A DNA stretch of 63,744 nucleotides, counting the filler, from Chrysochromulina tobinii (lineage: Eukaryota): NCBI GenBank assembly GCA_001275005.1. It is 7 parts of 7 records of this genome, joined end to end, with 100 filler letters (N's around TTAATTAATTAA, not from the genome) between each part and the next. Parts side by side here need not be neighbours in the genome. Positions count along the whole stretch, not along the records: positions 15,778 to 30,449 come from JWZX01000883.1; 6 more parts are not named here. One strand, 5' to 3'. Shown one piece after another: positions 1 through 63,744 of the stretch (within the stretch, counting starts at the first letter, position 1; each line of letters starts with the position of its first letter). The notes beneath the pieces are model-generated. The model did no database searches. It was not told the origin of the DNA and saw only the letters and a list, made by a program, of their open reading frames with translations. The position numbers and the translations under genes are program-made.

Positions 1-462
1 GACAGCCGCGTGCGACATGAGCGACGCGACACTCGCTTCGAGAACGTTTTACCTTCGAGGACGTTTCTTCGAACATTCGAAGCTGTTCGTTCATGCATGC
101 ATTCTACTTCAGAAGCCAGCATCGTCCCCCACCATGCACGTTTTATGCAGTGGGGAAATCGTCTCTCGCGATGGGTCCGCTGGTTCCTGGCGTCTCGCCT
201 GGGTCCTCTGCTGCTCCTGGTCTCGGCGCCTGTCCTCTCCCAGACCTCTCCCCTCGTCTTCGTAATACCACCAGCCACGATGCCGTTCGGTTGGGCATCT
301 GGATATGAGGAGCCGACATATTTCGCTTTTCCCATCAAATTCGTTTTTTCGGATGAGGAACCGAAAACAAAGATACAAAGTCAACTTACCGCGTACGCGA
401 TTTGACAACGATCCGAGCCATGATCGCCGGGAACGCGTCAGTAAAGAGTAAGCGTCATCCCG

Positions 463-1404
463 TCATCCATACTCGGGTCTCATCTCAGCTTGGCTCGTAT
501 TGAATTTGGCCTCCTTAGCTTGCTTGTAATAGTTGTTCCACAGGTTCTCCGGCAGCCGGCACTCAACATGCCTCAAATTGCCACAGTTCAGTATGGCATG
601 GCGCGCATCGCAAGCGCATGGCCTGCTCGCATCCACGCCCGTTCTGAGCTCGACCGGGGGGCAGGCGCTCCGCACGTGCTGTGCCGCGCAGCCACCGTAG
701 CAAATGATGAGCTCTGCGTTCCCTCGTCCCGTGTGGTTAGAGTCGTGTCTGATGTACTTAAAGTGTCCGAGCTTATCTGACTCTGTGGCGACGACAACTG
801 AATCGTACCCCTTCGCGAGAGCGAAAGAGCACCACTCCTGATCCGACGAGGGCCGGCCCTGATGCAACCAACTTGCCACAATTTTGTCCATGGTGGCGCG
901 GGAGGGAAGTCGCAGGACGCGCCTCACATTGACGAACACGCCAGTGCCCGTGCCGACGAAGAACCAACAGCCGTTAATCTTGCGCTCGCTGGCGCCATTT
1001 CGTAGAGGCAAGAGGCCATCTCCAATGAAGAAGTTGGACGCTTTGACGCAATTCGAGGCGAACCTCGTGACTTCCACCCACGAGTCATCAGAGACGTTCC
1101 AAACTCTGCTCTGTGACGAGGCGCTCGTAGCGTGGGTATAACGTGGGTTGTAGAGAAGCAGTTGTAGAGAATCCTGCGAGGCTGAGAGGTGTGTCACGTT
1201 GTGCCCATCGGTGAGCGACAACGCCTGCGCACTACAGTGCCTGTCACCGAGGCCGCCATACGCGAAGCAAGGCTTGGGGAATGGCATTTCCAAACGAGGA
1301 TCAAGTAAGCGAGGGTGGTAGAGTAGCTGTGGCGATGATGATGCCACTACGTACGATGCGCCATAGACTGTCTCAATGTATGTGGCCCACGTGGATTTGT
1401 TCAT
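463..1404 (-). CDS. Hypothetical Cys-rich protein (313 aa)
   Basis: Uninterrupted ATG-TGA ORF with non-repetitive, protein-like blocks (WVEV, GCWFF, GTGVFVNV, GYDSV, CPP..LRTG..PCAC..LNC). No function assignable. Confidence 0.65.
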   Translation of the reverse strand: MNKSTWATYIETVYGASYVVASSSPQLLYHPRLLDPRLEMPFPKPCFAYGGLGDRHCSAQALSLTDGHNVTHLSASQDSLQLLLYNPRYTHATSASSQSRVWNVSDDSWVEVTRFASNCVKASNFFIGDGLLPLRNGASERKINGCWFFVGTGTGVFVNVRRVLRLPSRATMDKIVASWLHQGRPSSDQEWCSFALAKGYDSVVVATESDKLGHFKYIRHDSNHTGRGNAELIICYGGCAAQHVRSACPPVELRTGVDASRPCACDARHAILNCGNLRHVECRLPENLWNNYYKQAKEAKFNTSQAEMRPEYG

Positions 1405-1466
1405 CGTACTTCGTTACGACGTGCATGCCCAAGCAAGCGGCGTCTGGCCGATCGTCTGGCCCCCTG

Positions 1467-1505
1467 CTCGGGTTCGGGTTAGGGTTAGGGTTAGGGTTAG
1501 GGTTA
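1467..1505 (+). repeat. Interstitial telomeric repeat (TTAGGG)4 with degenerate flanking units
   Basis: CTCGGG TTCGGG (TTAGGG)4 TTA, lying between two divergent ORFs. Confidence 0.9.
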
Positions 1506-1751
1506 CGAGTGTCGCGAGTGTGGCCGTTCAGTTCTGCAGTTCAGTTCCGTATTGGAAACTCGACTAGCATGCAAGCAAAACATTATTCCGGGACCTTTCG
1601 CTGTGGGCTATTTGTGGTGTGGCCGCAGCGCACTCAGCCTTCCTATACAGCCTGGTTGGGTCCTCCCTGTTGTTCCTGAACCATCCTGAACCTGCTGTGC
1701 TGAAGTGCATTTTGCTAAGTCGTGTTGAAGGAAGAGGTGGCGGATCGCCAA

Positions 1752-2861
1752 ATGGAGGGCGTTCGATTGCTGAGCACGTGCATCCTAGGCATCGGTGTCC
1801 ATCTGCTAACGTGCGAGACGCGTCTCGCTGTTCGGAATGGAACGACCGCCCGCGATCTTCGCCTCCGCACACTCATGCCTTCCTCTTCCAGTTTCATCGT
1901 CGCCGAGCTGTGCGAGAGTAAGGTGTGGCCAAAACGAGACTTTGGCATGATGAAGGCAAGCGCAGTTGCTGACTATGCGCGGCATGCACCACCAGCTGAT
2001 CTACTGATATTCACCGACAGCGACGTCCTGTTCAATGGTGTAGCGACTCCAGGGGAGTTTGTGCGCCGCTTCGATGCTGCACGAGGCAGCTCTCGAATCG
2101 TGTTTATGGCAGAGCCCTGGTGCTTTGCACCAACGATGGAGACTGTGACTCGACACAAAGGATTACGACGGGTCGAGGCCACCAGCTGCACGGAGCGTAA
2201 GCTTTCGCAGTATGAGCAGCGCGGCCCTTCCCACGCTCAGCGGCCATGGCACTGTCCGCGTTTCCTGAACAGCGGTGCATATGCAGGTTTGGCATCCGAA
2301 GTTGCCAAGCTTGGAGAGCTCTGGGCAGACGCAACGCTCTGGCGCAGAGGTTGTAAGCCGAGGCCAAACTGGGGTTTTGATGACCAGTGTATTGCCATGG
2401 AGATCATGCTGCTCGGCAACGTCTCTATAGCTCTTGATACTCACGAGGTCCTCTTCGCCAGCGGCGGCACTGCTGTGGCACGCTCGTCCCATAGGTTCTC
2501 TCGGAGGCAGAAGTTGATGGCTAACAGCACACGCTGCGCTGCGTGTGGCCGGACGGCATGCGACTGCAGTCTGCTCAATGAGTGGCGCTTTCCAGATTCA
2601 CGGCGACCAAACGTCACATCGGATGGCCGCGTTGCGATAGTGCCGTTGCAGCGCACAGCTCATTACCTCAGCTCATGCGCAATCGCTGAGGTTAATCCAC
2701 TCGTCGTGCATTTCAACGGGGTGAGCAAGAGGCTGATGAAGACCACTGAGATGCAAGCATGGCTTGAGGCCTTCTCCACACCTGCAAACGAGTCTTGGAG
2801 GATGAACAAGGTTATTGAGGCTGGGCCGGACGCAACTCCGCGGCAAGATGCAGCATTCTAG
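1752..2861 (+). CDS. PLOD-type (procollagen galactosyltransferase-like) glycosyltransferase
   Basis: Motifs LIFTDSDVLF (DxD), IVFMAE..C.P, FLNSGAYAG, DDQ, ALDTHEVLF and VVHFNG, typical of the PLOD N-terminal GT domain. First ATG at 1752. Confidence 0.75.
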   Translation: MEGVRLLSTCILGIGVHLLTCETRLAVRNGTTARDLRLRTLMPSSSSFIVAELCESKVWPKRDFGMMKASAVADYARHAPPADLLIFTDSDVLFNGVATPGEFVRRFDAARGSSRIVFMAEPWCFAPTMETVTRHKGLRRVEATSCTERKLSQYEQRGPSHAQRPWHCPRFLNSGAYAGLASEVAKLGELWADATLWRRGCKPRPNWGFDDQCIAMEIMLLGNVSIALDTHEVLFASGGTAVARSSHRFSRRQKLMANSTRCAACGRTACDCSLLNEWRFPDSRRPNVTSDGRVAIVPLQRTAHYLSSCAIAEVNPLVVHFNGVSKRLMKTTEMQAWLEAFSTPANESWRMNKVIEAGPDATPRQDAAF

Positions 2862-3154
2862 GCTAAACAAAGGCCAACTGGACTTCGTCTATGGCGAGTT
2901 ATTGGCCAGGTGGCCTGGGGGTAGAGGAGCAAGACGTGGCGCGCGCATGCCCAGCGCGTAATATCACTGATGCGCAGCGAGGGCCAGGGCGCTCCATGTG
3001 ACTGTTGGATGGGGCATGGGTGTGGAGGTGACTCATTAGGGTACTCGCGGAGTAAAACTCCTCGTATTCTCTATGGCGCAGGCAAGAGGCATGTGCGAAC
3101 CGCCGCGATCGGATACGGATTGCGTAATCTTCGCGGTAACTTTACGTATCGAGT

Positions 3155-4480
3155 CTAGCTCTCTAAGATTGCCGGGATCACTTCTACAGTCGATGCTGAG
3201 GCTCTACGTTCCGCACTTCCGTGGTTAGGAATCCCGCGTGCCGCCGCCCGCAGCAACTCCTCGTCCTTGCGCACACATCCGTGGCAGAGCAGTGGCCACG
3301 CGTACAGCGGCAGGCTCGGCAGCAGCAGCAGCAGAAAACTGGAAGGGCACAGGTTGCATCCAAACAGGTAGCCAGTGGAGAGCAGTGGCCACGCGATGAA
3401 GCCAAGTACCCCTTGCACCATCAGGGTGACGGTGAGGAGGCCAGGGTACGCCTGCGCCGGGAAGGTGAGCGTCAAGTAGGCAAACTCGATCGTGTACGCG
3501 AGCGCACCCAGCACGCACACCGCTACGGGCACAGCCCACGTGGCGCCAGCCCCGCCAGCCCACATGAGAGCTACCACGAGCTGCATGGACGCCACGAGTA
3601 GCAGCGCGGGGATGCAGAACCCGGTACGATCGATCAGGCTGCCGATAAGCGGGGTGAGCAGGAAGGTAGCGTTGATGACAACCGGCACGAACCATTGCAA
3701 GTACGTGACGTTGCCACTCAACTCGCCGGAGCCCGCGGCGCCCGCGCCCCACTGCCCCACGAGAGCCGCCCACCCAAACGTGAGGCAATAGCCCCAAAAC
3801 CGCCACTTGCGGAGCTCTGGGGTCGCGATTCGCAGCGCGCTCAGTGTCGCCCGAAGCGGATTGCTAGTACCGACGCCTGGGCAGAGCCTCGGTTGTCGGA
3901 GCCCGGGCGCGTCGCCGACCACATACGGCGTATCAGGATAAATGGCGCCGACGCCTACGCAGCAGCAGCTTGTGTACACGGCGTAGGCAATGAAGAAAGT
4001 ATCGAGCGGAATGCGCGGGATGTTCAATACGAGATACGCGTAGCCAGCGACGTTGAACGCCGCCGCTAAGATGGAGATACACAGTCCCCTTTTGGCAGGA
4101 AACAGATTCGCAAAATGGTAGGCCGTGATGTAGGGGCCGTTGCCGCCACCACCAATCAAGCCATAGCCAACGGCGTAGGCGTACGGGTTGCGCACCTCTT
4201 GGACCACCGCGAGAGCGATCACCGTGTTTCCGAAGGCAGCAATCATGAGCCCAAGGACAGCACAACCGCGCGGACCGAGGCTGTCGTGCAACGCGCTCCA
4301 CACTAGTGACATCCACGTGAGCATCTGGAAGCCGAAGTCGAAGACTATGTTGAGGCCCTCGGCATCCAGGAGGCCGCTCGAGCCGATGCGATTCGCAAAG
4401 GCACCGAGCCCAAGGATCACCCCGCCAGAAGTGGTACACGCCACAACGCAGACGAAGGCAAAGGTCCAGATGCGGCTCAT
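3155..4480 (-). CDS. MFS transporter (SLC43/Fmp42-like amino-acid transporter family)
   Basis: About 12 hydrophobic segments; loop motifs LHDSLGPR and GSLIDRTG; HFANLFP. Start placed at MSRIWTF (ATG at 4480). Confidence 0.8.
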   Translation of the reverse strand: MSRIWTFAFVCVVACTTSGGVILGLGAFANRIGSSGLLDAEGLNIVFDFGFQMLTWMSLVWSALHDSLGPRGCAVLGLMIAAFGNTVIALAVVQEVRNPYAYAVGYGLIGGGGNGPYITAYHFANLFPAKRGLCISILAAAFNVAGYAYLVLNIPRIPLDTFFIAYAVYTSCCCVGVGAIYPDTPYVVGDAPGLRQPRLCPGVGTSNPLRATLSALRIATPELRKWRFWGYCLTFGWAALVGQWGAGAAGSGELSGNVTYLQWFVPVVINATFLLTPLIGSLIDRTGFCIPALLLVASMQLVVALMWAGGAGATWAVPVAVCVLGALAYTIEFAYLTLTFPAQAYPGLLTVTLMVQGVLGFIAWPLLSTGYLFGCNLCPSSFLLLLLPSLPLYAWPLLCHGCVRKDEELLRAAARGIPNHGSAERRASASTVEVIPAILES

Positions 4481-4722
4481 CGCCGTCCTCGCGCCACTGC
4501 CGATGGGGCCCACGCAAGAATCACGCAAGGGGCTCGCAGTGGCCCACGACTGCGGCACGAGAGTGAGAGTCGTCGGCCTTGTTCTCCCATGGTGCGAAGA
4601 CGCGACCTGGGAAAAGGCGCAGAGAGTTTCGGAACAATCCGAAACGGCGGCGTCCGGAGTGTCGAAGACATAAAAAGGATGACTCCCCTGGCAGTTCGTG
4701 ATGAAACCGCTTTGTTCTTTTG

Positions 4723-5583
4723 ATGCGTCGACACATCGCTCGGGCCTCACGCTGCTCTGCGACAACGTTGGCCCTGCTCTGCAGCGTGCGCGCTCGTCCG
4801 TTATCGATGCTTGCTGTCAACCAGGAGCGTTTGCAGCGCGCGCTTGACTCCGTTTCGATTGGTGAGCCGCCGCGTATAGAGCTCACACTTGGCGAGGCCA
4901 CGTTGCCCTCTAATGGCCTCGCGGTGCTTGACTCATCTTTCAATCCGCCGACGCGCGCGCACCTGCACATGATCGATGCCGCGACGAAGACGTTTGGCAT
5001 GGGGCGCTCGCTGCTCCTCCTCGCCAAGCAAAACGCCGACAAGCCAATCGTTGGCGCTTCGCTTGTGCAGCGCCTCGAAATGATGGAGGCCATCGCCGCC
5101 ACAGCCGAACCTCCGGGCTCGATGCTCTGCGGCGTGACTGCGCACCCGCTCTTTGTCGACAAGGCGACGGCATTGCAGCAGCTCTTTGGCGACCGCGAGG
5201 GCGGCGTGCGCATCGTGGTGCTCGTCGGCTTCGACACATGGGTACGCATCGTCGATCCCAAGTACTACGCGCCCGGCGGGCTGGACGCGGCGCTACGCGA
5301 CATTTTTCGCGCGGTCGAGGTGCTGGTCGCTAGCCGCGATCCGGCCAGTGCGAGCAACCTTGAGCCGTTGCGCACGGAGGAGCAGGAGGCACTCGTGCTC
5401 TCTCTCTCCGACGAGGTGACAGGCGGCCGACTGCACTTCCTACGCAATGATCCGCAGGTGGCGGACCTCTCGTCTAGCGCGGTGCGCAAGGCAGTTGCGG
5501 CCGGCGACGGCAGCAGCGCGCGCGCGATGCTGCCTGACTGCCTGATCTCCTTTGTGGAGGAGCGCGGGCTGTACACAAGCTAG
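4723..5583 (+). CDS. Nicotinamide mononucleotide adenylyltransferase (Pof1-like cytidylyltransferase family)
   Basis: VLDSSFNPPTRAH (HxGH-like), KQNADK, LVGFDTWVRIVDPKYY, SSSAVR. Confidence 0.85.
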   Translation: MRRHIARASRCSATTLALLCSVRARPLSMLAVNQERLQRALDSVSIGEPPRIELTLGEATLPSNGLAVLDSSFNPPTRAHLHMIDAATKTFGMGRSLLLLAKQNADKPIVGASLVQRLEMMEAIAATAEPPGSMLCGVTAHPLFVDKATALQQLFGDREGGVRIVVLVGFDTWVRIVDPKYYAPGGLDAALRDIFRAVEVLVASRDPASASNLEPLRTEEQEALVLSLSDEVTGGRLHFLRNDPQVADLSSSAVRKAVAAGDGSSARAMLPDCLISFVEERGLYTS

Positions 5584-5893
5584 TGCTCATGTGCTCTAGA
5601 AAAGACCTCGCGTTCACAGCCAGACAGCGTTGTTTTTGCTTTTGACCTTGACTGTCTGTGTCTCGCTGCGTGCGAAGGTTCCGCCAACGAAGGTCTTGTC
5701 ACACGTTTCTGTGGAATTCACGCAGATTTAATTCTGAGAATACAGGTACTCCAGTACAGCCACAGCGCGGGTACCCGCGGGAGTTGCGGTATATTCATTT
5801 TACGGTGCCGTACGCACAGTACTCACAGGCCTTTCCGTTTCCCCAGAGCGGGGGGAGCTGCCCGGTCTAATCTAGATCCCAGGGGCAGGGTTT

Positions 5894-8800
5894 ATGGTCA
5901 TCACAGTCACACCGCACCGTGCGCGTGAGGAACGCGCAGCAGCTCGCGCAGCCATCGCGACGATGTCTTCGGCCTCGTCCGCCTCGAACCCGCCCGAGGA
6001 AGTTGCGCCTTCGGATCAGGCGCCGGCGACCGCCGTGACTCAGGGGCCGGAGTACACGCGGGGCGCACGCGGGAATCTCCAAGAGTTGCCTCTGCCAACT
6101 CGCGCCGCCGAGGAATTGGCCTCAAGTGTGCTGGAGATGCTTCGCACTCGCGGTCTCTCACAGACAGCGCTCTGTTGCCAGCTGTCGCTGTCACCCGTCT
6201 ACTTTTCGATCTGGCTCAAGGGCAGGCCGATGCCCGAACTGACGAAGCAGCTGTACTCCGCTGCCATCGAGCTGTGGCTCGACGATGAACAGTTTCACAT
6301 TCTGGACCCCTCGATCACGCGGACCAACCCATCGCAAGTGCCGCGATCCAAGGGTGGCAAATCGCTGGCCGAGGTCAAGGAGCGCGCACCGACCGAGCCC
6401 GGCGGTCGCGCGAAAGCCGCGGCGCCCAAGGGCAGTAAGCAGGAGCGCGACCAGCTCTCCGTGCCGACGACCCCTTACGGGCTGCTCGCGGAGCTGCTGA
6501 GCGCCTCGCCGAGCGGCATGGCGCCATCGTGCAGCGGGACGACCGAGCTCGCCTTTCAGTTGCACTCGGGCACGCGACCGCTCCCATCCGCCTTCCGCGA
6601 CGGCGGAGTCTCCACGTGCACGGGGATCGCCGTGGGTGCAGGCGGCGTGGGTGCGGGCATGGGTGCGGGCATGGGTGCGGCGCTGGTGAGCGAGGCAGAG
6701 GCATCGCTGCTCATCGTGCACGCGAAGCTCGTGCTCGAGGAGACGGCGGCCGGCACGGCGCCCACCAGCGCCACCGCCGTGGCGGAGACGACGGCGGCAG
6801 AGGGGCTCTCGGCAGGCGAGGCAATCGAAAGTAGTGGCAGCGGCGGTGGGAGTGGCGGCGGTGGTGCTGGCAGCGGCTGCTCTCCACAAGTGCTCTGGAT
6901 CGAGTTTCGTATCGAGGGCGACGCCGCCCCGCTCGCCGTGCTGCTCGCCAACGGCGCGATGCGTGCCCCTGACGACGTGCCCTCTGCTTCCACAGAGGAC
7001 AGCCGAGCCGCTGTCCTCGCCCTGACGGAACGCCCACAGCGCTACCGACGCACTCCAAGCCACCATCGGGAGAACGCCATGTCGAGTGAGCGCTCACTGC
7101 TCGCGCGGGCTCTCGCCGACTCGCGACGCACCGCGGCCGAGGTGGCGGCAGCGGCGGCCGCAGCGGCGGCCGCAGCGGAGGTGCCTGAGACCACCACGAC
7201 AGCGCGTCTCCAGTCGCCTGCGTCCTCAACGGCCGCCGCCGCTCCTTATTTGGAACGGGCGGCGCTCGGGCATCCAACGGCCGCCGCCGCCGCCGCCGCC
7301 GCCGCCGTCACCGCCACCGCAGCCACTGCCGCCGCCCGTCCAGTCGCCGCTTCCGCCGCGACTGATCTGAAGAGCATCCGCCGACAGCTACTCAGCACAC
7401 TGCAGGCGATGGCCGCCGCGCCTCTTCAGATTCGTCAAAGGCGGCGCCAGGCACTCGACCTCGCGTCCGCGTGGGGCGAGGGTCGTGGCATGTGGGTGGG
7501 CTTCTGCTCGTGCTGCGGACGCCATTTCGAGCGGCTCGACGGCACCGAACAGCTGGCAGCCCATGCGGGCGTTCACCTCGTCCATTCACACCTGCAACGC
7601 GTCCGGCGTGAAGAGCTGCCAGCCGCGCTGAATCGGCTGCGCGCCGCGGCGACCGTTGGAGCGTCCGCGGAGGCGCTCCGCCTCGAACTCGAGGGCGCGC
7701 GTCGTCTCGGGCGTCTCGTGCCTGATGGCGCGCTCCAGCGGGCGATGGTCATGGGCGAGGCACGCCTTCGAGTGCTCGATCGTCCTCGCGCAGCTCTCTT
7801 GCCGCCCACTGTCTTGCCGCCCACTGTCTTGCCGCCCATGTTCCCGGCAGCAGGCCCTGCCCCGCCCCCACCCCCTGCCCCGCCCCCACACCAGGGATGG
7901 GGCGGATGGCCTCCCATGGCGCGGCTGGCCTCGACGGTCTTCCCGCCAACGGGCTTCCCGCCAACGGGCTTCCCGCCAACGGTCTTCCCGCCAACGGTCT
8001 TCCCGCCAACGGGCTTCCCGCCAACGGGCTTCCCGCCCACACCCTCGGCATCGGGGAGTGGGTTAGGTGCGATGGCCGACGCACACGAGGCCAGCCGCGC
8101 GGGTGCCCTCGCCGCCGCACCTCTGGCGCCGGTGGCTATGGCCGCCGAATTTGCGGCGGCGGCGGCCGAAATTGCAGCCAAGAGACGGCGACCCGACGAG
8201 CCCGTAACCACCGCTGACGACGCTGCCGGCGGCGCCAAGCGACTACGCCACGATGAGCACACCGCCACCGGCGCCGGTGCAGATGCGACAATGGGTGTGC
8301 ACGGTGTGGACGGTGTGAAAGGTGCGGATGCGACAATGGCGGCGGCGGCGGCCTCTGGCACGGAGGACGTTCGGGGCGTCGCGGCGAAGGACGTGGGATG
8401 GAGGACGCTGCTGCCCGCAGCGATCGCACCTTTCACACCGTCCACACCGTTCACACCCGCAGGCCTCGTCTGCGACCCGATGGCGATGCCGGGCATGGTT
8501 CCTTTCGGCATGGGCAGCGGCAGCCCCACGGGCCTTTACCCTCCCGCCCACAGCGCAGCCTACGCGAGCGCTCTCATGAGCCGCACCGGCCACCTGCCCG
8601 AGCCGCCGCAAGCGTTTAGCTCCGCTGACCACCTACCCCAGCCGCCACCTGCGTGCGCCACGCGCGATGCCAGCACAGGCCGTTGCGCAAGTGCAAGTAC
8701 GGGCGCTGGCGGCGGCAGCAACGGCGCGGCGATGAGCACCGCTCCGCCTGTGTCAACGTACAGCGCCTCCGGCGGAACAGTCATCTACAATGTTCTCGAC

Positions 8801-8968
8801 ACGAGCCTTTACGGCAACTGGCAACCCGCCGGGGGGCGCGGGCGCCAGCCAACACCCTCTGCACCGTTGGGCAGACCAAAATCCACGTCGCCGTCCCCTT
8901 CTGCGTCGCCATCCGCCGCCGCAGCCGAGCGCGCAGCTCCGCGCTCGTCTGCGCTCACAGCTCCGTGA
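5894..8968 (+). CDS. Low-complexity protein with a putative lambda-repressor-like HTH and a C2H2-like finger
   Basis: 1024-aa ORF. LRTRGLSQTALCCQLSLSPVYFSIWLKG resembles an XRE HTH; CSCC..F....QLAAH..VH resembles C2H2. Also Ala/Pro tracts and PPT(G/V)F repeats. Confidence 0.55.
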   Translation: MVITVTPHRAREERAAARAAIATMSSASSASNPPEEVAPSDQAPATAVTQGPEYTRGARGNLQELPLPTRAAEELASSVLEMLRTRGLSQTALCCQLSLSPVYFSIWLKGRPMPELTKQLYSAAIELWLDDEQFHILDPSITRTNPSQVPRSKGGKSLAEVKERAPTEPGGRAKAAAPKGSKQERDQLSVPTTPYGLLAELLSASPSGMAPSCSGTTELAFQLHSGTRPLPSAFRDGGVSTCTGIAVGAGGVGAGMGAGMGAALVSEAEASLLIVHAKLVLEETAAGTAPTSATAVAETTAAEGLSAGEAIESSGSGGGSGGGGAGSGCSPQVLWIEFRIEGDAAPLAVLLANGAMRAPDDVPSASTEDSRAAVLALTERPQRYRRTPSHHRENAMSSERSLLARALADSRRTAAEVAAAAAAAAAAAEVPETTTTARLQSPASSTAAAAPYLERAALGHPTAAAAAAAAAVTATAATAAARPVAASAATDLKSIRRQLLSTLQAMAAAPLQIRQRRRQALDLASAWGEGRGMWVGFCSCCGRHFERLDGTEQLAAHAGVHLVHSHLQRVRREELPAALNRLRAAATVGASAEALRLELEGARRLGRLVPDGALQRAMVMGEARLRVLDRPRAALLPPTVLPPTVLPPMFPAAGPAPPPPPAPPPHQGWGGWPPMARLASTVFPPTGFPPTGFPPTVFPPTVFPPTGFPPTGFPPTPSASGSGLGAMADAHEASRAGALAAAPLAPVAMAAEFAAAAAEIAAKRRRPDEPVTTADDAAGGAKRLRHDEHTATGAGADATMGVHGVDGVKGADATMAAAAASGTEDVRGVAAKDVGWRTLLPAAIAPFTPSTPFTPAGLVCDPMAMPGMVPFGMGSGSPTGLYPPAHSAAYASALMSRTGHLPEPPQAFSSADHLPQPPPACATRDASTGRCASASTGAGGGSNGAAMSTAPPVSTYSASGGTVIYNVLDTSLYGNWQPAGGRGRQPTPSAPLGRPKSTSPSPSASPSAAAAERAAPRSSALTAP
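7935..8040 (+). repeat. 15-bp coding minisatellite encoding PPT(G/V)F
   Basis: TTCCCGCCAACGG(G/T)C repeated about 7 times. Confidence 0.9.
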
Positions 8969-8977
8969 GGCGCTCCA

Positions 8978-9073
8978 AACGGGCTCCAGACCACCCCTTT
9001 TGGATTGCATGCAGAACGGGCTCCAGACCACCCCTTTTGGATTGCATGCAGAACGGGCTCCAGACCACCCCTT
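8978..9073 (+). repeat. 37-bp tandem repeat, about 2.6 copies, just after the stop codon
   Basis: AACGGGCTCCAGACCACCCCTTTTGGATTGCATGCAG starting at 8978, 9015 and 9052. Confidence 0.9.
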
Positions 9074-9746
9074 CACCGTCAGTCCCACTTGAAGTCATGG
9101 AACAAGACGCCTTGCACGTGGCCAAGATGGGCGGGTGGACACGTGGCCAAGGTGGGCCGGTGGTGGACTGTGCCGGGGCATCATCCGCCACGACCCACGT
9201 GCTTGACTCACCAGAGTCATAATACCAGCTTGGCCTTTTCCCCACAGCAGAGCGACCTCAGGCGCTACAGTATCAGTAACGGAGGGTCACGGTCAGCTAC
9301 TTTAGAGACACCACGTGCACCAGGCCACCAGCAGAGCGCGCAGGCCGGGGGGCCCCGCAGCAGTACTTGGTTTCTGGTGTGATAACGGAACTCATTTTGT
9401 TACGATATGTCATATGAGGCGGACCGATCAATTAAAGAGTTACTTCAACACCTTATCCTGCCACCCTCAACAGATATGATTCTGACGCGACCATGGAACG
9501 ATCATGCGAGGACGCGTCTTCCGAGTGCCGAGAGGATTGTCGGATACTGTGTTAGCGCACTCGTTCATTGAATGGGTCAGTTGAATAAACACGCAAGGAA
9601 CCGACCAGTTTCTACACGCAAAACACTGCTCGTTCATAGCGCTCTTTCACACCGGAAAAAATCTCCGAAGCAAAGCGCGAGTCCCGAAAGCCCCTCGAGC
9701 ACGAGTAGGCGGCTGCGCGAATCGCTGCGCGGATATTTTTGCCGCC

Positions 9747-11091
9747 ATGGCAGCCATAATGGCTCTGGCTCGGTCACGTCCGCTAGCCTTCGGCATGGGC
9801 TACTCGCTGCTGAAGACGGCTGGCTGCGATCTCATGGTACAAAAGATAGTCGAAAAGCGCGAGAACATCGACTGGAAGCGGAACTTGGCATTCGGCACAT
9901 TTGGGTTCTTCTACCTCGGCGGCATACAGTATGCAATTTACGTGCCCCTCTTCAGCCGACTCTTTCCGGGTGCTGCGTCGTTTGCGGCCAAGTCCGTCGC
10001 TGATAAACTAAAGGACCCGAAGGGCATCCGGGAACTCTTCTACCAGGTCTTCCTTGATCAGTGCGTGCATCACCCGTTCTTGTATTTCCCGGTCTTCTAC
10101 ATGATCAAGGACTTTGTGACGTCCGACACGCCGAACCCCGTGGCGGCGGTCGAGGAGTACAGCTCGAATATGAACGAGGACCTGATCGCGCTGTGGAAGA
10201 TCTGGGTCCCCTCGACCTTCCTCAACTTCGCGCTCATGCCGATGCACCTGCGAATCCCATGGGTCGCGACGACGTCGCTCATCTGGACCTGCATCCTCTC
10301 GTCGATGCGAGGTGTGCACCACGTCCCGTCCCGAGGCAGCGCTACGCGCTCGCTCGCGCGCGCGTGCTTGCTGACTGCGTGTGCGCTCGCTCAAGTGCCA
10401 TCTCGCAGGTAGCTCAGACGTCCCGGTGACCAACGTTTTCGCCGGAGTAGACGCGTCGACCTTTGCGCTGGTGACGCGCACGGTCGTCGGCCCACCGCCG
10501 CGGCTCGACCCGACGAGGGGTCACCTAGTCGTCTTCGTGCGCGGCGCCGACCGTCCCGGCATCGTCGCCTCGCTCGCCAAGCGGTGCTATGAGCAAGAGG
10601 GCTCGATCACGACGTCGAAGATGATGTCACTCGGGAACGAGTTCGTGATCATTCTGCACGTGAGCTGCCCGCTCGAGAAGCTGAGCAGTCTTCAAAAGGC
10701 CCTGTGCCCTGCCAAGACGGCGCTCGCCGGCCAGTGGTACACGGGGGAGGACGGCATGAGCATCTCAATGTCAGTTCTCGACGCGTCGGTCGCGCCGCCT
10801 CCGTCACCCGCGTTCACGGGCAAGGTGTCCCTCACGGGCATTGACAAGCCCGGCCTGATTTACCACCTGTCGCAGACGCTCGCGGACCACCACCTTTCCA
10901 TCGAGCACCTGCAGACGGAACAGCACCTGTCCGAAGGCCTTGGGCCCGCCTTCTTCTCGACGATGTGCTATGTAGTGGGCTCGTCCCAGCCAGACTTGCC
11001 TGCACTCAAGCGTTCGCTCAAGGATCTCGAGGCCAAGCTCGGCGTCATGTGCTCCGTCGAGGCTTTGGAAGTCAAGAGGCGAGGACGGTGA
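9747..11091 (+). CDS. Mpv17/PMP22 family membrane protein fused to two GcvR-like ACT domains (exons 9747-10311, 10409-11091)
   Basis: Exon 1 has Mpv17 motifs (CDLMVQ..E, IDWKRN, DQ.VH.P..YFP, WKIWVP...NF...P.HLR). The GT-AG intron 10312-10408 joins in frame (G|GT) to exon 2, which carries GADRPGIV and GIDKPGLI ACT motifs. Confidence 0.8.
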
Positions 11092-11553
11092 CGTTTCATA
11101 ATCGACGTGTGGGTGTGCCACACACACACCGCGTGCGCGCGTGCGTGCGTATGTGCGTGCGTACGCGTGACGTACGTTCCGCGCCGGTTTGGTTTTGATG
11201 CGGGATTTTGTCACGCATCGAAAATAGTTCGTGTGTGTCCGCGCACTTCGGTGAGATTTTCACGAGGGCGCGTTTAAAGGCGCGAACTATCCCATTGGGT
11301 CCTTCCTCGATGTCTCTCCCGGTGTCCTCTTCGACATCGACGGGACGTGAGATGCGAGTGCTCGCGAAGACGCCAAAAACTGCATCCCGCGACGCTCCTC
11401 GCCCGATCCCGCATCATCTCCGATGATTCTTCGAGGCCCGGTCCGTGTCGATGTGCCGCGCGCCCTACTCCCTTCTCAGTGCCATCGAGACCCGGACGCG
11501 TAATCACACGTCCCCACCCTCCCTTTGAGTGCGCAGCGTACCAGATAGCTGCA

Positions 11554-13062
11554 ATGCCTACTACTCAGAAGCGCACCAAGATCTTTTGCACCATGGGCCC
11601 GGCCTGCTGGGATGTGCCTGTCCTGTGCGATCTCATGGACGCGGGCATGAATGTGGCCCGTTTCAACTTCTCGCACGGTGATCACGCGGCCCACGCCGAC
11701 TGCCTCTCGCGCGTGCGCCAGGCGGCCGCCCTTCGCCCGAACAGCAACCTTGGCATCCTCCTCGACACCAAAGGCCCTGAGATCCGCACGGGCTTCTTCA
11801 AGGACGAGTGCAACAAGAAGATCGTCCTGAAGGCGGGCGAGACTGTGGAGCTCACCACGGACTATTCGTACAAGGGCGACGCATCCTGCTTTGCCTGCAC
11901 CTACGAGGCGCTGCCGCGCTCCGTCAAGGTGGGCTCGACGATCCTCATCGCCGACGGCTCGCTCGTTCTCACGGTGACCGAGCTCAAGGAGAAGTCGGTC
12001 ATGTGCAGGATCGAGAACAACCAGACGATTGGCGAGCGCAAGAACATGAACCTGCCCGGCGTCAAGGTCGACCTGCCCGTGCTGCAGGCCAAGGACATTG
12101 ACGATCTGCAGAACTGGGCCGTCCCGCACAAGGTCGACTTCATCGCCGCTTCCTTCGTGCAGTCGGCGGAGGACGTGCATTTCATCCGCAAGGTGCTGGG
12201 CCCTGATGGCGCGGGCATCAAGATCATCTCCAAGATCGAGAACCAGGAGGGCCTTGACAACTTTGACGAGATCCTCAAGGCCACGGACGGGATCATGGTG
12301 GCGCGAGGCGACCTGGGTATGGAGATCCCGCCAGAGAAGGTGTTCCGTGAGCAAAAGATCATGGTCACCAAGTGCCGCGAGGCTGGCAAACCCGTCGTCG
12401 TCGCGACCCAGATGCTCGAGTCGATGATCCAGAACCCGCGCCCCACGCGCGCCGAGTGCTCAGACGTGGCCAACGCGGTCCTCGACGGCGCAGACTGCGT
12501 GATGCTTTCGGGCGAGACGGCGAACGGCGCGTTCCCCAAGGGCGCCGTCGAGATTATGGCTCGCACGTGCCTCCAGGCGGAGCAGATGCGCATCGACACG
12601 GACACGACGGGCGGCTACGATGACATCTTCAAGCTCATGAAGAGCGCGAAGCTCTCGGGCAAGGCGATCTCGCACGGCGAGTCTGCTGCGTCGTCTGCCG
12701 TCAAGACGGCGACGGACATCGGCGCGAAGGCGATCATTGTCCTCTCCGAGACGGGCGAGACGGCACGCATGCTGTCCAAATACCACCCGCACATGCCCAT
12801 CCTCGCCATCTGCGTCGAGGGCCGCGTCGCCCGACAGATCGAAGGCTACATGAACAACGCGCGCGCGATCCTGACGGACGTCAAGCGTGGCGACGGCGCC
12901 CATGTGCGCCTTGCCTTCGCTGAGGGCAAGAAGCTCGGATTGTTTTCGGACGGCGACGTGACGGTGTGCGTGCACACGATGCGCAACGCCGACGACCAGA
13001 AGCAATGGACCGTCCGCATCCTCAACGTGACCTCGTCGAGCGCGCCCACCCCCAAACCGTAA
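11554..13062 (+). CDS. PK: Pyruvate kinase
   Basis: RTKIFCTMGP, ARFNFSHG, LDTKGPEIRTG, ISKIENQEG, GIMVARGDLG, ATQMLESM, DCVMLSGETA. Confidence 0.98.
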   Translation: MPTTQKRTKIFCTMGPACWDVPVLCDLMDAGMNVARFNFSHGDHAAHADCLSRVRQAAALRPNSNLGILLDTKGPEIRTGFFKDECNKKIVLKAGETVELTTDYSYKGDASCFACTYEALPRSVKVGSTILIADGSLVLTVTELKEKSVMCRIENNQTIGERKNMNLPGVKVDLPVLQAKDIDDLQNWAVPHKVDFIAASFVQSAEDVHFIRKVLGPDGAGIKIISKIENQEGLDNFDEILKATDGIMVARGDLGMEIPPEKVFREQKIMVTKCREAGKPVVVATQMLESMIQNPRPTRAECSDVANAVLDGADCVMLSGETANGAFPKGAVEIMARTCLQAEQMRIDTDTTGGYDDIFKLMKSAKLSGKAISHGESAASSAVKTATDIGAKAIIVLSETGETARMLSKYHPHMPILAICVEGRVARQIEGYMNNARAILTDVKRGDGAHVRLAFAEGKKLGLFSDGDVTVCVHTMRNADDQKQWTVRILNVTSSSAPTPKP

Positions 13063-13636
13063 GTGGCGCAGGGCTCTTTTCGATGCGTGACTTCGTCGTG
13101 ACCGGGCCTGAGCTCTCTTCGTCGTGACCGAGCCTTAGCTCTCTTCGTCCTGACTTCCTTAGACGTGACTTCCTCCTCTTTCTCCTCAAATGACTTCGTC
13201 CTGACGAGACAGAGAGCTAAAGCCCGGTCACGTGACTTCCTCCTCATTCTCGTCGTCCAGGTACACTGACGCTGACTGATCTGGCTCTTTTACGGATCGT
13301 GAGAGCAGGCGGAGACGTGAGAACAGGGTTCGGTGTGGGATCGGCCCTGTTTTGAGCGCCCGTTCCACGGCCGCGTGCGCGCTTGGTGATGTGGCCTTGT
13401 GGAGTTCGATCCCTCCAGTGGAGCGTGGAGATTGGCACATTTTCGTGCGAGGGGTGAGATATTCTTGTTGTTGGGAAGTGTGTGCCTGTCGTTGGTAAGT
13501 GTGATCCTCACGTTCCAAACTATTTCCGGAAATCGACTCGAATTTTCCGATCCAGTTCCGCGGTAACTCTCTTTCGGCTTCGCGCTCGTGTGGTGAAGTC
13601 GGGGCTGCCCTCTGTTTGTCTTGGACTTGCCACCTG

Positions 13637-15491
13637 ATGCTGGCCTTGGAATTGCCACCGATTTGCGCAAAAGCCGATTTCCAGAGCACATCCCATCTGC
13701 AGTGCATGGTCGAAGGCGCATACGAGTCAACTCTTGGCCAGAAACGAAGCGTTCTCTTACGCCCAGCCCAGCGGAGTATCTCAGAGCCGCTTCGCCAGTC
13801 TGCTCCGGAAGAGGACGGGCGCAAAGCACGGTCGATTGCCATCATCGGCGGTGGCGTGTCCGGAATTTGGTCAGCTCTCACGCTCAAGGAATTGGGGTAC
13901 ACCAACATCACAATCATCGAGAAGGAGATGAAAATTGGTGGAAAGGCGGCGGCGTTTAGCTACGCAGGCAAGCACTACCCACTCGGCGCGGTGGGCACAC
14001 CGCTAGCGCTGGAATCGGCCTCCTTCGCCGAAGAGCAGCTCTTCGAGAAGCCATTAAAGTTTGCCGCCTCTCTGTTTGGTCGCACGGGCCGGAGGCTGCA
14101 AGTGCTCAACGCGAACCACCTCGTGGTCGACGGGCTCGGCTGGCCTGGGCCCTTCCCGGTGGCTGAGCTCACATCACGCACGCCCGTTGCGGACTGGCAG
14201 GACGCCTTTGGAGCGAGCGGCCGTCCAGAGCGATTCTATCCGCACTTGCACGATTTCCGCGGGAAGTCATCCGAGTTGGCGCCCGACGCTCTGCTCCCTC
14301 GGATTGTACCTCGATGGGGGCCAGCCAGAGACGTCGTGGCCCCTCGTCTACGGTCTCCGCGCACGGCTATGGCGTCGACGCGTGCCAAGGACGCGCCGCC
14401 GTACTACTACTGGGCGCGCTTCGCCCAAAAGTCCACCAATGCGGGCTCCAAAGGTGTGCTCGGGATGGCGCTCCCGGGTCACACCCCCCTTGGCCCACGC
14501 GGACCGGCGCTTCGAGGGTGGGACTCGACGAATCTATTTGAGGAGAAGTTGCAACGAGCGGGCGTGGCAGTGCGCACGGGCGCGGCGGTCACCTCGGTCG
14601 TGCGTGACGCCGAGCACGTGCGCATCACCACAGCGGATGGCCACACACGCGACTTTGAGCAGCTCGTGCTCGCATCCGATCTCAAAGGGGCGCTCGGCTT
14701 TCTCGACGCCGACGAGCGCGAGCGCGCGCTCTTTACAAAGATTCGTCACCAGCCATACTACACGATCGCCTCCTTTGTCTGGCTGCCGTGGCTCGCCACG
14801 GGCTCAGTCTACTACCTGAGCGAGCATCAAGGGCCAAAGCCGTATGCAGAGCCAATGGCGACGGATGCTGGAAAGGCGACCGCCGGTTGCCCCACGATTT
14901 TGCTCAAGGCCAACCGAGGTTCTAATCTGACCATCAGCTGGGCCTACGGCGGCAGCGGGGTGGGAGCGCCAGAGATGGAGGTGCGCGCACCCAGGCGCTC
15001 TGCATCGTTTTCATCCCAGGGCCGTCTTGTGGCACTGTCCCTGATCCCGGCTCATGACGAAACCCCACTATCTCCTGCCTATCTCCTGCCTATCTCCTGC
15101 CAATCTCCTGCCCTTCCGTTGGACTCTCCGTTTGCCCCAGGCATGCCTGCGTGACACCGTGCTGCGCCTCGGCGGCAAGTTTGGCGGCGTGAGCTTCGTC
15201 AAGCCATGGCACGACTACTTTCCGCACTTCGGCGCGGCCGACCTGCGCGCCAACCTCCACCAGCAGCTCGACGCGCTGCAGGGGCAGCGGCGCACGCTCA
15301 TGGTCGGAGAGGTGTTCAACCTGCCCCTGGTCTCAGAATGTGTGGACTTTGCTCGTTACATCATCCGGCGGCATATGAACGTCGAGGCGCCTGGCCGCAG
15401 CACGAGCCCTGGTGCGTCTGATCGGCCCTCTCGTTCGGTGGCGAGGCGACTGCTTCGCACCATTGGCCGCCGTCGGCGTCATACGGTGTGA
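13637..15491 (+). CDS. FAD-dependent oxidoreductase, polyunsaturated fatty-acid isomerase (PAI)/amine oxidase-like (intron 14981-15140)
   Basis: Rossmann motif IAIIGGGVSG...IIEKE..IGGK; C-terminal W.DYFPH....LDALQGQRRT..GE as in PAI-type flavoproteins; in-frame GT-AG intron. Probable compensated frameshifts at 14316-14380. Confidence 0.75.
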
Positions 15492-15677
15492 TGCGGCGTC
15501 GACGAGGAGCCAAAGGGGTCATCATCCCGTCCGGGGGACTGTGCGTATGGGAATCGATGGCAAGGCGGGTGGGGATAGCGACAGGGGAGGCACAACGTCT
15601 GTTTTCGCTCCACTTTCTTGCAGGGAGCCAATCGGGCGAGCCCCCTTTCCCGGAGCGTCGCTGCCGGGCTCCCTGGC

Positions 15678-15777
15678 NNNNNNNNNNNNNNNNNNNNNNN
15701 NNNNNNNNNNNNNNNNNNNNNTTAATTAATTAANNNNNNNNNNNNNNNNNNNNNNNNNNNNNNNNNNNNNNNNNNNN
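15678..15777. other. Artificial contig linker
   Basis: N44-TTAATTAATTAA-N44 six-frame stop linker. Confidence 0.99.
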
Positions 15778-17939
15778 GGCGGCGGCGGCGGCGGCGGCCT
15801 CGGCGGCGGCACGGGCATCGGCGGCGGGGCGCCAGTCGCATCGGTAGTATCGCGTTCACAAGCCGAGCGCCTCGCCAGCCCTGAGCGCCTTAATCTCGAT
15901 CGTCGAGGTCTCACTGCGTGCCCCTTACTGCAAGGCGAGGAGAGGCTTCGGCTGCTCAACTACCAGAACAACGCAATCGCCGAGATCAGCAACCTCCACA
16001 CGCTGCCGTACCTCATCTTCCTCGACCTGTGCGCACACGACTGCCTCCTTGACTGCCTCCTTGAGTGCCCTCTGAGTGCCCCTCTGAGCACCCTCTGAGC
16101 ACACACTGAGCACCCTCTTGAGTGCCTCTCTCATCAGGTACAACAACCGGATTTCGAGCATCTCGGGCCTCGAAGGAGTCCCCTCGCTCCGTGTGCTCAT
16201 GCTCGGCAAGAATGCCATCCGGGCCATCGAGCGCCTCGAGAAGCTGACGAAGCTCGACGTGCTCGACCTGCACTGCAACCAGGTAGGTGGATCGACCCAG
16301 ATTGCACCTGGAGAGCTCTTGATTGCCCTTGATGAAGTACGTGGATCGCCCCAGATTGCACGCTCTTGATTGCGCTTGATGAAGTACGTGGATCGCCCCA
16401 GATTGCACCTGGAGAGCTCTTGATTGCGCTTGATGAAGTACGTGGATCGCCCCTGATTGCGCCGCCTGGTTGCCCCTAAGCGCGCCTCGAGGCGTTGACG
16501 AAGCTCGGCATGCATTGCCATCAGATCGGAGCCATCGACGGCTTGTCGACCCTCTCCGAGCTGCGCGTGCTCAATCTCGCGGGCAACCAGGTGACGAATC
16601 TGATTGACCCCTGATGTGACGAATCTGATTATGGCCCCTGATGATGGCTCCCTCTCCGAGCTGCGCGTGCTCAATCTCGCGGGCAACCAGATCGCGCACC
16701 TCGAGGCGCGCCGGCTCGCCGGCCTCACCTCGCTGGCCGAGCTCAACTTGCGACGAAACTTGATCACGTCGGTGGCGGGAGTGGAGGCGCTGCCGGCGCT
16801 GCAACGCCTATTTCTCTCCTACAACGCCATCAACACGCTCGCGAGCGTCTCGTGCCTGCAAGTACGCTGATTGCGTCCTGATTGCGTCCTGAGTGCGTCC
16901 TGAGTGCGCACGGATTGCATCCTGAGTGCGTAGTGATTGAGTTCTGAGTGCGTTCTGAGTGCGTTCTGATTGCGTCATGATTAATCGCGAGCGTCCCGTG
17001 CGTGCAGGCCGCCGCAGGGTTGCATGAGCTCGCGCTCGACGGAAACCCGGTCGCGTCGGACGCGTCATACCGGCACGCAATCCTGTGCATCGGCCGTTCC
17101 CTTCGCCATCTCGACTTACGGCGCGTCTCCGAGGACGACCGACGGGCGGCACAGGCGCGCTGATGGCCTCTGATTGCGTCCTGATGACCGCCGATTGCGT
17201 CCTGATGGCCTCCAAAGACCACTGAGGACCGCTGATTGCGCCACAGGCCATGGCTCCGATTGCGTCTGATTGCGTCTGATTGCGTCCGATTGCGTCCGAT
17301 TGCGTCCGATTGCGTCCGATTGCGTCCGATTGCGTCTGATTGCGTCCGATTGCGCCACAGGCGTATGCTATGGCTCGCGAGGCCGAGAAGCCACCGGTGC
17401 CATCACCCACCCCCCGTGATCAGCAAGAGAGGACGGGCGACGCAATCAGAGGCGATCAGGATGCAATCAGAGGCCATCAAGAGAGGACGGGTGACGTGAC
17501 TGTTGGGCTCAGGCAGTCGTTGCACCACCCCGCGCCAGCCGCGTCGGCGCCCGCGACGGCGCTCGAAGCTGCCGGTGGCGCCCCGACGTCGTCGCGGGCG
17601 CCGCAGCCGCCGCAGCCACCCTCACGCCCGCTTGGCGCACCGTCAGCGGCTGATCAGTCAGCGGTAGCTCCGCACACCAGTGCCGCTGGCGGCATCGGCG
17701 CCGCCGCAGCCGGACGCGCCGCCGCCGCTGCCGCCCTTCGAGCTCGAGCGCTCGAGATCGGCCAGAGCAGCGCTGAAAGAGGTGGGGCGCCCACCACGGC
17801 GCCGGTCGCGGCACCAGCGCCGTCTCGAGCGCCTCTCTCGCAGGGCCGGTATGCTGGGTATGGCGGCGGCGCTGGTGGCGGCGCCTGTGGCGGCGGCGCT
17901 GGTGGCGACGGCGGCGGCGTTGGCGGTGGTGGCGGCGGT

Positions 17940-17980
<41 letters not shown>

Positions 17981-19206
17981 AGGTTCGCACACGGGTGCCC
18001 AGTACGGCGCCTTGCCACCGCCGGGCAGCAGCAGCAGCAGCGCCGCTCAGACCGTCGGCGAGGGTTCATCACGGGGTTCGTCACGGGAGGAGCGTGGCCA
18101 AATCGAGACGACCGAGATGGCGGGAGGTGCGTCACGGGGTTCGTCACGGGAGGAGCGTGGCCAAATCGAGATGACCGAGATGGCGGGAGGGGGCGTGTGG
18201 CTGCATGCATACGGCGAGGCCGCCGATGCGCTCGAGACGGCGCCGCGCTTCGCCGACGCTGTGGGGGTGAGCTTCTCTTTTCTTCCATTCGAGCGACTCG
18301 CGCGAACGGCCTTCCCCAAGCTCCGGTCGCTCCGGCGGTTACGCGAGCTGCATCTCGAGCACACAGAGCTCCACTCGCTTCATCAGCTCCACTCCTTTGC
18401 ATGCGTGCCTGGCGTCACCACGCTTCGCGTCTCCGTCGAGGGCAACCCCGTGGTGACGCATGCACACTTCCGATCCCTAATTGAGTCTGATTGCAACCCC
18501 GTGGTGACGCATGCACACTTCCTCTCCCTCTGCACCCCATCAGCCTAATTGAGTCTGATGGCATGCTGATGGCCTCCCTCATCAGGTGACGCATGCACAC
18601 TTCCGATCCCTCTGCACCGCAACTATGCCGCTCCTCCGCTCTCTCAACGGCGCCGAAATCACGCGAGATGAGCGCGAGGCCGCCGAGGGCGAGTGGCGCC
18701 GTCTCAAGCGCCTCTACTCGATGGCCCGCAACACATTGCATGCAAGGCATGCGCCGCTGCCGTTACTGCATGCAATGAGCATCTTCGACGGGCCGACCGA
18801 CACAGGCGCCGGCGCTCGAGACGGCGCTCGTGCCGGAGGAAGTGGTGCCTCCGTCACGAGCGCCGTCACGAGCGCCGCGCGCCATGCTGCTGGCGCGCCC
18901 GCGCACGCGCCCGCGTCCGCCGGCGCTCGTGACGGCGCTCTTTCCGGTACGTCCTCACGGGAGATCCAATCTCCGCCCGCGCAGCTCGCCGCCGCCTTCG
19001 TCGATCGCGTGCTCGAGCATGCCTTGGCCGTGGATGAGAAGATCTCGCAGCTGAATACGGCGTGGCCGCACATCGTGGCCACGTACCAGGCGCGCGTGCA
19101 CGCGGAGGTGGTCGACCGTTCCCTCTTCCTCCGCCGGTACCAAGCGGCGGCGAGCGGCAGTGATGAAGGTGCGACACTCGCGCTGCCCGAGATGCCCGCC
19201 GCCTAG
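15778..19206 (+). CDS. LRRC49: Leucine-rich repeat protein 49-like (tubulin polyglutamylase complex subunit), 5'-partial, multi-exon
   Basis: Spliced reading PERLNLDRRGLTACPLLQGEERLRLLNYQNN...LIFLDL|YNNRI...LRVLMLGKNAI...LDVLDLHCNQ|I...LRVLNLAGNQ|I...LQRLFLSYNAI...|ELALDGNPV...LRHLDLRRVSEDDRR follows LRRC49. Introns 16029-16137, 16283-16524, 16591-16690, 16862-17007, 17155-17360 (GC-AG) and 18453-18585; the middle part is uncertain. Confidence 0.85.
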
Positions 19207-19903
19207 GGACTTGAAGATCGTGCGGAGATGCCCACCGCCCTGATGCGTACAAGATAGTACACAGTATGCCTCTCCGATCACATGTGGTCGAGTCCTCTCC
19301 CGCGCGTGGCCTCACGGACCGCCCCGCTCGCGTTTTACTCGCGTTTTGGCCGCGACGTCTTCGTCCGTCCGAACTTCCGTCCACCCGTACTCACCGTTTG
19401 GGCACAGCGTTCTCGATATGACACCTGAGTCCCCCGCCCTGGTGGAGCCTTTCACGCGGCCACGCGGGCTCGCGCAGCGCGCCTCGATACACTACGATAC
19501 ACGATAGTCGATTGCAATTAATTGCAATACGATTCTAGTTTCTCAGCTAAGTTTCTACGATTCGGATTTCGGTGGGCACACACGTGCACGACGGCGGTCC
19601 ACTGGGATTACGGGGCTTACCACAGGACTCGAGCGTCGAGGACGGGCTCCGGTCGAGAACATGCGTTACTTTGCTGGCGGGAGGGGTGTGCGGGATGAAA
19701 ATCCCACGATGGTCGATGCTCTCTCTCTCACCATGCATCAGTTTTTGTGACCAAGGGGTAATCTCCCGGTGGAGCTCCGAGACCGCAAAGGCGCGAGGTT
19801 TCGCATCAAAAGGCTCGCTGCGACGCGAAGTCGAATCGCGCGATCGACGAGGCCGCCCCTCCGTGCACGACAAGCTTGAGGAAAGGCCGTCGGCGCTGTG
19901 ACC

Positions 19904-20656
19904 ATGGGTGGTGGCAACGCCCAGAAGTCGGCGATGGCGCGCGAGCGCAATGCGGCCAAGGCGGCCGCGGAAGGATCGGGCGGTGGTGGCGCTGCGGGCA
20001 TGAAGTCCCGCCAAGCGGATGCAAGTGTCCACGCCGCTGCTATGGCTGCGCGCGCGGAGAAGAATGATGCCCGCGCTGCGCGCGAAGCCGCGAAGAAGGC
20101 GGCGGAGGACGCGCTCAACGCGAAGTCTGCCAAGTTGGCGAAGGCGGCGGGCGACGCTGGAGCTGGCCTGCAAAGCGGCAGCGCTTCGAAGGATAAGAAG
20201 GCGGCGGCGGCAGCAGCGCTCGCAGCCCTCATGGCCCCGGCCCCGAAGAAGGAGAAGAAGAAGAAGGAGGAGAAGAAGCAGGGGGAGGAAGAGGAGGGCA
20301 AGGAGGACAAGGAGGAGGAGGAGGAGGAGGCTGGTGCGCAGAACGATGAGGGGGCGGAGGACGAGGCAGGCGACGAGGCTGAAGGTGATGATGCGGATGC
20401 GATGGACGAGGAAGCGTCGGTGGAGATCCCACAGCGCGTCTACACACCCGAGCAGCTCGCACAGAAGCAGGCGCAGAAGGCAAAGGCGGAGGTTGTGATG
20501 GCCGACCGCATCGCCAAGTCAGCGGCGAAGGCGGAGGCAGCGGACATCGCGGCCAAGACGGCTACAATCAAGGCGGCCCTCACCAAAGCCGGCAAGGCGG
20601 CGACGCTCAAAGAGGCCGAGCTCGACACGTTGCTTGCGGCGGCCGGCTTCGTGTGA
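19904..20656 (+). CDS. Protein with a 4F5/ZNF706-like N-terminus followed by an Ala/Lys/Glu-rich region
   Basis: Starts MGGGNAQKSAMARERN, the conserved N-terminus of the ZNF706/At2g23090-like family. No C2H2 finger visible. Confidence 0.7.
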   Translation: MGGGNAQKSAMARERNAAKAAAEGSGGGGAAGMKSRQADASVHAAAMAARAEKNDARAAREAAKKAAEDALNAKSAKLAKAAGDAGAGLQSGSASKDKKAAAAAALAALMAPAPKKEKKKKEEKKQGEEEEGKEDKEEEEEEAGAQNDEGAEDEAGDEAEGDDADAMDEEASVEIPQRVYTPEQLAQKQAQKAKAEVVMADRIAKSAAKAEAADIAAKTATIKAALTKAGKAATLKEAELDTLLAAAGFV

Positions 20657-21374
20657 GCGACCCTTCTGTTCGTTGCTCTCCACGATAGTTGCCCAGAGAG
20701 AGAAAGAGAGAGACGACAGAGCGCGCGCGGCGCAGCGAAAGTGCCGCTGTGTGGGGTGAATGGCCGCGCGGTGGCTAAGATACTGTCATGTTATCGCTGC
20801 GTGTACGCGACAGTGAGTCAAGACAGTGAGAGAGGCCACACGACACACAGTGAATTAGACGAATCATCGATGCCAGACGCGCGGACACCGATCATTTCAC
20901 ATCGCACCATTCTCAGGCTTTCCACAGACCACACACGGCGCCATAGCGCATAGAGGGTGCCAAGTCCGCGCTCCCGGCCGCGGCAGCCTCGGCCCTCGCC
21001 CATCACTTGTCGATTGAGCACGCCGCGTCGACGCGGGCCCCAGCCCCGCAGGCACCGGTGCGATGCACGAAACGGCGTGATCACGCGCGCGGCACACACA
21101 CGTATCTACCCGCGTCGAGTCACACACACAGCTATTTGCGGTTCAGAACCGCCGCTCGGTTGTGTGAGCTGGCAGTGACGCTGCCGTCCTACCTGCCGTC
21201 CCAACTCACGAACGTCGAGTCAGTCGCCCCCGCTAGCCCCGGATTTCCCCCCCACACCCCCCTCCCCTATCCCTCCCCTTTTCCCATCCCATCATAACCA
21301 CTGGCCGTAACTGCCACCTAACCGCCGCCCTTGAATCCGCCCCGTGCAAGGCCCCTCAGCGAGGCGTCTAGTGA

Positions 21375-21432
21375 CCATGTGAGGGGCCATGTGAGGGGCC
21401 ATGTGGGGGGCCATGTGAGTGGCCATGTGAGG
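21375..21432 (+). repeat. 12-bp tandem repeat (CCATGTGAGGGG) x about 5
   Basis: Seen directly, immediately downstream of the HECT stop codon. Confidence 0.85.
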
Positions 21433-21437
21433 AGTCC

Positions 21438-30449
<9,012 letters not shown>

Positions 30450-30549
30450 NNNNNNNNNNNNNNNNNNNNNNNNNNNNNNNNNNNNNNNNNNNNTTAATTA
30501 ATTAANNNNNNNNNNNNNNNNNNNNNNNNNNNNNNNNNNNNNNNNNNNN
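30450..30549. other. Artificial contig linker
   Basis: N44-TTAATTAATTAA-N44. Confidence 0.99.
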
Positions 30550-31006
30550 CTTGGCCAAGTCCGGGTTAGGCACCTCTGGCCAAGTCCGGGTTAAGAACCC
30601 GTGCCCGAAAGAAGTCCGGGTTACGCACTAACCTCGTACTTAACTGTACCGGTAACCATTTTTTATATACCGGTAAAAAGACTCCGGGGGGAGCCGGGAC
30701 AAACACGGGACACACGGGACACGCGGACGCACAAAGGCACACGGACCACACTGACGAACCTCACAACCATCCAAACCCACCAACAACACACACACACCGC
30801 AGACGTCAGCGCGACGAGCACTTAAGACGACCGAAGCCGCGGCCGACTCAACAGCCGCAGGCCCGGAGCCGACCGCTCCCCGCGGCCGACTCAGAAGAGG
30901 CCGCCCCCAGCAAACCCGACCCTGCCTCCACCCGCTCCCAGAGCGCCTCCCCGGTAAAAAGACACCGGGGGGAGCCGGGACAGGGCACAGGGGACACACA
31001 CGGGAC
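30550..31006. repeat. Non-coding repeat region with short tandem and dispersed direct repeats
   Basis: AAGTCCGGGTTA x3 (30557-30623); CCGGTAAAAAGAC(T/A)CCGGGGGGAGCCGGGACA at about 30670 and about 30951. Confidence 0.75.
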
Positions 31007-31185
31007 TGTAGAAGTTAAAGGCCGTTCTCACGCCCTTGCAAACTCATCCGAAAGAGGCCTCCAGACACACGCGGTCGGCCACAACCCATACAGTACAGGA
31101 CGCCTTTTGACTTGATTTGACTTTACTTGATTGCCTTGAGTGCCTTATTTGCCTTCATTTCGCGCTACGTCTACCGGTACGTACC

Positions 31186-31880
31186 ATGAACATGTGTTCA
31201 GTTTGGGCCCATGCCGCTTGGCGGCGCACCATCTTGTGGGCTCGATAGAATCTCAGCGTTCGAGCATCTACAAGCTCTCGTCGCCAATGGGCCTGACCTC
31301 GATGACCTTGGCGAGCATGACAATGTGCAGCAGCACGCGCTCCGCAGCTCCTGCGCGCGTGCATTGGAAGAGCCCTTGCAAACCTGACAGTTTTCACCGT
31401 TCGTTGCCGCAGTTTATCACACGGCTCTCAGCATTTTGCAAGAGCAGCACCCTGCTGGACAGACTTGAATGTTTTTGCAAGCACCACGCGGAGGTGATCG
31501 TCGGCCAGACCAGCACCAGCGAGTTCCCGCTCGAGTTCACGATGCTGCATGTGCAGTATTGTGCCCTGGTAGAGGCGGCACTGGAGGAGTTTTTGGCTAA
31601 GCAACCCAGGCTGAAAGGCAAATGGATGACGGCCGATGCCTTTTATGCTGAGTGCAAGGCATGCTTAGATCGCTCCAAGCAAGAGTCGAGATGGCATCGA
31701 GACGCCATGGTCGTGCAAGTCTTCAGCGCTTCCAATGAATTCCAGGAGTGGGTTTCACTGATGCGCTCGGTCGCAGAAAATGAAGCCTGCAGCGATTGCG
31801 GTGACCATGTTGACGACGTTGACGACGTTGACGACTCGGGCACGCTGAATCTGCCGCAAAGCCCCGTGGCGTTGAGCTGA
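31186..31880 (+). CDS. BART (ARL2-binding/CFAP36-like) domain protein
   Basis: LECFCKHHA...EFPLEFTMLHVQYCALVEAALEEFL...ASNEFQEWVSLMR matches the BART pattern. Start codon uncertain. Confidence 0.7.
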
Positions 31881-32331
31881 AGCAAACTGAAGCAGGAAAT
31901 TGGCGTTCGCTGTCGATGTCCATTTTACCGAGGACCTAGTACTTTGTGATTAATCGTTTTCATGTATTAGCTTGGAGTCTCAGAGCACTGTGAGATCCGC
32001 CGCCTAAAGAACAAACGGCCCCGCGCACGGTGTGTCCTGTGTGTGTGTCGTTGAGCGCGCTCTGACGTGGTGTCCACAGTCGGTTCACATGTACTTGTAC
32101 GCGGCGTATCCGTCGGCGAGGGAGACGCCACGTATATAATTTGCGGGTCCGGGTAATGACGTCTATTCGGTTATACGAACGCAACGCAGATACGCATACG
32201 GCCGGCCGGAGCACGTGCACGACGGCGTGACGGCGTGACGGCTTGTATGCGGACGCTGACGGGCCTCATTTTCCCTCTGACGTGCCATGACTGTGTGTGA
32301 AAGGCTAGTGAAAGGCATGTGTATCATCGTT

Positions 32332-34416
32332 CTAGATCCCGCCCAAGACGCTCCTGACGAAGTCCACAAGATCGCTTCCGCTACCCTTGCCCGAGAGCCA
32401 GGCCGAAACTCGATCTGACAAGACGCTCCTTCCGTTCAACGCAATCCGGCGCACCCACACCTCGCGAACGCGCGCATCCTCCTTGTCCAGCCCAAGCAGC
32501 ACCTCGCCCTCGACCTTGCCGGGGACCGCCACGCGCGGCGCCATCCGGCCGCTCTGCGCACCGCCCCACTCGAAAGAAAGGCTCCATCGGATGAGAAGCC
32601 CGAGGGATGGCTCGACCTCCAAGCGCCACTCGAGGCCGTCGGGGGGGACGCTCATCGCACCTTCGGCGAGCATCGTGGACGCGATCGAGCGCAGGCCCTT
32701 GAGCGTCGCCGCGAGCGCGGGCCTCCCCAGCACCAACGGCTCGCGCAGCATCCCACGCACCTCGACCGTCGAGATTGCGATCTCGTCGAGCTCGAGGGGC
32801 TCGCTCAGGAGCAACGGTAGCTGCGCATGCAAGGCCTTCAGGAGGCGGACGTAGCCTGTGGCGAACGTGGCGGGCGCCGTGGCGGGCGTGAGGACCGCAC
32901 CGGCGCTGCTACCCACGCCCGCCACGGCGCTGCTACCCACGCCCGCCACGGCGCCGCGTCCACCCGCCGCCTCGGCCCGCCTCGCATTGCCGGTAGCGCT
33001 GCCGAAAGCGCCGCCGGCGCTAGGTAGGAAGGCAGAGCCCGAGACGGCGAGTAGGGTGGAGGAGAGGAAGCGGACTAATTCGGGCGAGTCGCTCTGAACC
33101 CGTCGCAACTGCTCAAGCAAGGTTTTGGGCAGCGCCGGACGGCCATTGAGCTGCAAGCCGATGAGAGTGTGGCGCACGACCTCATACGACCCACTGCCAT
33201 CGCCGGCCGTGCCTAGCCTGAACGCCGAAGTCGCCTGGAGCGAGGTCACTTGCTGTCCCTCCAAGGGGCCGACCCCTTTCAATGCGTACGTCCATGCCAC
33301 GCGCACCTCCGCCTCGTCCTCTGAGAAGCCGGGAGCCTTGCCGTCCGCATTCCGCTTTAGGAAGTCGAATTTGAACGAGTGGGCGAGCAGCGGCGAAGCG
33401 ATCAGGGCACGGTGCAGGTTGCGTAGCGTCGCGAGCAGCTGCTGGTACTGCGCGAGCGTCGAGATGAGCACCTCGCCCCCCTCGGCCACCAAGACGACGC
33501 CCTGTGCATACGCGCCCAGAGGAGGCTCGCTCTCGAGCAGGACCTCAAAGCCTTTGGAGAGCTCTACCAGCACTCGATGGCGACGCTCGTACGCCGACCA
33601 GGCGTCCGTGCCCGGGAGGGGGGCATCGAGGGGTCCACGAGCCGCCGACGCCGCCGACGCCGACGCCACCGACGCCGCCGCCGCCGCGTCCTTAGCCTCC
33701 TGTGTTGTTGCACTCTGCTCCAGCCGAGCCGCCTTCATCGTGTCCATGAGCAAGAGCAGGGCGCTGGCCGGGCTGCTGACGTCGCCGCGCGCCTGCAGCA
33801 GGGACAGCCATGCCCCGAGCGTTGAGGACGGCAAGCGCCGCTCGTTCACGCGCAGGTCGCTCAATGCATGATCGCTCAGCTGGCCGCGGCTATTGAGCCG
33901 GTACGTCGAGAGACCCGATAGCTCCACGGTGACGCCGCCGCTGCCGCTGCCGATGCGGATAGGCACGCGCCACTGCACGAGTACGCCCCTCTCGACCGGC
34001 GTAAATCTGCACTGGATGAGCTTGGTCACCTCGATGGGCACGAGTGGCGCCGAAATTGCCTGTCGCACCACATTGAATGCCTCGAGGTACGCCGTACGAC
34101 CCTGGACAACCTGCAGTCCGAGGTCGTTGGTCAGCTTGATGTCTTCGCTGAATATGGTGTCGTCGGCTGGTGGCGATGCGAACGTACTCGGAGCGTCCTT
34201 TTTCAACGCAAGAATCGTCCGATGTGACGCACAGGCGCGCTCAAATTCATCATCTGGCAGCACAGCCACGCGCTCTGCAGTCGAAGCTGCAGCGATGATT
34301 TCTCGCATGCACCCGCGAGAGTGGCGCGCTTGTACCCACCGTTTCTGTCCACCGGCAAGCGTCCATGCCATCGAGGAGACCGGCAGGATGAACACGAAGG
34401 TGACGGAGTGAAGCAT
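32332..34416 (-). CDS. Secreted or plastid-targeted protein with repeated NTF2/SnoaL-like (DUF2358-like) domains
   Basis: Hydrophobic N-terminal signal ending in SMAW; IFSEDI...GR.AY...W...GLSTYRLN..G....H module with two diverged repeats (L.VN.R / L.LNGR / IALNGR). Confidence 0.6.
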   Translation of the reverse strand: MLHSVTFVFILPVSSMAWTLAGGQKRWVQARHSRGCMREIIAAASTAERVAVLPDDEFERACASHRTILALKKDAPSTFASPPADDTIFSEDIKLTNDLGLQVVQGRTAYLEAFNVVRQAISAPLVPIEVTKLIQCRFTPVERGVLVQWRVPIRIGSGSGGVTVELSGLSTYRLNSRGQLSDHALSDLRVNERRLPSSTLGAWLSLLQARGDVSSPASALLLLMDTMKAARLEQSATTQEAKDAAAAASVASASAASAARGPLDAPLPGTDAWSAYERRHRVLVELSKGFEVLLESEPPLGAYAQGVVLVAEGGEVLISTLAQYQQLLATLRNLHRALIASPLLAHSFKFDFLKRNADGKAPGFSEDEAEVRVAWTYALKGVGPLEGQQVTSLQATSAFRLGTAGDGSGSYEVVRHTLIGLQLNGRPALPKTLLEQLRRVQSDSPELVRFLSSTLLAVSGSAFLPSAGGAFGSATGNARRAEAAGGRGAVAGVGSSAVAGVGSSAGAVLTPATAPATFATGYVRLLKALHAQLPLLLSEPLELDEIAISTVEVRGMLREPLVLGRPALAATLKGLRSIASTMLAEGAMSVPPDGLEWRLEVEPSLGLLIRWSLSFEWGGAQSGRMAPRVAVPGKVEGEVLLGLDKEDARVREVWVRRIALNGRSVLSDRVSAWLSGKGSGSDLVDFVRSVLGGI

Positions 34417-34729
34417 CTCGCCCGCGGCCTGCCGCCGCGGTACACGCTGAGCGTCGGCGATCGCAGCCGTGAATTTGGCTGTGAATACGAATCAAAATGG
34501 TGAAATCAGTCATGCTCACAAAGGACCGCGCGGAGGACACCCGGGCAAGACACCACAGCAGAACAGGAACTCCGCACGAGCCACAACGTCAGGAGACGCG
34601 GACCACAGTGTATTATGTGATGCATGGGGACCCCCGCTGCCCTGAGATCCGAGTGTGCACGTGTTGACAAAACCGCGGGTGAGTCACTGGGCCCGCCGCC
34701 TCTCTCTCTCCAGCGGGTCGACCATGCGC

Positions 34730-36641
34730 TCATTCGCTGTCCACGCAGCAGATGCCCAGGCCCAATTGTGACGTGCCTGGCGCCTCGCCGCTCCATGATG
34801 TGGACTGCGCGCCACCCGCGTCGGCCTCCTCCCTGGACCACGTGTGCGAGTTGGACGTGGCCCAGCCCATCTGGCGTGCGGCGGCGTACCCTCCCGAGTA
34901 CAGCTCCCGCAGGTTGCACAGATGGTAGCCGAGCCGGCACGAGCGGGCGGCCGCATCGAAATTGCACGCCATGCAACCCAGCTCAACGAACGCCGGCTCG
35001 ACCCCCCCGAGTGCACCTGGGATGAGGGAGGCCATCAGCATGCAATGAGGGAGGCCATCAGCATGCAATGAGGGAGGCCATCAGCATGCAATGAGGGAGG
35101 CAATCACAGCTCGACACCCCCGAGTGCACCTGCGGCGTCCGCCTGGATCTCGTCGTGACAGCATGCAATGAGGGAGGCAATCAGCATGCAATGAGGGAGG
35201 CAATCGCACCTGCGGCGTCCGCCTGGATCTCGTCGTGAGTGAGAGCGCGAGAGAAGAGCTTGAACTCGTCGATGAAGCCGTCCATACCGCCCTTGCGCCA
35301 CGGGTCGCCACCAAGGTACAGGTTGCCGGTGTTGTGGACAATGGTCCCCACCGTGGAGTTCTCCGCATCCAGGAGACCGTTGATGTACAATCGGAGAGAA
35401 TGGCCCTCCGCCACACACGCGAGGTGCGTCCAACGGCCGAGCGGCACAAAGGAATTGGACCACAGCCGCTCGCCGTCGGGCTGGTTCGCATCCGTCGTCG
35501 AGACGAAGAACTCAAGGCCGCGGGTCAATGGCTCGAGGAAGACGGTCGGCGTGCGGTCAGAGTCGCGCGCCCCCTTGTGCAAGACGGTGCGCCAGTCGCC
35601 GGTCGAGTCCTGGCGCAAGTAGAGCCACAAGGTGAGGCTGAACGTGTCCCGGGCCTCGGCCATCCGGGCGTGGTGCGCGATCTCTGAGTAGTCCTCGGCC
35701 CCAACATACCGCGCTGCGTGCCCCTTGCCGCCAATGCCAGGCCCAACGGCCGGTGGTTTCGTCGCGTGGTTGTGCATGCCGCTCGTATCGAGCGCGTGCG
35801 CGTCGTCAAAGGTGAAGTGCGCGATGATCCCGCGTGGCGCCGCGTCGGCGGCGAGCACTTTCTTGCCCCCCTCGACGCAGATGGGGCCCTGCGCCACAAG
35901 GTCGCAACGGCCACCGCTTGCCGCCGCAGCTTCCTTCCCTGCGTCCACCGCCTCCGTCAGCCTCGCCATCTTCTCTTCCTTCGAGCCCGTCTTGCTGAGG
36001 CCGCGCGCGCTGAGCGCATCGTCCAGCTTGCTCAGCGTGCAGCTGAAGCCCGGGATCGCGTCCGTCATCCGATCGCAGTGCCGCTGGAAGGTGTACAGCC
36101 GGCCGATCAGGTCGCGCTGCGATCCGGCCGATGTGAGCATACGCTCCGCTGTGGCCTGCTGCAGATCCTCGAGCGCGAGGCTTGCGGCGAGCGGGCGCTG
36201 CGGGTTGATGATGTAGCACTCGCGCTCGATACGTGCCTCAAGCTTGTCCACGAGCTCGGCCAGCGGCTCCGATGCCGAGAAGACCTCCCCCTTTTGCTCG
36301 AGCACAGTGTGCAGCGCGGTGGCGTTGTCGAGGCGCGATCGTGGTGGAAGCGAGGCCTGGGCCCGCAGCGCCGCAGCGAGGTCGCGCCGGAGCTCGTCGG
36401 CGCGCGCGCTCAGCGAAGGCGTCGAACCCAGCTTCTTGAGCTGATGCCGCATGAGGTGTGCCGTCGCATTTGGCCCGAGATGTGCTTCGATGAGCTCTTC
36501 ATCCGGGGAGCAAAGCGGCACGAGCTTATGCGGCGCCGAAGTCGTCAGCTCGTCAGCCGCCGGCTCGAGTGCCAGCGACGCCGACAATGACGCCGCCGAC
36601 ACGGCCTGGATGACGAACCAAAATAGGTGTGTCACCACCAT
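34730..36641 (-). CDS. Secreted LamG/concanavalin A-like domain protein with a SAP-like motif and a Cys-rich C-terminus (intron 35017-35209)
   Basis: Signal peptide MVVTHLFWFVIQAVSA; SAP-like LSARGLSKTGSKEEKMARL; LamG IIAHFTFDD..DTSG, FSLTLW, WTHLA, LYING, GFIDEFKLFSRAL; spliced C-terminus GC..C...C...YHLC..EL..GY..AR.MGW. Confidence 0.8.
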
Positions 36642-36769
36642 CGAAAGCACCTGATCCACCGCTCCATCGGCGTTGTATTGGGAGCCGAATAATTGCAAAT
36701 CTGATTGCAAATGGTGGCGTCTCGCGATCGCGAGCGGCGGGCTGAGGCGGTTGTGGGACTGTTCTTGTG

Positions 36770-36802
36770 GACTTGTCTTGACTTGACTTGACTTGACTTG
36801 AC
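36770..36802 (+). repeat. (GACTT)n pentamer tract between divergent genes
   Basis: GACTTGTCTTGACTTGACTTGACTTGACTTGAC; similar tracts at about 31108-31132, 51340-51353 (reverse orientation) and 51650-51668. Confidence 0.85.
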
Positions 36803-36807
36803 ACCAC

Positions 36808-38196
36808 ATGTCGATCGCCACATCGAACCGTCCAAGCCTTGACCATCCCGCGACCGGCCGGCGAGGTTCTCGCCGCGCGATGGCGTACACACAGCTCGCG
36901 CCGGGGTACACACTCTCGGCCTCCCGGCTCGTGACGACATCGGCCGCGTCCGACCCGGTGGTGAACGCCTGCGTCGCGGCCAACGAGGCTGCGCGATCGG
37001 AACATGTCGAGATCATGCGCGGCAAGCTCCTCACGAAGGCGCTGTTGTGCGACGTCAAGCCCTTCTGCGCGACCGAGGTGCTCTTCAACCACGAGTTCTG
37101 GTGGGAGGCGCCCACACTGCCGCACGTGCGCGCTATGACATCACGCTGCCGAACCTGGCAGCGCGACTCAGATTGGCCCATGACGGAGCCCCATCTCACG
37201 CGCGGCTCCGCTCGGGCACGGTCCTTTTGGGACTCGATGCGGCTGCTCGCAAACAAGACGCTGTGGCTGCACGGCGACTCCATCCAGCTGCAGATGTGCG
37301 ACGCGGCCCTGTGCTCCCTGATGCGCTCTGGCGTGGCGCCGACACCGGTGCTCGGTGACCCCAGTTACCATCCGGAGTGGATCAGCAACCTTTCGGCTAG
37401 ATCGGGCTTCAATTTTGTGACGACGGTGCTGCCCAATGGCGCGAGGCTCCTCTGTTCGGGCCTCGGAACCTTCCAGCGCGAGCAGGTGGAGATGGTGCTG
37501 CCACACGTCCACGTGGCCGTTCTCAATTTTGGTCTCCACTACCACTCGCCCGAGCATTTTCGCGGCATGCTGCAAACGGCCATCGAGAGCCTTCGCCGCT
37601 GGCAGAGCGCTGTGCCGGCGTCGCGGCTCGGCATTTGGCGGGAGGCCTCGGCGCAGCATTTCACCACGGGCTCCTACCAGCAGGGCGCGGAGCAGAGGAT
37701 GGCGCCACGTGGCAAGCCGTGTGAGTGCACGCCGCTCAGTGAGGGCAGGCAGCACGAGACCGGCCTCATCAATCTCAACAAGGCTTCGATGGCCATGGAG
37801 CGACAGTTCGTGCCCAATGCAGGCCTTGGGCTGCTTCCCTTTTTCAACCTGACCGCACCGCGGTACAACATGCACCGCGCGCACTACTGCGCCTTTTCGG
37901 GCCAGAAGCAGCCGGGCATCTGCTGCGACTGCACCCACTTTTGCTACACCCCCCTCTTTTGGGACGCTCTCTTCGGCGACCTGTACCGATTGGTGCGGCG
38001 CAGCCCCCTCTATCGACCCGTCTATAAGGCGAGTGCTGCCTCGTGGCTTCTCAACGCGTTCAGGCCGCCGCACACACGCCGGGCGGGCAAGCGCGCTGGT
38101 GGAGGCGCTGGTGGAGGCGGCGTCGTTCGCGATCCCAGGGGAAGACCTATAGGGCTAGACACCGAACGACATGGGTTCCGGACACCTGCCGGATAG
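36808..38196 (+). CDS. SGNH/PC-esterase (TBL-like) polysaccharide O-acyltransferase/esterase
   Basis: NKTLWLHGDS, VLNFGLHY and DCTHFC (GDS...DxxH catalytic motifs). The start may instead be 36880. Confidence 0.8.
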   Translation: MSIATSNRPSLDHPATGRRGSRRAMAYTQLAPGYTLSASRLVTTSAASDPVVNACVAANEAARSEHVEIMRGKLLTKALLCDVKPFCATEVLFNHEFWWEAPTLPHVRAMTSRCRTWQRDSDWPMTEPHLTRGSARARSFWDSMRLLANKTLWLHGDSIQLQMCDAALCSLMRSGVAPTPVLGDPSYHPEWISNLSARSGFNFVTTVLPNGARLLCSGLGTFQREQVEMVLPHVHVAVLNFGLHYHSPEHFRGMLQTAIESLRRWQSAVPASRLGIWREASAQHFTTGSYQQGAEQRMAPRGKPCECTPLSEGRQHETGLINLNKASMAMERQFVPNAGLGLLPFFNLTAPRYNMHRAHYCAFSGQKQPGICCDCTHFCYTPLFWDALFGDLYRLVRRSPLYRPVYKASAASWLLNAFRPPHTRRAGKRAGGGAGGGGVVRDPRGRPIGLDTERHGFRTPAG

Positions 38197-38456
38197 GAAC
38201 TCAGGGCCCGTTCTCGTCCGAGTTCATGCACTTGCCGTCTCTCTTGAATTGTGGTATCTAGCGACGCGCAAAATAGCAGTCTGGTAGTGAACCTGAACGA
38301 GGCGGAGGATACTAGCGAAGAGCTCGCACGAACGAAAAGAGGTTTGCTAAGAAAGAAACCAACGGTCTCCAGAGATGGCCCACTCTGACGTGAGCCAAGC
38401 CGCCTGGCTCAGGTGGTTCGACACCTCGGCACGTGTAACTACCTAAAATCACCTTA

Positions 38457-38556
38457 NNNNNNNNNNNNNNNNNNNNNNNNNNNNNNNNNNNNNNNNNNNN
38501 TTAATTAATTAANNNNNNNNNNNNNNNNNNNNNNNNNNNNNNNNNNNNNNNNNNNN
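38457..38556. other. Artificial contig linker
   Basis: N44-TTAATTAATTAA-N44. Confidence 0.99.
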
Positions 38557-38567
38557 TGCAGGTGCGC

Positions 38568-39196
38568 TGATGACCACTGATGACCACCGATGGCCACTGA
38601 TAATCACTGATGACCACCGATGACCTCCGATGACCACCGATGACATCGGACGACCTCGGATGACCTCCGATGACTTCCGATGACCACCGATGACTTCCGA
38701 TGACCACCGATGACTTCCGATGACCTGTGATGGCCACTGATGGCCACTGATGACCACCGATGACCTCCGATGACTTCCGATGACCTCTGATGACTTCCGA
38801 TGACCTCCGATGACTTCTGATGACCTCCGATGACTTCCGATGACCTGTGATGACCTCCGATGACTTCCGATGACCTGTGATGACCTCTGATGACCTCTGA
38901 TGACCACCGATGACCTCCAATGACCTCCGATGACCTCTGATGGCCACTGATGACCTCCGATGACCACCGATGACATCGGACGACCTCGGATGACCTCCGA
39001 TGACTTCCGATGACCTCTGATGACCTCTGATGACCTCCGATGACCTCGGACGACCTCGATGACCTCCGATGATCTCTGATGATCTCTGATGACTTCTGAT
39101 GACCTCCGATGACTTCCAATGACCTCTGATGACCTCTGATGACCTCTGATGACCTCTGATGACCTCTGATGACCTCCGATGACCTCTGATGACCTC
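38568..39196 (+). repeat. 10-bp satellite (TGATGACCTC/CGATGACTTC variants), about 60 units
   Basis: Strict 10-nt periodicity seen directly; same unit family as the intronic repeats of contigs 2-3. Confidence 0.95.
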
Positions 39197-39291
39197 TCAT
39201 CACTGTCGCCGCGCTTCGTGTACAGCACGCAATCAGGTGCAATCAGGTGCAATCGGGTGCAATCAGAGAGATGAGAGGTACGCCATACGCA

Positions 39292-40714
39292 GCGTTTTGA
39301 GCAATTGCGTATTGAGGCAGCCTTTTGCGTATTACGCAATACAGTTTGACAGGGTTTGCGTATTGCGTATTGCGTATTGCGTATTGCGTACCCGCTTTGA
39401 GCAGCATTGCGTATTGCGTATTGCGTATTGCGTTTGGGCGTACCCACTGGGAACCACCTACACGCGTATTGCGTATTGCGTATTGCGTATTGGGGCGAAG
39501 ACCCTTATTGCGTATTGCGTATTGCGTATTGCGTATTGCGTATTGCGTGTTGCGTGTTGCGTGTTGCGTTTCGCGTTTTGCGCTTTGCGTTTTGCGTTTT
39601 GGGGCTTTTGACCCGCATTGCGAATTGCGTATTGCGTATGCGATTGCGTATTGGGGCTTTGACCCGCATTGCGAATTGCGTATTGCGTTTGCGTATTGCG
39701 TATTGGGGCTTTGACCCGCATTGCGTATTGCGTATTGCGTTTGCGTATTGCGTATTGGGGCTTTGACCCGCATTGCGTTTTGCGTTTTGCGTTTGCGTTT
39801 TGCGTTTTGCGTTTTGCGTTTTGCGTTTTGCGTTTTGCGTTTTGCGTTTTGCGTTTTGCATGCGTTTTGCGTTTTGCGTTTTGCGTTCTGCGTTCTGCGT
39901 TTTGCGTTTTGCGTAATGCGTTTTGCGTATTGCGTATTGCGTATTGCGTTTTACCTCGTATTGCGTATTGCGTATTACCTCGTAATGCTGGGCCAGTAAA
40001 GCGTACGTTTTCCTAACACATAAAACTCATGCTTAGCCAGTAAGGCGTAGCCGTAAGAGTAACCGTCATACCGCTCCACCTGTAAGGCGTCGTTATGCTG
40101 GGCCAGTAAAGCGTACGTTTTCCTAACACATACCCAAACTCATGCTTAGCCAGTAAGGCGTAGCCGTAAGAGTAACCGACATACCGCTCCACCTGTAAGG
40201 CGTCGTTATGCTGGGCCTGTAAAGCGTACGTTTAATAGCTCGTGGTTAGTCATACCGCTCCACCTGTACGGCGTCGTTATGCTGGGCCAGTAAAGCGTAC
40301 GTTTTCCTAACACATACCCAAACTCATGCTGGGCCTGTGCAAGTGCTTCCTAATCTTCTCGTGGTTAGTCATACCGCTCCACCTGTGGTTCATCCTGGTG
40401 TCGCAAAACGCAAAACGCAATACGCAATACGCAATACGCAATACGCAATACGCAATACGCAATACGCAATACGCAATACGCAAAACGCTATACGCAAAAC
40501 GCAAAACGCAAAACGTAAAAAACGCATGCAATACATGTACGCAAAACGCAAAACGCAAAACGGGTCAAAGTGGGCTGGCCCGTACGCAATACGCAATACG
40601 CAATACGCAATGCGGGTCAAAGTGGGTTGATAAATACGCAATACGCAATACGCAATGCAGGCCAAAGTGGGCTGGCCAGTACGCAATACGCAACACGCAA
40701 TACGCAATACGCAA
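39292..40714. mobile_element. Foldback-like element: inverted arms of TATTGCG/TTTTGCG heptamers around a ~110-bp tandem repeat
   Basis: Left arm (TATTGCG)n/(TTTTGCG)n at 39292-39975 and right arm (CGCAATA)n/(CGCAAAA)n at 40402-40714. The module CTTTGACCCGCATTGCG is shared in inverted orientation. Central ATGCTGGGCC.GT repeats at 39985, 40095, 40208, 40279 and 40326. Confidence 0.55.
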
Positions 40715-40720
40715 AGCGGG

Positions 40721-40820
40721 NNNNNNNNNNNNNNNNNNNNNNNNNNNNNNNNNNNNNNNNNNNNTTAATTAATTAANNNNNNNNNNNNNNNNNNNNNNNN
40801 NNNNNNNNNNNNNNNNNNNN
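40721..40820. other. Artificial contig linker
   Basis: N44-TTAATTAATTAA-N44. Confidence 0.99.
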
Positions 40821-42739
40821 CGTCCACGGTTGACGACGACGACGACGACGAGGACGACGAGGAGGACTTTGATGATTTCCGGCGCTCCGTCAGAGGTCGA
40901 GGCAGCAGCATGGTAGGCACGGCACCCGCGCGTACGGCCTGGCGGCAGCAGGAGGCGCCGGACGACGACGAGGAGGAGGATAAGGAGGAGGACGAGGAGG
41001 GTGCTGAGGAGGCCGTCCGCCCCTCGCTGGCACCGGGACCGGCCCCGGCCCCAGTCCCCGTTCCTTCGGGTGGCGTACGCGAGGACGAGGAGGATGAGGA
41101 GACGGACGAGGACGGTGCTGAGGAGGAGAACGATACGGCCGCCGAGGCTGAACGAGCACAGGCTGCCGCCGAGGCGGATGTTGCCGCCGCCGAGGCTGCG
41201 GCCGCTGCTGCCTCCAACTCGGCTCGATTCGTCGCGCGGACGCCTGCCCCCCAACCAATCCGTGCCCGTGTCAACGTGAGGCTCCACAACTCCGTAGCTC
41301 CACCGCACGACGAGCGCGAGCGGCAGGTGCGGGCGAGCCGTGTGGCAATGCTCCTCGCCTCGCGCGGCGAACCGGTGCCCTCCTCGATGTTGCGAGCTGC
41401 GGCGGCGTCCTCTCAGCCGCAGCTCGCCGCGAGTGCGCTGCCAGTCGAGGCGAGCAACGCACCTGCCGCCATCACGGGCGATCTGCACGACGCTGTTGTG
41501 GCGAAGCAAGAGCCGTTGCTCAAGGCGTTGGCTAACGTTCACGACGACGCCCCGGGGGAGCTGTGGCTCGTTCGCATGCCCGTCGCACCGTCGGACTTGC
41601 CTCAGCTCGTGCAAGAGCTCGCGACACTCCTCGACGCGTTGCCCATCGCCGTCACGTCCCATGGACTCATCGGCCTCATGTTTGTGGCGACGCCGTCAGC
41701 GCCTCCTGTCATTCTCGCCCTTTCGCGCGGCTCGCCGAAGACGATGCTGGCGGCCGTTCCACAGCTCGCGGCGCGTTGCGAGGTGGTGGCGCTCGCCTCT
41801 GGAGACGCGGACGAGCTCGCGCCATTCTATCAACTTCCGTCTTCGCACTCCACGCTTGTGCCGACGCTCATGCCGAGCCCCGATGCGGATCTCGACCTTG
41901 CCCAGGAGCTGCAAGCTCCGAAGCTCGCGCGCACGGTCCTCATCATCAAGGAGCACGCGCTCGGCCGCGCCTCGACCATCCTGTGGATGCTCTCCGCGGC
42001 CGGGCTGCACGCCAAAGGCGCACGCCTTGTGCATCTGGAGGCTCAGGTGGGTTCCGCTGCGCAATTGGGCCTCGACACGCCCCTCTCGCCGGGTGCTGTG
42101 CTCGCCGTGCTGCTCGAGGGGTACGATGTGTGCGAGCGGCTCCTCGCCCTGTGTGGCGCTACCGACAGCAAGCTGGCACGGACCCTCGAACCCACCAGCA
42201 TCCGAGCGCACTTTGGCATCGATCGCACGCAGAATGCCGTCTCCACGCCGCGCCACGACAAGGGCGCGCTGAGGTGCGTCGCCTACTTCTTCGGCGATCG
42301 TCTCGTCGATACCCCCTCCCGCGGCGAGCTCGTCGCGCTTGCGTTCCGCCTCGTCCGCGAGCCCATCCTGGTGGTCTGTGCGGGCGCCAGCGAGCAGAAT
42401 AGGGCAGTGGCATCTGTCTTGATGAGTTGCATGCAACGCGCCGGATTTGCGCTCCACGGCGCTGCGCGTGCTTCCGAAAACGTCCTTGACGCCATCGGCA
42501 TGGGTGGGCAGGCCACGCATGTGCCACGGTTCGCGTTCCTACTGAGTCGCGAGGGCGGAGCAGAGACCTTTGCCAACGCAGCCCTGCTGGAAGCGCAACG
42601 TGAGGGCGGTGATGGCATCCAGGCTAAAGTGCATAGATGCTCCGCGACTGTCGCGCGCGAGCTTCTGCTGGGGACTGTATCGACCAGCAGAGACGCTTAC
42701 AAGTACGTGCTGTTCGCGTTGAAGAACGATATTCTCTGA
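40821..42739 (+). CDS. Protein with an acidic N-terminal region and a nucleoside-diphosphate-kinase-like domain (possibly 5'-partial)
   Basis: RTVLIIKEHAL...VLAVLLEG.D....L.ALCG.TD...AR...P.SIRA.FG.D..QNAV is the NDK-fold signature, but the catalytic His is absent. Confidence 0.7.
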
Positions 42740-43595
42740 CAAGACCGGCATCAACCGCCGACGCGGGGCCATGCAATGAATCGTACTGTCTGCTCAGGTG
42801 CCACAGACAGCAGTCACGGACATCAGGTGCCACGGCTCGACTCTTGTATGAGCACGGGGGAGCCGCTCGGCAGGCCCGACTCGGCACCGAGACAGAGGTA
42901 ATGTCATGGACCGAATTCGCTGTGTTGCACGCTGAGCTGCGACCGGGTTACGGCACTGGCTACTGCATCTCAAGCTTCAACAATCGTCTACGCTGTAATG
43001 GCGTCTGAGGATGGTGCAATGCGGACGGATCAACCAACGCGCGGCCAAAAAGCATGTAATTCTGCTTTTATCTCCGGTCTTGAATGTGGGCAGGAATTAC
43101 ACGGAATAGTAGAGCGGAATACACGGAGCTCGAGAAACGGTCGAGAAGCGCGGGACCCAAACGTATAATTGTCGTATTTTAAGTGCGAGCCGTTAGCGAA
43201 TTTTACGTTACCCTACCGGGCGGTGAGGCCTTCGAGTGGCTGAGGCCGTGACACGTCTCGGAGCGCGCCGAGATGATAGCGGGGGCGCGTCGGCACCCCG
43301 AGTACACCCCGAGAGCACGCGCGTCGCGCCCGCAATTCGCATTTCCAGCTCCACGTGCCGGCACGCGACCCACGACGCCTTCTCACCACACGACGCGGCC
43401 GGAAGGTAGCGGAACGCACGGCCCACCGGCCCAGTAGCCGGTCCGAGCCCCAGCGCCCAGCCCCGCCCAGAGCCGAGAGCGTCGCCGACGAACGACATAT
43501 ACCGTCGTACCGGCCCCACAGCACATGCCCCTTAGAGATGATCGGCTAATGATCGGCGGCCTAAGTGCTTTACTAAGTGCTTGAGTCCTACCTAT

Positions 43596-46265
43596 CTACT
43601 GCGTATCTGGTTCTATTGTCTGCCCTTTTTCAGCTGCCGCTTGCTGTTGCTGCTGCTGGCCTCCATGGCTGCGGCCGGAAAGAGCTCCTCGGGCGTGCTC
43701 ACTGACAAGGCCCCGATCCAGAGAGCGACTCGAGAGAGAGCCACTCCCAGTGTCGACGCACTCGAGGCGAGGCACTGGCCCATCTTCCTCGGCATCGGCA
43801 CCGGCGCCGTCGTCCCGTAGCAGAGGTATGAGCGCTCGGGATAAATAGGGCCGCCATAGGCGAAAGCACTCTGCGGTGCCGCGTCCGCAACGGGGCGCAT
43901 GCGCAGCCACCGACGGGGAGCACGAGCGCAGCCACGGCAGGTAGGGGCCTCCAGAGAAGCGCACGATCAGTGCATTGGCTGCGTCGCGAGCAGGCGAGCG
44001 GACAACGTGCACCGCACGGAAGGGTTGGAGCTGGAACGGGATGCTGACACCATCTTGCCCGTACAGCCGCTGCCAGAAGCGGAGCTCATCATACGCGAAA
44101 GCTTCCCGCGCTAAGCCGCGTGCAAGCCACCAGGAAGGCAGCTTGAGGGCACGTTTGTCGAGTGCGAGCATCATTGGTGCCGTGAGGCCGGCCGCACCGT
44201 CCGGCAAGGCATACAGCCCCTCGGTACGGCGCTGGGTGCCCATGAGCTCGATGATCCGCGCTGGCACGTCCTCCATGCGCCATGCCCTCAGATCGACGAC
44301 CATCGTGCCGCTGTCAAAGGAGCACGACGACCGTGCGTGCTTGGTTGCGAAAAGCGGGTGATGATAGTTGTATACGTTCTCGAAAAGAACGGAGCAGTCC
44401 TCGATCACGGCGCACACCTTGGTGCCCAAGGCTACGGCGTGGAGCTCTGCGACATCGACCAAGACGAGTGCGTCGGCCGATAGCAGGAGCGTGCGAGGCA
44501 CGCCAGGGAGTGCATGGGACAACCACAGCGGCGCCATTCCGAAGGCATCCGCGCTCAAGCCGAGGGACTCGAGGCGGGCGGTGAGCTTGGCGAGGCGTTC
44601 TGCGGGCGGTGCCACGACCGACAAGCTGATCCCCAAGTTGTCGAAGACAGCCTGAAGCTTATGAGAGAGTGCAGAGCGCATCTCGGGCCGCGTGACCACA
44701 TGGAAGCGCAGCTTGGCCCGAGTGGTGGCGCTCGCGTGCTCGACTGTCGAGTTGATCAGAGCAGCGAGGCCATACGGCGGCGCGTTGTCGCCATAGACGA
44801 CTGTCACGTGCACGGCGTCGCCAGCTGCCACGGTGGCATCCGCCTCAAGGGGCGGTGTTCCGACACCGATTGTGTCCATCTCGTCGTGGACTGCAACGAC
44901 TGCGGCCGCCGCCGCAACCGATGCGGCATGCTGCGCCTCCGCCATCGTCTGTGCATGCCAGTCAAGAGTGAGCACAGCGTGGCGCGCATAGCCCGCCCAC
45001 AGGTCGGCACATGGCAATACCGCGCCAGCGGCTACACCCACGGCGTCGTTGGCTACAGCCGGCACGCAGAGTACGCCGGCTAGGCGAGCATTGCGGAGCC
45101 ACGGCTTCCAGGGCCCACTGAAATGGATGGCACGGGCCGCGACCACGCCGCCAATCTCGCGGCTACTGCTGCTGTTACGGTGCCCGCTGCTCTCGCCATC
45201 GTCATCGACGCCAAGCACGACAAGGCGTTTGCCAGCTGCGGCCGTCGCTGCTGCAGAGGCCGAGTGAGGCGTGCGCATGCTGCGGAGAAGGAAGCGTCCG
45301 TGCTCCTCCTCTGCAGATTGCGCCACCCGCCGCTCACTGAGCTCACCGATCGCCCACACGGGAGGAAGGCGTGCATACACCGGCAGCAGCGCGAGCAGCA
45401 ACGCGGCGTGTGCGTCGTCGTGCGCAAAGAGTGGCTCGGCGCGCAGGTTGAGCGCTTGCCAGTACTCGACGCGGGCCGACATGTCGAGAAAGGCCCACTG
45501 AGCGATGTCAATCACAAGAACGCCCGGGTCGAAGCCGCATGCGCCCGGCGGCAGCACGCCGCCCACGAGCGGATGCGAGGCGTTGATGCGCTGGATGAGC
45601 GACGGCCGGCGGCAGTCCTCGACGGCGGCCGCGGGCGCACCCTGCAGCGGCGTGTCGAGGATGTCGCCCACGTCGGCCAGCACAAGTACATCCGTGTGAA
45701 GCCAGAGCACGCGGCGCACGTGACTGGGCATGAGCGACGGTAGGTAGGCATGCGCGTAGCGGTATGGCGAGACGAGTACCGCCTCGCGCTCGTGCCGTCT
45801 GAGGTGCCGAACGATCTTGGCACGCACACCGCCGACCTCGAGCGTGTACAAGCGGAACGACGCGCTAGGGAAGAGCGCCTCGAGTACCAGCCGTAGCCGT
45901 TTCCGGGTTGCAGGCGGAACGATCACGTGGAATCGCAACGCCTCTCGCGACGTCGCGCTGGCGTGACGTATCGTCGAGTTGGCAAGCGCGATGAGACCAT
46001 ACGGCTCCGGCTCATCTGTGGCAACGCACACGTGCAGGAGTTGCTGCTGCAGGAGTTGCTGTGGTTCCTGCTTCGATGCGGACTGTTGCTTCGGTGGCGA
46101 CAGCTCTCGGAAGGAGAGTGCACAGAGGACGAGGAGGTAGGAGGTTGTACCAAGCACGCATGCGCCGAGGAGGCCGCGGCGGTTGAGCCTGCGTACAGAT
46201 GGCGGCGGCGGCGAGGGCGAGGGCGGCGGCGGCGAGATCGTGCCCGACAACGACCCACGCGCCAT
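43596..46265 (-). CDS. Type II membrane protein with two tandem GT8 (GAUT/GATL-like) glycosyltransferase domains
   Basis: A TM anchor, then twice: H..V..D...ALxNST..H, LRFHV, AxVEDC/VIEDC, FDxG..V.D...W, HFSG..KPW / RFSG..LPW. Start placed at MARGSLS; the ORF is open to 46391. Confidence 0.8.
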   Translation of the reverse strand: MARGSLSGTISPPPPSPSPPPPSVRRLNRRGLLGACVLGTTSYLLVLCALSFRELSPPKQQSASKQEPQQLLQQQLLHVCVATDEPEPYGLIALANSTIRHASATSREALRFHVIVPPATRKRLRLVLEALFPSASFRLYTLEVGGVRAKIVRHLRRHEREAVLVSPYRYAHAYLPSLMPSHVRRVLWLHTDVLVLADVGDILDTPLQGAPAAAVEDCRRPSLIQRINASHPLVGGVLPPGACGFDPGVLVIDIAQWAFLDMSARVEYWQALNLRAEPLFAHDDAHAALLLALLPVYARLPPVWAIGELSERRVAQSAEEEHGRFLLRSMRTPHSASAAATAAAGKRLVVLGVDDDGESSGHRNSSSSREIGGVVAARAIHFSGPWKPWLRNARLAGVLCVPAVANDAVGVAAGAVLPCADLWAGYARHAVLTLDWHAQTMAEAQHAASVAAAAAVVAVHDEMDTIGVGTPPLEADATVAAGDAVHVTVVYGDNAPPYGLAALINSTVEHASATTRAKLRFHVVTRPEMRSALSHKLQAVFDNLGISLSVVAPPAERLAKLTARLESLGLSADAFGMAPLWLSHALPGVPRTLLLSADALVLVDVAELHAVALGTKVCAVIEDCSVLFENVYNYHHPLFATKHARSSCSFDSGTMVVDLRAWRMEDVPARIIELMGTQRRTEGLYALPDGAAGLTAPMMLALDKRALKLPSWWLARGLAREAFAYDELRFWQRLYGQDGVSIPFQLQPFRAVHVVRSPARDAANALIVRFSGGPYLPWLRSCSPSVAAHAPRCGRGTAECFRLWRPYLSRALIPLLRDDGAGADAEEDGPVPRLECVDTGSGSLSSRSLDRGLVSEHARGALSGRSHGGQQQQQQAAAEKGQTIEPDTQ

Positions 46266-46526
46266 CGCCCTGCGTACATGTATCCCAAAACCTGCCCCAT
46301 CGACGGCGCCAGTCCAGTCCAATATACGCAATTTACATGGCGGCGGCGGCGCAACACAGCCCAGGCCGACCCCCTCTGGCATGCGCGGCACTCAGCGCCG
46401 TGGACAAAGTCGAACCTTCTTTTACGCCGATGCTGCCAGCATGAGTTTTTTTCCTTTTTTGAGCTTCCCTGAGCTTCAAATTAGATGTTCGATGCATGCT
46501 CCTGGCCAAGTCAGTATACTTGATTG

Positions 46527-46600
46527 GTTCAAGTTCAAGTTCAAGTTCAGTACATGTACTTGAACTTGTTCAAGTTCAGTACATGTACTTGAACTTGAAC
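46527..46600. repeat. Duplicated palindrome GTTCAAGTTC-AGTACATGTACT-TGAACTTG(AAC)
   Basis: Two copies of the 12-bp palindrome AGTACATGTACT, flanked by inverted GTTCAA repeats. Confidence 0.85.
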
Positions 46601-47016
46601 GCTAATAGCTACTTCCAGAAATTGAGAAGTCTATCGGGGACCGCGATCAACCGCGAACCGGGCGCTCGCGTCGGCGCACGGCGGACGCACCCACCACCCA
46701 GTCGTTATCGTTATCCGAAACGCTAGATCAAACGCCGGTTCACGCATAAGATCTTTCCCACATTCCCAGACCGCGGCACGCACAGTCGCACGCATGGCAG
46801 AATTCTTGTATACTAGATCTCCGCGATACTCGCTCACGATCAACAGTGCGGCACAGTACGGTACACCGTACCAAACAGCGTGTACACGGACCCCCCGGAA
46901 TCAAAGTGAATGGGCCCATCACACATCATTGATCCAAGTACGGTGGGGGGCCGTCGCGGCGCAGCGTGGCAGGTTCAGCGCGCAGCGTGCTGCGTCCAGG
47001 CAGGCAGTTAGCATGG

Positions 47017-47021
<5 letters not shown>

Positions 47022-47052
<31 letters not shown>

Positions 47053-47118
47053 ATCTCTCTCCGTCTCTCTCCATCTCTTTCCATCTCTCTCTCTCTCTAT
47101 CCATCTCTCTCTCTCTCC
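47022..47118 (+). repeat. (CT)n microsatellite
   Basis: Seen directly. Confidence 0.9.
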
Positions 47119-47252
47119 CGTCCAAACGTGCCAGAGACGTGCTTGCTCGCCTTAGTTGCGGACGAAGGCGCACCGCCGCTTCCTCCCGTAGCCGCCAGGC
47201 ATCGAGAGGGCTCAACCAGGTAGTCTCACTCGCGCACGTACCCGACACCGGC

Positions 47253-48472
47253 TCAGCTCAACTGGAGCTCGTCAAACAGGCGGCGCGCGCGCTGCTTGGC
47301 ATCGTACATGCACAGGGTCTCGAGCAGGTCGCGGCACTGCCAGCGGCTCAGCTTAAACTTGAAGCGCTGGCGCTCCGTATACTCGAGGATGTGACGAAAC
47401 TCGGCCTCTGGCACCGCGGCGAACTCCTCGACTATATTGAAGGTGCACTGCGCCGGGAAAGGCGAGCCGTCTGCGTCGGATGCGTCGATCTCGCCATCGG
47501 CCCCGTTCAACTTGGGCTGCGGCGCGGAGGTGCGCCACGCGGTGAGCGAGAGGTTCTCCTGCCCATCGCTCGTGGCGAGGTAGACGCCATGCAGCTGCCG
47601 GTCAGAGAAGTTGAAGAGGAAGATAAGCGTGTACCCGCCCACGATCGACTTGACCAGGGGCAGGTACTTGCGCGGCAGCCCAACCATCGAGAGAGCGAAG
47701 CACTCGTCGAAGGTTGACGAGGTGCAGCCAAAGATGATGCCGCTTGCGGCCTGCGGCGCGCCTGCCTCGTCCAACACCTCCGACAGCGCACCGCCGCCTG
47801 GCACGAGCCGCATCGAGCCAGGCACGCCGCCCATAACGACGCCGCCCATTGCGTCGTCAGCGCGCGCGCCCTCATCACCATCCTCGACGCCCGACCCCAT
47901 GCGGCCCGTGACCACTGCGCTTGGCGGTCGCAGGATCATACCACTTGGCGCCGCCATGTCGGCAGACAGCATCGCGGGTGCAGGCGAGGCCGCTCCAAGG
48001 CCGCCCGCTCCAAGGCTATCGGCCTCGCGGGACGGCTTGAGGTGCGCACTGGCGCCGCAGCGGCCAGACGGCAGCGAGCTTGCCGACGGTTGATGCATCG
48101 TCTGAGGCTGCTTGTGTTGCTGATGCTTCTGCTGCGACGAGCTGTGCTGCTGTCGTCGGCAAGACTCGTCACGCCGACCCGAGTCTGCAGCGGATGGTGG
48201 CGCGGGCACTCCGGCGGTGACCGAGGGCAGCGTCGCATGCGGGTGCGTTTGCCCACCCGATGGGCTCGCTTCGCCGTCGGTAAGCTCATACCCGTTCGGG
48301 CCAACCTGGTACTGGTGTTGGTACATGAGCGACGCGTGCTGGTGCTGCAGCCGACTGAGATGGTCGTGCTGTTGCTGGAGCAGGAGCTGGTGGTGGTGCA
48401 TCTGCATCTGATGGTGCATCTGCAGGTTGTGCATGTGCATCTGCTGCATGTGTATGTCCTCCTCCGCGGTGC

Positions 48473-48538
<66 letters not shown>

Positions 48539-48890
48539 CTTGCTGCGCTTGTTGCGCTTGTTGCGCTTGCGCTTGTTGCGCTTGTTGCGCTTGTTGCGCT
48601 TGCTGTTGTTGTTGCTGCTGCTGTTGTTGCTGTTGTTGCGCTTGCTGCTGCATCGCCGCCCCTTGCTGAGCAGCCATTAGCGGTGGGTAGAAGAATGACT
48701 GGCCGCCGTGCTGCTGCGGTTGCGGCAGCGATAGCTGCTGCTGCTCCTCGAACTCCGACAACGGCATGCCAGCACTCAGAGGCATACCGCCATCACTCAG
48801 GGGAGTACCGCCATCTATGCCGTCATCGCCCCCATCGCCACTCCGATTAAAGTACACGCCGCCCGGCCGCGGCGCGTAGTCGCGGCTCAT
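47253..48890 (-). CDS. DCD (development and cell death) domain protein with a poly-Q/H N-terminus
   Basis: GIIFGCT..TFDEC....GLP....V..I..G...FLFNFSDRQLHGVY.A.SDG..N....AW....SPFPAQ. Confidence 0.9.
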
Positions 48891-49156
48891 GCCGTCTCTT
48901 GGGAAAAGCTTTTGCGCCCCGAACCTGTGACAGCTTGTGACAGCTTGCCTCCAGAAACCCGATCACGTCACGAAACTTGACAAAAATAAACATTACATGT
49001 AAGAAATCTGCACAGGCCTCCAACTTCACAAAACGGGGGACTTCCCTGACGCACGTGCTGTGAATCCCACCAACGACCTCCCCTCGCGCGTCGTCGGTCG
49101 CGGGCCCCCGTCACACGTGAACATCGACGAACCATTTCAGCCTCGCACGCTTGATC

Positions 49157-50418
49157 ATGGACGCGAACGCCCTCGATCTCGCTTCGGACGTCTCTTCGGA
49201 AGATGATGGCATTCGCATCGTGCTCCACTATCCTGATGAGCTTGACGAGGGCGAAGAGGGCATGCTGTACGCGGAGGACAGCAGCGCTGCAATGGCTGAC
49301 GGTGCCGCGGCCGGCGAGGGAATGGCCGGCACCCAGCCTCCCACTCTTGGCCCATCGGCGTCCGTCTGCTCTGCCAGCAGCGCGGGCACGACACCAGCCT
49401 CGAACGCCGCCAAGGCGAGCCGGCACAAGGTGTATGTCAACCCACGTCTGCAGGCGCTCGCCAGCGCAGGCGCTGGCACTGGCGGGTCACCAGGTGCAAT
49501 TAGCATGACGCCACCGGCGCCGCACAAGCAGCCCGCCATCACCGCGGCACAGCGTGCCAAGCTCGGCCCGCTCGTGCACGTGCCTGGCGGGCTGCAGATG
49601 AGCCTCGAGGGGCCGATGCCGGAGAATATCGACATCGATCAGCTAGCCGAGAAGCCGTGGCACAAACCCGACGTCGACCCGACTGACTACTTCAACTATG
49701 GGTTCACAGAGGACACGTGGCGCCTCTATTGCAAGCGGCAGCAGGAGATCCGCGCGGAGGTGCGCACGCTCAGCCAGATGCAGGTGCCCACCTTTAACGG
49801 CGCGAGCACGGGCATGTTTATGGGCGCACCAGGCGGCATGATGGGCGGCGGCATGGGCGCTGGCATGATGGGCGGCGGCATGGCAAATGGCATGGGCGCG
49901 TGCGCCGGCTTTGGCAGCGCATGCGCAGGCGCCGCAGCGATTGGCCGTGGAGGCCCCACGCAAATGGGATTCGTCCCTGGCGGCCCGATGGGCGGTGGGG
50001 TAAGTTTGCCGATGCCGGGCATGGGCGGCCGCGCCCAACTGCCGGGCATGGGCTGCAACAGCGGCATGGGCAATCACGTTGGCATGGGTGGCAGCAGCAT
50101 GGGTGGCAACGGCATGGGTGGCAACGGCATGGGTGGCAACGGCATGGGTGGCAACGGCATGGGTGGCAACGGAATGGGTGGCAACGGCATGGGTGGCAAC
50201 AGCATGGGTGGCAACAGCATGGGCGGCAACGGCGTGCTGTGGCCAGGAGGAGGCATAATGCCAGGCGGCCAAATGGGCCCGAGAGGCCCCATGGGAGGTG
50301 GCATGATACCGGGAGGTGGCGCGTGGGGTGGCGGCCCCGGCGGCGGCTGGGGAGGGGTCGTTGGGCAGCCGATGGGCGGTGGCGGCATGCTTACCATGGG
50401 TGGCTCAGTCGGAGCGAT

Positions 50419-50494
<76 letters not shown>

Positions 50495-50614
50495 GTGGGC
50501 GGCGGTGGCTCGATGTCGGACGAGTTGCGACAAGGCATGGAGCGGCTCCGTCAGAGGCAGCTGGCCACTGCGGGCGGAGGCGGCATGGCGGACAGCGTGC
50601 AGGACGCGTGGTGA
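49157..50614 (+). CDS. FIP1: Pre-mRNA polyadenylation factor Fip1
   Basis: DIDQLAEKPWHKPDVDPTDYFNYGFTEDTWRLYC is the Fip1 motif. C-terminal MGGNG repeats and poly-Q. Confidence 0.92.
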
Positions 50615-51006
50615 AATTGACAGATCCAGCCAGGGAGCGTGCCTGAGCTGGGGAGTCTGGGACCACTGCACAGCTTCTAGCTACAGCCTGCTCGGAGGGT
50701 CGGTGAGACTCTGAGAGCGACAGTGTCCCGCCTGCCAGACGAGAGAGACCACACGCCCCCCTGCACGGTTTCGGGATTTGTATGATCGTATCGCGCGTTG
50801 GAAGGTTACTTTCGTTTGCCGGGTAACGATTAACGAAGAAGATACGGATTACGGTATAATCCCCGATATAAATCCGATATAAGGTCGAGGTCGGACCGGG
50901 CCGGATCGAATCTGACGAGAAAGTCCAGGAAAAGCAGTGTCGTTTCCAAGAAAACACCCCCCCCCTCTTGACCTCATCGACCGACCTCCGAGGTCAACAT
51001 CAAAGT

Positions 51007-51036
51007 TTAGGGTTAGGGTTAGGGTTAGGGTTAGGG
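51007..51036 (+). repeat. Interstitial telomeric repeat (TTAGGG)5
   Basis: Five perfect units, internal to the contig. Confidence 0.92.
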
Positions 51037-51337
51037 TTTTAGCGTGAGAGTCGATGTGTCACACTGGAGTGTCTGACACTGAAGATGCGCGGAAAGTTTC
51101 GTCGAAGTTTCGTCACTGACCTCACTAAGTTTCGTCATCTCTTTATTAGGCAACCAGTGGGTTTCGTCAGTCAGTCTACCGGTACCAAACCTCCGTACGA
51201 TATAATCATAGTTCATACAAATCTCTAAAGGTCTAATCTGATACATTCTGTCATCTCATTCCTATTTATTCCCTATCGTAAATCTGGGTCAACTGCTGTC
51301 GTGTGTCGATTCAAGATCAACCGCGAACGCGCTCAAA

Positions 51338-51666
51338 TTAAGTCAAGTCAAATCCTATATAAACAACAGATACAACCTAGAACCGCGCAAGGGGAACCGC
51401 GAACCGGGAACTCCCGGCGAGGCGCGAGGGCCTATGCTTGGACGATCGTAGATCGGTGATCGCGTTGATATCCGCTCGGCGAATGTGTGCTCTGGTATCG
51501 AGGCTCCTTCTCTAGCAGTCGGCGCGGGTGAAGAGTCGACGTAGAGGATGAGACACAACAGAAGGAACACGATAGGACAACACGAGCGGGATGAAGGAGA
51601 CCAAGAGGAGACACGCCACAGAGAGCTAGCCTAGCCTAGCCTTGACTAGGACTTGACTTGACTTGA
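51338..51666. mobile_element. Candidate MITE with 20-bp terminal inverted repeats
   Basis: TTAAGTCAAGTCAAATCCTA (51338-51357) versus the reverse complement of 51647-51666 (TCAAGTCAAGTCAAGTCCTA): 18/20 identical. Non-coding interior; no TSD seen. Confidence 0.4.
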
Positions 51667-51861
51667 CTGCTTGGACTCATTACCTCACAAAGAACTTTTT
51701 ACAAACTAAGTCAAAGACCGAGCGTGTTACATCCTTACATGTTCATGTAGTTTTAAACGAGTCATCCCTTATCTGGCGTGCCACCTCGCCACGCCACCCA
51801 CCCTTCACAGAACGCTTGAGACTGCAAGGCGTCGTTTGTCCAACGTATTGATGTGTTGTGA

Positions 51862-52956
51862 ATGTTGGTGCTTGGTCTTACTAATTTAGGTGTCGTGAGT
51901 GTGAATAAAATGCCGGTCAATCATTCCAACGTTCACGATGCCGAGGACCACGTTGCGGAGGACGATTGGGTGCTCGAGCAGGAGCCTAAAACTTTTGAAT
52001 GGGATGCCGACGACGGCGACGATAGCGATGATCACGAGGAATCCGCCATGCCGAAAGCAGCTGGCCCAGTATCCACTGTGGAGCTAGACCCGGAGCCCAG
52101 GCAGGCGCCCGCGCCTGTGCTGGAGCGGGGACTGGAGCCCACGGACGCCGTGGATTCGTTCGAGCACACTGCGGCCCCTAAATCTCTCGAAGAGGTTTCG
52201 GAGCGTCCAGAGGAGCAGCGAGACGATGAAACCGTCCGTAGCTGGCACCTTGGGAAGGCACCCACTGCAGAGGCGCCGCCGCCGACAGTACTAGTAGCCG
52301 CAGAAGGTGCGATGGACTCAGCCTCCGAGATGAGCTCTGCCAGCTTTGCGTGCTCCGACGCACATACCGGCGGTGCGGTGGTATTTGACGAAGCGTTCAG
52401 CGAGTCCTCGCTGCCGATGATGGCAGCGGAGGTGGCAGAGGAGGCGGCTGCAGAGGACGACACGTTCAGCGAGGCCTCGTTTTACGCGGTGGCAGCGGGA
52501 CCGACTGCGGAGCCTACGGCAGAGGCGCTCGAAGCGCACGAAGAAGAGGACGGGGCGCTGAGCGACGCCTCTTTCTACGTTCTTCCTGGTCAGGCGGACC
52601 CGTTCGAGGCCGAGCCCACGCCCGTACCGACAGGGGATAACCTTGTTAAGCGGGTGGTGCTGCCGCCGCGCCTTGCCCCATCCAAGCTTCCGAGCAGCGG
52701 GGCCCGTCCCAACGAGCTGGCCAATCTGTCGAAGCTACGCGCCAGCCTCCGAAACCTTGGCCCCATCGGCGAGGAGCTGTGCGCGCTTGCAGAGGAGCTG
52801 GCGGTGGTGTCGAAGCGAACGCTCAAGCACACGCCGCTCGCAGAGCGTCATGTTGTCAGTGAGTTCGAGTGGTGGCAAACCCTCCTCGAGGGCCTCGATG
52901 TCCAGGCTGATGCCGGTGCCGGCAAACCCCGTCGATCGCACGAACCCGGACGATGA
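51862..52956 (+). CDS. Hypothetical acidic protein
   Basis: 364-aa ORF, Glu/Asp/Ala-rich, with internal (F/L)S(E/D)AS(F) repeats. The start may be 51910. Confidence 0.55.
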   Translation: MLVLGLTNLGVVSVNKMPVNHSNVHDAEDHVAEDDWVLEQEPKTFEWDADDGDDSDDHEESAMPKAAGPVSTVELDPEPRQAPAPVLERGLEPTDAVDSFEHTAAPKSLEEVSERPEEQRDDETVRSWHLGKAPTAEAPPPTVLVAAEGAMDSASEMSSASFACSDAHTGGAVVFDEAFSESSLPMMAAEVAEEAAAEDDTFSEASFYAVAAGPTAEPTAEALEAHEEEDGALSDASFYVLPGQADPFEAEPTPVPTGDNLVKRVVLPPRLAPSKLPSSGARPNELANLSKLRASLRNLGPIGEELCALAEELAVVSKRTLKHTPLAERHVVSEFEWWQTLLEGLDVQADAGAGKPRRSHEPGR

Positions 52957-53760
52957 GCATCGAACAGCGCGCGGCGCTCCGGTCGAGGCGTGACGGACGC
53001 CAATTCCTCCGCCGCTAGGCTGCGCATACACCATAACCAAATATTTCGCGCGCGTACGCGCGTGTCGCCCCCCCCGGAGACTCGATTCTCGACCCCGCAA
53101 AGACCCCGCATACAATTGCGACAAGTTGCGACGTGGCCCGACCGGCTCGCGTGCGCTTTTTCATCTGTAACTGGGTCTGGGACATCTGCGTCCGGGACTC
53201 AAACACGGTTAAAAGATAAAACCGGCCGAAATACAACTCAATTACGCGGCAACACACAAAGACACATTACGGTATCATATACAGACCCTGTGCGCGGCGC
53301 GCGCGCGGTGTTACCTGGTACGTTCGTGCCCCTATACCGCTAGGCACGTTCGGACGATCGGAGAGCGGCGGATCAGTAGTATCGTTTCTCGTCAGGCATA
53401 AGGCGTCGCGTGTGGCAACGCCAGACATCGACAAGCCGCAGCAATACGGCGCACGCGACCCCGCTGCACACGGCCCACGAGAGTCGAGCACAACGCCGCC
53501 TCAGGTGCTGGCTGCGTGGCAGTGCCGCCGCGTCCTCCGCATGTCGCCACGCCCTCCGCACGTCGCCACGCCCTTCGCACGTCGCCCGCCACGCCCAATA
53601 AATTGCACTCCACCCTTCCTCGACCGAATCGTTCTGCTCCCCCTCGATGCTCCCGTCGATGCGCATCCCCAGACCGCACGGTCACGCAACATGTCTCCGA
53701 ACCTCGCGCAGCAGCTGAAACCGTCGCCTTCGCTGGAGCAGGACCGTATAGCAGCCGCAT

Positions 53761-54954
53761 CTAAACGGACTCGGCGCCTGCCACGATCTCGGTGAGCTCG
53801 GTGGTGATTTTCGCCTGGCGCCGGCGGTTGTAGACGATCGTCAGCTTGCTGACGAGGTCGAGGGCGTTCGAGGTGGCCGAGTCCATCGCAGTCATGCGCG
53901 ACGCCTGCTCCGAGGTCGCGTTCTCGAGCAGGCATCCGTAGAGCTGAATGGCCAGGTTGAACTGGTACATGTTGGCGAGGACGTCCTCCTTGTCGCCCTC
54001 AAACTCATACCTGGGCGGCGCGAGTGTAACGGCGATGGCGGCAGCGGTGAGCGAGCAGGGCGGGCTTGTGGGCAAGGGGGCCGAAAGCGCCCCCCTCTCT
54101 TGTGTCCAGCCGGCTCTGGGTGAGGCAGGCACGACCATGCGCCGCTTGGGAACGAGCCGCTGGCGAGCGGCGCCCATTGCGCGAGCAAGTGGCGCAAGAG
54201 GCGAGGGATGTAGGAGAGGAGATGGGGAGGAATGGGTTCGGAAACCCCCGGACTCACTCATCGAGCACGCCCGACGCGCCGAGGACTGCGGGGCCCTTGA
54301 TCGTGAGAGGCGTCACGTCGAAGGCGATAACGCTCTTGTATTTGTTGTACAGCACCGTGTACTGGTCCACCGGCTTCGCGAGCATCTGCTCCGCGAGGAA
54401 GGACGCGAGCGAGAAAGTGATGGGCCCCCCATACGTCTCGTCGATGGATGTCTTGATGTACTTGCTGTGCGTCCGATTCAAGCCGTCGCGCGCCTTGCTA
54501 CCCACGATCACCAGGTGCGGCGCCTCCTCCAGGGTCTTTGGGCCGATCGTCAGCTTCACCTCCTTGACCACTCGGGAGTTGATGCCACCGCAAAGCCCCT
54601 TGTCTGACGAAATCGCAAACAAAAGCGAGGTCGCGGGGACCTCGTCGTCATCCTTGCGCGAGAGCACCGGTGACATCACCGAACCGATTCCGTCGGCGAA
54701 TGGCCGCGCTGCCATCATCATCCGCTCCGCACCCTTGAGCTTCGCCGCCGCCACCATTTTCATCGCCTTAGTAATCTTAGAGGTCGACTTGGTCGACTTG
54801 ATGCGCATGGCGAGCACCTGCAACAATCGAGGAGGCACAAGGTCAGCTCGCCTGCACTCGGCCGCCTCGATCCCCGCCCCCGCTTCGCCCCTGCTTCGCC
54901 CCCGCTTCGCCCCCGGTGTCGCGCGCGGATGCGAGGTCGGACCTTGAGCGACAT
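53761..54954 (-). CDS. ATP3: Mitochondrial ATP synthase F1 gamma subunit (exons 54943-54954, 54258-54817, 53761-54010)
   Basis: RIKS.K...[67 protein letters not shown] introns 54818-54942 and 54011-54257. Confidence 0.95.
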
Positions 54955-55182
54955 CGCGCTGAAGAGGTTCGGCTCCCTTGCACGCCACGGAGTGGGGGCA
55001 TTCGTAACCACATCGCGCCGCCACGCCAAATTTCGACACGCGCAAACGCAACTCGGGACTTCCGAGATCCCTGGACTTCAGGTCCCTTCGTACCTATTAC
55101 GTCTTTTCGAACACCAAAATCGTCACGGCCCAATTGGCGTCTTCGCGTGTCAACCGTCGAGTCTACCGGCGCGAAAGGCAAC

Positions 55183-57465
55183 ATGGCGGAGCGCGTTGAA
55201 CGTTCGAAGGTCCTGGACGACGTTTACATAGAGGCCAAACCATCGGGACAAGGGTTCCTATCTAGACTGATGCGTCACAGACTCGCCTTTGGTTCCGTTC
55301 CTCAGAAAGTGGTCCCATATCCTGCCGAGCAGAAGATTCTCAACGCGGAGGGGGAGGCGGAGAAGTTGTTCAGCGTCCGATTCGTAGCATGGCGCAAACT
55401 CAACATGCGCGTGGCAGGTTTGGCCGTTTTCCTTCGGCTGATCCTCTCGCTGTGGATCCTCATAGTGCAATCCAACCAAAAGATCGCGGCAAACGGCCGG
55501 CGTGATTGCAAGGAGCAAATCATCTGGTACGGCTGTGAGTGCGGCCTCGGTGGCGATGATCCCAATGATCCCGGCGTCGATGAGTGCCTCCTTGAACGAG
55601 TCGACCCGTCGCGATGCGCCCAGGACGACGATGGCAACGTCATCTGGGACGGCCCAGCCGCACGTCTGCCCACTGGGCTGACGCAGCAGGAGCTGGACGT
55701 TATTGTCAACGACGGCGGATACTGTCAGAAGGAGTACGGCCTGAGAGCTTCTATCGCATTCCCATTGATTCCGGATCACATCCGGTCAGCCACCGAAATG
55801 TTCACCTGGATGGGCATCGGCAAGGCCATCGTCAAGTTCATCTGCCAGTGCCTCGCGCTATTTTGCCTCATCACCGCTGGCTGCAGATGGCACAAGTACG
55901 ACGAGACGCGTCGCTTGCTGCAATACTCCTTCAGCCTTCTTATCGTGCCTCCCTTCCTCATGGGTATCTGCGTGCCCATGCGCGCGGGCGTCGACATGAA
56001 GCGGTTGCAGATCGCACTATGCCGGGACGTAGTAGAGAAGCTCACCGACGTGAGCGGCAACTGGGTGCTGGGTATGGATCTTGGCGACAGGGAGACGTTC
56101 TGTGAGCTTGAGCCCGAAGCGTGGGGCGAGGCGATCGCGGATGCCATCGTTAGCTCCGGGCTGAGCGCAGAGTACAATGAGACGCTTCTTGCGGTCACAT
56201 GCCCAAAGGCGCAGGTCAGAAAGACGGGCTGCAAGACCGAGTGCGCGAGCTGCTTCGGCGATGTCCAACGAGAGGTGCCCAACAGTGTGGGTGTAAACCA
56301 GACGATCAGTGTACGCAACCCTTGCCTGGATTACCTCACCTTTGACCAGCTCTGCAGAGGCCGCGATGCGGTGGCCGAGGCGGAGTTTAGGGCGTACTCC
56401 TACGGTGATATCTCCGACACCGTAGTCACTGCCGCGGCTCAGTCCTTCACGGGAGGCTACAACGACGCAACCTCGCTCTGCAGTCTCATCGCGTCACAAT
56501 TTTCGAATTGCTCGGCGCAGTGCGATCGTGTCTACCCCACCGGCCCCGGCTTCAACGGAAATGAGTCGTGTGCGCAGGCTTGCGATAGCGTTTTCAAGAC
56601 TGAGTTGCTCGGCAACGCTCTCGCCGACGCCGACTTCGCCCCGAATCTGTGCGCCGGCGATGCCCTGTACAAGAACCTGGGCGCTGTGACCGGGATTGCG
56701 AGCACGCTGCTCGATGCCGTCGAAGTGGGCGTCGGTGTGGCGGTCGGCGCGCAAACGGTGGCACTGCTGTTGCCGACGTTCCTGTCGATCGTCAGGGGTC
56801 TGCTGAAGGGCGCCGAAGTCCTCAACGCGGCGCTCCCATACGTGCGCTTCCCCGCCTTTCAGATGGTGATCTCGAACTCGCTCATCGCGGCCCTGGTCGC
56901 CGCGATTATGTCGAGCTTCTTCCAGATGGGCGGTGACGGCTTGTCCGCATCCGCCTGCGTCGCTCTGGTGCTGAGCTTTGGGTATGCATGGCCGACTCAA
57001 TTCTTCCTCTCGGCCCGGTCGTTTCTCGAAACCAAGAAAATGATGTTCTGGCGGAATCTCTACAAGATGATCATGCAGGTCCTGTGTGTTGCCCTCTTCC
57101 TTGCCTGGATCCTGCGGTCGGAGTTCGTCCAAAAGATGATCGAGGAGAGCGGGTTCATGTTGATTGATAAGATCGTCTCGAACCCGAAAATGCTCTACGA
57201 TAACATCAAAGCTCCGCTGTGGGTGTTCGTGGGCGCTGTCCTCGACTTCGCTGGCGCAAGTGTGGTGGCGAAGCTGTTCTATTGCGACTTGCTCCTCGAC
57301 ATTGTCAACAAGACGGAGCTGCAGGACGTGACGCCGCAGCAGGATGTGATGCGCGGTGAGGTCGCTCGCCTGAAGGAGGTCGAAGTTCCGTTGGTCGAGT
57401 CCATGAAGCCCCCCGCAACGTCCAATAAAGTCTCACCGGCTCTGGAGATGCAGGACGTTCAATAG
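55183..57465 (+). CDS. Multi-pass membrane protein with Cys-rich lumenal loops, function unknown
   Basis: Long ORF with about 8-9 hydrophobic segments and Cys-rich loops. First ATG at 55183. Confidence 0.75.
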   Translation: MAERVERSKVLDDVYIEAKPSGQGFLSRLMRHRLAFGSVPQKVVPYPAEQKILNAEGEAEKLFSVRFVAWRKLNMRVAGLAVFLRLILSLWILIVQSNQKIAANGRRDCKEQIIWYGCECGLGGDDPNDPGVDECLLERVDPSRCAQDDDGNVIWDGPAARLPTGLTQQELDVIVNDGGYCQKEYGLRASIAFPLIPDHIRSATEMFTWMGIGKAIVKFICQCLALFCLITAGCRWHKYDETRRLLQYSFSLLIVPPFLMGICVPMRAGVDMKRLQIALCRDVVEKLTDVSGNWVLGMDLGDRETFCELEPEAWGEAIADAIVSSGLSAEYNETLLAVTCPKAQVRKTGCKTECASCFGDVQREVPNSVGVNQTISVRNPCLDYLTFDQLCRGRDAVAEAEFRAYSYGDISDTVVTAAAQSFTGGYNDATSLCSLIASQFSNCSAQCDRVYPTGPGFNGNESCAQACDSVFKTELLGNALADADFAPNLCAGDALYKNLGAVTGIASTLLDAVEVGVGVAVGAQTVALLLPTFLSIVRGLLKGAEVLNAALPYVRFPAFQMVISNSLIAALVAAIMSSFFQMGGDGLSASACVALVLSFGYAWPTQFFLSARSFLETKKMMFWRNLYKMIMQVLCVALFLAWILRSEFVQKMIEESGFMLIDKIVSNPKMLYDNIKAPLWVFVGAVLDFAGASVVAKLFYCDLLLDIVNKTELQDVTPQQDVMRGEVARLKEVEVPLVESMKPPATSNKVSPALEMQDVQ

Positions 57466-58270
57466 GGGATCTCACCACGTGCTAATCCACACGAAATGCC
57501 TGCTCAAAGTTCCAGCGTGTCGACAGGGGAGGGGTTTCGACAGCGGTGCCGACAGCTGCAGAACGTGACGCCGCAGCAGGATGTGATGCGCGGTGAGGCC
57601 GCTCGCGTGAAGGAGGTCGAACCTTCGAAGTTCCGATGTTCGAATCCTTTAAGCGATCCACAGTCCAACAAGACAATAAGGTCTACCAGGAGATGGACGG
57701 CCAGGGAGAAGTCTGGATTTCTGTAGGATTTCTGCGGAACTTTTCCACAACTCGCTACGAAATGCAGTACACGTTCCCGCCTCTGATACGCGATTACTTT
57801 GGCGTTCATGAGTGACTGCACAGAGCCCAGGGGATGCCTGGGTACACGCGGATCTCAAGTATGAGGTACAGACCTCACTCACCGAGTTTTCATTTTATTC
57901 CACTGGACGCAACATACATTCCGATTGTACTCGGAGCACGTTTTCGGTTCTCAAAAGACGCAAAGCGCTACTCGCATCTACTGCTACGGACGGGCCTTTC
58001 CCCGGACTCGTAATGTGCGCCGAGCGATGTCCGCGCTGAGAGGGCTGACCGCACTTAAGGCAGCGAGCCGCGAGCAGCTTGCAAGAGGCTTCAGCCTGCG
58101 CAAAGAAACCTCGGAATCCAAGAAAAGCAGCAAGAATAGAAAGTTGCCGGTTGCCCGTGAAAAGAGCCGAAAAAATTACTGACCAGTTTCGGACTCCAGA
58201 CTCAAGATCAGGAACAAGAAACCGTGGCGAACGGTGCAGGTCAGGAGCGCGCCCCACACAAGGACTTCAG

Positions 58271-58333
<63 letters not shown>

Positions 58334-58433
58334 NNNNNNNNNNNNNNNNNNNNNNNNNNNNNNNNNNNNNNNNNNNNTTAATTAATTAANNNNNNNNNNN
58401 NNNNNNNNNNNNNNNNNNNNNNNNNNNNNNNNN
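58334..58433. other. Artificial contig linker, preceded by a poly-C run (58271-58333)
   Basis: N44-TTAATTAATTAA-N44. Confidence 0.99.
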
Positions 58434-58910
58434 GGTGAACGCCACAGTGGGGTTGTGGGCGATGGAGGGAGGTGGTGCGAGCGGATCAGGCTTGACAGAG
58501 GATGTGGCGGGAACTGCCGTTGGGGTGGGGGCGGCAGGCGGACTACTGCTTCACGGTCGACGGTCGTCGCATGCTGTATGACGTAAAACGGATCTCCTTC
58601 TGTCCGAGTCGCTACTGGCCTACGGTCGCGGTGGCCTCTAGCCGTGGAGGGCCGCTTGAGTACAGGGCATCTTCCGTTCGTGCGGAGTATGAGGCAGCGG
58701 CTGCCGCACTCGACGCGTCGTCGACGCGACGGCACGCTCGCCGCCCTATGGGCCGCCCACGTCCACGGCCTCGCCGACCTCCCCGGCACCGTCCTCGACG
58801 ACGACGTGGACGAAGACACCGTCGACTATGACGGCGTCCAACCCGCCGGTCCGCCGACCATGCCCGACCTCCAAACCGTCGCCCGCAAATCCGCCTTTCT
58901 CGCCCACCAA
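58434..58910 (+). pseudogene. Degenerate restriction-like endonuclease (RLE) region of a non-LTR retrotransposon
   Basis: RQADYCFTVDGRRMLYDVKRI resembles the R-x-PD...D-x-K motif, followed by E.RA..V..EY...A..LD. Frameshifts on both sides. Confidence 0.5.
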
Positions 58911-60296
58911 GCCGAGGCGCTCGGAAGGGTGCGAAGCAAGCCAACGGCCTGCGATCTGGGCGGCGTCCCCAGCCTCCAGCCACGCGTGTCTCCGAGGGTC
59001 CGTCCTGGGAAGAGCGAGCATGAGGACATCGAGGCGCCGAGCCGCTGCTGCCTCCCGCTGGGCCGTGATGGCGTGCTGCATCCGGTGCTGCGCGGGCACC
59101 GTCTCGGCCGGGTGGCTGAGCAAGCCAGGCGACTGTGTGACATCCACCACGCCATCGACCTCCTCCCTAAGAAGAGCCCATGCATCCGAAAAGGCGTGGC
59201 CCAAGTCCGAGTCTGAGGCGAGGAGAGTCGACATGCGCAAGTCGGGCGTGTCGAAGTCGAAGGACCGGGCGCCGAGGCGGTGCGCGAGCTGAGGGAAGAA
59301 GCCTGGCCGTGTGACGCCATCCGCCATCCGGGTGTCGAGGAGCCGCTCGCACGCAGTACGGAAGGAGGAGCAGAAGGCGGCGGGGGCAAGCGACAAGCGA
59401 GAGCGGATCCCACAGCCTCGGCGCCAGATCGGCAGACGGACGCGCAAACGGAGCTCCTCTGAAGCCGTGGCACCGTGGTAGGTGAGTGCCTCAACGGCAT
59501 CGCGTAGCTCGGCGTCCACAGAGTGGCATGTGGCCTCCGTCTCCTCCGGTGTGAGGTGCTGCAACCAGAAATCCAACCGGGTCTGGATGGCGCTGTACAA
59601 GCAGGACCACATCGCGAACGACGAGGCAGGCTGGAGCTGATGGATCGTAGATCGAATGTAGCTCACAAAGCCCGCCGTCAGCGTGGACATGTACTGCCTG
59701 ATGAACGCCTCATGACCCAACGGCACACCGCCGACGGTGATGCCTGGAAGGAAAGGCTCAATGATGCAGATCTCTCTCTCTCGGTCGATTCGGCTGCTGC
59801 CCATAATGCCACCTCGCGAGATGCCGAGCGCGTCGAGGTCGCGTAGTACAGCTCCCTGAAGAGTGCGGGGCGAGTAGTAGGAACACTTGCGAAACTGCAA
59901 GTGTAGCCCGAGATCGGTGAGACGGTCGGCGAAACGACGGATGGCGGGGAGAACCTCCTCTGGTCGGCCATAGCAGTAGCCATCGTCCATGATGAAGGTG
60001 GCGCCGCCGCCGCCGCCAGCAAGCGCCTCGTGGAGCTCCTGCACGGCCTCCTGGATGAGGACGCAGAAGGCCAACGAAGACTCAGGAGAGCCCTGGGGCA
60101 AGCCCTCCTCAAAGTCGCCACGGTCTGAGCCCGCGAAGAGGCGCGAGCCATCCGGAAGGACGATGATGCCCGCCGGTCCGTACATGGCGTGCATGAGCGG
60201 GACGAGAGAGGCGACCCCTGGCACCGCTGCCATGCGCTGCAGGACCTGCGCTCGCCTCGACTCGTTGTACGCATTGCGGAGATCCGTACCGGTAAT
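58911..60296 (-). mobile_element. 5'-truncated non-LTR retrotransposon reverse transcriptase (CRE/R2-like RLE group)
   Basis: DLRNAYNE (motif A), EGLPQGSPESSLAFC (motif B), FIMDDGY (motif C), GVPLG and RLPIWRRGCGIR (thumb). In-frame stop at 60297-60299 just upstream of motif A. Confidence 0.85.
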
Positions 60297-60651
60297 TTAG
60301 AGGGGTCCACCAAAAGTGAGAGAGACGTGAGAGCCCCCGCGGGCGTTGCAGGGGCGTTGGCTCGTTCTAGACTTTCCCAAAGTCGCCCACCTGTGTGCGA
60401 CGACCTGGCTTTTCGTTAGAAAAAACGGGTTCACACGAGTCAACCCCAGCGGGTGGGGTGCGGAACGTTCGCAAATTCGTTTCGTGTTTTAGGGGTGCAT
60501 TTTAGGGGCCGCCCTCGGAGGCGCCACGTTTGTCGTTACACGTCGAGCAACTTTCAGTTCGGTACTGTACAGTACTGTACTGTACTGTCGCCACTCGTGT
60601 GCCGACGAATAATTGGCGTCGATTGTGGCAGGTCGATAATAAGCACGTGAT

Positions 60652-60923
60652 ATGTCGCAACTCTCAACGTTGGTCTTCTTGCTCATGGCGGGTGCCACCA
60701 GCAACGCAGAGGACGCGTCGGAAAGTGGGTGCAGCCACTTGGACTCGGAGCAAGGCCCGCTGCAGCTTGCCCGCTTCCGCGACATGCTCCTCAACAAAAC
60801 AGGCAACCCGCACAGCAGTTTGATCGATGGGAGTGGGTGGCCCCCCAATGGATGGGCACTTTCCATGGCTGGGCAGCGGCGGCTTGATTCGTTTTCGGCG
60901 CTCGTGGCCACGGCGGTCGAGGA
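60652..60923 (+). CDS. TylF/MycF/NovP-like O-methyltransferase, N-terminal fragment (3'-partial)
   Basis: Signal-like N-terminus, then DGSGWPPNGWALSMAGQRRLD (G..WP..A.(S/T)M.G..RLD). Cut by the contig end. Confidence 0.65.
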
Positions 60924-61023
60924 NNNNNNNNNNNNNNNNNNNNNNNNNNNNNNNNNNNNNNNNNNNNTTAATTAATTAANNNNNNNNNNNNNNNNNNNNN
61001 NNNNNNNNNNNNNNNNNNNNNNN
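60924..61023. other. Artificial contig linker
   Basis: N44-TTAATTAATTAA-N44. Confidence 0.99.
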
Positions 61024-61033
61024 GCAGGCGTTC

Positions 61034-63562
61034 TTGCGCTCTCGCTCGTCTCCGCGACGCCCGTCGGTACCGTGCCGGCGGCGACCGTCGAGACCGAGCG
61101 CGAAGTGGACCATGCTGCAGCATTGGAACGCGCAACAGCGCTCTTCTATCTCCGCTATTCAGCGTCGCTTCTTCGGCGTTGTTGGCAACCAGAACGGAGG
61201 GATGCGCGCCACAGTCCTGTGGCTGCCAGGCCCGCCTCCCATGCTTCGCCTCACACTGCAGAATGCGCGCCTCGCCGACGATGCGAGTGACGCGCGCCCT
61301 GCTCAGGCTATCGACGGAGTATCCGCGATCACTCGGGCTATCGCCACCGAAGACGGTGTGCGCATTGACAACATCACGCGGCCCGAATTGATCGCGAGTG
61401 GCTTCGAGGAGCCTGAACTCGCGGATGGTCCAGCTACCGGATGGCTTCTCCCTCTAGTCCTCACGACAGAAGGCGCAGACGCTTTGCCGTATATCATCGG
61501 CCAGATGTTCTCCATCGACCAGAGTAACAGCAGACCGTCTATGCGCTACTGCATTACGCCCGAGCCGCCCCGGCCATGTGAGGCAGCCTACGCGGCGGCT
61601 TCGACCGTTGACGCTGCCCTCGCGATCGAGCGGCTGGGCGTCGGTGCGAACATACGTGCTGCTCGTGCTCGCGCTGATGATGCTCAAGCCCTCCCAGCGG
61701 TTGGCGTACCGGTGCACCATGCCGAGCCAGCACCGCCAGTAGCGCAACCTCCGCCAGTGGCGCAAGCCGCACCACAGGCGCCCGCCCCGCAAGTTCCGCC
61801 CGTGGCGCAAGCCGCACCACAGGCGCAACCGCAACCAGCCGCTGCCGCTCCTCGAGTCGCTAACGTTCAGCTCCAGAATGCTCCTGTTTTTCCTTGGACC
61901 GGAGAACCTGGTGACTATTCGATGATGAATCAGCTATGCGCGCAACTCTCTCCTGCAGATCTGACCAACATCGAGCGATTTGATCAGCTGGCGCGGGCTG
62001 TGAGCCTTGCCGCTCCTCCAGGATACGCGTTCTCGCCGCCCGACGCAATTATGGCTCGTGTGGATTACGTCCTGCAGCGCATCGTCGATCTCACAACGCA
62101 GTACGATATCCGCTTGCCGCCGATTGCGCAGCCCGGATGGCCTGGTGTCTTCGCTTCCGTGCGCTTCGTCATGCGCCCGACGGCGAGTGGAGCTTCAGCA
62201 GCTAATTCAGCACCCGTCGTGCAACCATCGAACTCTTTCGGCGCTCGCGCTCAGAGCCACGCGTTCCATCAGGCCTCGCATGTCCCAGGCGCGCTGCCTA
62301 CGGAGACACCTGGGTCATCGATTTTGCAATACGGTGCAGCTGTCGCCACTTCTGCCAGCCGCGTCGAAGGCGACCGGACTAACCGCTATGACACGGAGGC
62401 GCGCACGCTTCTCGCTGCCCACGCTACCGGTGCCGACATTGGCCAAGTCCAGCGTCTGGGCGAGCTGATGAGCAACTTGTCGCCGGAACTGGCAATCCTC
62501 GAGGCTGCTCAAGGGAATTTCTTCAACTCAGCTAGCAGTGCGTCCTTCCACGCCACTGTCCTCGCCTTGACTGCCTCATCCAGTAACTTCATCCAGTTCG
62601 CCGCGGGATGCCTTCGGACGCGTATTGGGGTCGACGATCTCATCAGCCCGCTTCCCGAGCGCAAGGCCAATACGGAGAAGTTCATCCGGCTCTTCCTGAC
62701 CGGAAAGATCCTCTCTGGGTCTGAGCTCATGCTTATGGGCACTGGTGGCGCTGAGCTGTTCTCGGCGTTCAAGGAGGTGCCGATGACCGACGCACTATTC
62801 TTACGCGGTCAATCGGTCCTTCAGGTTCTCTCATTCGCATACAGGCTCTCCGACAGGACTACACCGAAGGACTTCTTTGTTGAAGCCGAAGAGCAGATGC
62901 GCATCTGGCGGCGCGAGAAACGCGACATCCAGCGCGCTGCTACTGTCCTCGAGGCCATGCTCCGAGATCTCTCTATCGAGTTTCGGAACTTCTTCGACGG
63001 CCTCCCTTCGGCCTCACTGATGCGCCCGCGCTTCTCTAGTGCGGTGTTTTCTACTCCTGCGTCCAGGCTGCTCATCGATCGATTCGAGCGTGAGCCGGTG
63101 CATGTGCACCCGGCCCCCGTACAGCCGCAGCTTAGTCAGCAGCAGATCGCCGACGCAGTGGCAGCCTCGATTCCTGCCGCCGTCAGCGCCTATATGGCCG
63201 GTCATCTTCCAGCCGCTCTCCTCGCCCCTCAGGCGGGAGCGTCTGGCGGCAAGAAGGCAAAAGCCAAGAAGGCCAAGAAAGAGCCAGCAGCGCCCCAAGC
63301 AGCGCCAGTAGCGCCGCCCGCGCCCGTGGCTCAGCCAGGCATCCCGCCCGGTCTTCCACCCGGCGCACCGCCTGTTCCCGAGTTCAACCTAGTCAATCTA
63401 GTCGGGATCATCGGTGGAGCGCCTCACGATGGAGCGGTCACAGGCGCCGCAATGGCGGCCTTCTCCGCAGCCAATCGGGACGCAGCTGGAAAGCCTCGAT
63501 GCTTCAACTTCTGGCGCCGAGGCGCCTGCCGCAACCCTATCTGTCGTTTCGCTCACGCGTGA
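61034..63562 (+). CDS. Gag/ORF1-like protein of a retroelement with a C-terminal CCCH finger
   Basis: Intronless 842-aa ORF with Pro/Ala/Gln linkers, a basic patch GGKKAKAKKAKK and a terminal C-x8-C-x4-C-x3-H (CFNFWRRGACRNPICRFAH), as in ORF1 of DIRS/Ngaro-type elements. No RT is visible in the window. Confidence 0.5.
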   Translation: MRSRSSPRRPSVPCRRRPSRPSAKWTMLQHWNAQQRSSISAIQRRFFGVVGNQNGGMRATVLWLPGPPPMLRLTLQNARLADDASDARPAQAIDGVSAITRAIATEDGVRIDNITRPELIASGFEEPELADGPATGWLLPLVLTTEGADALPYIIGQMFSIDQSNSRPSMRYCITPEPPRPCEAAYAAASTVDAALAIERLGVGANIRAARARADDAQALPAVGVPVHHAEPAPPVAQPPPVAQAAPQAPAPQVPPVAQAAPQAQPQPAAAAPRVANVQLQNAPVFPWTGEPGDYSMMNQLCAQLSPADLTNIERFDQLARAVSLAAPPGYAFSPPDAIMARVDYVLQRIVDLTTQYDIRLPPIAQPGWPGVFASVRFVMRPTASGASAANSAPVVQPSNSFGARAQSHAFHQASHVPGALPTETPGSSILQYGAAVATSASRVEGDRTNRYDTEARTLLAAHATGADIGQVQRLGELMSNLSPELAILEAAQGNFFNSASSASFHATVLALTASSSNFIQFAAGCLRTRIGVDDLISPLPERKANTEKFIRLFLTGKILSGSELMLMGTGGAELFSAFKEVPMTDALFLRGQSVLQVLSFAYRLSDRTTPKDFFVEAEEQMRIWRREKRDIQRAATVLEAMLRDLSIEFRNFFDGLPSASLMRPRFSSAVFSTPASRLLIDRFEREPVHVHPAPVQPQLSQQQIADAVAASIPAAVSAYMAGHLPAALLAPQAGASGGKKAKAKKAKKEPAAPQAAPVAPPAPVAQPGIPPGLPPGAPPVPEFNLVNLVGIIGGAPHDGAVTGAAMAAFSAANRDAAGKPRCFNFWRRGACRNPICRFAHA

Positions 63563-63744
63563 GCGGAGGATCGAGCGAGAGTCTCCTCCCTTCGCTCCAC
63601 ACGAGCCATTTCATGGCGAGCTCTGGTTCGCCTCATGCGCGAGGAGTCTTCGCCCCCTGATCCAGTCTACCATCGGGATGTGCAAGCCGCACCAAAGATG
63701 TGCAGACAATCGATCCCACCATGCAGGATGTGTATGCCGCGCCG

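Follow-up and report, generated by a model that had tools for sequence, protein, structure and literature searches.

The window (the whole stretch of DNA analysed, 63,744 nucleotides from the Chrysochromulina tobinii assembly GCA_001275005.1) consists of several contigs joined by N-linkers. The N runs around TTAATTAATTAA at 15678-15777 and at five other gaps are such linkers, so that adjoining pieces are not necessarily neighbours in the genome. On the piece 15778-30449 lies a leucine-rich-repeat (LRR) gene with Pfam LRR_8 and LRR_4 domains, the LRRC49 name of which comes from the source annotation of one relative (P0008). When exons 15781-16028, 16138-16282, 16525-16590, 16691-16861 and 17008-17157 are joined, they give 260 stop-free codons, and the intron with which this work is concerned, I3 (table 1), falls in phase 0 directly after the residues NLAGNQ. 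For a pyruvate kinase encoded on another piece of the window, the closest named relatives include Haptolina, Isochrysis and Tisochrysis (71-76%), which indicates a haptophyte provided that the pieces come from one genome.

Further downstream in the gene, a GC-AG intron, I5, is predicted at 17155-17360 (+), being required to carry the LRRC49-like frame onward, and its retention would lead to a stop at 17161-17163. In this region a contig of RNA run X12 is unspliced across 17008-17284 and those of runs X14 and X15 reach beyond 17150, possibly reflecting poor splicing at the GC donor. An in-frame 63-nt tandem duplication within an exon (18063-18188, +) is common to the window and to L009, one of the alleles described below. 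Elsewhere in the window, the intervals 38568-39192 (+), 39394-39809 and 40538-40708 of one short contig contain a long array of TGATGACCTC-type units and TTGCGTA/TACGCAA satellites, the latter in opposite orientations.

Table 1. Features at and around the intron site and at the other sites discussed, with positions along the window.
Feature	Position	Strand	Remarks
LRRC49-like leucine-rich-repeat gene	15781..19207	+	5′ end cut by the contig gap 15678-15777; 3′ end approximate
Intron I1	16029..16137	+	RNA joint; no exon copy detectable
Intron I2	16283..16524	+	Common to three alleles; splice deduced from the X14 contig
Exonic 41-nt copy	16550..16590	+	Closes exon 16525-16590 (66 nt), which encodes a single LRR unit
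Intron I3, phase-0 GT-AG, 100 nt	16591..16690	+	Missing in L008 and L009; RNA joint in X14 and X15
59-nt filler	16591..16649	+	GT donor; branch-point-like CTGAT motifs
Intronic 41-nt copy	16650..16690	+	CAG acceptor at 16688-16690
Intron I4	16862..17007	+	Common to three alleles; RNA joint in three of three RNA runs
Repeat-filler-repeat inside an exon, antisense	17424..17496	-	19-nt repeat; CTGATTG-type filler
Predicted intron I6	18453..18585	+	No RNA joint seen
Intron of neighbouring gene	21885..22071	-	RNA-confirmed; mid-intron 45-nt copy of the upstream exon end
Predicted intron	35017..35209	-	50-nt spliced-junction copy (29 + 21 nt) between two fillers

The duplication in DNA and the splice in RNA

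I3 had been described in a first-pass annotation, made from the sequence alone, as a 100-nt intron ending in an exact copy of the last 41 nt of the upstream exon, the two copies being set apart by a 59-nt spacer that starts with GTGACG and carries CTGAT repeats. This description holds: the 41-mer is exact at both places, with no third occurrence on either strand of the whole window and a chance expectation for such a pair of about 6e-15, and the spacer has the start and the CTGAT motifs described. The spacer, or filler, is itself an imperfect internal tandem repeat with units of 25 and 27 nt. Owing to the duplication, the last branch-like motif of I3 lies 50 nt from the acceptor, against 16-19 nt in 7 of 16 introns. 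A GAG at 16658-16660, about 20 nt past that motif, is a possible alternative in-frame acceptor, the use of which would add 10 codons; the RNA contigs use the CAG only. Retention of I3 would bring a stop at intron codon 8.

Seventeen sequencing runs, six of them RNA, contain at least half of the stretch's words. In contigs of the DNA run X2, which may derive from the same material as the window assembly and is then not independent of it, 16424-16579 is found at depth 99, the 41 nt of 16550-16590 at 244.5, 16561-16679 at 124 and 16661-17150 at 123, so that both copies and the spacer are present in short-read contigs. These values fit a two-copy repeat around a full-depth spacer, although depth by itself is no copy number.

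In the narrower comparison of three RNA runs (X12, X14 and X15), made on contigs, which give no splicing efficiency, X14 and X15 join 16549 to 16650, skipping 100 nt and leaving 16554-16641 uncovered; a GT..AG intron results solely when the cut is shifted by +41. On its shorter side the joint has 47 letters in X14; in X15 it has 28, which is below the 31-letter bar. Run X12 contains unspliced 16561-16690 and unspliced intron 1 too, and therefore includes precursor RNA or DNA. By its GT...AG ends and its removal from RNA in two of the three runs, I3 is a spliceosomal (U2-type) intron. The GT donor lies in the filler and the CAG acceptor in the duplicated segment, and after splicing the RNA equals the intronless allele, as expected from the earlier proposal that the duplicated CAG serves as acceptor and that splicing restores the gene.

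Alleles, relatives and the direction of change

A metagenome scan covering 28 of 64 parts gave at least 15 related loci, and further alleles probably exist beyond those found. Two of them, L008 and L009, come from different assemblies, are about 98% identical to the window in exons and lack exactly the filler and one copy (100 nt), thus providing the intronless allele that the first-pass annotation had in mind. Both have I1, I2, I4 and the predicted I5 in common with the window, and L009 also has I6. Private differences number 10, 5 and 6 for the window, L008 and L009, respectively, over 947 exon columns, and 14, 7 and 26 over 596 intron columns.

The loss of a repeat together with its spacer looks like the collapse of a repeat, and the comparison is based on contigs, so that an assembly artefact has to be considered, the window being falsely duplicated here or the repeat collapsed in L008 and L009. 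This we regard as extremely improbable: in X2 the spacer is present and the repeat reaches double the depth of its flanks, and the unspliced form occurs in X12; the 63-nt tandem at 18063-18188 and the I6 repeats remain uncollapsed in L009; and L008 and L009, although assembled separately, have in common differences that mark the allele, 28 nt downstream and 67 nt upstream of the site.

Among the loci of the scan, of which four stop short of the site, none of the 11 that span it has an intron at the I3 codon; in L005 the nearest intron lies 7 codons downstream. In a 15-row tree, built without the near-identical L008 and L009 and without fragmented loci, the window groups with P0001/2/10, P0005/20 and P0003/16 (98/97). 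The proteins of eight of nine relatives are gapless over all four intron positions, and the ninth begins inside the region and is gapless onward. An in-frame insertion elsewhere in P0003 and P0016 resembles a read-through intron, from which these two are probably genomic in origin; the remaining aligned proteins may be transcript-derived.

No root can be placed among the three alleles (window, L008 and L009), and a direct repeat is prone to the exact deletion of one unit. I3 might accordingly be an old intron precisely lost in L008 and L009, its 3′ end having been replaced with the 41-nt copy by conversion with exon DNA or cDNA. Perfect identity is no proof of youth in this respect, since a copy dating back to the allele split would have about one chance in four of showing no change (~0.25, a hand estimate from the allele differences). 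Against such a history, which we consider very unlikely, speak the nine more distant spanning loci, none with an intron at the codon (including L005, with its nearest intron downstream), and the continuous reading frames of the relatives nearest in the tree. The inference of a very recent event from zero divergence is thus supported as to recency, with a caveat as to its ground: taken alone, the perfect 41-nt identity is weak evidence of youth, and recency rests on the presence/absence polymorphism. A recent gain is recognized by a site that is empty both in alleles of the same species and in outgroups, and this is what L008 and L009, 11 of 11 loci, the tree and the gapless proteins together present; in the simplest reading, this polymorphic intron was most likely gained recently in the window's lineage.

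Exon copies and fillers in other introns

Beyond what the first-pass annotation records, the introns on both sides of I3 also end in copies of their upstream exon ends. The final 43 nt of I2 reproduce a 52-nt exon end in decayed form, with one 9-nt gap and 7 mismatches, and the intron now ends in CATCAG, as do 8 of the 16 introns examined; in I4 the last 23 nt match the exon end at 20 positions, the exon now ending in CAA and the copy in CAG. Copy identity over three consecutive introns is thus 41/41 in I3, 20/23 in I4 and 36 matches over 52 columns in I2, so that the I4 and I2 copies are older, decayed scars forming with I3 an age series within one gene, which suggests that introns are made in this way recurrently.

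When each intron was aligned to its own spliced junction and an exon copy was counted at a score of at least 17, five of 10 RNA-bounded introns (eight with direct joints, two with indirect ones) carried a copy, as did four of six predicted introns, a biased sample chosen by eye and partly for the repeats. The background of 272 non-cognate pairs has a mean of 7.5 and a 99th percentile of 11.6; its single outlier (35) corresponds, by its length, to the I2 downstream flank, which holds 35 nt of the 41-mer. A predicted intron of the upstream gene in L008 (849-983, +), the ends of which share about 18 nt across AG|GT in a short duplication of the proto-splice type, does not score above background in the junction alignment.

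Across sites the copies measure about 17-54 nt, and their position varies. They lie at the 3′ end in I2, I3 and I4; in I6 the start of the downstream exon is copied at the 5′ end, and the intron also contains a 47-nt spliced-junction copy. In the intron at 35017-35209 an internal CAG|GT could divide the whole into two abutting introns (recursive splicing). In four longer introns (21885-22071, 25746-25998, 28894-29048 and 23215-23612) the copy stands beside a donor in the interior of the intron. That of 28894-29048 is simply exon end and intron start repeated in tandem, so that not every copy marks the birth of an intron, and all four may have arisen by ordinary tandem duplication across a donor that was already present. 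The intron at 23215-23612 (-) opens with about five 46-nt tandem units, each made of the intron start, an acceptor-like CATCAG and the last bases of the upstream exon. Finally, the antisense repeat-filler-repeat at 17424-17496 is translated in frame as QERTGD-AIRGDQDAIRGH-QERTGD; the insert measures 54 nt in the window against 33 nt in L008 and L009, and the difference, a 21-nt shorter filler, keeps the frame in both states.

The I3 filler uses the CTGAT/TGATTG vocabulary of the other introns, and its best match elsewhere in the 63.7-kb window and in the at least 15 related loci is 13 nt exact. Exact filler patterns and the common intron-end motif had no match in viral and prokaryote genome contigs, where the alga is not expected, so that this result is no evidence. 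The filler's internal repeat units have diverged and the 41-mer copies have not; from this comparison the filler likely existed before the insertion. An X2 contig carries the sequence that starts at 16589 next to another left flank, and X2 depth is 374 over 16598-16641, three times the 124 of the spacer, so that related sequence exists elsewhere; the loose end at 16589 suits a donor intron and a mobile family equally. Before CCCTC the filler ends in ...GATGGCT, near the ...GATGGCCTCCCTC of I6 and of the intron at 35017. At 10 filler-to-copy junctions, the start of the copy continues the motifs of other introns over 25 nt in total against 10.7 +/- 3.3 expected (P ~0.0003), in a test of post hoc design with three hand-placed starts and three of the 10 junctions at 0. 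For I3 alone, strict microhomology is 2 nt, a value reached by 29% of background positions.

Possible routes to a new intron

Taken together, these observations point to the creation of I3 by one recent insertion during DNA repair or replication, through template switching, a reading to which we give a probability of roughly 0.55. Synthesis would finish copying the exon end (...CAG) and jump to a CTGAT-rich intron sequence elsewhere, most of which would be copied beginning at its donor; the strand would then re-anneal 41 nt upstream of its point of departure and copy the exon end again. With a donor intron and microhomology, the template would be an ordinary intron with a 3′ part running into ...CCCTCATCAG. 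The same mutation seems to be frequent in this genome and to occur in either orientation; selection would retain those events that splice without a trace, land within an intron or preserve the frame, and the intronic copy would decay after its birth, as in I4 and I2. The antisense in-frame case at 17424-17496 points to an event at the level of DNA, blind to the strand of the gene, and the spread of copy lengths (about 17-54 nt) is unlike a fixed transposase cut.

The published systems of intron gain, each compared here through the accessible part of its source, share several of these traits. The introner of Chrysochromulina sp., with a 4-bp duplication (Gozashti et al. 2022; bioRxiv 10.1101/2022.06.06.494994), likewise has a haptophyte host and an insert that brings its own 5′ site and recruits the 3′ one from the duplication, leaves the mRNA unchanged and has no terminal inverted repeats (at I3, none at the filler ends among the 25 longest inverted pairs listed). 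I3 might thus belong to a mobile introner family, the filler of which carries the 5′ splice site and obtains the 3′ site from a long, variable duplication made by its own integration enzyme. Besides this geometry, the second X2 contig, with the filler start next to another flank, and the very high summed depth of intron-end motifs in DNA speak for such a family. We nevertheless hold it to be unlikely: the fillers of different window sites show no end-to-end resemblance (best match 13 nt) and no near-identical family is seen in the window; the spacer forms one unbroken contig at single-copy depth, no near-identical copy being evident; and the duplications published for introners, in the available parts of the reports, are fixed at 3-8 nt, and that of Chrysochromulina sp. 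is 4 bp, against 41 nt here. The short fixed duplication being absent from I3, the intron is not filed as an introner. In the accessible supplement of PMC9860276, two cultured Chrysochromulina assemblies are among the genomes screened and absent from the introner table. The introner-like elements of Symbiodinium and Polarella glacialis (Roy et al., bioRxiv 10.1101/2020.10.14.339549) are similar in drawing splice sites from the duplication and in occurring in either orientation; they differ in belonging to DNA-transposon families with many similar copies and with duplications of a fixed 3-8 nt.

Target-primed reverse transcription typically leaves duplications of variable length, and 5′ truncation of the insert is expected of it. 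A reverse transcriptase could have copied intron RNA or pre-mRNA at a staggered nick, the junction copies being cDNA patches, and the variable duplication length, the two predicted introns with contiguous spliced-junction copies and a weak RVT_1 match at 58749-60296 (-) (E 2e-5, below the Pfam cut-off) lend this some plausibility. However, the filler retains the intron 5′ end and is without the 3′ end, the opposite of the truncation expected; it starts at the GT donor and has no poly(A), so that neither a kept 3′ end nor a tail is found; and junction copies are also expected from the duplication of a site that was then intronless. We therefore judge an RNA template to be distinctly improbable. 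The open frame at 58749-60296 is possibly a retroelement fragment.

Closer to template switching are the neointrons of Daphnia pulex, attributed to staggered double-strand-break repair, for which 33 repeats of 4-12 bp are reported (Li et al. 2014, PMC4202315). With them I3 shares presence/absence within a species, the exon-end direct repeat at the far intron end and internal repeats, and it differs in its 41-nt repeat and in a filler built of the genome's own intron motifs; the sequence signature of intron gain by double-strand-break repair is present, with a repeat exceeding the Daphnia range. In tandem duplication of an AGGT proto-splice site, an exon is duplicated and one copy becomes the intron (Yenerall and Zhou 2012, PMC3443670; Lehmann et al. 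2010, PMC2891723). I3 similarly shows an exon segment doubled, one copy intronic and the coding sequence unchanged, but plain duplication of CAG|AT, the state of the empty site, yields no donor, which is supplied by a 59-nt foreign filler, so that this route is ruled out. Because I2 and I3 occupy the same place in adjacent repeats, an LRR exon might have been duplicated whole, introns included; this is also discarded, since the filler is unlike I2 and the alleles differ by the filler and one copy alone. As to replitrons (PMC10288648), candidates for variable duplications according to the accessible text, nothing links them to the I3 site. Alternative end joining yields templated insertions and partial tandem duplications (PMC7407515; Hanscom and McVey), that is, a duplication and a templated filler with short microhomologies as seen here, and is described in the available part of that source as a general origin of insertions, not as making spliced introns. 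A study of mite introns (bioRxiv 10.1101/051292) found no such signature in the mite genome. For haptophytes, no account of new introns with long duplications of exon ends emerged from the literature, of which our coverage is partial, so that one may have been published before.

Footprint searches target 3-8 bp repeats near the junctions (PMC9169325, accessible part), and searches for short repeats or for end-to-end intron similarity could miss long duplications with locus-specific fillers. The origin of spliceosomal introns remains under debate, chiefly because its traces are lost with time. In the present case a spliced intron, exact empty-site alleles, an intact 41-nt scar and two older, decayed scars occur in one gene, so that the steps may be read directly, and the public DNA and RNA runs and the wild alleles make a genome-wide count feasible now. 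More tentatively, and on balance with some doubt, template switching might extend to a self-feeding, transposon-free process still segregating in the wild, in which CTGAT-repeat introns template new ones and account for a large share of introns. If so, each event would leave a long, variable exon duplication supplying the missing splice site, and every new intron would be a template for the next: introns would breed introns at the level of DNA.

What the first reader, a model, noticed from the sequence alone, without database searches (positions are those of the whole stretch)
17424..17496. Same repeat in ANTISENSE orientation, flanked by a 19-nt duplication and in frame
CAAGAGAGGACGGG(C/T)GACG occurs at 17424-17442 and 17478-17496, an offset of 54 nt (18 codons). 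It brackets CAATCAGAGGCGATCAGGATGCAATCAGAGGCCAT, the reverse complement of the intronic unit. The ORF reads through as QERTGD-AIRGDQDAIRGH-QERTGD. This may be a natural control: insertion with flank duplication would happen at the DNA level in either orientation, with sense copies becoming introns and antisense copies tolerated only in frame or in non-coding DNA.
Basis: partly seen in the sequence, partly recalled or inferred. Interest (0 to 1): 0.7.

Follow-up and report, generated by a model that had tools for sequence, protein, structure and literature searches.

The report
Backwards intron copy inside an exon
In a haptophyte alga, a 35-base backwards copy of the repeat that fills this genome's introns sits inside an exon between two 19-base duplicates and stays in the spliced RNA; it was likely copied from the intron 240 bases upstream by a DNA-copying slip, the same kind of event that would create new introns when the copy lands forwards.

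Summary
Observation confirmed. Spliced RNA contigs run unbroken through both 19-nt copies and the 35-nt antisense repeat, so it is exonic and adds 18 codons to an LRRC49-like protein. The suggested GT17397/AG17512 intron was not seen. New: the insert plus junction bases is a 36/41 ungapped inverted copy of 17161-17201 in the upstream intron, the best match of 260 repeat elements. A second in-frame antisense copy in the neighbouring gene also best matches its own upstream intron (37/43, rank 1 of 260). Best reading: a local inverted template switch with misaligned return (0.62). Forward copies with duplications are exactly spliceable in 40 of 55 events (13 by chance) and show junction microhomology (p=0.0009). 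The 'control' is imperfect. This duplication has no AG|GY. The 3n rule holds in only 4 of 5 antisense cases, which is not significant against 17 of 40 in introns. One antisense copy shifts the frame. Three of five show no clear local template, and no empty allele was found. The scan noted a duplication-flanked intron family earlier on other DNA of this genome (e1-2577349).

The parts
17424..17442 (+). First copy of the 19-nt duplication (coding, QERTGD). Its last 4 nt also match the template intron in inverted sense.
17443..17477 (-). 35-nt insert, reverse complement of CTGAT-type intron repeat units (10+11-nt rhythm). Exonic; encodes AIRGDQDAIRGH on +.
17478..17496 (+). Second copy of the duplication (1 mismatch). 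Its first 2 nt also match the template intron in inverted sense.
17161..17201 (+). Likely template: 5' part of the upstream intron, 36/41 complementary without gaps to 17439-17479
17155..17360 (+). GC-AG intron (206 nt) of CTGAT repeats with an 8-nt direct repeat at its ends; spliced in RNA contigs of 3 of 4 runs
17361..18452 (+). Host exon (364 codons). Covered by one spliced RNA contig to 17531 and, after a 66-nt skip, to 17679. The 3' end is predicted from a donor at 18453 and ortholog similarity, and was not RNA-tested.
15778..19206 (+). LRRC49-like leucine-rich-repeat gene. Its 5' end lies in the window's N gap and is seen in L046. Five introns are RNA-supported (16029-16137, 16283-16524, 16591-16690, 16862-17007, 17155-17360); a sixth is predicted (18453-18585).

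Best explanation
The 54-nt addition is an exonic, in-frame insertion retained in spliced RNA, likely made when a DNA 3' end in the exon switched template to the repeat of the intron 240 nt upstream, copied 35 nt backwards, and re-annealed 19 nt too early, duplicating the flank. Shown: exonic status, frame, the inverted match to the neighbouring intron, and 4-nt and 2-nt overlaps at the junctions. Inferred: the template switch itself (fold-back or alt-end-joining type), and survival because the backward repeat strand is stop-free, the period is 3n and the site is a poorly conserved linker. Inferred more widely: the same duplication-plus-repeat event in forward orientation yields the genome's CTGAT introns when the duplication supplies AG|GY.
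For: RNA: the X14 contig (601 nt) is spliced at two upstream introns and unbroken over 17356-17531. The X15 contig (515 nt) is spliced and reaches 17488; an X18 contig covers 17356-17485. No 54-nt skip in 5 of 5 RNA runs laid. Local template: 36/41, rank 1 of 260 elements, next best 33, although the library was pulled with a 20-mer of the insert. The motif CTGATTGC[AG]TCCTGAT occurs in 3 of 261 elements, all in this gene. Replicate: the L046 antisense insert (period 69, 30-nt duplication) best matches the intron about 300 nt upstream in its own gene, 37/43, rank 1 of 260, next 33. Family: duplication lengths vary, 13-51 nt, median 26, in 59 events (lower bound set by my score cut-off). 40 of 55 non-antisense events are exactly spliceable against 13.3 by chance (max 25 in 500). 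Microhomology at the junction inside the intron sums to 70 against 43.9 in a simulated null, p=0.0009, in 31 of the 55 whose insert starts directly with repeat.
Against: No allele or ortholog without the insert was found: three protein searches gave nothing, and the orthologs found (50-63% identity in the C-terminal domain) do not align significantly over the site. 3 of 5 antisense cases have no clear template within 3 kb (L066:9998 rank 39 of 258; L066:13336 and L038 none). Junction microhomology of the five antisense cases alone is not significant (12 against 8.0, p=0.11). Five mismatches separate insert and template. One contig from elsewhere in DNA run X1 matches 37/41, so a remote donor exists. 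A first, gapped local-score ranking on the 35-mer put the neighbour only 34th of 260. Letting each element offer a 21-nt dimer ties 15 elements at 39/41. Neighbour similarity among forward elements is weak: 16 of 72 in the top tenth (p=0.002) but 8 of 48 unique pairs (p=0.10).
Confidence: 0.62

Rival explanations
1. The insert came from a remote copy, either a mobile repeat (Introner-like, or a truncated retroelement tail primed at a staggered break) or a captured fragment. The 19 nt are a target-site duplication, and the likeness to the neighbouring intron is chance or later homogenisation.
For: Variable-length duplications are family-wide. Three antisense cases lack a clear local template. 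A 37/41 match exists elsewhere in the genome. A 59-nt duplication-plus-filler differs between strains (L023 and L078 against L048). An earlier AI note (e1-2577349) read a duplication-flanked intron family in this genome as mobile; this is not independent support.
Against: Two of five inserts rank their own upstream intron first of 260, and the rare unit rhythm is confined to this gene. The insert has no fixed termini, no inverted ends of 14 nt or more and no fixed duplication length, unlike the 3-9 bp TSDs described for Introners (PMC9860276 section 7).
Confidence: 0.22
2. The first repeat-like unit is ancestral coding sequence (the AIR of a conserved AIxAIEQAW helix) that happened to resemble the repeat. 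A plain tandem duplication plus conversion from the nearby intron produced the rest.
For: BLAST places RDQQERTGDAIRGDQDA against RAEEDRT-QAIRAIEQA of P0004, nearly collinear with the upstream anchor. The motif AIE[QH]AW is present in 5 orthologs. The same exon holds a 63-nt tandem duplication with no filler.
Against: Neither the filled nor the in-silico empty version scores above shuffles against single orthologs (p 0.32-0.98) or a five-sequence profile (110 and 102 of 500 shuffles as good). The second copy is followed by VTVG, not AIR, so an extra deletion is needed.
Confidence: 0.1
3. The segment is usually removed by splicing, through an intron from GT 17397 to AG 17512, a GA-AG 54-nt intron, or an intron of an antisense transcript.
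For: Candidate dinucleotides exist. Contigs drop rare isoforms and depth is low (4.5-9).
Against: A spliced contig passes both 17397 and 17512 unbroken, and no such joint appears in 5 RNA runs. The duplication has no AG on the minus strand.
Confidence: 0.04

Closest known systems
Synthesis-dependent MMEJ / templated insertions (PMC2943611 abstract; PMC7407515 passages, including its account of rice tandem duplications with insertions from within 200 bp)
   Same: Insert copied from nearby DNA, possibly inverted, with 1-4 nt junction overlaps; can accompany short duplications.
   Different: Here the templates are intron repeats and the outcome recurs as a family whose forward form is spliced. 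The template is 240 nt away. The enzyme was not tested.
Introners, including the Chrysochromulina sp. family with 4-bp TSD (PMC9860276) and Polarella ILE classes (10.1101/2020.10.14.339549)
   Same: Repeated intron sequences with flanking duplications that supply splice sites; one- or two-orientation intron creation is described.
   Different: No end-to-end identity, no fixed ends, duplications of 13-51 nt rather than a fixed 3-9 nt, and this copy is not spliced.
Intron gain by break repair (PMC3020277) and by tandem genomic duplication of AG|GY (PMC4974935, listing and abstract start only)
   Same: DNA-level origin; direct repeats overlap the splice sites; the duplication supplies donor and acceptor in 40 of 55 forward events.
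   Different: The filler is one repeat family rather than arbitrary DNA or none. This copy has no AG|GY and stays coding.
10-11-bp strand-biased tandem repeats in Emiliania huxleyi introns (Read et al. 2013; recalled, paper not held)
   Same: Haptophyte introns with 10-11-nt repeats on one strand.
   Different: As recalled, no flanking duplications or origin mechanism were given; not checked.

Membership tests
Introner / ILE | Copies alike end to end with fixed termini | tested here: not met
   Periods of 53-168 nt, varied units and ends in 59 events; the insert is repeat units only
Introner / ILE | Fixed short TSD (3-9 bp) and/or TIRs | tested here: not met
   19 nt here, 13-51 nt in the family (shorter ones were below my cut-off); no inverted pair of 14 nt or more inside the insert
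Introner / ILE | Removed from mRNA by splicing | tested here: not met
   Retained in spliced contigs; five forward repeat introns of the same gene are spliced
Introner / ILE | Mobilising transposase or autonomous partner | not tested
   No whole genome held
Templated insertion (SD-MMEJ / template switch) | Insert derives from nearby sequence | tested here: met
   36/41, rank 1 of 260; L046 37/43, rank 1 of 260; not met in 3 other antisense cases
Templated insertion (SD-MMEJ / template switch) | 1-4 nt microhomology at the junctions | tested here: inconclusive
   4 and 2 nt present, p about 0.2 each; five antisense cases p=0.11; forward events p=0.0009
Templated insertion (SD-MMEJ / template switch) | Dependence on polymerase theta or another repair polymerase | not testable with these tools
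   Needs genetics
Intron gain by tandem duplication | AG|GY inside the duplicated segment | tested here: not met
   None on either strand here; an exact splice solution in 40 of 55 non-antisense events
Non-LTR retroelement insertion | Variable-length TSD | tested here: met
Non-LTR retroelement insertion | Constant 3' end or tail shared with a full-length RT-coding element | not tested
   No parent element was searched for; no constant end was seen in the five antisense inserts printed

The most novel reading that the evidence does not exclude
Chrysochromulina introns multiply without a transposase. Existing intron repeats serve as DNA templates for microhomology-primed switches that also duplicate the target. 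Forward products become introns through the duplicated AG|GY. Backward products become in-frame peptide inserts or, as predicted at L038, introns that use the repeat's reverse-strand CATCAG as acceptor.
Probability: 0.3. Interest if true: 0.78.

Novelty: new variant of a known kind. Interest (0 to 1): 0.55.

Why it matters
Bursts of intron gain are credited mainly to transposons (PMC12130899 passages). A backward, unspliced copy traceable to the neighbouring intron is a footprint free of splicing selection, and it points to DNA template switching as a route by which one intron family spreads. The claim is directly testable on the public C. tobinii genome with RNA reads. It also shows intron-repeat sequence entering proteins as AIRG-type peptides, so some such peptides in gene models are real exon content.

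Tried and rejected
No whole genome is held, and the metagenome contigs could not be extended by handle, so statistics rest on about 437 kb of non-redundant sequence. Three word-based protein searches for close orthologs found nothing. A viral-contig scan with a repeat motif gave 0. Pfam gave no family for the host exon, the L046 gene pieces or the downstream frame of L038, so those frames rest on the codon model and inspection. Dropped before counts: 4 of 92 loci as lone matches judged by eye (L002, L010, L058, L068). Of the 7 strict antisense calls, L060 was dropped as a probable chance motif (0.8 expected), L022 as a miscalled intron array, and L026 as the same event as L066:9998. 177 of 261 clusters had no strict strand call, the finding among them. 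The first microhomology null ignored boundary extension and was replaced. The RNA fold of 17140-17520 (z -2.47) only reflects the complementarity. Intron-retaining contigs occur for several introns, so no effect of the insert on splicing is shown. The 66-nt skip in X14 has no GT/GC-AG register and is treated as a likely artefact. Literature searches turned up no listing that describes this repeat family or its antisense copies. I read passages of only 8 papers and opened no supplements, and Introner family tables in the supplements of PMC9860276 and PMC12130899 could include it.

Full report
Setting. The window is eukaryotic, with GC of 50-71% across 2-kb bins. A fragment found by profile search, P0011, shares an identical 50-residue stretch with the host exon's translation and is named a Chrysochromulina tobinii protein by its sources. 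The organism is therefore C. tobinii or a very close relative. The host gene, joined at RNA-supported junctions, is 57% identical over 398 residues to P0004, an LRR protein. A distant hit is named LRRC49 (P0017), so I call the gene LRRC49-like.

Observation. Coordinates, sequences, the 54-nt offset and the open frame are as stated. The duplication is beyond chance (0 of 200 codon shuffles). The insert belongs to the multicopy CTGAT repeat family.

Exon or intron. Of 21 runs listed, 6 were RNA, and I laid 5 of them and one DNA run. One X14 contig is spliced at 16862-17007 and 17155-17360 and continues without difference through 17531. One X15 contig is spliced at the same introns and reaches 17488. 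X18 covers 17356-17485, X16 (intron-retaining) 17317-17470 and X17 17356-17441. No joint removes the 54 nt or uses 17397/17512. The DNA run holds the stretch in one identical contig with no empty form. These are low-depth contigs, all labelled mixed culture, so rare isoforms are not excluded and the runs may not be independent populations.

The family. A scan with a 20-mer of the insert gave 93 stretches, 92 held. After dropping 4 lone matches, the window plus loci gave about 437 kb and 261 repeat clusters, which still include some orthologous copies from other strains. A self-trained codon model called 77 sense and 7 antisense under strict rules and left 177 uncalled. Of 124 compact clusters with a flanking duplication, 59 independent events remained. 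Duplications run 13-51 nt. 40 of 55 non-antisense events can be removed exactly as a GT/GC-AG intron, against 13.3 by chance. At the junction that lies inside the intron, the target's end resembles the repeat more than a simulated null allows (70 against 43.9, p=0.0009, n=31). Arrays are closed in all frames on the CTGAT strand in 134 of 165 cases and on the other strand in 6 of 165.

Antisense cases. After removing a probable chance motif, a miscalled array and an orthologous duplicate, five remain: this one (period 54), L046:12987 (69), L066:9998 (90), L066:13336 (54) and L038:10016 (79). All five have duplications of 16-40 nt. None has an exact splice solution on the gene strand. Four are 3n and read through; only this one is RNA-tested. 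Gene strand has weak to moderate Pfam support for the L066 genes, firm support for L038 (DUF1152, upstream frame) and none for L046. L038 shifts frame. An 82-nt GT...CATCAG removal would give an open frame one codon short, which is untested. Spliceable forward events are 3n in 17 of 40, so 3 of 4 unselected antisense cases is not a significant excess. The duplication here has no AG|GY on either strand, whereas those of L046 and L066:9998 do on the CTGAT strand. Orientation and splice-site content are thus confounded in the proposed control.

Source of the insert. 17439-17479 is an ungapped 36/41 reverse complement of 17161-17201, the start of the upstream intron, including 4 and 2 bases that belong to the duplicated flanks. 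Among 260 other elements this intron ranks first, next 33. The 11-nt junction motif is confined to three elements, all in this gene. The L046 insert, with an unusual 9-10-nt unit, likewise ranks its own gene's upstream intron first of 260 (37/43). Against this reading: the other three inserts have no clear template within 3 kb, a 37/41 match exists elsewhere in the genome, a gapped score on the bare 35-mer ranked the neighbour 34th, a dimer-based test does not discriminate, and neighbour likeness among forward elements is weak (8 of 48 unique pairs in the top tenth, p=0.10).

Mechanism. Inferred: a 3' end at 17442 pairs by 4 nt with 17198-17201, copies 35 nt backwards, and rejoins by 2 nt at 17424, duplicating 19 nt (or the mirror image on the other strand). 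This works like synthesis-dependent MMEJ or a replication template switch; the enzyme is untested. Survival is inferred from the stop-free strand, the 3n period and the linker position. The orthologs' AIxAIEQAW helix is not recognisable here with or without the insert. That leaves open both the ancestral state and a small chance that the first AIR is ancestral.

Literature seen. PMC9860276: passages and section 7. PMC12130899, PMC10288648, PMC4580454, PMC3020277, PMC7407515: passages found by term. 10.1101/2020.10.14.339549: parts 1-2 of 4. PMC2943611: abstract and outline. PMC4974935: search listing with abstract start. Read et al. 2013: nothing (recalled). No supplements were opened. Nine searches showed no description of this family or of its antisense copies.

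Verdict. A real, exonic, probably near-neutral insertion. Its value is as evidence on how this genome's repeat introns arise: DNA-level copying with duplication, in at least two cases apparently from the neighbouring intron. New variant of a known kind; interest 0.55.

Noticed in passing
L038:9985-10080 (gene on -): Antisense repeat with a 16-nt duplication and a 79-nt period shifts the frame of a DUF1152 gene. A predicted 82-nt GT-AG intron using the repeat's CATCAG would leave an open frame. The site is identical in L055.
   Followed up: partly
L046:12937-13035 (in the window's N gap before 15778): In-frame antisense repeat (period 69) in the gene just upstream of the LRR gene; best match is its own upstream intron at about 13293-13335. 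L046 also supplies the LRR gene's 5' end.
   Followed up: yes
window 17532-17597: 66-nt skip in one RNA contig (X14) between 5-nt direct repeats, beside a 14-nt inverted repeat, with no canonical splice ends; likely a reverse-transcription artefact.
   Followed up: partly
window 18069-18190: 63-nt in-frame tandem duplication in the same exon with no repeat filler.
   Followed up: no
window 17385-17520: The helix motif AIxAIE[QH]AW seen in five orthologs is not recognisable in this gene.
   Followed up: partly
L023 and L078 versus L048; L026 versus L066; L007 versus L076: Duplication-plus-filler blocks of 59, 98 and 64 nt bearing a second motif (GCATGCAAG...CACCACGGCG) differ between strains; intron arrays expand and contract.
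   Followed up: no
window 38569-39266 and 39356-40714: A 628-nt 10-mer array of the same family followed by a short array in the opposite orientation, then a 7-mer satellite and its inverted counterpart around a 113-nt repeat.
   Followed up: no
window 1470-1505 and 51007-51038: Internal (TTAGGG)5-6 tracts.
   Followed up: no
window 58749-60296 (-) and 61025-63559 (+); L060:17535-20018 (-): Long ORFs that look by eye like retroelement pieces (RT-like, gag-like with a CCCH finger, tyrosine-recombinase-like); labels are recalled, not searched.
   Followed up: no

Follow-up and report, generated by a model that had tools for sequence, protein, structure and literature searches.

A 193-nt intron of Chrysochromulina tobinii holds a copy of its own exon junction, a likely by-product of two small DNA duplications

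The window analysed here is a stretch of 63,744 nt of DNA, filler included, of the freshwater alga Chrysochromulina tobinii. It is a chain of unrelated contigs with six linkers of 100 nt, each a 12-nt AT spacer set in N runs, at 15678, 30450, 38457, 40721, 58334 and 60924, and consequently genes on the two sides of a linker are not linked. The contig at 30550-38456 carries, on the minus strand, a gene for a protein with a LamG domain, homologues of which come from Prymnesium and other sources; its upstream and downstream exons are separated by the intron at 35017-35209 (Table 1). A separate metagenome assembly (L001), which may share its strain with the window DNA, is 100% identical to this contig over 7907 nt, including the entire intron, and extends beyond it on both sides; the DNA structure of the intron is very probably real. 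Short AACCCGG-type repeats in both orientations lie at 30550-31010 of the window and at 7480-9562 of L001, where the window contig ends and L001 continues. Short telomere-type TTAGGG arrays were also seen inside contigs, at 1470-1505 and 51007-51038.

Table 1. Features of the LamG gene and of its intron, in window positions
Feature	Position	Strand	Evidence
Upstream exon, coding part (start codon inferred); conserved LamG/concanavalin-like haptophyte protein	35210..36641	-	ORF; Laminin_G_3 E=1.8e-25; RNA contigs over 35206-36638
Downstream exon to stop codon; cysteine-rich C-terminal part	34730..35016	-	ORF; PF26058 precomputed on homologues
Compound intron, 193 nt, GT..CAG, phase 1	35017..35209	-	Skip in RNA contig of run X14; spliced frame equals C. 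parva P0051 across the junction
Unit 1 (80 nt): working donor, two 23-nt repeats and upstream exon-end copy; likely later addition	35130..35209	-	Start present in 12/14 intron-reading gene calls listed
Unit-1 repeat filler, 47 nt, 46/47 identical to start of unit-2 filler	35159..35205	-	Sequence comparison
50-nt junction copy, internal CAG/GTG at 35130/35129	35109..35158	-	49/50 match
Unit 2 (113 nt): downstream exon-start copy, about four 23-nt repeats and working acceptor; likely original intron	35017..35129	-	3' end in 14/14 intron-starting gene calls listed
33-nt direct repeat, outer copy, spans donor; partner 35126-35158	35206..35238	-	100% identity, family D2
24-nt direct repeat, outer copy, spans acceptor; partner 35109-35132	34996..35019	-	96% identity, family D3

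Removal of the intron is observed in RNA. A contig of RNA run X14 skips exactly 193 nt, with CT..AC ends, and in RNA run X12 two exon contigs break at the intron site. The skip is complete and the protein is unchanged: across the junction the spliced frame is that of the annotated Chrysochromulina parva protein P0051, and it matches homologues too; P0051 and the window are identical throughout the final 455 residues encoded by the upstream exon. With its GT..AG ends, its precise removal from RNA and the restored frame, the intron behaves as a spliceosomal one. Two distant haptophyte gene calls on long contigs (P0009 and P0010, 59-67% identity) read through the intron site, which suggests that the intron was gained in this lineage. 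In four DNA-based calls of relatives (P0002, P0059, P0016 and P0017) the frame is left a few codons upstream of the site, after DEIQ or EFK, suggesting other introns at nearby but different positions of the LamG gene. Three further sequences (L002-L004) follow the spliced protein in collinear order; of these, L003 and L004 have A-runs at their ends and look like transcripts, and are therefore uninformative on the presence of the intron.

Inside the intron lies the copy of the exon-exon junction noticed in the initial annotation. It consists of 29 nt matching the end of the upstream exon (35210-35238), followed directly by 21 nt matching the start of the downstream exon (34996-35016), with a sole mismatch at 35116, and its local alignment score of 47.5 compares with a maximum of 17 among 600 random pieces of the window. 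Also confirmed were the proposed split of the intron into two abutting units, each running from GT to CAG, and the flanking 23-nt repeats, present as 3.7 copies at 35022-35106 and as 2.0 copies in the unit-1 filler. A repeat finder resolves the underlying matches into two direct repeats, of 33 and 24 nt, that overlap on 7 nt around CAG/GTGC and both include CAG/GTG (the slash marking the splice border or its copy). The filler between the repeat copies, 47 and 89 nt long, is non-exonic, and the five 23-mer matches with at most one mismatch in the window are all inside this intron. The 50-nt junction copy is likely to be the overlap of two small local DNA duplications, which enclose 23-nt repeat filler.

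Several other features were looked for. The window holds no other full copy of the intron; no terminal inverted repeats were found at its ends, and neither fixed element ends nor a poly-A tail for its filler. Clean microhomology was seen at neither end of the unit-1 filler. Rfam gave no family match at E up to 1, and no special fold was found, the intron folding less stably than shuffled sequences (z=+1.99). The mismatches between repeat copies, 0/33 versus 1/24, do not differ significantly and give no dating signal.

Alleles in close relatives were read from the protein ends of gene calls made on raw DNA, ends that reveal nothing on the internal copy. The upstream cluster has 86 members (40 read), and among the 15 listed, seven open the intron as the window does, five do so with one residue changed, two open it with the downstream-exon copy and one is a spliced model. 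The two that open with the exon copy are alone among those listed in sharing two further substitutions and a different N-terminus, and on this ground they look like a separate lineage rather than a random collapse. In the downstream cluster (15 members listed of 20), 14 calls start inside the intron, one of them being the window's own sequence, and all 14 have the end of unit 2. Judged from these protein ends, the end of unit 2 is fixed among the listed gene calls and unit 1 is not. The exon-copy-first allele leaves the order of events unfixed, because a deletion between the 33-nt repeats, or an assembly collapse of the type seen in DNA run X1 (below), gives the same allele. A further homologue search for closer relatives with other alleles gave six distant proteins and nothing new.

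For comparison we used the introns of the contig at 15778-30449, for which 15 RNA joints are listed of 20; twelve were taken as introns, and three were dropped (one double skip and two several-kb joints between repeats). Together with the LamG intron this gives a sample of 13 introns from two contigs, 79-398 nt in size. Copies of their own flanking exons, at p of about 0.01 or less, were found in six of the twelve neighbouring introns, and six were without them. The copies are all in direct orientation, mostly of the upstream exon end, and the duplications are 10-45 nt long. Most neighbouring introns are filled with tandem units with a TGATTG, TGATGG or TGATGA core, with wide differences in filler among the 13 introns, and TCATCAG or a near form makes the 3' end of five of the twelve. 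YTRAY is the branch-point consensus, usually found 19-22 nt from the acceptor, and a motif of this type occurs in the filler at that distance in five of the 13 introns; the filler may consequently carry its own splicing signals.

The same construction, a donor followed by filler, a copy of the exon end and GT again, is found in three RNA-confirmed neighbours and in one predicted intron. The latter (18453-18585, plus strand, 133 nt) lies in a leucine-rich-repeat gene and is not among the listed RNA joints, although its splicing restores the frame; it begins with a 26-nt copy of the next exon and has an internal 47-nt junction copy (44/47) with GTG/GTG at the internal point. From their sequences, junction copies appear to recur in neighbouring introns. 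Among the RNA-confirmed introns, 16591-16690 (plus strand, 100 nt) ends in 41 nt that repeat the upstream exon end without a mismatch and include the acceptor, and 21885-22071 and 25746-25998 (minus strand) are two-unit introns in which a 45-nt copy and a rearranged 14-16-nt copy of the exon end, respectively, are followed by a second GT. In these last two the fillers of the two units are unlike, so that fillers can also come from elsewhere. The bases before the internal GT in the four parallel two-unit introns are CG, TG, GA and TG, that is, never AG.

Further repeat structures were observed in the window. In the RNA-confirmed 398-nt intron at 23215-23612 (minus strand), the first half is a tandem array, with about 4.8 copies of a 46-nt unit in which 17 nt of exon end are joined to the donor; this gives four decoy donors. 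An RNA-supported 206-nt intron at 17155-17360 (plus strand) has an 8-nt repeat at its flanks and a filler of 10-nt units; it is best read as GC..AG, a reading that depends on the cut chosen within the 8-nt repeat. Filler-like repeats at 17399-17519, opposite in orientation to the gene, lie within a long open frame, with no joint among those listed. Finally, at 38569-39196 (plus strand), starting after CAG/GT at the edge of a contig, a 10-nt unit of this filler type is repeated about 63 times and may form a very long filler intron; 7-nt, 52-nt and 113-nt arrays follow up to 40714.

We propose that the LamG intron was probably built by two DNA events, with the junction copy as their likely by-product. 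In the first, repeat filler would have entered the exon at a CAG/GTG site with duplication of about 24 nt of target, producing the 113-nt unit 2. Such an intron starts with sequence copied from the next exon, and for that reason its border with the preceding exon reads like an mRNA junction. In the second, the final 29 nt of the exon, together with the donor and a neighbouring pair of filler repeats, would have undergone a local duplication, with most of the exon copy missing from the upstream copy; the donor would thereby have been shifted 80 nt upstream and the old border left inside the intron, which would then be removed in a single step, from the outer GT to the outer AG. The initial annotation had named two successive insertions as one possibility. 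Two successive DNA events at one site agree with our reading, but the near-identity of the fillers makes the second look more like a local duplication of exon end and donor than a new insertion; a local template is favoured by this match and by the confinement of all 23-mer matches to the intron. Each step is seen alone nearby, the exon copy at the end in 16591-16690 and the exon copy at the start in 18453-18585. A duplication spanning a splice site leaves the mRNA unchanged, and such duplications are therefore likely to persist; this would also explain why the surviving copies end in GT. Possible agents are a target-primed retroelement and error-prone break repair in which the template is switched; we favour break repair or template switching during replication. 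Since half of the neighbouring introns tested keep exon-end copies, and assemblies from lakes and from culture have different alleles of the LamG intron, population data can be used here to test intron birth and the relocation of donors.

A wider reading, which we regard as rather unlikely, is that Chrysochromulina has an active and undescribed way of building introns, in which branch-point-like tandem repeats are written at DNA breaks between target duplications of about 20-45 nt, new introns are created and new donors repeatedly stacked on old ones, and a newborn ratchet point is used where, as in the LamG intron, the exon ends in CAG. Standard introner screens would miss such a process, because no two introns would be full copies.

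An unlikely alternative to the two local events is that a dispersed repeat element inserted twice, independently, at one site with long target duplications (24 and 30-33 nt), as a target-primed retroelement might. The repeat is indeed abundant, being present in 297 and 277 contigs of two DNA runs, where loose ends that derive from other loci are numerous, and its summed read depth is several hundred times that of the flanks, a figure that is not a copy number; the unlike fillers of the two neighbouring compound introns agree with such insertions, and LINE insertions with long and variable duplications are known from the available text of PMC9977147. Duplication lengths do vary among the introns, as for non-LTR or Penelope-like retroelements. 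However, both fillers of the LamG intron share a 23-nt unit that is absent from the other introns of the window, although fillers vary so widely among the 13, and the repeat lacks the fixed ends, terminal inverted repeats, poly-A tail and RNA family that were sought. As to an introner family, the repeat occurs at many loci, yet the window has no second full copy of the intron; duplications of 24 and 33 nt here, and of 10-45 nt in the neighbours, are not the fixed short ones of introners, and the inverted repeats of MITE-type introners are missing. Scans for the repeat motif found no stretch in viral contigs, and in prokaryote genomes none at first and then 41 single matches in unrelated bacteria and archaea, which were taken as chance. 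The available parts of PMC10288648 and PMC8557442 give no link of the 23-nt repeat to Replitrons or Penelope-like elements, and those of PMC12480563 hold nothing bearing on the intron.

The initial annotation had also suggested templating from mRNA or an intact allele. We consider it improbable that a 50-nt patch was copied from spliced mRNA, cDNA or an intron-less allele into a filler-only intron during repair. The array would be nearly in phase once the block is removed, with a 7-nt terminal repeat, and a second junction copy exists at 18453-18585, but this mechanism requires two non-homologous jumps centred on the intron's own junction. Most neighbouring copies, furthermore, have only one side of the junction (the upstream exon end and GT), a pattern that an mRNA template leaves unexplained; 18453-18585 also opens with an exon copy, as two duplications predict; and an allele opening with the exon copy exists. 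An mRNA template is not needed, since a copy of the next exon at the start of an intron already makes the exon-intron border junction-like.

That the internal AG/GT is a functional, maintained ratchet point, with two-step removal of the intron through a zero-length exon, is very unlikely, and as a selected feature the earlier suggestion of such a point is not supported. The dinucleotides are in place, both units run from GT to CAG and are of normal size for this genome, the acceptor within an exon copy works at 16591-16690, and from their sequences units 1 and 2 could each be spliced alone. Furthermore, an RNA contig of run X12, of depth 2, has the intron-specific base at 35116 with 17 nt of upstream sequence. 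This contig, however, fits unspliced RNA or DNA equally well and the same path occurs in a DNA run; the 31-letter words of the assembly are shorter than the 33-nt repeat and leave the contig ambiguous, and as a candidate half-spliced form it was rejected as uninformative. The acceptor context is weak, the internal acceptor having the lowest pyrimidine fraction of those tabulated (0.43) and its nearest YTRAY being 55 nt away, against 22 nt for the outer acceptor; either half-spliced form meets a stop within nine codons; and two of the 14 listed calls lack unit 1 at their start. The absence of AG from the four parallel introns makes the AG/GT look incidental, present in the LamG intron solely because CAG closes its exon. 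A two-step splicing signal is thus not favoured over a by-product of two duplications, which is the likely origin of the 50-nt copy. Incidental use of the internal AG/GT remains a candidate route to recursive splicing, of rather low probability; if it is used, a single mutation is enough for recursive splicing to arise in an intron of 193 nt.

Misassembly of two haplotypes that each had a single unit (unit 1 in one, unit 2 in the other) is extremely unlikely: the contigs of four runs all fall short of the complete intron and two DNA runs diverge within the 33-nt repeat, X3 leading to unit 1 and X1 skipping 35126-35205 (80 nt), but the separately assembled L001 is identical, a unit-1-only end is found in none of the 14 listed intron-starting calls and none of five further matches, 12 of the 14 listed upstream calls start with unit 1, DNA contigs pass unbroken from the downstream exon into unit 2, and no DNA joint connects the real downstream exon with either the upstream exon or unit 1. 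The divergence of X1 and X3 is explained by the repeat exceeding 31-letter words, and for this reason the 80-nt skip in X1 was rejected, as uninformative, as a candidate unit-2-only allele. It is also a warning, since repeats of this kind exceed common assembly word sizes and mimic skipped or half-spliced forms.

How new introns originate is still an open question, and most gains have lost their source. In the LamG intron the source is legible: it bears the scar of an intron's birth and of a relocated donor, belongs to a local habit and can be placed among known routes of intron gain, in a genus where the published introner screen of one genome is empty. In the available parts of that 2025 screen (PMC12130899, supplement 7) C. 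tobinii has 0 families, and the 15 haptophyte rows give duplications of 2-5 nt and one family with 10-bp terminal direct repeats. The accessible parts of the literature searched, largely without subscription papers, showed no account of Chrysochromulina introns with repeat filler and long duplications, and a matching family could sit among the 214 mentions of Chrysochromulina in the supplement of 10.1101/2022.06.06.494994.

Two intron-sized units in one intervening sequence are shared with recursive splicing at AG/GT ratchet points and, in the available text of PMC8469720, with fungal stwintrons. In a stwintron, one of the external intron's splice signals is split by the internal intron, whereas here the units abut and the outer donor and acceptor are intact; two-step removal is not required, because neither unit interrupts a splice signal of the other. 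Among the closest models are introners that recruit splice sites from the target duplication, described for Polarella class 14 (10.1101/2020.10.14.339549), for family 5 of Chrysochromulina sp. (10.1101/2022.06.06.494994) and in PMC11282704. Polarella class 14 and family 5 have in common with our intron a repeated filler and splice sites taken from the duplicated target. Their duplications are fixed at 3-8 nt (4 nt in Chrysochromulina sp.), and those of the introners compared, in the same partly accessible literature, are mostly 2-8 nt, against 24 and 33 nt in the LamG intron and as much as about 45 nt in its neighbours; the filler here is, furthermore, a variable tandem one without defined ends. 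Introns gained at repaired breaks, another such model, are flanked by direct repeats and polymorphic within species, as PMC3488318 and PMC3443670 describe them. Both properties are found here too, but the direct repeats of those introns are described as short, whereas ours are long, with a branch-point-like tandem repeat as filler.

A further one of the closest models, in the available text of PMC3443670 and PMC4974935, is tandem duplication of an AGGT-containing segment, including a case in potato where an existing intron-exon border was duplicated. As in tandem genomic duplication (Rogers), a duplicated exon segment with AG/GT supplies the splice sites and the protein is unchanged. The intron in that model consists solely of duplicated exon, whereas the LamG intron includes 47 and 89 nt of filler, and here two events are stacked at one site, in a habit that recurs in half of the neighbouring introns tested.
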